This document shows positions 1 through 41,381 of a stretch of 41,381 nt of DNA, one piece after another. A program made the position numbers and the translations under genes. How positions within the stretch are numbered: position 1 is the first letter of the stretch; each line of letters opens with the position of its first letter. Under the pieces are notes generated by a model that did no database searches, had not been told where the DNA came from, and saw only the letters and a program-made list of their open reading frames with translations. Source of the DNA: a virus (lineage: Duplodnaviria; Caudoviricetes); IMG/VR virus record IMGVR_UViG_3300049982_000339, positions 1-41,381 of that record; one strand, written 5' to 3'.

Positions 1-1188
1 ATGAAAAAAGCCATATCTGGTTTGTCATGTGCTGTTACTGTGGATAGCCGCGTAGATAAAGCTGGCCGCAGTAAAATTATTTTAAGGATTAGGGAAAACA
101 GGGTTAAACGTGATCTTTCCACCCGTATATGGTGGCCGAGGGAGTTGTTTGATTTGAAAAACCAGCTATTAATACCCAGGTATCCGGATGACCCGGACGT
201 TATACCGTTCAACCTTCGCCTTAATGAATACAAGGCGGTAGCACACCGGCTGCAACTGAGTGGGTATTTAAAAAAGGATGATGTTACTATCGATGACCTG
301 GTAAAAGAATTTAAAGACGTTGGCAAAGGCAACGACTTTTTTACGTTTATGGAAAGTGCCGCAAGGGAGCTATATAACGATGATATTATAGTTGCCGGCA
401 CGTACAACCGGCATAAAAGCACCTTACACACGCTGCAGCTTTATTATCGGAGCACATCTTTACCTATTAACAAGTTTAACCTGGAGCTTATACAACGGTT
501 TGATGCATGGTGCAAGCGAGTTCATAAACGCAGCCATAATACAGTCTGCGGTTACCATAAGGATCTTAAAAAATATTTGGGCATTGCACTACGCAAATGC
601 ATTATCGGCAAAAACCCTTATGAAGATTTTTCATTCGCGTATGTTGATGGTGACAGGGAGGCCTTAACGAGGGAAGAGGTGAACCGGTTGTTTGAACTAT
701 ACCATAAACCACAGTTAAAGGAAAATGAGAAGCAGGTGCTAAGGCGCTTTTTATTCAGCTGCGTCACTGGGCTGAGAGTTTCAGATACATCTTTGGTGGA
801 TAGCACAATGATCATTGACGGGGTATTGACCTTTATTCCGTTCAAGGGTAGGGTTAAGGGCAGAAAACTAAAAATCCCATTGCCGAAAATAGCGATGAGG
901 CTTATTGAGGGAAGAAGGGGCCGTTTATTTACAGATTTCAGCCATCCGTACATCAACGAAACGTTAAAGATAATTGCGGCGCGGGCTGATATTTACAAGC
1001 GGCTAACAACTCATTGCGCCCGGGATACTTTTGGAACGTTGTTTATTGAAATGAAGGGCGATGTTAAATCATTAAGCGAGATCATGGGGCATAGCAGTAC
1101 AAAAACCACTATGATTTATGTGAAAATGACTGATAAAAGGAAAGCAGATCTGATGGGCAACTTTGACCTTATGTTTGGAGAGCATTAA
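1..1188 (+). CDS. int: Tyrosine recombinase / phage integrase
   Basis: Catalytic motifs TGLRVSD (R), HCAR (HxxR), MGHS (H), TMIY (Y); N-terminal arm-binding-like region and central SAM-like region. Confidence 0.95.
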   Translation: MKKAISGLSCAVTVDSRVDKAGRSKIILRIRENRVKRDLSTRIWWPRELFDLKNQLLIPRYPDDPDVIPFNLRLNEYKAVAHRLQLSGYLKKDDVTIDDLVKEFKDVGKGNDFFTFMESAARELYNDDIIVAGTYNRHKSTLHTLQLYYRSTSLPINKFNLELIQRFDAWCKRVHKRSHNTVCGYHKDLKKYLGIALRKCIIGKNPYEDFSFAYVDGDREALTREEVNRLFELYHKPQLKENEKQVLRRFLFSCVTGLRVSDTSLVDSTMIIDGVLTFIPFKGRVKGRKLKIPLPKIAMRLIEGRRGRLFTDFSHPYINETLKIIAARADIYKRLTTHCARDTFGTLFIEMKGDVKSLSEIMGHSSTKTTMIYVKMTDKRKADLMGNFDLMFGEH

Positions 1189-1213
1189 AAAACCCGCCAA
1201 GTAGCGGGTTTTT
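1187..1213. terminator. Bidirectional intrinsic terminator
   Basis: AAAAACCCGC-CAAGTA-GCGGGTTTTT between convergent int and the 181-aa gene. Confidence 0.85.
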
Positions 1214-1230
1214 CTATTATCATCCCCATA

Positions 1231-1776
1231 TTATAATTTCGCCTTCGCTTGAGTAATTAAGTCTATCAATGAAGGCAAATCTTCGAGGTCAAGATAAAAT
1301 ATTGAGCTTCCGTACTTTTCCATATCTAAATATAGATCCCACTTTTTCTTTTTGGTTTCATTGAAAGCGCCGCTACTAAAACCGCCTCTCGAATAGTAAT
1401 TATATTCGACGGATAGCTCAGGAGACGGTGTGTTCAAAACCTTATTTTGTAAATAGTTTAAAACCTTTAAGTAAGCTTCAATCTCATCAATATCTAAAAA
1501 CGCTACTTTCTCATCCGTACTATATGTAGTGGCTTTATAGCCGCTTAAACGAAGTCCGCTGAGATCTTTCTCACTATTTATATTAATCAATTTGACCACC
1601 TGAACGGTGATGCCTTTAACTTTTCCAATAGGATAAATTTCTTTTTTTGAAAACGATCCAGCCGACCCCAAGAAAGCCTCAAAATTGCTTTGTGGCTTTG
1701 GCTCTGCTGGCTTAATCTGGCCAAAAGCTTGCGCTGATAAAAAAATGATTAGAATTAAAAGAGAATTTTTTTTCAT
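1231..1776 (-). CDS. Secreted/periplasmic accessory protein (moron)
   Basis: Signal peptide MKKNSLLILIIFLSAQAFG/Q; AT-rich; own TAATTTTG promoter element. Confidence 0.75.
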   Translation of the reverse strand: MKKNSLLILIIFLSAQAFGQIKPAEPKPQSNFEAFLGSAGSFSKKEIYPIGKVKGITVQVVKLININSEKDLSGLRLSGYKATTYSTDEKVAFLDIDEIEAYLKVLNYLQNKVLNTPSPELSVEYNYYSRGGFSSGAFNETKKKKWDLYLDMEKYGSSIFYLDLEDLPSLIDLITQAKAKL

Positions 1777-1805
1777 GTGATTTTTAGTTTAGGCTTCTAA
1801 TCTAT

Positions 1806-1813
1806 CAAAATTA
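1806..1813 (-). promoter_or_regulatory. Bacteroidota housekeeping -7 element for the moron
   Basis: TAATTTTG matches TAnnTTTG, overlaps the tape-measure stop codon, 30 nt before the ATG at 1776. Confidence 0.55.
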
Positions 1814-4800
1814 TGCTTTCGTGTCGTTATTAATTTGGTTGATATTCTCATTTTCTCTCAAAAATTGGCGCATAGGGAATTCCCAGGGCTTTTCTCTAAA
1901 AGCTTTAAATTCTTGTAAAATTTCATCTAACTTTTCATGGCTCATATCAGTATTTGTTGCCCGAGCAGTACTGGAACTAACCCCACTACCAGGCGCACCA
2001 GTCGAACTTGATGCGACAACCCCACCACTGCTCAACATACTATTAGCTGGCCGGGTCGCATAAGTTGAGTTCACGGATACAGGCGCACCGTTTCGGTATT
2101 GGCTATTGTAAAGCAACTCGTTAACCAACATCGCGTTGTTTTTGTAGGTGTCTTTACTCAAGATCATAATTGGCTCACCACCCTCCATTTCGGCAATAGG
2201 CTGCCCTGTTTTATTATTTACCAGGTTAATGCCACCATCGGCATGTGATGGGCCTCGAGGGACGAACGCGCCACCTTTAGCAAATTTTGGTGTAGGCTGG
2301 GCTGCTATTATGGCTATTTGTGCGGCGGCGGCAATACCGGCTGCTACAGACAAAAATACATTCGGCAAAGCTTTTACGACTGCTAAAGCACCATTAATAA
2401 CTGCTTGCTCTAAAGCGGCTGTTTTATCTGCTTCCCATGCTTTACGCTTTATTTCCGCTTCCTCTTTTGCATATTTATCATTTATAGTTTTCTTCTGGCT
2501 CTCAGTTAAATCCTTATTGCTTAATTCGACTTCTTTTTGATCTTCAAGCTTTTTAATTTCAGCATCCGATTGCGCTTGCCGATTACGCTGAGTTATAGTA
2601 AAAACGGCGTTTGATATGTCCTGAGCAGCCTGCAAGGCAGCTTCTTTACGCTTATCCGATTTTTTCTTTTCTTCATCTTCATTTGATTTATCGATCTCGT
2701 TTTTTCGATTGCGATTTATAGCATCAATCGTGTCCTGAAATTCTTGAGTAGCCTGCAATTCCAAGGTAAATTTATCCTTTAAAGCAGCTATTTGATCATC
2801 GTATTTTTTATTGATTCTTGCCAATTCGGTATCGTCAACACTTGCTGAGGCAACAAGTCCATCTGCGACAATCTTTCTCTTTTCCTCCTGGAAGCGATCT
2901 TCCTCCCGTAGCTTTGCATCAATAAGCGAGGCCGCTCTACCTTTTTCTATAACAGCAATCAGTTCCTGATTTGCACCGGCATCTCTAACTAATCCATCAT
3001 AAAACGTGTTTATATTGGCTTGTTCCTTTTCCAGCTCTGTTTGAAGCTTGGCTGTAAGCCCCTGGTTAAACTTAAGAATGGCGTCTACTGTGTCTTTTTC
3101 CTGTTTAACCTTTAACTCATTTACAGCGGCTTTTTTTTCTGCGGCCAAATCATCCATACGTGCAATAATGATGTCATGCTCCGCCTGGGTAATGCGCTTT
3201 TTGGTCAACCCTTCTTTTTGTTTTTCGATTTCCTTATCAAACTTATCAGCAAGCGCCTGCACTTCTTTGTCGTTCTTGGATAAAGTATTTAACATCTGGC
3301 TGGCCTCAAACTGTTCATACTCTTTGGCCAAGGCCTCCAATCCTTTTATAGTTGAATCACGTTCAGCCTCTGCTTTTTTTCGAGCAGCATCCTGTTCTGC
3401 GGACGACGGGCCACTGGTAGGCTTGTCAATAATGCCTAAAAGGTCTTTCTTTTTAGCGGCAAGTTCCTTTAATCGGATTTCATCTTTGGCTTTAGCTTCT
3501 TCGCTTTCGGCTTGCATGCGTTTACGGATGGCCTTTTCTTCAAAATCGATCGATTTTAATTGTTCATCCCTAACCTTTTGCTGCATAATGGCATTAGCCC
3601 CCATCAAATCAGCCTCTTCCTTAAAAGAATCGCTAATTCTCTTTCTACCGTTGAGTATAAGGTCGACATCTTTCAAAGCCTTTGATTCTGCATAAGTACC
3701 AGAACTTGCGCCGCCGGTGCCTTGCCCTGTTGAAAAACCCGCAATCTGCCTTTGTTTGGCAGATTCCTGAAGAGCTATATTTTTAATCTGTTCATCATTA
3801 AGCTTAGCTAATTCGGTCATTGAAAGCCCGGATGCTTTTGCCACACGTTCGCGAGCTTCCGCTTCATCCTTTATAGCAGCGTTGCGTTTTTCCTGAATGC
3901 CTTTTATTTTTTCCTCATTTACGGCAATAAAAATTCGATCACGATATTGCTGGTTTACCTGTTCAAGTTTTTGTATTAAAAAATCGTTGGTAGCGGCTTC
4001 CTTACTGATGTTGCCAATAAAATCAGGGTACTTAGTTTGCAATTCATCTATTAACCTATTTCTTACCGCCTGGTTAGTATTGGTAATGGCTAACGCCCCT
4101 ACCAAACTATTCAACTCAGATTGTTCCTGCTGTAATTTTTCAGGCAAGGTTGTACTTGTTGCTTTTTCTACAAAACCCAAAAACGGGTCAAGAACAGCGG
4201 CCTTTAAAGCTTTACCCTTAACTATCCACTGCCCTAAGCTTTCCTGAATATTGCCAATTCTCGTTTCATACCGCTGAACTATACCTACGTCGGTATCGCT
4301 TATAGCTTTCGCCCGACCTCCAAATTCTTTATTTAATTCCTTTAGCAGGATGGCCTGTGCGCCCATCATGTCATTACTTTTAACAAGCGTTTTTATCTGT
4401 TCCTTTTGCTGGTCATCCAAAGCAACACCTGCTTTTTTCCATGCAGTTGTTCCGGCAATAGGATCGTTTAGCCCTTTGCCAACAAGTATAGCTGTTCTTT
4501 GGATGCCTTCCATTGTCACCCTGCCACCATTTAGCGCTGCGGTCATATCAACAATGGCTGGTAGAGCATCTTCATATATTTTGCCTCTGACATTCGTAAA
4601 CGTCAAAAGCATATCCTCACCCTTAGCAATTACATCATCATCAACGCCTGTTTGATTCATTAATGCTTCCTGGTATTTGTTAAGTTTTTCGATAGTTTCA
4701 CCGGCTACACCTCCCGTTGAACGTATTACCGCTTGCAGCTGTGTTTGCGTGCGTTGTGCTTCGTCATAGCCCTGCTCGGCACCAGAAAACAAATCTTTTA

Positions 4801-5134
4801 CTGCACCAATTGCAGCACTTACACCTTTGTATACCAATGTAGCTGCGGTGACGTTGCCCGCCATTTCAGCAAATCCATCTTTGAACGAGTCAAAAAAACT
4901 CTTTTGTGTATCTGCAGTATTGAATATGGCGGCGCGATGTTCTTTTTGAGCGGCCGTTAGCCTTGCTAATTCTTTTACGCGCTCCCTGTAAAGCTTAGGA
5001 TCATCCGCCTCATTCATTTTGGAAAGTGCCGCCCTGGTCGCGTTTACGGCCGAGGTTACGTCTCTGAGTGAGGTTTTGGTTTGTTCACCGTTCAGGATGA
5101 GGGTAACGGTGCTTTGTGTGTCTAATTTGCCCAT
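1811..5134 (-). CDS. Tail tape measure protein (start revised to the ATG at 5134, 1107 aa)
   Basis: Long helical/coiled-coil Ala/Glu/Lys-rich protein, hydrophobic AAGIAAAAQIAIIAAQ segment, FAKGG...GPSHADGG...EGGE motif; ATG lies 40 nt from the late motif. Confidence 0.92.
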   Translation of the reverse strand: MGKLDTQSTVTLILNGEQTKTSLRDVTSAVNATRAALSKMNEADDPKLYRERVKELARLTAAQKEHRAAIFNTADTQKSFFDSFKDGFAEMAGNVTAATLVYKGVSAAIGAVKDLFSGAEQGYDEAQRTQTQLQAVIRSTGGVAGETIEKLNKYQEALMNQTGVDDDVIAKGEDMLLTFTNVRGKIYEDALPAIVDMTAALNGGRVTMEGIQRTAILVGKGLNDPIAGTTAWKKAGVALDDQQKEQIKTLVKSNDMMGAQAILLKELNKEFGGRAKAISDTDVGIVQRYETRIGNIQESLGQWIVKGKALKAAVLDPFLGFVEKATSTTLPEKLQQEQSELNSLVGALAITNTNQAVRNRLIDELQTKYPDFIGNISKEAATNDFLIQKLEQVNQQYRDRIFIAVNEEKIKGIQEKRNAAIKDEAEARERVAKASGLSMTELAKLNDEQIKNIALQESAKQRQIAGFSTGQGTGGASSGTYAESKALKDVDLILNGRKRISDSFKEEADLMGANAIMQQKVRDEQLKSIDFEEKAIRKRMQAESEEAKAKDEIRLKELAAKKKDLLGIIDKPTSGPSSAEQDAARKKAEAERDSTIKGLEALAKEYEQFEASQMLNTLSKNDKEVQALADKFDKEIEKQKEGLTKKRITQAEHDIIIARMDDLAAEKKAAVNELKVKQEKDTVDAILKFNQGLTAKLQTELEKEQANINTFYDGLVRDAGANQELIAVIEKGRAASLIDAKLREEDRFQEEKRKIVADGLVASASVDDTELARINKKYDDQIAALKDKFTLELQATQEFQDTIDAINRNRKNEIDKSNEDEEKKKSDKRKEAALQAAQDISNAVFTITQRNRQAQSDAEIKKLEDQKEVELSNKDLTESQKKTINDKYAKEEAEIKRKAWEADKTAALEQAVINGALAVVKALPNVFLSVAAGIAAAAQIAIIAAQPTPKFAKGGAFVPRGPSHADGGINLVNNKTGQPIAEMEGGEPIMILSKDTYKNNAMLVNELLYNSQYRNGAPVSVNSTYATRPANSMLSSGGVVASSSTGAPGSGVSSSTARATNTDMSHEKLDEILQEFKAFREKPWEFPMRQFLRENENINQINNDTKA

Positions 5135-5174
5135 GCTCAAATTAGCACCGGGCAAGGGGTTTAATAAAGGACAG
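5135..5174 (-). promoter_or_regulatory. Late promoter copy 1
   Basis: CTGTCCTTTATTAA...CTAATTTG-AGC-ATG. Confidence 0.8.
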
Positions 5175-5636
5175 TTAAGCGGCCAGCTTAACCTCAACTG
5201 TTAGTGCAGCGCTGATCTGTATTGGGATCTCTTTGTTAAACATTTTTGCATATAATTCTTTGAATGACTGCACTTCGCGGTAATAAGTCTTTGAAAACCA
5301 TTTTACAGGTTTACGGCGATACTTTTTTAAAGTGCCATTATCATTCCGAGCTGCAGAGAACGCTCCTGAGCCGGCGCCGCCAATTGGAACGCCCCGGCCT
5401 ACACCCATGTCCCAAAATCGGCCATATTGCAAAAATTTCAATACTACTTTATCAATATTTCCACCATTGCGCGAGAGCTCATTTCTAATCGACTTCATTA
5501 ATTCCCGGGTGGCGGCAGCGCTCATGTGTTCCTCAATATACTCCTGCAGGTGCAATACCGTATACTTAGCCCATTCTGTCGCCAGCTTGTCTGTATCCAG
5601 ATTTAATTGAACGGCTTTGAAACTATCAGTGGCCAT
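5175..5636 (-). CDS. Putative neck/tail-completion protein
   Basis: FLQYGRFWDMGVG motif resembling gp10/Ne1-type neck proteins; tail-module position. Confidence 0.5.
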   Translation of the reverse strand: MATDSFKAVQLNLDTDKLATEWAKYTVLHLQEYIEEHMSAAATRELMKSIRNELSRNGGNIDKVVLKFLQYGRFWDMGVGRGVPIGGAGSGAFSAARNDNGTLKKYRRKPVKWFSKTYYREVQSFKELYAKMFNKEIPIQISAALTVEVKLAA

Positions 5637-5641
5637 AGGAT

Positions 5642-7681
5642 TTAAATAACAGTATAAAGCGTGCTTGCATCAATAAAGTATTCCCAAACGAGTGGCGTGC
5701 CGCCCTGGTTGGTAAACTGCTGCGCATTGGCTAACAGCATGCTTTCGCTGCCGGCACTGGTGCAGTTTACATTGAGGTAGCTAAATGTTGCCGGTGTTCC
5801 GGCCGGGTTGGAAAACGCGATCTTAAGGCGAATATTCAGGCTAACTACATCTTTTGGAATGGTGCCGGCAGCATCAGAATAGAACCTGGCCACTACATCC
5901 ATATTGATTGTTTGATAACGCGGTGGCGGATATGGATGATCAACGTTTTTGAAATTTTGGGTAACCAGTTTAACGTAAACCAAGCCGTTATCCGGTGGTG
6001 GTATAGGCGGATCAACCGGCACGCCTTCAATCGGCAGGATCTGCTGTGTGTTGTTAGGCTGTATATCCGGATACAATGTTATCAGGGCCATAATCACGGG
6101 ACCCTTTCCCAGGTCGGCGCTGGCCACATCATACATACATTCAACAGTGGCCTCGTTAAGGTCTTTTACCAGTATCCGCGAATCAGGCGTTAGATCACGC
6201 AGGTCCTGATGGTTAAGCTTAAAACCCTGCTGAAACGGCCTGGAGTTTTTAAGATAGGTATAATACTCCTGCATGCCGGAGTAAGCAGCACCGTTAAAGT
6301 TAAGCGCCAGTGTAAACGGTGTGAGTTGGTTATCGGAGAAATCCAAGTTGTCCGACGAGCCGTATGGATATAAGTCTGCCGCAGAGTCCTGAACCATCCC
6401 GTGATAATATAAAAACCGCAATTTAAAGTTGTGCCGGTCAGATTCCTTAAAATCAGAGATCTGATCAAGCGGCGTTGTTGGGCATACCGGCATTTTTATA
6501 TTAGGAATACGCCAGTTACGAAATGTAGCATGTGCCGGCGATGTTTCCTTTATCATCATAGTGGCCACGCCGTTTAATGTGATGGGTTCAACGGTACTGT
6601 TATCGGCTGCAACACCAATATTTAATACCGGCATGGTATCTTTCGATATATTCTCGAATGCCTTGTCGCTATCCTCAAACGCCTGGGTAATGGTATAAGC
6701 GCTTGGAGAGGTACCTGTCTCGCGGTAACTTTTGGCCAGTTGTTTTGTGCGCAGATCTACCACCTTGCCCTTTACCCGCATATTTTTTAAGCTGGAAACT
6801 GTGCAAAGCATATCGGTTTGATTAAACGCGATGAGCAAGCCAAATTGAGTGCGCAGTTCTTTTAAAAAATCCGACACCACAATATCCGGCATAAAATAAA
6901 CATAATCGGCAATGCTGTATTTGAGAACCGAAATATTGCTAAAGATGCATACCCTGTTGGCAATTTCACTTTCCAGCCATTCACCCTGGGGAGTATATCC
7001 AAAATACTTAAGGATCCTTTTCACTACGTAGGCCACTGTAAAAAATGGCGTATGGGTTTCACTGTCAGCCGGACCAACATCAACAACGAACTGGCCAAGC
7101 AGGGTCGATAAATTAATCTTCCAGGCATTAATATAAGGGTTAACGGGAAAAGCAATATCCGGATAGGCGCCTTGATCTGCCACAGGGATGTCTTTATAGG
7201 CGAGCTCATTTTTATACGGGAAAAAGTACATAGGCACAGTACCAGGTATAGCAACCGTGGTGCTCATCATATAATTCCGAAACTCAACGGCATTAGGGAA
7301 GTTAAGCTGATCATCAATATTTGGATCGGCGAGCTCATGCAACTTTTTAGTTTTTAGCTGAGGGGCGATAATACTGCTGTTTAGCTTTAGCTCATAAACA
7401 ATGTCAACGTTCTCGATCCGGAATGTCATTACAGCCTCTTTAAATGGCATATCTTTAAGCCACATCATTACCTGTACGGTACGCAATGCGTTGTCAGTAT
7501 TTATGTAATGCGAATTTCTGATCAGCCGGCGATTGGGCAAAAGCGGAAGCTTTCCTGAGAAACTTTTGTCTCCCAGGAAATCGCCCTGCCTATTAAAAAA
7601 GCTGGACTGAAAGTCCATTGGTAATGAACTTTCGCCCATTACAAAGAATTCGCCGGTTTCTAAGATCGAAATTCGAAACAT
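5642..7681 (-). CDS. Putative tail tip/hub protein
   Basis: 679 aa beta-rich ORF in the tail operon; Pro-rich linker then C-terminal beta domain. Confidence 0.6.
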   Translation of the reverse strand: MFRISILETGEFFVMGESSLPMDFQSSFFNRQGDFLGDKSFSGKLPLLPNRRLIRNSHYINTDNALRTVQVMMWLKDMPFKEAVMTFRIENVDIVYELKLNSSIIAPQLKTKKLHELADPNIDDQLNFPNAVEFRNYMMSTTVAIPGTVPMYFFPYKNELAYKDIPVADQGAYPDIAFPVNPYINAWKINLSTLLGQFVVDVGPADSETHTPFFTVAYVVKRILKYFGYTPQGEWLESEIANRVCIFSNISVLKYSIADYVYFMPDIVVSDFLKELRTQFGLLIAFNQTDMLCTVSSLKNMRVKGKVVDLRTKQLAKSYRETGTSPSAYTITQAFEDSDKAFENISKDTMPVLNIGVAADNSTVEPITLNGVATMMIKETSPAHATFRNWRIPNIKMPVCPTTPLDQISDFKESDRHNFKLRFLYYHGMVQDSAADLYPYGSSDNLDFSDNQLTPFTLALNFNGAAYSGMQEYYTYLKNSRPFQQGFKLNHQDLRDLTPDSRILVKDLNEATVECMYDVASADLGKGPVIMALITLYPDIQPNNTQQILPIEGVPVDPPIPPPDNGLVYVKLVTQNFKNVDHPYPPPRYQTINMDVVARFYSDAAGTIPKDVVSLNIRLKIAFSNPAGTPATFSYLNVNCTSAGSESMLLANAQQFTNQGGTPLVWEYFIDASTLYTVI

Positions 7682-7683
7682 AA

Positions 7684-8067
7684 TTACTTTTTACGCTTTA
7701 TAACCTTCAAACTATCCGCTACAAACTTTTCCCTATCATTTAATAATTGCCTGTTCACCTGTTGCTCAATAAGTGAATGAATGGCCGCAAAACTCTTTTC
7801 TACCTCGTCCAATTTATTAAATGGCATCTGTGTAGTTTTCAGGTAAGGAAGCAGGCCCGCTTTCGAGGTAATTAAAACTGACGCAATTTGATCGTAGGTT
7901 AGCCCTATAAGGTAAACCGTTTTTGGGTCGGGAGCGTAAGGCTTTGCTTTTGCGGTATCCTTTTTCACCGTTGCGGCGGTTGATTGCTTTAAACTGTCTT
8001 TTTTTGTCTGAGCGAATGATACGAATGTGAACGCCAGAAGGGCGATGATTAAGATTGATTTTTTCAT
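7684..8067 (-). CDS. Signal-peptide protein, possible fibre chaperone
   Basis: MKKSILIIALLAFTFVSFA/Q signal; helical C-terminal half; directly follows the fibre gene. Confidence 0.6.
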   Translation of the reverse strand: MKKSILIIALLAFTFVSFAQTKKDSLKQSTAATVKKDTAKAKPYAPDPKTVYLIGLTYDQIASVLITSKAGLLPYLKTTQMPFNKLDEVEKSFAAIHSLIEQQVNRQLLNDREKFVADSLKVIKRKK

Positions 8068-8088
8068 GATTGTTATTTGTCTATTGAT

Positions 8089-9927
8089 TTATAGTGCTGT
8101 AGATATTAATGCGCCTGAATTATTTATTGTTATTCTCCAACGCGCACTATTTGGAGACTTTAATATTAAGCCTTTAGTTGGGTCTGTTATTTCAAAATCA
8201 AATGCGGTATTAATTTGTCCACTTCCGAGTATTGACATTCTTGTAACGTTTGCTGTTTTAAAAGTCATACCTGCCGCTGCATCTCCCGTGTTAGTTGTAA
8301 TAGTTATACCGCCTGCCGTTGCACCGCCGAATGTATCTGATAAAAGTCTTGCACCTACGATGTCACCTGATACAGTGGCTATACCCGTAACAGTTATACC
8401 TGAATTAGCCCGAAGATTTTTTACAATGGTCATCACCTGTGTGTTAAAATCTACTAAGTAAACATTACCCACCCCGCTGGCACCAAAATTTAAAACATCA
8501 CCAACAGAGGCCGTTGTCCACTGGTGGGCACCGTTAGTTCGGTCCTCTAAAGCAAAATTACCAGCACTTCCCCCCGCTTTTATGACACTACCAGTCACGT
8601 TGCCTGAAAAGATAGCCGCCTTAGTACTTCTATTAATCGAAAATGGAATAGTACCGTCAATAGTTAAGTTCCAATTGGAATCCGTTGCGTCAGTTCCCAT
8701 GAACCAGCCCTCAACTCCATTTCTTAAAGCTACAACCCCTAATCTCCGGTCTGCATTTAAGGAAGCTACTTTTAACATTGCAGCAACAATATCTCCTGGA
8801 GCAGCATTACCATAAGCAGAAGTTAAAAATTGAGCCCCACCTACAACACCTGTAAAATTTGCTGTTGTACCATTTAAGTTCCCGGTTAAATTGGCACCTG
8901 GCATAACAGGGCTTTGAGGGAATGTTACTACTTGTGTAGCGTAATTAGCAGTCCAAAAGTCGTTATAGGTACCGCTATTACTGACACCAAAATGGAAACC
9001 ATCATCGCCATACATGGTGTATTGAAAGCCGTTAGACCTATCCTCTACATTAATTGCTGATCCTGTCCCTGATGCTAAGATGGTATTCCCCCGTAAGAGA
9101 CCCTGGGTTCTGATTTCTTGTACTACAGAAATTCTTGCATTCTGTACATAAACAACTTGGTTAGCATCCACAATTGCCCAATTCCTTACCGCCGCTGCTG
9201 TAGGAAATTGATTTGCTGATGCACTTACCGTTATTGTATTTATTTTGTTTGCTGTGTTTTCGGGAACATATCCGAAATTACCCTTAACAATAGCCCAATT
9301 GCCTGATGTTTGTCCGGGATTGTCGGATAAGGCCCTTAGCCAGTCGCCAATTCCAACGGCCACGCCGCTGAGAGTGCCCGCGCCATTTATGGCCCAAAGA
9401 TTACCTTTTAAAATTGACCCGGAGGCTCCTGAACCGCCGGTTGTTGGATAAACATCGCCTGAGGCGTTATAACTCCCTCTATCGCTAAGTAACCCCACTA
9501 CAAGACCATCGGCATACGTTTTTACGGCTCGTTGCGTTGGGTACAACGTTGTGCTTGTCCCCAATGCTGAGTTATCACTTTTATTAGATAAATGCTCAAC
9601 TGATATGTCATTAGCTTTTAACGCCGCTATGCTATCTATATAAGCCTTATCATTGCCTACTTTTTCAATCAAGCCGGTTAAGGGGTTATATATATATAGC
9701 CCACGAGCCGCACCTGTTTTGATCCACAAACCCTTTGCTTTTATACTGTCGGGCACATATGCCGGCATGTGAAAAACGTCGGCATTCGGTAGGGCAAAAA
9801 AGAATTTTGCCTGTGCAGCGCGGTCACTAAGTACCTGGTTCTGCCGAGAGCGCTCGTAAGGTGGCAATTGTTGTGCTGATCCGTAAAGGCTGGCCAGCAT
9901 TAGAATAAATAAAATGTACTTTTTCAT
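8089..9927 (-). CDS. Tail-fibre/receptor-binding-like protein with N-terminal signal peptide
   Basis: Gly/Ser/Thr/Asn-rich; fibre-type motifs YPTQRAVKTYAD, RGSYNAS...GDW, YVPENTANK, C-terminal GLILKSPNSARWRITINNSG; signal MKKYILFILMLASLYGSA/Q. Confidence 0.75.
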   Translation of the reverse strand: MKKYILFILMLASLYGSAQQLPPYERSRQNQVLSDRAAQAKFFFALPNADVFHMPAYVPDSIKAKGLWIKTGAARGLYIYNPLTGLIEKVGNDKAYIDSIAALKANDISVEHLSNKSDNSALGTSTTLYPTQRAVKTYADGLVVGLLSDRGSYNASGDVYPTTGGSGASGSILKGNLWAINGAGTLSGVAVGIGDWLRALSDNPGQTSGNWAIVKGNFGYVPENTANKINTITVSASANQFPTAAAVRNWAIVDANQVVYVQNARISVVQEIRTQGLLRGNTILASGTGSAINVEDRSNGFQYTMYGDDGFHFGVSNSGTYNDFWTANYATQVVTFPQSPVMPGANLTGNLNGTTANFTGVVGGAQFLTSAYGNAAPGDIVAAMLKVASLNADRRLGVVALRNGVEGWFMGTDATDSNWNLTIDGTIPFSINRSTKAAIFSGNVTGSVIKAGGSAGNFALEDRTNGAHQWTTASVGDVLNFGASGVGNVYLVDFNTQVMTIVKNLRANSGITVTGIATVSGDIVGARLLSDTFGGATAGGITITTNTGDAAAGMTFKTANVTRMSILGSGQINTAFDFEITDPTKGLILKSPNSARWRITINNSGALISTAL

Positions 9928-9929
9928 GT

Positions 9930-11843
9930 TTATAAAGAATCAGGGTTTAATACAAAAGGGAAGATGATAAGCTGATCACCTGGCTCAAGGCGCCAACCCG
10001 GAATAATTATGTCAAAGTAGCCGCCGGCATAGTTGTAAGCTACATCAGATGTACGCAGGAAGCCTTCAGGCCCTAACTGCGTTGCTTTTATGCGATAATT
10101 AGTTCTGTTAGTCAGCCAATAAGGGGCAGAAACACGTTGTTTATCACCGACAATAGATAAGTGTGTATCACCAAACTCAAAGATGATAGTCCCGTTTACA
10201 AGCTCAATAGGATCTTCAGGTATAGGATCTACAACAGGCACAGCGCTGCCGGCCTCAATTAATAGTTCTGGTATTGTAGGATCTACCTGGTTAGGCTCTT
10301 CCGTATAGACCTCCTCGGTATATTTGGGGTAATATTCAAAAGAGCCAGCGTAGACATTGATGCCATCGGGGGCATCTTTGGCGTTTTTGGTTGAAATGCC
10401 AATGGGAATAAGCTTTCCCTGATCATACAAATAGATGCTGTTTGATGCGAAGAAATCACGGAGCAGCTCAAGGTTGCGTTTGTTTGCCCGGCCATACCCA
10501 TAATTAACGGTGTATTTATCCTGGAAAAAAATGTTCGTCTCAAGGGAATCGCCGGTAAGTGCTGCGGTTCTCTTATCAACGGCCAGTTGAGCATCATCCT
10601 TTGATCTGTCAAATTCAGACTGTCCCTTACCGGTAGTGAAAATGGTTTGGTAGGCTCCCAGTGAGTTCTCGTATACAAAGCATCTTGGCCACTCTTCATA
10701 GTTATAATCGATAACAAACGCATATTCCGCGCTGAGGTAACCAGCTGCGCCTTTAAGCCTGGCGGTATAATATATTGGCGTTTTGCCAATAGCTTGCCGG
10801 CCTGCGATACCCAATTGGGTGTATCCGCATTGAAATTGGTACTTCTGTCCGGGTTCAACAGCAAAGCTGCCGGAAGTTGTAAATGTGGCTGATGTTGCAT
10901 CGGTATTATAAATTACGATCTCGAGTTGCACCTGCAGTATTTCGTCAGTAAGATTTAACCAGGTTAACCAATCGGGCTGCTCTTTCCGGATGAGTTTATT
11001 TTTGCTGCCCTGGCGTAAAAATCTCCAGGTGCTACGGTCGGCCGGGTTTATCTGCAGCTCCGAATAGATATCACGTACTAATGAGGCCTGCATGCCGAGG
11101 CCGCCTTTGTTTATTATAAAAGTATCTGACTGGTAAACCCTCTTAACGGACGGTTGTACACCGTAAAATTGTGCATACTTAAAATACCACGGCCTTATGC
11201 TGGCCATACAGCGTTTAACCAGGGCAGTCAATGACGGGGTATCAAAATCCAGGTAAAAAAATGAGTGCAGCGCCTCATGGATGTCCACACTGGTCAGCCC
11301 GGCGGTAGGCACATCGAGCGGAATATTTGCTGTAAATGCCAGCTCATATCCGGTACCGGCTGCATTTGCAATCCATAACTGCAGGTGATGACGGAAGTTA
11401 GCCTTAGGTGTGTCCCCGGCACCGTGCGTGATCACACCAACCCGGTCAACGACCGAAAAATCAAAATTTTCGCTTTTTGTTTTGGCTGTAAAAATTAAGC
11501 GAGGATTGGCTGCACTGTTGTCGGCGGTTATAATAAAATCTTTATCAAGAAAAAAATTACTTTGAAAGGATGGAAGGATAGATTGTACATAAGGCCAATC
11601 GCCGGCGCCTGCAGGAAACTGCAGGCCGCTATCATCCGGAGCAGCTTTAGCAGCCATAGTAGCCGCGCCAACCACCCATTGCAAGTTTTTAACTTCATCG
11701 ATAACTACTGGCCCCACAAACTCTAAATAGTTTTTTGAGGTGGCCGGCACAACAGCGACAAAGTCATCCGACTGGAGCTTTATCCAAAGCGGATTTTTAC
11801 TGAATGCTATTTTAGGAAGCGCGTTAAGAATGATTGGCGGCAT
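9930..11843 (-). CDS. Putative minor tail/baseplate protein
   Basis: 637 aa, first gene after late promoter copy 2; beta-rich; F.YENSLGAYQT segment. Confidence 0.6.
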   Translation of the reverse strand: MPPIILNALPKIAFSKNPLWIKLQSDDFVAVVPATSKNYLEFVGPVVIDEVKNLQWVVGAATMAAKAAPDDSGLQFPAGAGDWPYVQSILPSFQSNFFLDKDFIITADNSAANPRLIFTAKTKSENFDFSVVDRVGVITHGAGDTPKANFRHHLQLWIANAAGTGYELAFTANIPLDVPTAGLTSVDIHEALHSFFYLDFDTPSLTALVKRCMASIRPWYFKYAQFYGVQPSVKRVYQSDTFIINKGGLGMQASLVRDIYSELQINPADRSTWRFLRQGSKNKLIRKEQPDWLTWLNLTDEILQVQLEIVIYNTDATSATFTTSGSFAVEPGQKYQFQCGYTQLGIAGRQAIGKTPIYYTARLKGAAGYLSAEYAFVIDYNYEEWPRCFVYENSLGAYQTIFTTGKGQSEFDRSKDDAQLAVDKRTAALTGDSLETNIFFQDKYTVNYGYGRANKRNLELLRDFFASNSIYLYDQGKLIPIGISTKNAKDAPDGINVYAGSFEYYPKYTEEVYTEEPNQVDPTIPELLIEAGSAVPVVDPIPEDPIELVNGTIIFEFGDTHLSIVGDKQRVSAPYWLTNRTNYRIKATQLGPEGFLRTSDVAYNYAGGYFDIIIPGWRLEPGDQLIIFPFVLNPDSL

Positions 11844-11884
11844 GACACGAAAGTGCCACGCCGGAGATGTCTATTAAAGGACAG
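11844..11884 (-). promoter_or_regulatory. Late promoter copy 2
   Basis: CTGTCCTTTAATAG...CACTTTCG-TGTC-ATG, 41 nt to ATG. Confidence 0.8.
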
Positions 11885-11897
11885 GTAGATTACTAAG

Positions 11898-12401
11898 CTA
11901 TGAGCGACTTTTAGCCGGTGTTTTTAAACTAAATCCAACCGAGACGCCATAATACTCAAGACAGATCGGCCCGATCTGATCGATGGTGATATCTTCATTT
12001 TTGAACCATACCCTTTTTGATGCATCACCAGGTGCAACGGTAATGATCATTCCTTCGCCAAGATCTTCGAGCATAGATAACAGCAGATCCTCTGCAATAC
12101 TTTCGCAATGCTCCTGGGCATCTTCAATAGATTGCTCATCACCATTATCTACCTTTTCTAAGATGTTAAACCGGCCCTGCAGGAATTTAAAGTTATTGCG
12201 GCTGTTACCGTCGCTTAGTTTGGTAGAATATGGCTCCAGCAACATGGCCGGTGTCTTGGCACTATTTCTAATGGCCTGGTCAAAAGCATCCGGGTTGTAT
12301 TTGTCCCGGACAAAAAAGTATGCCTCTTCCTCATCGGTATGGGCTATTTGCTCGTTACTTATGGCCAGGCCTTTGAAATAATGCTTATAATATTTTAACA
12401 T
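11898..12401 (-). CDS. Putative tail terminator protein
   Basis: 167 aa acidic protein with alpha/beta pattern like gpU/gp17-type terminators; synteny. Confidence 0.5.
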   Translation of the reverse strand: MLKYYKHYFKGLAISNEQIAHTDEEEAYFFVRDKYNPDAFDQAIRNSAKTPAMLLEPYSTKLSDGNSRNNFKFLQGRFNILEKVDNGDEQSIEDAQEHCESIAEDLLLSMLEDLGEGMIITVAPGDASKRVWFKNEDITIDQIGPICLEYYGVSVGFSLKTPAKSRS

Positions 12402-12404
12402 GGC

Positions 12405-13208
12405 TTAGTGGTTATTTTGCTCCAATTCCTTCATCTCTTTTATCCGGGTAGCAAGCCGACTTAAAAAATCATGCAGGAATGTGTTTTTAGTGCTTTCGTG
12501 CGGACCGAAAATATCATTAGATCCCGATTCAATGATCTTTGGCCACGGTGTAAGAATTTTATCTGACTGGCCAGCCGTTTTTTTACCTTCAAAAATATCT
12601 TTAAAGCGTTTATGCAAGTAATGCCGGCATCCCTCATAATTTAAGTAAATGGCCGTTTTTAAAGCTAAAGGCAGCTTCTTAAACCGCTTTGCACGCCTTA
12701 CATAGCCATGCGTGGTAAGCTTTACCCTGATATCCTGATCGATATTCCAATAGCGCTGAGGCCTGTACAAAATAGCGGCTAAGGTGTCCAGGTATTCCGG
12801 ATTCTTGGTGTTGTTAAACTGCTCATAGCAGTACTCCAGCTTGTCAAACTCGCCAACCGTAATATTAGCTAACCGGCTTTTAGGCCCGTAATACTTGAAC
12901 CATCCGCACCATATTGAGGGAATTAGCCAGTTATTCAGCTGATTTTTCTTAAAAAAAAAGTGAACTGTTTCTGCTATGGCGTTTGCATCAGGTTTGGATA
13001 TACACTTATAAAGCCGCACCGGTATACCGTACAAAATAGCGGCGAACACGATCATTGCATTTGCAAAAGTCAACCCTGAGCATAGTGCAGCGCCCCAGGC
13101 CATCAAATGTTGCCTGTTGACCTCGTTCCAGTCAGACGGCGCCGTATGCAGCTGGTCATACTGCACACGGCCGGCTTTGTCATGGATAGTTACCTGTAGC
13201 TTATTCAT
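12405..13208 (-). CDS. Hypothetical late protein, possible tail assembly chaperone
   Basis: 267 aa helical basic ORF between lysis and tail genes. Confidence 0.45.
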   Translation of the reverse strand: MNKLQVTIHDKAGRVQYDQLHTAPSDWNEVNRQHLMAWGAALCSGLTFANAMIVFAAILYGIPVRLYKCISKPDANAIAETVHFFFKKNQLNNWLIPSIWCGWFKYYGPKSRLANITVGEFDKLEYCYEQFNNTKNPEYLDTLAAILYRPQRYWNIDQDIRVKLTTHGYVRRAKRFKKLPLALKTAIYLNYEGCRHYLHKRFKDIFEGKKTAGQSDKILTPWPKIIESGSNDIFGPHESTKNTFLHDFLSRLATRIKEMKELEQNNH

Positions 13209-13210
13209 TT

Positions 13211-13666
13211 TTATGCTGCCGGCTTATACTCTGTTTGATAATACCATTCAGAAACATAAGCGCCATCGCTCCATGTCAGTTTTCCATCGGCAAGAACTTT
13301 TGCAACTAAGATTGATATGCTATGCAAAAATGCCGGCAAGGTTTCAGATTCTATACTTTTCAGCTTTTGTATGCCAGCATAAACTACAGCATCACCGCTA
13401 ACCCCATCTTTCCACGGAATTTCAGCAAGCTTAAGGTTGATGATTATTTTCGGCAACTCAGTACGAAGTAAGTCTTTTAGCTTATCATCAATGTCACCGG
13501 GTATAATGGTTGTGATTACATCGGCGATTGGCGAATCAACAAAATTTTTAATGTTTTCGGTAATTACCACGCCTATATGAATAGCCGTTTTTACATCTGC
13601 AGGTAGTTTTGCAAATAAGGATTTTATTCCAGTCCAAAGTTTTGCTAAAAATGATTTTAAGCTCAT
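13211..13666 (-). CDS. Hypothetical lysis-region protein with amphipathic N-terminus
   Basis: MSLKSFLAKLWTGIKSLFAKLP; ATGA-coupled to the upstream holin-like gene. Confidence 0.6.
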   Translation of the reverse strand: MSLKSFLAKLWTGIKSLFAKLPADVKTAIHIGVVITENIKNFVDSPIADVITTIIPGDIDDKLKDLLRTELPKIIINLKLAEIPWKDGVSGDAVVYAGIQKLKSIESETLPAFLHSISILVAKVLADGKLTWSDGAYVSEWYYQTEYKPAA

Positions 13667-13905
13667 GGTTTTTTGATTTTAATGCGTACGCGAATAGTAT
13701 CGTATAGTTTGATAACCTGAATTACTAATGCCACAAAGGCAATAGCACATGATGCATAGGCACCTAAATTTGAGGCGATCTTTAAATAATTATCATCCGT
13801 TATGAAGTTTTGAAGTTTCAAAATAATACCAGAGATAACGCCGGAGATCATCCCGATCTGTGGCTTTTGGTGCAAATAGTTATACATATATGTGATTGGG
13901 GCCAT
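13663..13905 (-). CDS. Holin-like small membrane protein
   Basis: 80 aa, two hydrophobic segments, basic C-terminus RVRIKIKKP. Confidence 0.55.
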   Translation of the reverse strand: MAPITYMYNYLHQKPQIGMISGVISGIILKLQNFITDDNYLKIASNLGAYASCAIAFVALVIQVIKLYDTIRVRIKIKKP

Positions 13906-13907
13906 GA

Positions 13908-14336
13908 TTACCTGGTTTGTTTTGGAGCCGGATCGGGCGCGGTAGGTCTTTCAATAACTGGCCCGGCCATATCATTTATATTGATTTCCGGATACATCTT
14001 TACAACCTTTGCCCCGGACGCGTCAGTCGAAGCGTCATGATAGGCTTGCTTCAATTCTTTTACCTGGCTAAGTATTTCCGGAATGTGATGCAATAGGCTT
14101 TCGGGGTGATCAATAGCCTCTAAAAGTATGGGAGTATCAACGACAGCAAACTGAGCAAAAAGTGCCAAGGCGCTGCCGGCGCCAGAAACCAGTAAGAATA
14201 CCGAGTCTGAAACTATGCTAAGCTTGGCCAGGTCACTTATAATGGCCACAACTGCCAGGCTAATGATTTGCACAAGTCTCCAAAAAGGAGGCGTTTCTGC
14301 AAGAAAACGTTTGATGAGGTTTAATTTAGAGTCCAT
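13908..14336 (-). CDS. Holin-like membrane protein (start probably the ATG at 14336)
   Basis: RFLAETPPFWRLVQ then two TM-like segments; ATG follows TAATAAA just after the endolysin stop. Confidence 0.6.
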   Translation of the reverse strand: MDSKLNLIKRFLAETPPFWRLVQIISLAVVAIISDLAKLSIVSDSVFLLVSGAGSALALFAQFAVVDTPILLEAIDHPESLLHHIPEILSQVKELKQAYHDASTDASGAKVVKMYPEININDMAGPVIERPTAPDPAPKQTR

Positions 14337-14340
14337 TTTA

Positions 14341-14793
14341 TTAAGGGTTAAGGGGTAAATCATGTATGGTGATATAAACCGGCCTTGCTTTAAGCAGTGC
14401 GGTTAATCTTATAAAAAAGCGATCGAACGTATCGCGAGTATGGCCGATAAAGTCAACAGCCCTTGTGCTACCGGTAAGCAAGCAGCCATCCGTAGCAACA
14501 GCGTCGTTACCCCAATGCATACGGATGCCGTCAAAATCAGGTACCGCAACCAGTAAAGGCATTAGCCTTTTGAATCTATTGCTCCAGGTTATAATCACCT
14601 GGTATCTGCCTGCAGGGATACAGGTTTTGCCATTCACCTTTGCTTCGCCCTTATCTTTAAGGTCGCCATCTCTATTTAGATCCCGGCAAACATCTTCCAG
14701 GATAAAACAGAACCAGGTACCATTGATCAATAGATCGCCGATCGTGCTGTTTTTAGTGTACCATTTACGGTTTAGAGTTAATTCCCAGGTCAT
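14341..14793 (-). CDS. Endolysin candidate, DUF5675-type L,D-peptidase
   Basis: STIG.L...FILED, CIPAGRY, GIRMHWGN...TDGCLL (His/Cys motif). Confidence 0.8.
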   Translation of the reverse strand: MTWELTLNRKWYTKNSTIGDLLINGTWFCFILEDVCRDLNRDGDLKDKGEAKVNGKTCIPAGRYQVIITWSNRFKRLMPLLVAVPDFDGIRMHWGNDAVATDGCLLTGSTRAVDFIGHTRDTFDRFFIRLTALLKARPVYITIHDLPLNP

Positions 14794-15779
14794 ACAAAAT
14801 AAGTTGGAGCTTCAGGATCGTTCATTAAAAAATCTTCAGCGGCTTCCGGCACTATGTATTCGCCAAAGTCAGCGGCATTGGCAGCCAGGTAATCCTCTAA
14901 TTCTGTCAGTTCAGTTTCGCCGGCCGCGAATGCAGCGTTCACAACCGCGCTGATTTGCTGAGGAGATGCAGCTGCTTTGTTTTCTACGTTCTCGGAGTTA
15001 CCATATGCCGGCGAGCTTCCGATCACGATCTGTTTGCCATCCATCTCCACCTGTAAGCCAGGCAGGCCCATTGCGATGGTGTAATTAGCCAGGGCGCGAT
15101 TAATGTTTAATAGCAGCTCTTTTTCCTTAGCATTTAAGGTTTTGGCTAACACCTTGGCTTTTAAAGCCGCGAAAAAAGTATAGCCTAAAACGGGCCGGAT
15201 ATATTTACGCTCGGCCAGGCTTAATGCATCAGATAACTGATAAAATAGATAAGCCGAGTTATTTATTTTCTTGAAGTACCTGGTAAATTCTGTGGCCGAA
15301 TTAATAAAGTATGCCCGGTGCTGCAGGTGCTGATCAGAGGCTTTATAAAGAGCAAAATCAACCTCGTCAATATTTGCCTCCATAAACTCGACCGCCTGTT
15401 CAAGGGCGTTATAACCTGACTCTCTTCGCCCTTTTTTAAACTCAGACATCTTTTTGTCTGACACCGGTTTATTGGTTTCGCTTACGGAAACATAAAATCC
15501 TGAATCGGAAATCCGGAAACTGCCGGAATCTGCAGCAAGTAAAAAAGCCAGGTTCGTGACAGCTTTTTGCAGGAAAAATAAAACCTGCAGCTTTTTACCA
15601 GCTGCTGTGCCGGCGTTGTATTCAGCATGGAGATCGTCATATATTTCCCTGCCGATCCATGGTACCAGGATATCCTGCTCCGCACCATCAATAAATGATT
15701 GCAATGAGGCTATTTTGTAATCTTTATCTACGCTGGACAGATGCAGCTTCAGCTCGGCGGTTAATTTGATTAGTGACAT
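14790..15779 (-). CDS. Putative head-tail adaptor (DUF6712-like)
   Basis: Follows portal; two internally similar halves (AEQDILVPWIG / AERKYIRPVLG). Confidence 0.6.
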   Translation of the reverse strand: MSLIKLTAELKLHLSSVDKDYKIASLQSFIDGAEQDILVPWIGREIYDDLHAEYNAGTAAGKKLQVLFFLQKAVTNLAFLLAADSGSFRISDSGFYVSVSETNKPVSDKKMSEFKKGRRESGYNALEQAVEFMEANIDEVDFALYKASDQHLQHRAYFINSATEFTRYFKKINNSAYLFYQLSDALSLAERKYIRPVLGYTFFAALKAKVLAKTLNAKEKELLLNINRALANYTIAMGLPGLQVEMDGKQIVIGSSPAYGNSENVENKAAASPQQISAVVNAAFAAGETELTELEDYLAANAADFGEYIVPEAAEDFLMNDPEAPTYFV

Positions 15780-15780
15780 T

Positions 15781-17181
15781 TTAGGTAAGCGTCTCCTTTA
15801 CGTTTTGATTGTGACCATTAACGGTTTCCATGATGCTATCGCGGAATCTTAAAGTGAACCCCGGATATTTTGTAAGTACGCCATCATCAAATGCGGCTTT
15901 GAAGTGCAGCGGATCTAACACAATCTGCCGGTAAGTGTCAATCATGGCCAGCATGATATTCCAGGCTAATTGCTTATCACTACCGGAGCCGGCGCCCATA
16001 CCCTTGCCGGTAATCAGCGTGCCAACCAATGTCGGATCAAGGCCGAGCGCACGCATCTTATGCGCACTTGCTTCCTGTGAGTCTTCCAGGAAAGCACCGG
16101 CCTTTGTTTTATCATCAATTACATCGATTTCCCATCCTGGTAGTTTTTCTTTGGTGACTGGATCGTAGCCCACTTCATTAAGAATAGACTTGCCGGTGTT
16201 TTTTACATCGGTAAGCGAAGCGTTGATTTCTTTAAGCTTTGCCTTTTTCTTTTCGTCCTGGGCTTTTTCGGAAAGTTTATCCCAATCCTTATATACGGCA
16301 GGCCAATAATTTGTCGGGATCCTGATCAGATACTTAATTGTCATCTGATTTTTTAGCAAAGCTTTTTTAAATGCCGGTATCTGTGCGGCTATTTCCAACC
16401 ATCCGGATAGGCGCAAGCCATCCCAATGCGCAGCCTGGTAATAGGTCTGCCCAATGGTGGGATAGTTGAGGGGGAATACAAATTTCTTTAGGCTCTTATC
16501 ATTCTTAACCAGGTTAACAATGTCATAATCGTATGGATCTATTGCCGTTATGATGGTGGTTTGCAGCGGATCATCCAGCTTAGCACCCGGCCAGTTCTTA
16601 TTTACAATAAGCTTGCTGAGCTTGCCGTCATCGCCCATCATTGCCCAACGGCAATGCATGGCTTCATTGACTCCTATGTAATTGATCTTCGTGCGGTCGC
16701 GGGATGGGATCATCTCGGGGAACACATTGAAGAAAGTGAACAGATCTATAAAAGCCTCCAGGCAATATTTTCTTGTTTGAGGCGATTTATACCAGGCAGT
16801 GATGGCCGGGTCAATTATCGCTTTATATTTAGGATTGCCATCATCATCAATATCAACTTCATTTAAGCAAACAATTCCCTTGCCGTAAGAGGCCCGAACA
16901 CAAAAGTCAATCAGTGCCTTCATTTCAGCATCAGAAGCCAGTAACTTCTTTATCATGCCCGGGAAGTCATTATCGTCGCCCCAATTGGCAACCTTTATCT
17001 CGGTTGAGTTATTGGTTAAGTTGGTAATGGTACCATTGGTGGGAGCTGCGGCAGGTTGATCGCCCGGTTTGGTTGCAGCGCTGCTGCTTTGCATGGAAAC
17101 GATAATCCCATGCTCAGGCATGTAGGCGATGTTATTCTCAAATAACAGTTCAGGGCCATTTTCAATGATCATATCTTCCAT
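15781..17181 (-). CDS. Portal protein
   Basis: 466 aa after terminase; WGDDNDFP start, NTGKSI and LGLDPTLVG...GSGSD motifs typical of portals. Confidence 0.8.
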   Translation of the reverse strand: MEDMIIENGPELLFENNIAYMPEHGIIVSMQSSSAATKPGDQPAAAPTNGTITNLTNNSTEIKVANWGDDNDFPGMIKKLLASDAEMKALIDFCVRASYGKGIVCLNEVDIDDDGNPKYKAIIDPAITAWYKSPQTRKYCLEAFIDLFTFFNVFPEMIPSRDRTKINYIGVNEAMHCRWAMMGDDGKLSKLIVNKNWPGAKLDDPLQTTIITAIDPYDYDIVNLVKNDKSLKKFVFPLNYPTIGQTYYQAAHWDGLRLSGWLEIAAQIPAFKKALLKNQMTIKYLIRIPTNYWPAVYKDWDKLSEKAQDEKKKAKLKEINASLTDVKNTGKSILNEVGYDPVTKEKLPGWEIDVIDDKTKAGAFLEDSQEASAHKMRALGLDPTLVGTLITGKGMGAGSGSDKQLAWNIMLAMIDTYRQIVLDPLHFKAAFDDGVLTKYPGFTLRFRDSIMETVNGHNQNVKETLT

Positions 17182-17495
17182 CAGATGATTATGGTTTCCC
17201 CGTTAAAATGAGTGATGAGAATATTATGAATAGTAGTCGGCCGGCTTTTCCCAGGGATCATTATGTTCCTGGTACCGTTTAAAAAGTGATTGGCGGGTTT
17301 GGAGCTTTTCTTTTTGCCATAAGGGGCGCCGGCAAGAGTTACATTTTCGAGGGTTTCCCTGCGGCCACCGGTACGGTTGGCAATATTGCAGGTAACACGG
17401 GTAATAGTAAATGGAATAAAATTGCCAGCACTATCGTGCATGGCCATGATGGAAAGCGCATCACGTAAAAAGATAAAGCCCGGCAGTTTTTGCAT
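17181..17495 (-). CDS. Conserved-type small late protein (start revised to the ATG at 17495, 104 aa)
   Basis: ATG 41 nt from late promoter copy 3; stop overlaps the portal ATG; NHFLNGTRN...ITHFNG. Confidence 0.7.
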   Translation of the reverse strand: MQKLPGFIFLRDALSIMAMHDSAGNFIPFTITRVTCNIANRTGGRRETLENVTLAGAPYGKKKSSKPANHFLNGTRNIMIPGKSRPTTIHNILITHFNGETIII

Positions 17496-17536
17496 GCTGT
17501 AAAACTGCACGCGCGGGGCTATCTAATAAAGGACAG
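17496..17536 (-). promoter_or_regulatory. Late promoter copy 3
   Basis: CTGTCCTTTATTAG...CAGTTTTA-CAGC-ATG. Confidence 0.8.
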
Positions 17537-17539
17537 GGA

Positions 17540-17791
17540 ATAAAAGCCCTGGCGTATTCCGCCAAGGCTTCAGGTTGCGCCGGCAACGAAACCGGTAATG
17601 TGGTTCATCACTGAATGAGTGTTTATCCTGGGCTTCTTCAGGCTGCAGCATTACTGCTGCAAGTTTGGCGGGGAATCCACGCACATCCAACAAACCTATT
17701 CGCTTTGCCAGTGCCACAAACGCTCACCATCCCCCAATTCAGATTACTATGGTGCCTTTACGTATATCTATCAGGCGAACTACAACCACAT
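17540..17791 (-). ncRNA. Candidate structured ncRNA of about 250 nt, family not recognised
   Basis: TACTTTTG -7 element at 17792-17799, closing stem ATGTGGTT/AACCACAT, several hairpins including a GTAA tetraloop, 3' terminator. Confidence 0.5.
17542..17570 (-). terminator. Intrinsic terminator
   Basis: AAGCCTTGGCG-GAATA-CGCCAGGGCTT-TTATT, one G-U pair on the minus strand. Confidence 0.7.
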
Positions 17792-17940
17792 CAAAAGTAA
17801 AAAAAACACTCACCGAAACGAAAAATTAACTAAAACGTTAAAAATCTGCCATTTATCGCAAAAATATATTTTTCAAAACTTCAACTCACAGCTTTATGCA
17901 CGACATGCACTATCGAAAAAGGGGGCTGCCCACAAAGGGG

Positions 17941-17969
17941 AAAGCCCGATATCTGACGATTCGGGCTTT
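17941..17969. terminator. Hairpin downstream of terminase large subunit
   Basis: AAAGCCCGA-N11-TCGGGCTTT. Confidence 0.5.
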
Positions 17970-17995
17970 GACTTTAATAATTCGATTTGACTTTA

Positions 17996-19684
17996 CTATT
18001 CCTCGGACATGAACATGCCTGAGCGTGGTATGGCATAGCCCAGGGTATGCCGGTACTTGCCTATGTACACGGTGTCCATGGCATCGGTAAGGTGGGGCGC
18101 CTCCTCCTGCGGTACGTTAGCCCGGTGTTCAGTTCGCTTATCCTTTACGGTCACCGTCTTGTTGTCACGTTTGCGGATAACCTCTCTTGCACCTGTACAT
18201 TGAATAGATACGATGAGCGATGCACAGTTCTCCCGGTTGTAGGTTACCGGTGGCTTACCCTCGCCGCCGCCATTATGTACCTCGTTCCACAACCTGTAAC
18301 GCGCATCATGCTCCGGTTGAGCGCTGATGTAATGTTGGCGAACCGTCCAGCCGCGCTTGATGAAGGTATTAGTCACTATGTCCGCCTGGTGGTGAATCCT
18401 TGTACCATCAGTACCGACGAATGTATTATCATAGTAGAAGTTAACGATCTTGCACTTGTGATGCTCATAGTAGTCGCATGCGTCCTCAACTACCTGGTTG
18501 ATCAATGCCGGCTTCTTAACGAAAAAGTCCTTAAGGAAATGATAGCTGTTAGGTTTCTCCTGGGCAACTACCAGGCAATTGATAGAGCTACCCGTATCCA
18601 TCCCGATATCGAGAGGCTGATCACGCCTGCAGTCACGGTCTATGCGGCTATCCTTGATAACCCCCTGTGGTAGATAGAGGCCCATTGCCTCCACATAACC
18701 GTAGTTGTAGTCGCCGCTGCGGGTATGGATGGCCGGGTTAAAGTTGGGATAGAAAGCATCAGGTACCTGGTACAACTCCTGGTTAAGCACTTGCGTTTGA
18801 AAGTCAATATCCAAACTGTCACGTTTCCATTTTTTAACTGTATCAAGGCCGATAAAGTGTATATTCTCAAGGCTGGAGCCGGCGGTATAATTTACCGTTT
18901 CCTTGCGTAATTCGTTCAGTTTACGCTCACCTGACCTGATCAGTCGCTTTAATTGTTTGATGCGCACCGGATCGGCGGCTTTAAATAATTCATACTGCAG
19001 CTTGCTAACGTAAAGCTGATAGTTAATGATCACGTTGATCAATTCTTGCATTTTGATCAGCCGGTTGCCTTTTTGCAGCTCCAGCTTCATATCGTGCTTT
19101 TTTTGAAGGATCCACTTCGCGTCCGGAGTGGTCGGCATATCGGTCATGAACAAAATACCGTGATGCCCGGCATAATCGCCAAACTCCCGGACGTTACCGC
19201 GATTGGCTTTGTCGATTTCCGAATCGAACTTTACTTTATTGATCAACTTAGCCTCATCGCCATACAATCCATCCAGCGTGTTACCGTTAGCCGATCCGGG
19301 CCTGTCCTGGCTAATTAGTTTAAAGCAGGCGCCATTCCACCAATAAATTGCGTTTTTATCTGTTTCCGGAGCATAATAAGGTAGTGGAATATTTAAATGC
19401 TTCGGCGGTTTTTGCCTAACCCAATAATGACGGTTGCGGCGATAGCCAAGGCGTTCCCATGACCGATATAAAGGCGGCAGCGTGCGATCAAGCAGTTGCA
19501 TGTAAGTAGATCCGACAATTCCGATCGCCGCCCTGGCCATGTTATTTGCCCAGTCAGATGTGCGTTTCCCGCCCGGACCTTCGGACTTTCCCCAGGAACG
19601 ACCGCATACCAGGTACTCGGTATTGGCACCGGCGAGTATAGATCTAAGCTGGCCCTTATGGAGGTATTGATTATTCGTCGTCAC
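17996..19684 (-). CDS. terL: Terminase large subunit
   Basis: Walker A GRSWGKS, Walker B LYGDE, nuclease IGMD and C-terminal PHLTDAMD. Confidence 0.92.
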   Translation of the reverse strand: MTTNNQYLHKGQLRSILAGANTEYLVCGRSWGKSEGPGGKRTSDWANNMARAAIGIVGSTYMQLLDRTLPPLYRSWERLGYRRNRHYWVRQKPPKHLNIPLPYYAPETDKNAIYWWNGACFKLISQDRPGSANGNTLDGLYGDEAKLINKVKFDSEIDKANRGNVREFGDYAGHHGILFMTDMPTTPDAKWILQKKHDMKLELQKGNRLIKMQELINVIINYQLYVSKLQYELFKAADPVRIKQLKRLIRSGERKLNELRKETVNYTAGSSLENIHFIGLDTVKKWKRDSLDIDFQTQVLNQELYQVPDAFYPNFNPAIHTRSGDYNYGYVEAMGLYLPQGVIKDSRIDRDCRRDQPLDIGMDTGSSINCLVVAQEKPNSYHFLKDFFVKKPALINQVVEDACDYYEHHKCKIVNFYYDNTFVGTDGTRIHHQADIVTNTFIKRGWTVRQHYISAQPEHDARYRLWNEVHNGGGEGKPPVTYNRENCASLIVSIQCTGAREVIRKRDNKTVTVKDKRTEHRANVPQEEAPHLTDAMDTVYIGKYRHTLGYAIPRSGMFMSEE

Positions 19685-20303
19685 CTACCACCTCCGCATC
19701 GTCAAAAGCATAAGTATCCGGCATTGCGCCTTTTGGCATGGTTAGGATCTTCATGATTCCCTCCAGGTCATCTATAACTGGTACACCGATATCAGCAGGA
19801 TCTGACACCACAAAGATTGGGGCCGGCTGTATGGCTGCATAATCCGGCCTTTCGATGTCTTCTTTATCAAAGCCCTGAACCTTACAAAGGGTGTTATAAA
19901 GGATATTCCAGGCGATGTTATCGTTTTCGCGTTCATATTTGGCAAGCATCTTCTCGCCCCATTCGATGTATTTGCCTTTGGCGTATTCTTTATCTTCACG
20001 TGGCCTTGCACTTAAAAAAAACCGTTTAGCGCGCGCAATATCATTTTCAATGGTACGTGTGCTTAATGCGTTGGCATCACCAATGGCATGATGCTTAAAG
20101 TACTGTTGCATCTCCGGAATAAGGTTTTTGGGCCGTGAGGCTTCGCCACCCTCCCTGATCTTTGCATCCGCATATTCCATCCGCTCCAGTAGCCACTGAT
20201 CCTGCAATACAAGGGTTTCAGTTTTATGGCCGATGTAAGCTTTATAAATTTTGTCTAATACATCATCAACAATAATGTCTTTTGCTCTGATCAGGCCGCT
20301 CAT
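19671..20303 (-). CDS. Putative terminase small subunit
   Basis: Overlaps terL start; HTH-like STRTIENDIARAK. Confidence 0.6.
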   Translation of the reverse strand: MSGLIRAKDIIVDDVLDKIYKAYIGHKTETLVLQDQWLLERMEYADAKIREGGEASRPKNLIPEMQQYFKHHAIGDANALSTRTIENDIARAKRFFLSARPREDKEYAKGKYIEWGEKMLAKYERENDNIAWNILYNTLCKVQGFDKEDIERPDYAAIQPAPIFVVSDPADIGVPVIDDLEGIMKILTMPKGAMPDTYAFDDAEVVGDDE

Positions 20304-20998
20304 TGCTTCGCCTCCTTTTCTATAGCTGCTATCCGGGCATCAATATCTTGCAGATCCTGCCGGCGCTGAGCTATTAGGGCCAGCGTATTGGCGAGTGGCT
20401 TATCAACTCCCTTTATCCGGTTTTCGGCTTTGTTAAGTGATTTGCGAATTGCTTCGCGCTTTTTGATGAGGTTAAGATCTACCATCACCGGTGGCGCTGG
20501 AGCCGGCTGGAGTGGCGCATGCTCTTCGCCGCCCTCGGTTAGGTAGTTGTATTTTTCCCATTGCTGAGCGTTAAGCTTACCGACATTAACCAGGTGCATG
20601 GCCAGCTCCAATAATTTCTCGCCTTCAGGTAATATTGATAATTGGGGATGTAAGCTTTGAATTTCGCCGATAGTGCGTTTGCGCTCCTGGATCAGCTTTA
20701 ACAATGCCGGAGTTTTGGCCGGGTCATTTTTTTCTAAGCTATCTGTTTCGACAGATTTAGTTATCGGCGCTGCCGGCTGATCTACCGGAGGCGGGGGAAG
20801 ATCCGGCGCCGGAGCTGCAGCTACTGCCGTATCGCGAAGCTTTACCAGGGCCTCATCAAGCTTTTGCCTGTTAATCGCGGTTTCCCCTTTTTTGAGGACT
20901 ATTTTTAAAAAGAGATCTGATCCGTACCTGGTATATATGGAAACCCCCTCAGCATAATTGCTGCCGTTGTTTAACCAGGTATTAATTGCTTCAACCAT
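20300..20998 (-). CDS. Hypothetical late protein (start revised to the ATG at 20998, 232 aa)
   Basis: ATG 41 nt from late promoter copy 4; helical domains joined by Pro-rich linkers. Confidence 0.7.
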   Translation of the reverse strand: MVEAINTWLNNGSNYAEGVSIYTRYGSDLFLKIVLKKGETAINRQKLDEALVKLRDTAVAAAPAPDLPPPPVDQPAAPITKSVETDSLEKNDPAKTPALLKLIQERKRTIGEIQSLHPQLSILPEGEKLLELAMHLVNVGKLNAQQWEKYNYLTEGGEEHAPLQPAPAPPVMVDLNLIKKREAIRKSLNKAENRIKGVDKPLANTLALIAQRRQDLQDIDARIAAIEKEAKQ

Positions 20999-21039
20999 GC
21001 CCCAAAAAAGGGGGCAGCGCAATGTTTAATAAAGGACAG
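20999..21039 (-). promoter_or_regulatory. Late promoter copy 4
   Basis: CTGTCCTTTATTAA...CTTTTTTG-GGGC-ATG; motif overlaps the stop of the upstream gene. Confidence 0.8.
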
Positions 21040-21439
21040 ACGTAGCCCTAAGTTCGGATCCTGTTAAAGAGAAGTAAAGGTTTTGCAGTTGGTGAACATA
21101 TTGTATATGCTTAAGGGCGGTGGTAAAGCCTTCTGATTTAGTTTGATATCTCACAAAGCCTTCAGATGAATATATAGCCAGCTCCCGATTTCCATGAATT
21201 GTCAACCTATATGAATCTTCCGCTGGAGTAAAACCTAACGGCAAAAGATTGAAGCGAAGAAGGGGAACTGGTACTATACCGTCAAATGGGATGTAACCGC
21301 TTGCGCCCATGTCCTGCCATTCATTCACACCGGTAAAAAGGTTAATTGATGTTATTGCAATAACGTCTCCAATGTTATTATATCCTCCAGATTTAGTCGC
21401 TTTCACAAGGTTGCCAAGTCGTATTTCATTTGCCTGCAT
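21026..21439 (-). CDS. Phage hypothetical protein (YopX-like)
   Basis: NEIRLGNLV start and IQYVHQLQNLYFSLTGSEL end; TATATTTG 4 nt before the ATG. Confidence 0.7.
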   Translation of the reverse strand: MQANEIRLGNLVKATKSGGYNNIGDVIAITSINLFTGVNEWQDMGASGYIPFDGIVPVPLLRFNLLPLGFTPAEDSYRLTIHGNRELAIYSSEGFVRYQTKSEGFTTALKHIQYVHQLQNLYFSLTGSELRATSVLY

Positions 21440-21472
21440 AAGTCAAATATAATTATTTCCTATCTTTACATC

Positions 21473-21573
21473 GCGAACGTTAATCAATACACCCAAATCG
21501 GGCTTTGTTACCCTTAATAGAGACAAGCCCGGGCATGGGTGTTTTTTTACACCCTGTATTGGTTGACGTTCGC
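21473..21573 (+). ncRNA. Candidate antisense/regulatory RNA with CI/C4-like architecture
   Basis: 19-bp closing stem fully paired with two U-G on the plus strand, enclosing two hairpins. Confidence 0.6.
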
Positions 21574-21613
21574 AAAACTTAACAAATATAGTCCCGGGCT
21601 TTATTCTCAAATC

Positions 21614-22714
21614 TCAATTGAAAACTTCTTTCCAATCGTTATAAATTCGATCGGCAATATTTGCAATCATCACCGGCGGCACACTCATGCCCAATACATA
21701 TTGGATATCACTTGCTTTTTTACTTAAAAAGTCATAATCTAAAGGAAAGGTCTGAGATAAAATCATTTCTTCAATATTCATTCGACGCGGTTCAGAAAAT
21801 AAGGTGAGCTTAGATCCCTCAGTACTGGATATTGTTGAAACCACTTTATGATCATAAATATAGGCTGAATTGAAATTACTATGCCGTCCTTCAATGCGTC
21901 TGAGTGTGTCAGAATAATCGCTGTCTCCTCGTTGCCGATATTTCCATATATATTCGTCATGTTCGCTCCAGCTTGCATTGTTGATATTATCATTCTTAAT
22001 ATTCTTAAAAGGAATTGCGGGGCAGTTGAATTTTAAGTTAAGTGCAGGAAATTCGCTAAAAAGCAGACCGGATTCTGCCGGTAGAATGGTTTTTAAGTCT
22101 TTACGAATAGCAATAAAAAAAACACGTTCACGCCTTTGTGGTACACCCATATCAACGGCTTTTAACATATATTCCTTTACTACATATCCCGCCTTGTCGA
22201 ATTCAGCTATAATCTTTTTTGCGTAATGAATAGCATTGCCATATAAGATGCCATTAACGTTTTCAGCAATTACGATTTTTGGACGGAGTTTTTCGGCGAG
22301 GCTAATAAAATCAAAAAAAAGGGTATCTAATACCTGCTCGGCTTGTCCCTCTCTAAACGTTTTTAGCTTACCCCAATCTTTTTCCCTGTTACCTGACAAG
22401 CTAAAAGAGCTACATGGAGGTGATCCGTCAAGTATATCAAGATTATAAAGTTCATCAGGATATTCGTCCCATTTAACGAAGTCTTGTATTGCTTCAATAA
22501 ATTGAAATTTAGGATTGTGATTTTTAATATAAATCCTTGCCATTTTAGGATCTATTTCATTAAAACCGATTACATCGAAGCCGGCCAGTTTGTAGCCCAT
22601 TGTAGAGCCGCCGCCGCAGGCAAAGCAAGAAAATACTTTACCTCTATCTTTGGCGAAAAGAGTGTTTTTAAAGTTCCATCGGTAATCAAATTCAGGGGTG
22701 CTTTGTGTTGTCAT
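21614..22714 (-). CDS. Orphan DNA (cytosine-5)-methyltransferase
   Basis: Motif I FACGGG, IV GSPPCSSFS, VI ENV, VIII PQRRERVF, X GMSVPP; no cognate nuclease nearby. Confidence 0.93.
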   Translation of the reverse strand: MTTQSTPEFDYRWNFKNTLFAKDRGKVFSCFACGGGSTMGYKLAGFDVIGFNEIDPKMARIYIKNHNPKFQFIEAIQDFVKWDEYPDELYNLDILDGSPPCSSFSLSGNREKDWGKLKTFREGQAEQVLDTLFFDFISLAEKLRPKIVIAENVNGILYGNAIHYAKKIIAEFDKAGYVVKEYMLKAVDMGVPQRRERVFFIAIRKDLKTILPAESGLLFSEFPALNLKFNCPAIPFKNIKNDNINNASWSEHDEYIWKYRQRGDSDYSDTLRRIEGRHSNFNSAYIYDHKVVSTISSTEGSKLTLFSEPRRMNIEEMILSQTFPLDYDFLSKKASDIQYVLGMSVPPVMIANIADRIYNDWKEVFN

Positions 22715-22768
22715 TTTTAAATTATTAAGGGTTTACGTTGGCTTTGTTACCCGAAATAATTTGAGATT

Positions 22769-22800
22769 AAAAAACCCCCGAGCCTCGCGCCAAGGGGTTT
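22769..22800 (-). terminator. Intrinsic terminator
   Basis: AAACCCCTTG...CTCGGGGGTTTTTT on the minus strand. Confidence 0.55.
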
Positions 22801-22833
22801 CCAAACAAAATGAAAAAAAGAAAAACAGGGGTA

Positions 22834-23181
22834 TTAAGATATTAAAGGCGGTATGTATGGCTGTAAGCAGTTATGCCTGAAAATGATGTTCGCCTGTCGA
22901 TATTGATGCGATATATCAGATCCAATGCTCATGCCGAAGTATTTCTTTAGACTATACACCTTTGTTTTAGGTACACGGGCTACAGCGGCCGGTAAAGCCG
23001 GCACATCAGCAAATAAATTAATTGCAGCCTGGTAAGCAACTGCCACTGTCAGGGCGGCCTTAACTACGGCGTGCTTTTCGGTTTTAACGGCCGCACCTGG
23101 TGCAGCAATCGCCGGAACACAGCTCATCATGAGTATGGCCACCAGGCAGAACGCTAAAAATTTTAATGATTTTAAAGACAT
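22834..23181 (-). CDS. Small exported protein or lipoprotein
   Basis: MSLKSLKFLAFCLVAILMMS-C signal; Ala/Val-rich. Confidence 0.55.
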   Translation of the reverse strand: MSLKSLKFLAFCLVAILMMSCVPAIAAPGAAVKTEKHAVVKAALTVAVAYQAAINLFADVPALPAAVARVPKTKVYSLKKYFGMSIGSDISHQYRQANIIFRHNCLQPYIPPLIS

Positions 23182-23224
23182 AATAAATTAACTAATGATT
23201 TGTTTAGTGATGGGCAATGTCAAA

Positions 23225-23258
23225 AAAAGAGCCTGTCTAATAAAAGACAGGCTCTTTT
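23225..23258. terminator. Intrinsic terminator with 14-bp perfect stem
   Basis: AAAAGAGCCTGTCT-AATAAA-AGACAGGCTCTTTT. Confidence 0.8.
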
Positions 23259-23261
23259 CGA

Positions 23262-23492
23262 TTATTTATCGTTAACCTTTGCCGGAACGACCGGCTTTGC
23301 GGCCGTTTCTTTTTCGATAAAGACGTTACATCCATCGGCTATCAGCTCAGCCACCTTTGCAGGGGTTACGGTTCTGATATCGATGGTGCCGTGTTTGCGG
23401 GTTTCAAAAATACCCGGTGCACCAGGTGCCAGCTTATACGTTTTTGCAACTTCCTGGTTTAATTCAATTTTATCTTCAGTTGAGATATCCAT
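23262..23492 (-). CDS. Small hypothetical late protein
   Basis: 76 aa, A-rich leader, follows the tail tube gene. Confidence 0.65.
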   Translation of the reverse strand: MDISTEDKIELNQEVAKTYKLAPGAPGIFETRKHGTIDIRTVTPAKVAELIADGCNVFIEKETAAKPVVPAKVNDK

Positions 23493-23519
23493 TGTCTTGA
23501 AAATTAATGGTTAAAAATT

Positions 23520-23540
23520 AAAAACCCCGGTTTCCCGGGG
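23520..23540 (-). terminator. Intrinsic terminator after tail tube gene
   Basis: CCCCGG-GAAA-CCGGGG-TTTTT. Confidence 0.8.
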
Positions 23541-23552
23541 GATTAGAGTTAA

Positions 23553-24092
23553 TTAAACACCTACACGAGGTAAAACTGCGGTATAGATGTAATAAGGCCT
23601 GCGGCTCGGAGCCTCAATTTCAAAGGTGATACCTTTTTCACCTTCAGGGCCAACGCCGGACTTTACAGAACCGGCAACCAAACTGGCCGGTAAACCTTTT
23701 GTTCCGGTTTGAATGTAATGATCGCCCTCTTGAGGCTCACAAAACGTTACCAGGTCAGCATTTTTGATCAGGTCATAAAAGCCTAAACACTTAGCATCAT
23801 CACCAGGATAAAAATAGGTGTTTTTAGGTTTGTGAGATTTTGCTTTACGGGCACCAACTAAAGGCGAATCAATACCGCTTTTATCATACATTACGTACAA
23901 TTCAATCAGTTTTTCGCCCGGGGCCAAAACGTGAGCAGTTGCTATAGTTACCCGATCTTCATAAGCCACAGGATTGACAATAGGCTCGGATAGTGTTGTA
24001 AATGAACTGCCAAAGCCAACATATGCCCTTTTGGTAATGCCGCCCATATTATCTACTCCGTCCGGGAATAGTACATCTTCAGAAAGATCCAT
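23553..24092 (-). CDS. Putative major tail tube protein
   Basis: 179 aa beta-rich, DNMGG start motif, strong A-rich leader and own terminator. Confidence 0.65.
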   Translation of the reverse strand: MDLSEDVLFPDGVDNMGGITKRAYVGFGSSFTTLSEPIVNPVAYEDRVTIATAHVLAPGEKLIELYVMYDKSGIDSPLVGARKAKSHKPKNTYFYPGDDAKCLGFYDLIKNADLVTFCEPQEGDHYIQTGTKGLPASLVAGSVKSGVGPEGEKGITFEIEAPSRRPYYIYTAVLPRVGV

Positions 24093-24113
24093 TATTTTAA
24101 AATTAAAGGTTAA

Positions 24114-24551
24114 TTATTCGGTTACTATTTTGGTTACAGCGCTGGATCCGCCCTCTACCAACTTTTTCTGTACGTCGGCCTTTTGGGCTATCTGTTCAGG
24201 GGTATAGTGAACATTATCCAGGTTAACACCATGCTCAACCTCATACTCATCCTTTTTAAAGGTGAATGATGGTTTTATTTTTTTACCGGTAGATAGCTGC
24301 TCAATTTTTGTTTGCAGTCCGATAACTGTATTAGCAGCCGTTTCTAATGCATCTGCCTGTTTTGCATTTTCATCTTTCAGAGCGATAACGGTTTTACCAG
24401 CCGTTTCCAACTCGGTTGCTTGCTCGGCATTTTCAGCCTCCAGTAATTTAATGTGGGCGATGGCCAGGTCAGCAGCTGCCTTTACGTTTGGCTCATCCTT
24501 GGCGTCAGCTGATATCTTGATCAGTTGCTCCAGTACGGTTTGTTTTGACAT
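24114..24551 (-). CDS. Coiled-coil head-associated protein with 21-aa tandem repeat
   Basis: ENAEQATELETAGKTVIAL / ENAKQADALETAANTVIGL; directly after the capsid gene. Confidence 0.65.
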   Translation of the reverse strand: MSKQTVLEQLIKISADAKDEPNVKAAADLAIAHIKLLEAENAEQATELETAGKTVIALKDENAKQADALETAANTVIGLQTKIEQLSTGKKIKPSFTFKKDEYEVEHGVNLDNVHYTPEQIAQKADVQKKLVEGGSSAVTKIVTE

Positions 24552-24561
24552 GTCTTTAAAT

Positions 24562-24592
24562 AAAAAGGGTGGCAGCGTAATGCCGCCACCCT
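24562..24592 (-). terminator. Intrinsic terminator after capsid gene
   Basis: AGGGTGGCGGC-ATTAC-GCTGCCACCCT-TTTT. Confidence 0.8.
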
Positions 24593-24615
24593 GGGTTTAT
24601 AATAGAATTAATTAA

Positions 24616-25722
24616 TTAGGCTTTGTCGTTGACGAATAGAACATCCATATCGGCAAACTGGAAGCACATTATCCATTTGCAAATGGTGCTGAAACCATGC
24701 AGCGTGTCCACCATTTTGCTAAAGCCGGTGATATCGCTCAACAGGTTGGTACCCATCAGGAAGTTATCAGCAAGAGTATAAATTATCATGTTTGAACCGA
24801 ACATCCAGTTACATTCGATAATTTCAACGTCGGTACCCCTTAAGAATACTTTGGTTGCATTAATCGTATCGTCCTTTATTCCAACTCCGGTACCATACAG
24901 GGTATCATAGTTCTTTTTATACGCCTGGCGCAATTTGCGTGAACAGTACATTTTACCGTTCTTTTTCTTTTGCATGGCCTCAGGGGCACCTTCGTAAACC
25001 TTTGTGAACTCGGCAACGGCATTACTAGCATCAGGAATATTTGTTGCTATAATGTTAGATGCGGCAAGGCCTCCCTGGTTAACAGGAAGTAATTTTGCTT
25101 TTTTGATTAAGGTACCCGGGCCATCGCATATAGATGCTGCAGTAACCTTTGTGAATTTGGCGGGAGTTGACTCCGGTGTTTGGCCGGCTACAGTTACGGT
25201 AACAACCTGGTAAATATGGCGCAGTTCCCCATAAGTGAAATAGTCGCCCACCTGGTAAACAACAGCGGCATCAAAGTCATCAGCATCTGACCGGTCAACG
25301 GCATTAAAAAGGGTTTCGTTTATCTCATCTGCCAGTTTAGCGAATTCCTGATCCCAAACCCATTGTGCAAAAGGTACATCTTTAGCATTCGGATCAAGCA
25401 TTTCGCTCATCCAGGTATCGCGAAGTTCTTCAGGTACAACTTCGAATATCTTCATGCCTACCTTAGGCGTTATTGTACGTTTTGACCATATGCGACCAGG
25501 TTTGTCGGCTTTGTTAACTGCAGTATCCAATGGACGGATACCACCATTCACCATTAACTTGGTAAGGTTTAACGGCGCTTTCAGGTTGTAGATCACTTTG
25601 ACCTGGCCAATGATCTCCAGCGCCTGGAGCAACTGATTACCGATCAAATCCTTACTGTATGAACCAGCATAGTTTTTGATCGCGTCAGTATTTTGCGTTA
25701 CTGAGGGGTTTAAATTTGACAT
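24616..25722 (-). CDS. Major capsid protein (HK97-like fold inferred)
   Basis: 368 aa after protease/scaffold; backbone-helix-like FAKLADEINETLFN; own terminator. Confidence 0.8.
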   Translation of the reverse strand: MSNLNPSVTQNTDAIKNYAGSYSKDLIGNQLLQALEIIGQVKVIYNLKAPLNLTKLMVNGGIRPLDTAVNKADKPGRIWSKRTITPKVGMKIFEVVPEELRDTWMSEMLDPNAKDVPFAQWVWDQEFAKLADEINETLFNAVDRSDADDFDAAVVYQVGDYFTYGELRHIYQVVTVTVAGQTPESTPAKFTKVTAASICDGPGTLIKKAKLLPVNQGGLAASNIIATNIPDASNAVAEFTKVYEGAPEAMQKKKNGKMYCSRKLRQAYKKNYDTLYGTGVGIKDDTINATKVFLRGTDVEIIECNWMFGSNMIIYTLADNFLMGTNLLSDITGFSKMVDTLHGFSTICKWIMCFQFADMDVLFVNDKA

Positions 25723-25754
25723 TTTAAATTAATTAGTAGGGGTATCGAATTGGG

Positions 25755-27203
25755 TTATTTAACAGCTGCCTTTGGCTTGAATCCGGCTTCCGCACGCATT
25801 TTCGCCATATCAGCATCGGCCTGACTAAAATGAGGGTCAACCTTAGCAGTACCCGCGATGTTGTCGGTTCCTTCCTGCTTTGTGTCCGTTGGCTCATCCG
25901 CATTTTTAGCACCATACTCAACTGCTTTTTCCTTCCAGCTATCGCGCTCTGCAGTCATAGATGTTAAAGAAGTAGCTGTTTTACCAGCTGCTGCTGAGAA
26001 TGCAGTTAATGCCTCACCAAGGGTTGGTTTGTGATTGCCTTCGCCTAAGACAGCATTTAAAGACGCTAAAGCGCTTGTGTTTGCTGACACTGCAGCTGCA
26101 GCTGTGGTTAATTCGCTGTCAAGCACCAGTGATACACCGGCAATCTCTTCAGCTTCAATTTCTGAGTTCACAGCATCCACTTGGGCACCGGTTATCTCTT
26201 CGGCCTTTTTGCCTTTCAGGGCGCTTAGGCTCTTAAATTTGTTTCCGAACATGTTATTTTGATTTGGGTTAATTGAAAGTGGGGAATCGCCAAGCTCATC
26301 GGCTCGTACGAGAATTTCATCAAATGACTTTATACCATCTATCAGGCCTATTTCCAATGCTTTTTGTGCACTGTACATCTTGCCTGTTAAAGGTTCTTGA
26401 CCAATCACTTCTTTATTTTCGCCTATAACATCAGAAAGCACCAGTTTACCGGCGCGGTTAGTTATTACAGCATTATGAAAAGTGGTAGCAAGAAAATTTA
26501 AATTCTCTTTAAGGAGGGTTTCGTCGCCATCAAGGGCATCACGATAAGCTTTGTTTTTATCAAATGATTGATCAGCATAAATATCACGGATATCTACACC
26601 GGCTTTTTTAAGGTATTCACGGAAGTCATAAAGTGATGTATAAACACCAATGCTGCCGAATGTGTCGGTTGTTTTGGTAGCGAAGATCTCAGAGCATGCC
26701 GAGCCAATCCACATAGCTGCTGATGCCATCATTCCATCATCAACAACGGCAATAACCGGTATGGATAAATTTTTAATAGTATCAGCCAGCATTTGAGTGC
26801 CATCTGCCTGGCCTCCCGGGCTATCAACATTTAAAACAATTGATTTGAATTTTCCGGAAGCTGCTATGCGGGTCAAAAGCGTTGCTTTGTCCACCATGCC
26901 ATAGCTGCACATGTCACCATACTTTAAAACCGGTCCTAAAAGATTTACTACAGCTACAGATCCTTGAGGAATATCATCAAGCCTGGAATAGACGCCAACA
27001 TTGTAATATTGGGTTGCAGAAAATGATTTAAATGCAGAAAGGGGCAACTTTGCAGTTAGCTCCTCTTCTTGTCGTTCGTTAAATCCAAAATCAACGGGCT
27101 TACCGGTATACAGATCAACAACCAAATCGATGTGGTTATGTACAAATGCCGGGTTTATTAAAAAGAAGCCTCGTTTAAGTGCCGATGCGGTTCTGAAACT
27201 CAT
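25755..27203 (-). CDS. S49 (SppA/ClpP-like) prohead protease with C-terminal scaffold domain
   Basis: LNVDSPGG, MASAAMWIGS, GSIGV motifs; Ala-rich helical C-terminus. Confidence 0.9.
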   Translation of the reverse strand: MSFRTASALKRGFFLINPAFVHNHIDLVVDLYTGKPVDFGFNERQEEELTAKLPLSAFKSFSATQYYNVGVYSRLDDIPQGSVAVVNLLGPVLKYGDMCSYGMVDKATLLTRIAASGKFKSIVLNVDSPGGQADGTQMLADTIKNLSIPVIAVVDDGMMASAAMWIGSACSEIFATKTTDTFGSIGVYTSLYDFREYLKKAGVDIRDIYADQSFDKNKAYRDALDGDETLLKENLNFLATTFHNAVITNRAGKLVLSDVIGENKEVIGQEPLTGKMYSAQKALEIGLIDGIKSFDEILVRADELGDSPLSINPNQNNMFGNKFKSLSALKGKKAEEITGAQVDAVNSEIEAEEIAGVSLVLDSELTTAAAAVSANTSALASLNAVLGEGNHKPTLGEALTAFSAAAGKTATSLTSMTAERDSWKEKAVEYGAKNADEPTDTKQEGTDNIAGTAKVDPHFSQADADMAKMRAEAGFKPKAAVK

Positions 27204-27244
27204 GATCCAATATTAAGAGCGGCGCCATCCCGCATAAAGGACAG
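27204..27244 (-). promoter_or_regulatory. Late promoter copy 5
   Basis: CTGTCCTTTATGCG...TAATATTG-GATC-ATG, 41 nt to ATG. Confidence 0.8.
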
Positions 27245-27258
27245 CGCCGTGTGGTTTT

Positions 27259-27696
27259 TTATATAAAAAGGGAGGGTTTTAGCTGCTTACCGGCGAATTG
27301 TACCTGGTAACCATTTGTATCGCTTACATCAGTACCGGTACTGGCCTGGTCAAGCATGATCACACGGCCGCTCACGCCCGACCTGCGGAGATTGCCGTTA
27401 TTATCCTGGCATTCTACTATCAATGGCCGGTTGCAATATTTATCAATCTTGGCACTAATGTCCGGGCGGATCTTAGGTATAGAGCCGGTTATGGTGAGAT
27501 CAGTTGTTTTGCCGCCTGCATCAACTGCCTTTTTTTCATTAAATAAAACAGACTCCGATGTGCAGTAAAGATTTATCCAGTCATAGCCGGCTAAAAATGT
27601 AGCGGTACTTAGTACGGAAAAGAATTCGATTGGCGCAAAGCGTACAAGCTCATTGCCGCCCAGGTTATCATCCTGGATATTGTTGATATCATCCAT
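27259..27696 (-). CDS. Structural protein, probable tail-tube-fold paralog
   Basis: DNLGG start motif and LIVECQDNNG..RRSG strand pattern paralleling 23553..24092. Confidence 0.55.
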   Translation of the reverse strand: MDDINNIQDDNLGGNELVRFAPIEFFSVLSTATFLAGYDWINLYCTSESVLFNEKKAVDAGGKTTDLTITGSIPKIRPDISAKIDKYCNRPLIVECQDNNGNLRRSGVSGRVIMLDQASTGTDVSDTNGYQVQFAGKQLKPSLFI

Positions 27697-27738
27697 GCCG
27701 GTAAAAATGCCGGCAGATGATTGACTATTAAAGGACAG
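27697..27738 (-). promoter_or_regulatory. Late promoter copy 6
   Basis: CTGTCCTTTAATAG...CATTTTTA-CCGGC-ATG, 42 nt to ATG. Confidence 0.8.
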
Positions 27739-27815
27739 GTGATTTTAGGGCTAATAAGGATCAATTAGCCGTATGTGAGAGGACAGTTTAGGGAAAAATA
27801 ATTTTAACTAACTCA

Positions 27816-28370
27816 TTATGAGGCAGAATAGTGTGCAGGGGTATGTCGTTGAAGCTGTTTTACTATCGAATCAGTGCTTATTTCTTCTTCTGTGATGTCA
27901 TACTTTGCTAAAATGTCGCTTATTATGCTCTTTTGCCAAAAGAATTTTTGCGCCTCAGATGATGCCACACGCAATACTCTAACCTTACAATTAGCCTGGT
28001 ACTGGTTAACCGTAACCTTATCTATCATCTTGAGCCCGATGCGTGTGGCTATGCCGGTATGAAACATCAAAATCTCGTCAACAATACATTGTTTAATATA
28101 TTCATTAAACAGATCGATACTTTGCTGAGAAAGATAAGCGCCTTTTGAATAGGCGATTTTTGAAGGTACCCGGATATACAGTTCTTCTTCGCCCGGCTGG
28201 AACTTTTCATAACGATCAGGAGTGCGTTCCAGCAGGGCATATAAAAATTTGGCCTCTTTGTCCCGGAGATTAAGCCTCCAGGTCATTCCATGCCTTGAAG
28301 GTTTACAAAACAGTTTCATACAATACTTGTATGCATACCGCTTTACTCCAGGCAACAGGGCTATATCCAT
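27816..28370 (-). CDS. Hypothetical basic protein, candidate late transcription activator
   Basis: Last gene before the first late promoter, lacks the motif itself, C-terminal HTH-like ILAKYDITEEEISTDSIVKQLQR. Confidence 0.5.
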   Translation of the reverse strand: MDIALLPGVKRYAYKYCMKLFCKPSRHGMTWRLNLRDKEAKFLYALLERTPDRYEKFQPGEEELYIRVPSKIAYSKGAYLSQQSIDLFNEYIKQCIVDEILMFHTGIATRIGLKMIDKVTVNQYQANCKVRVLRVASSEAQKFFWQKSIISDILAKYDITEEEISTDSIVKQLQRHTPAHYSAS

Positions 28371-28543
28371 AAGCTTATAATAATTAGAGACTTAAATATA
28401 ACATTCAATCACAGAATAAAAAATACCTGCCTTAACTTAAATAATACCTCAAAATAACCCTCAAAACAGCGGTTTTAACGGTGTAATAAGTCAATAATAT
28501 TTTCTTGTAACAGCTGCGACCTGGCTACCGCCACTTTTTTTTA

Positions 28544-28778
28544 TAACTTCTTAACCGTTAATATTTTTTCGTAATAGTGCTGATTATTAAGCTATTGTAA
28601 AGTTACAGCTTTGGTTTTTATTTCTTAACCGGGATAATGGCATTTATTAACCGACTATATAGTTAATAATTTTTTTTAACTCTCTTTAAAAGTTAAGAAT
28701 AATTTATTAACTCTTTAACTTATAAATTTTTGGCAATCAAGAGTTTAAAGTATTATTCGCTCTTTGGTTAAGAAGTTA
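28544..28778. repeat. AT-rich putative replication origin with inverted iterons
   Basis: 13-bp inverted repeat TAACTTCTTAACC at 28544-28556 and 28766-28778; four TTCTTAAC sites. Confidence 0.6.
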
Positions 28779-28941
28779 AGATTTACTATCCACTAAGTTA
28801 CCAAGGGGTTGCAAGGGGAAAGGCCGGCAAAGCCGGGCCGGGACTATATATGGTGTTCACCGGCGCTGCCGGCTCACGTGTTTTTATCAGTACGACGCTA
28901 TTATTAATTCGACCAGGAAGGGGCGATTTGAGGTCCTGAGA

Positions 28942-28972
28942 TTTGCATAAAAGCAAGCTTGCTGTACCTTTG
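28942..28972 (+). promoter_or_regulatory. Canonical Bacteroidota -33/-7 promoter
   Basis: TTTG-N19-TACCTTTG, ending 28 nt before the ATG at 29001. Confidence 0.75.
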
Positions 28973-29000
28973 CCCGGAATATTGAAATCTCAGCGAGTAT

Positions 29001-29201
29001 ATGAAGTTAGTTAGCAAGCGGCCGGAAACAAAAGAAGAGCAAATGAGACGTTTTAAGGCCGATAAAGTATTGGCGCGTATGAATAGAGAGATAGCACAAA
29101 ATAATCAGCAGGAGGCCGGGTTGTGCCTTAATAGGCAAGATTTAAAGGCAGAAAGGGATGCTTACATTAAAGAGGGTTATCCGGACTGTAGATCCTTATG
29201 A
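29001..29201 (+). CDS. Small hypothetical protein on the counter strand
   Basis: 66 aa with canonical host promoter. Confidence 0.6.
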   Translation: MKLVSKRPETKEEQMRRFKADKVLARMNREIAQNNQQEAGLCLNRQDLKAERDAYIKEGYPDCRSL

Positions 29202-29437
29202 TTGTTCTCTTTGGCTAGCTCTTCATCAACAAGGCTGCCTAAAAATTGGACGTCGTCGATTGATAACTCGCTTTTGGGGTTTAATAAACCTACCCACTCA
29301 TTGCCTTTAAAAAGGATGTCGCCGTTGTAATAATTATCCATCAGCACCTGGTAGCCACCTGATCCGGACCCTACGTCAACAATCTTAACGGTTTTGCGGC
29401 CATTATCCCACGGAATTGTAAATTCAATTGTATTCAT
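29177..29437 (-). CDS. Small hypothetical protein
   Basis: 86 aa, ATG start, downstream of the early-operon terminator. Confidence 0.65.
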   Translation of the reverse strand: MNTIEFTIPWDNGRKTVKIVDVGSGSGGYQVLMDNYYNGDILFKGNEWVGLLNPKSELSIDDVQFLGSLVDEELAKENNHKDLQSG

Positions 29438-29483
29438 GTCAGCGACTTTGATATTTAAATAGCATCAAAATATATGCCGACAT

Positions 29484-29506
29484 AAAAAAAGCCCTCAGCG
29501 GGCTTT
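29484..29506 (-). terminator. Terminator ending the early operon
   Basis: AAAGCCC-GCTGA-GGGCTTT-TTTT on the minus strand. Confidence 0.75.
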
Positions 29507-29511
29507 CTTTA

Positions 29512-30324
29512 TTAATTCATTTTTTGATTTGTTACATCCGGATCACTGGCCTCATCGCCCCATGCCGTAATGATCAGATAACCGCCTTTTACGCCTACGG
29601 TAACAATTGGATCCAGTACCGGATCAGGCGCCAGGAATAAAGCCGGATCGGCCGTTATCTTAATCGTACCTGGAAACTCTTTATTGATTTGAGTAATATC
29701 AAGCATTTCATTTGGATTTTCTCTTTCCTCCCTTAACGCTTTTATCTTTTGAGCATTCGTTTTAAAATCAGACATAGAATAAGAGAGCGTATCTTGGCCA
29801 TCATCATAACGCCGGCGGCTGCTTTCCCATCTATCCTCCGCTTCCCTGCTTATGTCTACAACCGGGCCCGCTGTGCGCGTACTTAAAAACTCGGCAAATG
29901 AAGGAATACCTCCACGGCTTAATGAGCTCAATCGTTCTAAAGAATCCAACATGTCGGATATCGAGGAGTCTTTAACGATATCTTTTCGCATAACTTTAAA
30001 CTGAAGCATTTCATTTAAATTTTTATTCGGAATTGCTCCCTTAAATTTTTGCACAGCACCCTCTCGCAATCCAAATTTACCACGGATTTTTTCCATTTGA
30101 TGAGCGGTAATAAATTTATACATCGGGTATTTGTGTTGATAGTATACAGCCACACTATGATTTCTTCTATAATCTTCACTGTCTATTACATTTTCGGCCG
30201 ATGTAAAGCCCAGGGCCTGCAAAGCTTTTATCTTCGTCTGATCATAAGGCTCATCCATTAATAAACGACTTACTTCTAAATCCACCGCTCCGTGGATCTC
30301 TTTTACTGTTGCTGTTTGTTCCAT
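29512..30324 (-). CDS. Phage hypothetical protein
   Basis: 270 aa; YPMYKFIT...IPNKN and DPIV..VKGGYLIITAWGDEA segments. Confidence 0.75.
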   Translation of the reverse strand: MEQTATVKEIHGAVDLEVSRLLMDEPYDQTKIKALQALGFTSAENVIDSEDYRRNHSVAVYYQHKYPMYKFITAHQMEKIRGKFGLREGAVQKFKGAIPNKNLNEMLQFKVMRKDIVKDSSISDMLDSLERLSSLSRGGIPSFAEFLSTRTAGPVVDISREAEDRWESSRRRYDDGQDTLSYSMSDFKTNAQKIKALREERENPNEMLDITQINKEFPGTIKITADPALFLAPDPVLDPIVTVGVKGGYLIITAWGDEASDPDVTNQKMN

Positions 30325-30350
30325 TTTTCTGTTAGTTAAATTATTGTTTA

Positions 30351-30464
30351 TTATTTATTAAAATGTTTTTTAAAAACTGACGTTATGTACGTTATAAAAT
30401 AGTATACCCCAAAGCCTTGAATAGCGCCATATAGAACGGCAATAATTAGTTTAATGATGATCAT
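30351..30464 (-). CDS. 37-aa membrane peptide (not in ORF track)
   Basis: MIIIKLIIAVLYGAIQGFGVYYFITYITSVFKKHFNK, A-rich leader, fills an operon gap. Confidence 0.5.
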   Translation of the reverse strand: MIIIKLIIAVLYGAIQGFGVYYFITYITSVFKKHFNK

Positions 30465-30475
30465 TTCTTTATTAA

Positions 30476-30748
30476 TTAAATTACTATCTCGAGTTCCACA
30501 CAGTCCGCCATTACGCTTTCTGTTTTAAGTAACTCCTTATCAAAGTAGTTGATCATTTGAGCCAGCGTTATTCTTACTGGCCACTCTTTCTTTTCCTCCA
30601 GCAGATCTACCGCCTCCAGCTGTTTGTTAGCATCATAGTATCTTGACACGATAACAAAGTGGCGTTCGTTGGCCGGGTCATACCACCAGGAGTACTTCCG
30701 GAAGATCGCTTGCCAGTTTACCGGCTGTTTGGTTTTATCCCAGGCCAT
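30476..30748 (-). CDS. Hypothetical protein
   Basis: 90 aa, tightly packed in the early operon. Confidence 0.65.
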   Translation of the reverse strand: MAWDKTKQPVNWQAIFRKYSWWYDPANERHFVIVSRYYDANKQLEAVDLLEEKKEWPVRITLAQMINYFDKELLKTESVMADCVELEIVI

Positions 30749-30752
30749 AGCT

Positions 30753-31037
30753 TTAATTTTGAGCGTGATTGATGGCGTTATTCATTGCGATAAATAGCCT
30801 TTTTGAAAAATCTTCAAATTCCTGAAGCTTTCCCTCGGATAAGTTATTGAACACATAGCGAGTCATTTTAACTCCTCCAGCCTCAAACCGCGTTCTTTCA
30901 CAAGTAAGCAGCTCAAGGTCTATTGATGTATTTTCCTTTAGACTATTGATCAGTTGAGCTTCAAACCTTTCGGAGACTTCGAGAATAGGCGCTTTTGACC
31001 TTGTGGCATTTAAAGTGATCGTTAACTTATTTTTCAT
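30753..31037 (-). CDS. Hypothetical protein
   Basis: 94 aa, tightly packed in the early operon. Confidence 0.65.
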   Translation of the reverse strand: MKNKLTITLNATRSKAPILEVSERFEAQLINSLKENTSIDLELLTCERTRFEAGGVKMTRYVFNNLSEGKLQEFEDFSKRLFIAMNNAINHAQN

Positions 31038-31039
31038 AA

Positions 31040-31837
31040 TTAATTGTCGTTAATGGTGAAAGCCTCCAGCTCATCTTCTTCGTTCCAAACCTTGTATTCT
31101 TTTTTGATCGCCTCCAGCATCGCCTCAATACGAGGCGCTGATATTTTGCCCTGGCTAAGAAGGCGCAGCAGTTTTTCTTTGGTGTATTGCTTTTCGCCCA
31201 TATGGCCCAAAAAGAAAGGAAGGACAAGCGGTTCATTTTCGTAGATATCGACCAGGTTCTGATTAAGCAGATCGCGCAGATCATTGATCAGGTCCCGATC
31301 CCACTTCTTTTTCAACTCGTTAATGTCATTTCTGGTCAATCCCATTAAATTAGCCTTGCCTTCAGCATACATTCCATCGGCAATAGTTTCAATCGCCTCT
31401 TTTATATGCCGAGGTACGTAAACATTCCTTACTTCAATCCCCAACGATTTTACACGGTCGCTAAACTTACTGACCCGGCCACTTTCTATGCGCTGCTCAA
31501 TTATTTTATCAACGGTGATGCCAATTTGCTCTTTTACTACTGCCGGCAACTGTGGCGCGTATGTTTCCAAAACGTCAGCTGCAGTGCTGTCAAAGCTCAT
31601 GTAAAAGGTTTTCTTACTTACCTCGATCTCGTCCAATAGGTTTAACTGGTTAGGGGCAGCACAGCCATATTTTAACCGGTAAGCAAGGAGTTTCTCGAGG
31701 GTAATGTAAATTTGCTTTTTTGCATTATCCGGGATCTGTGGCGCATGAACCTCCAGCACTTCAAACACGTCGGTATTTAACCCAATATACATCGTCCCCG
31801 AACTGACAATTGTTTCTTCGATAGTTTCGATATTCAT
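31040..31837 (-). CDS. Hypothetical protein
   Basis: 265 aa, ATGA-coupled with SD-like site. Confidence 0.75.
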   Translation of the reverse strand: MNIETIEETIVSSGTMYIGLNTDVFEVLEVHAPQIPDNAKKQIYITLEKLLAYRLKYGCAAPNQLNLLDEIEVSKKTFYMSFDSTAADVLETYAPQLPAVVKEQIGITVDKIIEQRIESGRVSKFSDRVKSLGIEVRNVYVPRHIKEAIETIADGMYAEGKANLMGLTRNDINELKKKWDRDLINDLRDLLNQNLVDIYENEPLVLPFFLGHMGEKQYTKEKLLRLLSQGKISAPRIEAMLEAIKKEYKVWNEEDELEAFTINDN

Positions 31838-32246
31838 ACTGCAGCTGCCTCCTGATCTGCGGGTAACGGCTTAACAAAAAAGCGGATGTCAATTTTTCCA
31901 AGGTCTCGCTCAGCAGCCTTATTTGTTTTAACTAAAGCTACGTAGCCATAATAATTAAACAGGAATTCATCCTCCGGATATATCGCTAATATGTAATCCC
32001 TGACATAGTCGACACGGTAGTGATTCGACCGGATCTGCTGTCCAATTTCGCCCTTATGGGTATTGCCGGAAACAAATAGGTATCGAGTTATAAACTCGTT
32101 TAATAACTCATGTACAGCAGGGTTTACAGTCCTCGTTGTTTCGAGATATTCATCAATTTCTTTTGCTGGATCTAGCAGATGCAGCAATGGATGTTCTGCC
32201 TTTATTTTATCAAACAAAGCTTTCATACTGCAGCTGCCTCCTGATC
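31833..32246. repeat. 25-bp exact direct repeat pair
   Basis: TTCATACTGCAGCTGCCTCCTGATC at 31833-31857 and 32222-32246. Confidence 0.95.
31834..32226 (-). CDS. Hypothetical protein bracketed by 25-bp repeats
   Basis: 130 aa, ends DQEAAAV like the upstream gene. Confidence 0.7.
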   Translation of the reverse strand: MKALFDKIKAEHPLLHLLDPAKEIDEYLETTRTVNPAVHELLNEFITRYLFVSGNTHKGEIGQQIRSNHYRVDYVRDYILAIYPEDEFLFNYYGYVALVKTNKAAERDLGKIDIRFFVKPLPADQEAAAV

Positions 32247-32972
32247 AACAACCACCGGCTTACCAGTAGTAGATAAAACCTTGAATGTAATTGCCCACAC
32301 CCATGGATCTGAATTAACAGACTCATTGCCGTTTAACTTTTCCCACAGATCGATATAAGAGCATTTTGCACTTAACCAGGCAGCCGAATTAAATCCAATC
32401 GGCTCTACCGGCTTAAGATAGTTTTGATAGCTCGTAGGATGCGTAATCAATCCGGATGGCCAACGCTCAACACCTTCCGCTTCGGCATCAGCTTCAGTTA
32501 TACTCAGCAAGCGTTCGACCTTTACTTCAACAATTTCCAGCCAGGCCCGGGATAGCTCTTTTGGAAGAAACCTAGCGCGCTGGAACCGGCCAAGCGTTTT
32601 GCGTTTTTTTAGGTTTTTTATGGTTTTAATGGATAACGATTTAAAATAATGTTCAATAATAACGCCGTCCGCATACTCGCAAATTACTAGCTTGCCGACT
32701 ATCGACACTTTATGTTCTTCGCGCACCCATAACAGATCGCCCACTCTGTAGGGGGATTTAACTAATCGCCTATCCGACGAATATTTGTTATCAAACAAAT
32801 AAAGATCACTTGATGAATCTGAATATATCCAATCGTCGGGAATTGTATTTACGTTGTCAATGCCTGGCCGAATGTGGCCGTCGAGCCCATTTGTTCGCCG
32901 GGTTTGCGTTTTGATGCCGGCGATAAGCGCCGACACCATTAGCTTGTTGAATGCAATCGGTAATTCTTTCAT
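32223..32972 (-). CDS. ASCH/PUA-like phage protein
   Basis: PIAF...MV.A...GIKTQTRR, PY.VGDLLWVRE, VERL..ITEADA.AEG, PWVW motifs. Confidence 0.75.
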   Translation of the reverse strand: MKELPIAFNKLMVSALIAGIKTQTRRTNGLDGHIRPGIDNVNTIPDDWIYSDSSSDLYLFDNKYSSDRRLVKSPYRVGDLLWVREEHKVSIVGKLVICEYADGVIIEHYFKSLSIKTIKNLKKRKTLGRFQRARFLPKELSRAWLEIVEVKVERLLSITEADAEAEGVERWPSGLITHPTSYQNYLKPVEPIGFNSAAWLSAKCSYIDLWEKLNGNESVNSDPWVWAITFKVLSTTGKPVVVDQEAAAV

Positions 32973-32980
32973 GCTGCTTT

Positions 32981-33112
32981 TTAATTATGTCCGAAGTAGA
33001 TGACTATCGCTACGGCAATGACAAATAATGCAGGCGCTAAAATTCCCGTTTCCTTCGCTGTCAATTCGCTATTGATCGCCCGGAGTAAGATATTTTTTGA
33101 TTGCTTTTTCAT
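32981..33112 (-). CDS. 43-aa membrane peptide (not in ORF track)
   Basis: MKKQSKNILLRAINSELTAKETGILAPALFVIAVAIVIYFGHN; ATGA overlap with GGAGG upstream. Confidence 0.6.
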   Translation of the reverse strand: MKKQSKNILLRAINSELTAKETGILAPALFVIAVAIVIYFGHN

Positions 33113-33474
33113 ACTCCAGCCTCCCCGTATTCAAACCGCATTCTGCCTATATAATAATCCTCATAAGCCTTGATATAATGATCTCTAACAGCCATTACAT
33201 TTTCCAGGTAAACGGTGTTTAGCTTATTGGTAAGCTCGGCAATTTCGTTTGCTTCAGAGTCAAATGTTTTTTTGAACAAAATGCCCTTTTCACCAACCTC
33301 GAACCAAAATACCTTGCCGTTATAGGTGATTTTAATTTCAACTACATCTACATGCTGTAGATTGTCTTGCTCAACAATTGCCGGTGTAGCTGTATACGCT
33401 TCATCTACTCTAATTTGATCATCCCAAAGGGCGACATCTGTATGCCCAATTGGGTGGTGATATATTATTTTCAT
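33109..33474 (-). CDS. Hypothetical protein
   Basis: 121 aa, ATGA-coupled. Confidence 0.7.
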   Translation of the reverse strand: MKIIYHHPIGHTDVALWDDQIRVDEAYTATPAIVEQDNLQHVDVVEIKITYNGKVFWFEVGEKGILFKKTFDSEANEIAELTNKLNTVYLENVMAVRDHYIKAYEDYYIGRMRFEYGEAGV

Positions 33475-33944
33475 CCTATCACCTCCCTAACCGGTTGTAA
33501 AACCTGTTTAACTGAGCCATCAACTAAAGCCTCCAGATTAATAGCCAGCGCTTTCATTTTCTCGGCTTTGTCCAAGTCTTCCGGCACTTTTGTTTTACGA
33601 GCCTTGCCTATCAGCTTGAAGTACATGTTTTGAGCATTACGCATATTCTCCACCTGTATAGCCAGGTTAAAAGTAGAATACGCCGGCTCATCTATATCGA
33701 TACTGCTATCCTTACCAATATTAAATAAGTGATTATATGTGCTAAGGGAGTTATTGGCATCTATCTTATTAAATACCTCAGTACTGCTTTGGCCTACAGG
33801 AAACTGGAGCTTCTGTTGTACCTGCAGGCCATTGATGTCTGTCCGGAATATAATTTCCTCGCAGCCGGTGTCAGCGTCGGTGTTCGTCATTACCAGCAGC
33901 TGGCCGGTAGGGAATTCAAATAGTTTTGCAAATAAGGTGATCAT
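33471..33944 (-). CDS. Hypothetical protein
   Basis: 157 aa, ATGA-coupled. Confidence 0.7.
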   Translation of the reverse strand: MITLFAKLFEFPTGQLLVMTNTDADTGCEEIIFRTDINGLQVQQKLQFPVGQSSTEVFNKIDANNSLSTYNHLFNIGKDSSIDIDEPAYSTFNLAIQVENMRNAQNMYFKLIGKARKTKVPEDLDKAEKMKALAINLEALVDGSVKQVLQPVREVIG

Positions 33945-34168
33945 ACTGTTTGGTTGTTTATTGGTGTTAAAATTTCATTGGCCAGCTTCTCCATATCTGC
34001 CAGCTGGTAGTTAATTTTTGTGAGCAGGTTTTTTACCGGATCAACGTTCTTTGGGTGGGGCGGCTTGCTTCTCAACTTAACCAGTTTAGCCTGGTTTTTT
34101 CTGTACGATATAATAGCTCGTGCTAACTTTGTAGCTTGCTTTTTATAATCCATATTATTATCCTTCAT
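33941..34168 (-). CDS. Hypothetical basic helical protein
   Basis: 75 aa, overlaps both neighbours. Confidence 0.65.
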   Translation of the reverse strand: MKDNNMDYKKQATKLARAIISYRKNQAKLVKLRSKPPHPKNVDPVKNLLTKINYQLADMEKLANEILTPINNQTV

Positions 34169-34427
34169 TGGTAGCCCCCTTTCCTTTATCTACTGATGGG
34201 TGATATTCGACACCACAAAATGGGCAGAAACCATAGATAACATCTTTACGAACCGGGTGCTTGCGCCCTTCAACCTCCAGTTCGACCTGTATAATGGGTT
34301 TCGAATTTACTGCGCCGGACATCTCGAAGATCAGCGCTTTATCAAACTTCGCCGAGATCACATTTAAGCCCTTAAATGGTTGTTTTTCGACAATCATTTT
34401 GGTTAGATTTTCCATACAATTACACAT
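34158..34427 (-). CDS. Small zinc-binding protein
   Basis: MCNC...FCPFCG. Confidence 0.7.
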   Translation of the reverse strand: MCNCMENLTKMIVEKQPFKGLNVISAKFDKALIFEMSGAVNSKPIIQVELEVEGRKHPVRKDVIYGFCPFCGVEYHPSVDKGKGATNEG

Positions 34428-34788
34428 TGGGCACCTCGCTTTCTGCCGGTGTGGCTTTCCTAATTAGGCGATCAATCTCCGCTGCGATCAATGCGCCGGC
34501 AATTGTAAGCTGCCTGACCCGGTCAAGTTTGCCTCGTTTATCCGGATAGGCGCCTGCCTTCCATGGCCAGGGCAATTCGCTTGCCTCCATTGAGTAGTAG
34601 GTGTCATCAAGCACGTACAGGCCTGCAGCAATAGCCAGTTTGCCGTCGGTTTCTCTGTCATCGTGTACAGCATCGAAACCTCTTTGCATTTGCTGCAGTC
34701 GCTCTTTGGTAATCAGTTCGTGTCCCTGATCGGTGCCTAAAAAGTGTATTTCAGGTAAGCTTTCTAAGTGTTGTCTGTTTGTTTTCAT
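34420..34788 (-). CDS. Phage protein of a common unknown-function family
   Basis: ER.QQ...GF...HDD...LA.AA...WPW...L..AGALIAAEIDR. Confidence 0.75.
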   Translation of the reverse strand: MKTNRQHLESLPEIHFLGTDQGHELITKERLQQMQRGFDAVHDDRETDGKLAIAAGLYVLDDTYYSMEASELPWPWKAGAYPDKRGKLDRVRQLTIAGALIAAEIDRLIRKATPAESEVPNV

Positions 34789-35114
34789 TTTATTTTAAAG
34801 TTTGTTTGTTGCTTAATTGTGCTGAAACTTATTTTTGCCAGTAGAATGACATGTGGGCTCGGATATTGATGAAAGTCCCAATCAAAAAATATTAAGCTAT
34901 TCGTCAGCTGTGCTTTAAATATGAATAGTATATCATCTAATTTTCCCATGTTTAGAACTTCAACGCCCGGAATGCTAAAGGGCTGAATGTGGGGGTTAGC
35001 TTCAAAGTCGAACCCAATTATAGCGGCTTGCTGTTCATCATTAATTTGTAGATGAACACAGGGAACTTGCTCAATTGATCCATCGGGATGTGCAAAGGCT
35101 AATTGTGATTTCAT
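34785..35114 (-). CDS. Hypothetical protein bracketed by 20-bp repeats
   Basis: 109 aa, AT-rich, ATGA-coupled to the next gene. Confidence 0.6.
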   Translation of the reverse strand: MKSQLAFAHPDGSIEQVPCVHLQINDEQQAAIIGFDFEANPHIQPFSIPGVEVLNMGKLDDILFIFKAQLTNSLIFFDWDFHQYPSPHVILLAKISFSTIKQQTNFKIK

Positions 35115-35141
35115 ATTGTTTAGTTTGTTTGTTGCTTAATT
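34799..35141. repeat. 20-bp exact direct repeat pair
   Basis: AGTTTGTTTGTTGCTTAATT at 34799-34818 and 35122-35141. Confidence 0.9.
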
Positions 35142-38100
35142 AAAATGGTAATACATCGTCATCGTCCGGATCATCGCCGGTCGCGTTAAATTCGATGTTG
35201 GTTTGATGTTTGGCCGAGTCAACTTGCTCATACACAACCTGCGGCTGTTCATCCGCATCTGCTTCCTCTTCTTGCAGGTTGTTTTGTGCCTGGATGTAAA
35301 GCATTTCTTTAGTAACCTTTTGAGAATTGGGGATCACTTCCCACTCACCGGATGCTTCTACATACACCTTCTTTTCGACCTTTTTAATGATCTTGCCGTT
35401 TTTGTCCTGGTATTCTTTCGGGTTAAGCACATAGCCGTAAAACCTGCAGTATGCCTTCAGCTTTTCCATGAACTTTTGCGGGGTGATCTCTTTACCGTTA
35501 AATCGCTTATAGTCGCGCTGCGCCTCGTCACGTACAATGAAGTTATCCGTGCGGCCGGCTTCTTCGCTGAAGAACACCAGCGCCCAATCGTGCAGGTTAC
35601 CCATCTCGGCCAACAGGTTTCTTTTGTTGACGTTGCTCATGGCCGGCATGATCATTTCGGTCTGACCGAGATAGAATTTTAAGGCGTGTATCGCTACCTG
35701 GTAAAAGCTATTCCATTGCTCCGGTGTGAAGTCCGTAAATAGGGTCAACCCGATATCGGTAGTAGGATCGCGCTTTTCTAAATAATCGGTACTCTCATCC
35801 TTGTTATGGAAGAAATCGCTAAAGGCGGTCGGCAACATACGGCGAAACGTACTCGGCCCAAGATCCCGGGGCGTGTAATTGGAGGTAAAGGCCATCTTTG
35901 CCGATTTTTCAAACGGTACGGTAAAAGGTGTTTTACCTTTTGGGTTTACGTTCAAATCTCCGGATACATCCTTGTAAAATGGATCAAGCTTCAAATATTC
36001 ATGGGCATCATCAATAAGCAGGTACCTGGTATGCTCAGTAACGCCATCGTACTTAAACTGATCATCGTTTAGCTTAGAATTACGACCGTTAAGCGTCATG
36101 CTTTTCTTAAGGACCGCACGTATGGCCATGTCGAACATAATTGACTTACCGGAGCCGCCATGGCTTTTACCGTCATCGTTAATTTTATTGTCTTGCGCCC
36201 AAACAAACCAGCCTTTATTACGGGCTTTAAACCGGTGCAACAGGAAACCCATTACAAATATTTTATTTACCAGGTGCAGCTTTTGCTCCTCGGCCTCTTC
36301 AGCCGTTAGGTTACTGCCGGCTATGTTAAATTTATTCTCCTGGCAATATTTTTCATACTCTTCCGGTGTGCGGCCGTCCGGGCGGCGCTCCAGCTCTTCG
36401 CGCCAGTGTACGCGGCTGGTTTGCACCAGGTACTTCAGGAACGGGCAATCCTGATCATTGATGACAATGTCGAATGTACCAAGCTCATCTTTGGTGATGG
36501 TGAAAGGTGCTTGCTTTGGCTTCTCTATCCGGTGCTGCAGTACGTCATCTTCCCAAACGTAGCGATCTATAACACCTGGCTTATGGTAAATGATATCATC
36601 GGCCGTTATCTCAAGGGTATAATTGGTAAAGAAGATAAACTGACTTTCTTTGGTAGCATCTGTAAAGTCGATGTTGCGGAACTTTAACCTGGTGAGCGAG
36701 GTGCTATTTAACCGGCTGGTATAGATCATTGCATTACGCAGATCCTTATCAAATTGGCGTTCCTCTAAAAAGTCGTGTATAAAGTCCTGTATCTGATCCG
36801 CATCCGTTTCATAAATTATGTTACCAACCTGGCGGATGTAAACCCATTCTGTTTTCTTATCGCCAAAAGCCAGTCGGCCGAACCCGTTTTTAGATAAAAA
36901 GTTAAAGGCCTGCACACCGTCAAATTCATATTTGTAACCGGTGAACTTGCGATCGTCGCCCTTGCCTGAGTATTCGGCACGTTTTTCCCAAAAACGATAA
37001 GGAAGCGCCCGGTCAACTAATAAACGAAACTCCTTGCGCTTGTAGCGATCCATATAATCACGCAGATCCTTACACGGGTTGCCGCGACTATCCTTAAATT
37101 TCTTTAGCTCTTCCGGCAGTTCAATGCTGTACATGTCCAGGTATTCCATGTTAAGCGCATGAGCTGCTTTCTTACCTGTAGCGTCAATATCAGGCAGCTG
37201 ATAAAACTTTTCTACCCGGATAGAGATATGTTCATACTGCCACTGCTTAAGCTTTGCCGTTTCGCTGTTCATCCATAGCACCCGGTAACCCATCAAAGCG
37301 ACATTTAAGCCATCCGAACCGCCCGATACCAGGATAGCTTCGGGCAACTTGGCCTCTTTTGATTTTTTCTTTTCGGCTTTGCTCTTGCCTCCGGACCGGT
37401 CATCTTCCTCAGCCTCATCGTTCTGATCTTCCTCAATCAGCTTTTTACGCTCCTCATAGGCTTTATTAAGCTGAGACAGACCATGTATAAAGTCTTTAGG
37501 TTTTTCGCCGATGTACAGGAACCGCCGGCCTTTATCCGTATGCTTAGGCTGATAGATCTTTTGGTGTGTACCTTCATCAATCACGAACATTGGATAGGTA
37601 TCGGTAGCCGTAAAAGTCATTTTTTTACGGTTCTTGATAAACGAGTAACTATCCAATGCATGCCAGTGATATTCCAGGAACGTTTCTTTTATTTTCTCAT
37701 AGGCTGCCTTGCCTTTAACCTCATCGGCACTCTGCCAAAACATGGCCTGCAGTATTTTTTTACTTACAACGGTCTCAATCTCTAACGAGGTAAAATTGTC
37801 ATCCTCCCGGATCTCAAAGCTCCAGGTACCTTCTTTGTCTTCGGCCGCCGCCGGCTCGTCCGAATAATCAGCCCGGATAAGTTCTGCAGCTTTCTCAGCC
37901 GATACCACATTGTATTGAACGGCCAGGGCGCGTAATGCATCAACATACTCCAGGCCTTTTTCCTTCATAAAGCACTGGATGCCATTGCGGGGCTGCTGAT
38001 CATCGCCAAAGTCTGTTACCAGCCAGTTACCATCGTCGGTTTTTTTAAGGCTTGCCGATGCCGTTTTTTCTTCATGGATCTTAAATTTCCGTGATTTTTG

Positions 38101-38205
38101 GGTTTCGCTGCCGGCGGCCTGTGGATACAGATAGAAGATGATATCCAAGCCGCCATTGGTGGCGTTTAAAATGTCCTTCGCATCAACATAAAAATTGCTT
38201 TGCAC
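35140..38205 (-). CDS. Primase-helicase fusion (TOPRIM-like plus P-loop helicase)
   Basis: TOPRIM DxD in LPDIDATG, KDLRDY, Walker A GGSGKS, Walker B LLIDD, FTSN; acidic ...DDDDVLPF tail. Confidence 0.85.
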   Translation of the reverse strand: MQSNFYVDAKDILNATNGGLDIIFYLYPQAAGSETQKSRKFKIHEEKTASASLKKTDDGNWLVTDFGDDQQPRNGIQCFMKEKGLEYVDALRALAVQYNVVSAEKAAELIRADYSDEPAAAEDKEGTWSFEIREDDNFTSLEIETVVSKKILQAMFWQSADEVKGKAAYEKIKETFLEYHWHALDSYSFIKNRKKMTFTATDTYPMFVIDEGTHQKIYQPKHTDKGRRFLYIGEKPKDFIHGLSQLNKAYEERKKLIEEDQNDEAEEDDRSGGKSKAEKKKSKEAKLPEAILVSGGSDGLNVALMGYRVLWMNSETAKLKQWQYEHISIRVEKFYQLPDIDATGKKAAHALNMEYLDMYSIELPEELKKFKDSRGNPCKDLRDYMDRYKRKEFRLLVDRALPYRFWEKRAEYSGKGDDRKFTGYKYEFDGVQAFNFLSKNGFGRLAFGDKKTEWVYIRQVGNIIYETDADQIQDFIHDFLEERQFDKDLRNAMIYTSRLNSTSLTRLKFRNIDFTDATKESQFIFFTNYTLEITADDIIYHKPGVIDRYVWEDDVLQHRIEKPKQAPFTITKDELGTFDIVINDQDCPFLKYLVQTSRVHWREELERRPDGRTPEEYEKYCQENKFNIAGSNLTAEEAEEQKLHLVNKIFVMGFLLHRFKARNKGWFVWAQDNKINDDGKSHGGSGKSIMFDMAIRAVLKKSMTLNGRNSKLNDDQFKYDGVTEHTRYLLIDDAHEYLKLDPFYKDVSGDLNVNPKGKTPFTVPFEKSAKMAFTSNYTPRDLGPSTFRRMLPTAFSDFFHNKDESTDYLEKRDPTTDIGLTLFTDFTPEQWNSFYQVAIHALKFYLGQTEMIMPAMSNVNKRNLLAEMGNLHDWALVFFSEEAGRTDNFIVRDEAQRDYKRFNGKEITPQKFMEKLKAYCRFYGYVLNPKEYQDKNGKIIKKVEKKVYVEASGEWEVIPNSQKVTKEMLYIQAQNNLQEEEADADEQPQVVYEQVDSAKHQTNIEFNATGDDPDDDDVLPF

Positions 38206-38241
38206 GTGGGTTTATAGTTTAGTTGGTTAGTTAGGGGTTGG

Positions 38242-38397
38242 TTAAAAGGGCAACTGTTTTGAGATAATCAACCAAAGGTTATTGATGTACGCCTTTGTGT
38301 CTTTTTTCTTGAGTGGCCGATAATAGGTGTTGTAAGAAAAATAACCGCGATAGCTGAAATATTTCGCTTTGAAGTGCCTGCTATATAATCTTTTCAT
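38242..38397 (-). CDS. 51-aa basic aromatic peptide (not in ORF track)
   Basis: MKRLYSRHFKAKYFSYRGYFSYNTYYRPLKKKDTKAYINNLWLIISKQLPF; ATG 3 nt after the upstream stop. Confidence 0.5.
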   Translation of the reverse strand: MKRLYSRHFKAKYFSYRGYFSYNTYYRPLKKKDTKAYINNLWLIISKQLPF

Positions 38398-38400
38398 GGC

Positions 38401-38868
38401 TTAATAATTAAGATTTTTATTAAAAGCTGGATCTATCTCTTCCGGGTGATGCATTATCATCTCGATACTGTGATCAAGGTTTTCTTTGCAAGTAATAATA
38501 TTGTACCTCCGGAGGTAAGAAAGACCCTTTGGAATATCCGCATAGGTCAAATTGGAGCCGATGAGTATCACCTGCTCGGGTGACCATACAAAGGGCGCTT
38601 TCATTTTCGGTTCTACATCAAATCTATCTTCAAAGAAAAAAAGCAGAACCACATCAAGGCTTTTTTTAGATATCTCATCGATTAAAACTATGGTGTCTTC
38701 TGGCCGGGCGTTTCCAAGTATCCTACGGAGCCGCCTCGCTATATCAGCTTTTCTCAGATTGTTAAGCGGGCGCATATTTACTTCACAGATGCTTTTGCCC
38801 ATGGTCATTAATCCAGCAGCCCGGCTTTTACCGGTCGTGTATTCTCCTATTAGTATTGTTCTTTGCAT
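38401..38868 (-). CDS. Small P-loop NTPase-like protein
   Basis: GEYTTGKS (Walker A), VLIDE (Walker B), LIGSN, LRRY. Confidence 0.7.
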   Translation of the reverse strand: MQRTILIGEYTTGKSRAAGLMTMGKSICEVNMRPLNNLRKADIARRLRRILGNARPEDTIVLIDEISKKSLDVVLLFFFEDRFDVEPKMKAPFVWSPEQVILIGSNLTYADIPKGLSYLRRYNIITCKENLDHSIEMIMHHPEEIDPAFNKNLNY

Positions 38869-38873
38869 TTGGG

Positions 38874-38993
38874 TTACTTTTTAAAATTTCTGTTACGGCG
38901 CTCAATTTTGCGCTTGTGGTTTAATCGGTTGTATTCGTCTCTAACTCCATAGGCCATCAGGCCGACAAAAGCTATTATCATTATGGCAATCAT
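38874..38993 (-). CDS. 39-aa membrane-anchored basic peptide (not in ORF track)
   Basis: MIAIMIIAFVGLMAYGVRDEYNRLNHKRKIERRNRNFKK; ATGA overlap. Confidence 0.55.
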   Translation of the reverse strand: MIAIMIIAFVGLMAYGVRDEYNRLNHKRKIERRNRNFKK

Positions 38994-39547
38994 ATCAGCC
39001 TATGTTTGAATTTGTACCTGGTAATAGCCTCTGCTACATCTGCGTTATTGTCGACATAGATAACCCGGTTATGGCCTGTAATTGAATAAGCGGTTTTTCC
39101 CGACAATGACGGTACTGCGGCGCGCGTATAGCCAGGAAGACTGTTTTCTGAGGCGATAGCTTGAGGTTTGATCGCATTGTTATTGAACATGCGCTGCACT
39201 TCCTCCAGTCGTGATGCTTTAGCCTGAGCCTCCGCTTGCTGAGTTAGCCGGCGTTCTGTTTTAGCCAGGGCTTTCCGGGATCTTTCTAATTCGCGCAGCA
39301 ACCGGTCTTCCTCTTTACGCTCTTTACGCTTTTCAGCCTTAGCATCCCGAAGAGCTATGCCTGCAGCATTTAGTTTTTTTCGGCCTGCAGGGCGAAGCAC
39401 CCGGGGCGCGATATGCAGCTCGTCCGTTGCCGGCAGCTTTTCTTTTTTGACAATACGTTTTGCGTTATAATCAGTCCAGGAGAACTCCTGAACGTGGCCT
39501 GATGCGTAGATACGTTCTCCAGGGCCTAAATCCATAAAATCACTCAT
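38990..39547 (-). CDS. Hypothetical basic coiled-coil protein
   Basis: 185 aa with central R/K/E-rich helix. Confidence 0.7.
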   Translation of the reverse strand: MSDFMDLGPGERIYASGHVQEFSWTDYNAKRIVKKEKLPATDELHIAPRVLRPAGRKKLNAAGIALRDAKAEKRKERKEEDRLLRELERSRKALAKTERRLTQQAEAQAKASRLEEVQRMFNNNAIKPQAIASENSLPGYTRAAVPSLSGKTAYSITGHNRVIYVDNNADVAEAITRYKFKHRLI

Positions 39548-39725
39548 AATATGATTGGTTAATTAATTAGCGTTTAAATACCCCCGGCCAATTACACCGA
39601 GGGTTTTAGCCTGCCTGGCTCACTCATCATTTGCACAATCACTACACTTAAAAAATATCGGCGTGGCCAACCGAACCTAAACCTTTCCTTATCACATGGA
39701 TATAAAGAACACAGCCACTATATTT

Positions 39726-39983
39726 TTAATAATATCTGAACACCTTGTCCAGTTCAAAGTCAATTTCCAATTCTATGAGCATAAGGCGCTCCTTTAGATC
39801 ATCATCACTCATGCCACCATATTTCAATAAAAGGGTGTCCCAGTAAGTCAAATCAGCTTCTTTTACAATGAATGTTTCCTGCTTTTCCCTTGATACTCTA
39901 TTCGGATTCCGATAATTTAAAACCCGTTGAATACCGCGTCGTTTAATGAGCACCCGCGATAAGTCTTCCCATACATTATCCAT
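39726..39983 (-). CDS. Hypothetical protein
   Basis: 85 aa, overlaps the upstream gene. Confidence 0.65.
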   Translation of the reverse strand: MDNVWEDLSRVLIKRRGIQRVLNYRNPNRVSREKQETFIVKEADLTYWDTLLLKYGGMSDDDLKERLMLIELEIDFELDKVFRYY

Positions 39984-40398
39984 TATCCAGCCCTTTCATT
40001 TCTCTGCAGAACCTGATAATTGGTATAATCAGCAACTCATAAGTTTTAAAGTGGCGTGATTTTTCGCCAGGCGCGACCTGCCCGATTATCGTTTCAGAGT
40101 CGACAATTAATTGACACACCTGATGTAAAGAAGTATTCTTGTATTTGTTGACACGGCTGCGTAGAATCTCTGCAGTATTGGCCCGGCCATTATCGTTAAC
40201 GTGGGCAAACACATTCATGCGCTGGCCAAGCCAATGCGTTAACGTGTCTTTGATGTAAGTGCGATTATAGAAATACACCCAACGTTCCGCTTCGCTTTTG
40301 TCAGCCACCGTTATTGGCTTGCGCTTGCTGCCATCGGGATAATTCAAAACCAATTGCATATGCGCCTGGTTATCAATAAAGGCTTCTCCGTAGATCAT
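39976..40398 (-). CDS. Hypothetical protein
   Basis: 140 aa, ATG start. Confidence 0.7.
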   Translation of the reverse strand: MIYGEAFIDNQAHMQLVLNYPDGSKRKPITVADKSEAERWVYFYNRTYIKDTLTHWLGQRMNVFAHVNDNGRANTAEILRSRVNKYKNTSLHQVCQLIVDSETIIGQVAPGEKSRHFKTYELLIIPIIRFCREMKGLDNG

Positions 40399-40547
40399 AT
40401 AAGGTTGTGATTAGTGTTGATTGAGATCGCCACAGTATCACATATTCGGGCCAACTTTATAATTGACTTTTTAAATCCCGAAATAATTAACCTCTTTTGG
40501 ATACGTTTAAGCGGGGTGGATATGTGATAAAGGGTAATAGTTTTCAT
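40395..40547 (-). CDS. 50-aa basic peptide (not in ORF track)
   Basis: MKTITLYHISTPLKRIQKRLIISGFKKSIIKLARICDTVAISINTNHNLI; ATGA overlap with the next gene. Confidence 0.45.
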   Translation of the reverse strand: MKTITLYHISTPLKRIQKRLIISGFKKSIIKLARICDTVAISINTNHNLI

Positions 40548-40562
40548 GTATTCATAATATTT

Positions 40563-40601
40563 AAAGAGCAGCTGGATCCGCCAAGATTGAGGCTGCTCTT
40601 T
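40563..40601. terminator. Hairpin/terminator after LuxR-type gene
   Basis: AAAGAGCAGC-N19-GCTGCTCTTT. Confidence 0.5.
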
Positions 40602-40623
40602 TGTTTTACATCAGATTTTTTAA

Positions 40624-41169
40624 TCAAGCTATACCGTATTTAATTGATTGAGTGGCGATATGCACTTTTGTTATTGCACCAAGTTTGGGCTGAATATTAC
40701 GCTTGTGAGATCGTAATGTGTCGGGAGCAATATTTAAAATACTGCAGATCTCTTTATCCTGAAGGCCTTCCCGGATGAATGATGCTATCCGTAATTCTGT
40801 GGGCGTTATTTTATGCCCATTAATTATAATATACTTGCAAAGCCTGCCTTCTACAGCACACTCACCATGTCGTTTACCGCACCTTACATATTCCCGTTGC
40901 ACTACAGTATAGCCGGGGGCGATATCAGCAGTAAAATCATACGATGCGCAATTGCACTCTAAGAATTTAACGTGCCGTTCAAAGGTTCCCTCAATGCTTA
41001 ATTCGTCCAGCGCCTGGTGTGCGATGGCGTCAATAGAGTTACCTACAATAGTATGTATAGTAGATGGTAGGGACGGGTATGGTGTCTGAACACCTTCATG
41101 CATTGTTTTAAATTCCTCGTCTTGAACAAAGAATTCAGTTTCGCCGGGTCGGAAGCCTGCTGGTATCAT
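40624..41169 (-). CDS. LuxR/GerE-type HTH regulator with Cys-rich N-terminal domain
   Basis: ITPTELRIA...GLQDKEICSILNIAPDTLRSHKRNI..KLG; upstream CNC...C...C.....C. Confidence 0.85.
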   Translation of the reverse strand: MIPAGFRPGETEFFVQDEEFKTMHEGVQTPYPSLPSTIHTIVGNSIDAIAHQALDELSIEGTFERHVKFLECNCASYDFTADIAPGYTVVQREYVRCGKRHGECAVEGRLCKYIIINGHKITPTELRIASFIREGLQDKEICSILNIAPDTLRSHKRNIQPKLGAITKVHIATQSIKYGIA

Positions 41170-41381
41170 ATTGATAAGGTTGCTTTAGCTGAACTTATTT
41201 TAACCTGATGCTCATTCGCAAGTTCAATAGCGGCTAAAAGCAGGTCGTCATTTTTAGAAAAGCCGGACAAGATGTTTCTAACCGAACCAGGTTTGAGGCT
41301 AAACTTATCTGCCAATGTTTGTGATGCTCCTTTTGGTAAGCTGGTTCTTAATTTCTTTAGTTCTTCGGTTGTAAAGGTCAT
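41166..41381 (-). CDS. Cro-like HTH protein
   Basis: 71 aa, SQTLADKFSLKPGSVRNILSG; first gene of the early operon. Confidence 0.75.
   Translation of the reverse strand: MTFTTEELKKLRTSLPKGASQTLADKFSLKPGSVRNILSGFSKNDDLLLAAIELANEHQVKISSAKATLSI

What the first reader, a model, noticed from the sequence alone, without database searches (positions are those of the whole stretch)
21440..21613. 101-nt counter-strand RNA with CI/C4-like cloverleaf and an alternative terminator fold
Seen: GCGAACGTTAATCAATACA (21473-21491) pairs fully with TGTATTGGTTGACGTTCGC (21555-21573) using two U-G pairs, which works only on the plus strand. Inside are hairpins CGGGCTT(T)GT/ACAAGCCCG and GGGTGT/ACACCC. Alternatively ACACCCA/TGGGTGT followed by a T run forms a terminator. 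A -7-like TATCTTTA lies 4 nt upstream, while minus-strand TATATTTG boxes at 21583-21590 and 21444-21451 point the other way. Known: P4 CI and P1 C4 RNAs are double-hairpin antisense regulators of this general shape. Inference: an antisense/attenuator switch governing the 137-aa gene or read-through into the terminase operon.
Basis: partly seen in the sequence, partly recalled or inferred. Interest (0 to 1): 0.7.

Follow-up and report, generated by a model that had tools for sequence, protein, structure and literature searches.

The report
Orphan C4-like RNA in Bacteroidetes prophage
A prophage, likely of a Bacteroidetes host, carries a predicted small RNA gene built like the C4/CI immunity RNAs of phages P1 and P4, but it points against its neighbours and lacks the short gene such RNAs normally silence, so it likely dampens the opposite-strand message that runs toward the DNA-packaging genes.

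Summary
The repeats, hairpins, T-run and promoter boxes are all present and far beyond chance (z -7). A -7 box puts +1 on the first base of the 101-nt stem. The 101-nt cloverleaf is this RNA masked by its own leader. The same anatomy, with unrelated sequence, occurs 8 times in 400 kb of related phage records, and 0 times in shuffles or in 661 kb of unrelated phage. One copy (Flavobacterium phage 23T) is a true Rfam c4-2 hit; the window's copy hits no Rfam model. Three relatives repeat the 5' arm over the next start codon, as c4 targets do. The window has no such target and no downstream gene, so it is an orphan. It most likely acts as a cis-antisense brake on minus-strand read-through (0.4). 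Immunity against other phages (0.25) and a relic (0.15) remain open. No transcript and no covariation data exist. This is a new variant of a known kind, of modest interest.

The parts
21461..21468 (+). Bacteroidetes -7 promoter box variant (TATCTTTA); predicts +1 at G21473
   Evidence: Sequence; box at -12..-5 per PMC9723704; the same 3-4 nt register in 8 of 8 family members
21473..21524 (+). 52-nt leader (a1/b1- or seqA-like), complementary to three parts of the downstream RNA
   Evidence: Folds; leaders of 44-56 nt in 7 of 8 members
21473..21573 (+).
   Evidence: -48.3 kcal/mol, z -6.96; favoured over the second fold by about 11 kcal/mol in the full precursor
21489..21548 (+). Predicted intrinsic terminator (7-bp stem on a 9-bp hairpin, T7); gives a 76-nt short RNA with a free 16-nt 5' tail
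   Evidence: About -25 kcal/mol; mean unpaired probability of the tail 0.92
21525..21601 (+). 77-nt C4/CI-like RNA: 9-10 bp closing stem, hairpin 21537-21554 (U6 loop), hairpin 21555-21590 (loop CGCAA)
   Evidence: -32.1 kcal/mol, z -4.8, reverse complement -27.5; the equivalent fold in phage 23T is Rfam c4-2
21583..21611 (-). Consensus-type promoter P1 (TTTG, 17 nt, TATATTTG); predicted +1 at G21578; its transcript would be antisense to the plus RNA
   Evidence: consensus from PMC7366714
21444..21451 (-). -7 box P2; predicted +1 on the A of the 137-aa gene's ATG (leaderless)
21026..21439 (-). 137-aa phage protein of unknown function (phrog_10066)
21614..22714 (-). C5-cytosine DNA methyltransferase, convergent on the RNA's 3' end; another gene end stands here in run X2
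21040..22770 (.). Approximate extent of the inserted module between a terminator (22775-22796) and the late-gene motif at 21030-21039; empty in two relatives
22740..22758 (.). 17 of 19 repeat of 21501-21519, just upstream of the methylase start; possible trans site for the leader, or chance
   Evidence: E 0.076

Best explanation
The element is likely a promoter-bearing C4/CI-type antisense RNA gene on the plus strand that lacks its usual downstream target gene and likely acts as a cis-antisense brake on minus-strand transcripts running from the methylase and promoter P1 into the 137-aa gene and the terminase genes. Shown in the sequence: the boxes, the complementary segments, three alternative folds and the absence of a downstream ORF. 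Predicted steps: (1) Host sigma starts at G21473. (2) Most transcripts stop at the T7 terminator as a 76-nt RNA. (3) Read-through transcripts fold into the 101-nt masked form. (4) Removal or occupation of the leader lets the 77-nt two-hairpin RNA form; in P1 and P4, RNase P removes the leader. (5) Its CGC loop can seed on the leader's 5' end, and pairing over 19 nt strips the three terminator pairs next to the U-run, which would feed back positively. (6) Short and mature RNAs are perfect complements of the counter-transcript and would trigger duplex decay or transcriptional interference. About 0.8 that it is a C4/CI-type cassette; about 0.4 that the counter-transcript is its working target.
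For: Anatomy test with fixed rules: 8 hits among 1410 boxes in 358,290 bases of kin records, all at spacer 3-4, against 3 hits over the 13 other spacers; 0 among 3357 boxes in 660,865 bases of unrelated phage; 3 of 20,000 random starts. 8 real hits against 0 in each of 10 shuffles of 400,225 bases. Four of the 8 were found after the rule was set (laban6-1, 23T, two in G002). The 23T copy is Rfam c4-2 at 49.4 bits (cut-off 41), and the hit covers the second fold. In 3 of 8 members a 7-14 nt copy of the 5' arm overlaps the next ATG. Sizes match: leader 52 nt against 53-nt c4-a1b1 entries in the supplement of PMC2864571. Blocking 19 5' nt drops the U-proximal terminator pair from P 0.85 to 0. The plus 5' arm binds the minus-strand site at -27.6, against -18.8 for the minus leader's own arm. 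No minus-strand terminator is predicted between 21490 and 20800. Run X2, from another study, is identical over 151 of 151 nt, while other listed pieces differ by 2.6-20%.
Against: No Rfam model hits the window, and only 1 of the 8 members scores. The window lacks the c4-2 inner 4-bp helix and GNRA loop. The plus box ends in A, not the consensus G. The second fold is 11 kcal/mol less stable in the precursor. A counter-strand -7 box inside the second fold occurs in 1 of 8 members only, so P1 may be incidental. P2 could express the 137-aa gene without passing the element. Two further kin records gave 0 hits among 273 boxes. The pattern was first drawn from the window and three loci. No covariation could be measured.
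Confidence: 0.4

Rival explanations
1. The same C4-like RNA works in trans as an immunity factor against other phages or elements whose leader and start codon carry the matching sequence (heteroimmunity).
For: Family anatomy. The 5' arm segment differs in every member, and in 3 of 8 it is repeated over a start codon. P4 CI acts by pairing with seqA and seqC (PMC4825925). 3 of 8 copies lack an ORF.
Against: No element with the matching target was identified. Inside the record, the best off-site duplex (-21.0) is no better than shuffled queries (-20.1 to -22.4).
Confidence: 0.25
2. It is a relic: a C4-type cassette whose ORF was lost when a methylase gene was inserted head-on, now serving at most as a terminator.
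For: No ORF follows. The promoter box is non-consensus. The site is an insertion hot spot.
Against: All helices of both folds are intact. 151 of 151 nt are identical in X2 despite a different convergent gene. Orphans recur in two unrelated sequences (L139, G002).
Confidence: 0.15
3. The first reader's 101-nt cloverleaf, or a structured minus-strand leader from P1, is itself the mature active RNA.
For: It is the most stable fold, with two G-U pairs on plus. P1 is a consensus promoter 5 nt before the arm.
Against: The inner terminator forms first. In 23T the Rfam-matching part is the second fold. The counter-promoter is not shared by the family.
Confidence: 0.08
4. It is an invertible terminator: a host invertase flips the 63-bp interior between the 19-bp repeats, placing the terminator downstream of P1, as in the C. 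difficile cwpV switch.
For: The promoter lies outside the repeats and a one-way terminator inside. An in-silico flip gives a -25 kcal/mol hairpin plus U7 on the sense strand. cwpV precedent (PMC2784873). The arms match the Mpi consensus at 8 of 10 positions (PMC8375218).
Against: 36 of 82,744 positions in the window match as well. There is no resolvase in the record. The seven relatives have unrelated arm sequences. The segment is short. The model does not explain the second fold or the +1 register.
Confidence: 0.07

Closest known systems
c4-2 RNA (Rfam RF02944, clan CL00128; Weinberg et al. 2017, PMC5737381, 'likely a distant homolog' of a known RNA)
   Same: About 79 nt, a long closing stem and two inner hairpins; the same anatomical slot is a true c4-2 in Flavobacterium phage 23T; CAUGG after the closing stem against UAUGG in the consensus
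   Different: The window does not score; no inner 4-bp helix, U6 instead of a GNRA loop, no CCUAA
P1/P7 c4 antisense RNA with the c4-a1b1 leader (RF01695; PMC2864571 supplement; RNase P substrate per PMC5499578)
   Same: A leader of about 52 nt complementary to the RNA on the same transcript; relatives have a second site at the next start codon
   Different: No second site, no icd/ant-like genes, no Rfam match; Bacteroidetes-type promoter; the a2/b2-icd-ant details are from my own knowledge
P4 CI/seqA and Salmonella Gifsy-1 IsrK/STnc1160 (PMC4825925)
   Same: A short terminated RNA plus a read-through transcript that yields a complementary processed RNA
   Different: No downstream ORF45/antirepressor; no sequence match
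Shigella RnaG/icsA (PMC2879508, abstract)
   Same: Convergent promoters and a cis-antisense RNA acting on a leader
   Different: RnaG induces a terminator on the target; no strong minus-strand terminator is predicted here

Membership tests
c4-2 (RF02944) | Covariance-model score of 41 bits or more | tested here: not met
   No match at E <= 10; 23T relative 49.4 bits
c4-2 (RF02944) | About 79 nt, closing stem plus two hairpins | tested here: met
   77 nt, z -4.8
c4-2 (RF02944) | Inner 4-bp helix, GNRA loop, UAUGG/CCUAA motifs | tested here: not met
   By-eye comparison of the fold with the consensus printed; only CAUGG resembles it
P1 C4 / P4 CI antisense systems | Upstream complementary sites on the same transcript (a1/b1, seqA) | tested here: met
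   The leader pairs with the RNA
P1 C4 / P4 CI antisense systems | Downstream target at the start of a controlled ORF (a2/b2, seqC) | tested here: not met
   None in the next 120 nt and none above shuffle level in the record; present in 3 of 7 relatives
P1 C4 / P4 CI antisense systems | Rfam C4 or related model match | tested here: not met
P1 C4 / P4 CI antisense systems | Processing from a precursor (RNase P) and repression in trans | not testable with these tools
   No RNA holder listed
Mpi-type or cwpV-type DNA inversion switch | Recombinase-site consensus in the arms | tested here: inconclusive
   8 of 10, as at 36 sites in the window
Mpi-type or cwpV-type DNA inversion switch | Both orientations seen, invertase available | tested here: inconclusive
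   One orientation in contigs of 2 runs, which drop rare variants; no resolvase in the record, host genome not held

The most novel reading that the evidence does not exclude
Temperate Bacteroidetes (Dune-like) phages carry a largely uncatalogued, re-addressable C4-type RNA family. Orphan copies such as this one are swapped into the head-gene hot spot as stand-alone, self-amplifying RNA immunity genes aimed at the leaders of competing phages.
Probability: 0.2. Interest if true: 0.7.

Novelty: new variant of a known kind. Interest (0 to 1): 0.42.

Why it matters
It extends C4/CI-type RNA control to Sphingobacteriaceae-like and Flavobacterium temperate phages, where Rfam catches 1 of 8 copies. 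It also gives a simple anatomical rule (box, 3-4 nt, first fold, second fold) for finding more. Members in cultured phages (23T, laban6-1) make processing, targeting and the role of orphans directly testable. If orphans confer cross-phage immunity, they are protein-free defence genes.

Tried and rejected
Sequence homologues: none found. Viral scans gave 0, 23, 16 and 8 stretches; all 47 were inspected and judged unrelated. The metagenome pattern gave 0. The genome scan gave 13 single-arm matches in unrelated phyla, about the chance number. Phage and plasmid BLAST gave chance hits only. 0 of 49 virus records matched. Upstream regions of 53 loci of the 137-aa family show no comparable fold, so the element is not tied to that gene. 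No RNA holder listed. Runs X3 and X4 gave nothing. Covariance model: MAFFT alignments were poor and the model had no base pairs, so it was not searched. The structure of the 137-aa protein was low confidence (pLDDT 54) with only uncharacterised phage matches; no NCBIfam or PADLOC hit. MITE: no target duplication, single copy. attC-like cassette site: no bulged bases, and the X2 breakpoint is at the stop codon, not in the arm. Type I toxin: the small ORFs of 18 and 15 aa are not hydrophobic. Retron or DGR: no reverse transcriptase. Host genomes could not be searched. Papers: passages of PMC7366714, PMC9723704, PMC8375218, PMC3090145, PMC2784873, PMC5903667, PMC10939037, PMC4825925, PMC5499578, PMC2864571 (plus supplement passages) and PMC5737381 (its supplement, holding the c4-2 text, could not be read and may already list Bacteroidetes members); abstract of PMC2879508. 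Searches listed no paper on this element.

Full report
Setting. The window is a provirus record, 94% complete. Its terminase has its best named relatives in Mucilaginibacter (61%) and Pedobacter (50%) and more distant ones in Duneviridae, so the host is likely Sphingobacteriaceae. The main genes run on the minus strand; the integrase is on plus. The finding lies between a C5 methyltransferase (21614-22714) and a 137-aa protein of unknown function (21026-21439). Two relatives with 66% terminase identity have a terminator followed directly by the motif that precedes the 240-aa gene, so methylase, element and 137-aa gene are an insert of about 1.7 kb. Other relatives carry other inserts there.

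Observation. Everything described is present. The 101-nt fold scores -48.3 kcal/mol, z -6.96, on plus and -42.1, z -5.70, on minus. It is the strongest of 4128 plus-strand windows. G-U pairs occur on both strands, two of them in the outer stem on plus, so they favour plus only moderately. Rfam gives no relevant match.

Promoters. In Flavobacterium the TAnnTTTG box spans -12 to -5 (PMC9723704). That puts +1 of the plus box on G21473, the first base of the stem. It puts +1 of P1 on G21578 (with a -33 TTTG at 17 nt) and +1 of P2 on the A of the 137-aa start codon. On plus, prefix folding shows the terminator complete at about 76 nt, before the 3' arm exists; the short RNA has a free 16-nt tail.

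Close relatives. Only run X2, from another study, holds the element. It is identical over 21467-21617 and then runs into other letters exactly at the methylase stop. Read by eye, those letters end an ORF in a way I recall from Dam-like phage methylases; I could not confirm this. Identity gives no covariation. Run X1 may be the source of the window.

The turn. Looking for long repeats at the same site in related phages showed elements with unrelated sequence and the same layout: a -7 box, 4 nt, a long stem, and an inner segment complementary to a stretch just past the stem. A first loose scan found box plus stem no more often than at random starts (74 against 66 of 7844), but 12 against 5 with the inner complement. 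With stricter rules, set after seeing those hits, there were 8 elements among 1410 boxes in 358,290 bases of kin records, all at spacer 3 or 4, with 3 hits over the 13 other spacers. There were 0 among 3357 boxes in 660,865 bases of unrelated phage and 3 in 20,000 random starts. Ten shuffles of 400,225 bases gave 0 each against 8 real; two newly fetched kin records gave 0 among 273 boxes. The window, L139, L146 and MZ447863 defined the rule; laban6-1, 23T and two copies in G002 were found with it.

What the family is. In 23T the region from the inner segment to its downstream complement is Rfam c4-2, 49.4 bits against a cut-off of 41. No other member scores. The same region folds in all 8 members: 65-87 nt, z -2.8 to -5.9, after a leader of 44-56 nt (22 nt in one). 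In the window it is 21525-21601, 77 nt, -32.1 kcal/mol, z -4.8. In 23T, laban6-1 and one G002 copy, 7, 14 and 11 nt of the 5' arm recur over the next ATG, ahead of ORFs of 14, 15 and 90 aa. In L146 and MZ447863 a 90-91 aa ORF starts 3 nt after the second fold. The window, L139 and the other G002 copy have no ATG within 60 nt. This is the layout of c4 with its a1/b1 leader (53-nt entries in the PMC2864571 supplement) and of P4 CI or IsrK/STnc1160 (PMC4825925). C4 and CI are RNase P substrates (PMC5499578).

How it likely works. Shown: complementarities and computed folds. In the precursor the masked fold wins by about 11 kcal/mol (-52.7 against -41.8), so the 77-nt form needs its leader cut off or occupied. 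The mature fold exposes CGCAA, whose CGC is complementary to the 5' end of the leader. Blocking 19 5' nt removes the three terminator pairs next to the U-run, which suggests positive feedback. Inferred: transcription, termination, processing and any target. No second target exists in the record above shuffle level. The only strong partner is the counter-transcript: the plus arm binds it at -27.6 against -18.8 for that transcript's own arm, and no minus-strand terminator is predicted between 21490 and 20800, on the way to the packaging genes. All three orphans point head-on at the 3' end of a gene. I therefore put the cis brake first (0.4), immunity against other phages second (0.25) and a relic third (0.15). 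Against the brake: a counter-strand box inside the second fold is seen in 1 of 8 members, and P2 could bypass the element.

The DNA-switch idea. I first favoured an invertible terminator like cwpV, because a flip would place a -25 kcal/mol terminator behind P1 and the arms match the Mpi consensus at 8 of 10 positions. But 36 positions in the window match as well, there is no resolvase, and the family's arms are unrelated in sequence. It drops to 0.07.

Verdict. It works like a C4/CI cassette (about 0.8) but fails membership of c4-2 and C4 on model score and on the downstream target. It is a new variant of a known kind. Earlier notes of this scan describe similar orphans elsewhere; they are leads, not support. 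The unread c4-2 supplement may already list Bacteroidetes members. Interest 0.42.

Noticed in passing
window 5165, 11875, 17527, 21030, 23241, 27235, 27729: The motif TAAA(G/A)GACAG (CTGTCCTTTA on minus) precedes late genes 7 times; the core is also present upstream of the matching genes in L097, L098, L139, L140 and L146. Likely a phage late promoter.
   Followed up: partly
window 21501-21519 and 22740-22758: A 17 of 19 direct repeat flanks the methylase; the leader would be complementary to the methylase 5' region. E 0.076.
   Followed up: partly
window 21607-21617, run X2: A different gene end, possibly a Dam-like methylase (motif recalled), replaces the Dcm-like gene exactly at the stop codon.
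   Followed up: partly
whole window: GGNCC is under-represented (50 seen, 82.7 expected), unlike the other 16 words tested; a possible restriction or methylase target.
   Followed up: no
window 21443-21610 minus: A 55-codon TTG ORF across the element is in frame with the 137-aa gene, separated by one TGA; probably chance.
   Followed up: no
window 23225-23258: A 14-bp palindrome carries the late motif on both arms, upstream of a 115-aa gene that is absent from L097 and L098.
   Followed up: no
L164 (MZ447863): The record is named a Microcystis phage but has this family's gene order and Bacteroidetes-type promoter boxes; the host label may be wrong.
   Followed up: no
L057:3086-3189, L059:4094-4197: A long inverted repeat downstream of a 137-aa-family gene, overlapping the next gene start; attC-like in look.
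   Followed up: no
L097:746-1013; L162:6380-6451: Long inverted repeats in non-coding stretches of related phages, the first with tandem CTCCAAC units.
   Followed up: no
L146:6620-6895, L164:23491-23763: ORFs of 91 and 90 aa directly behind C4-like RNAs at the same hot spot look alike at their C-termini; no PHROG match.
   Followed up: partly
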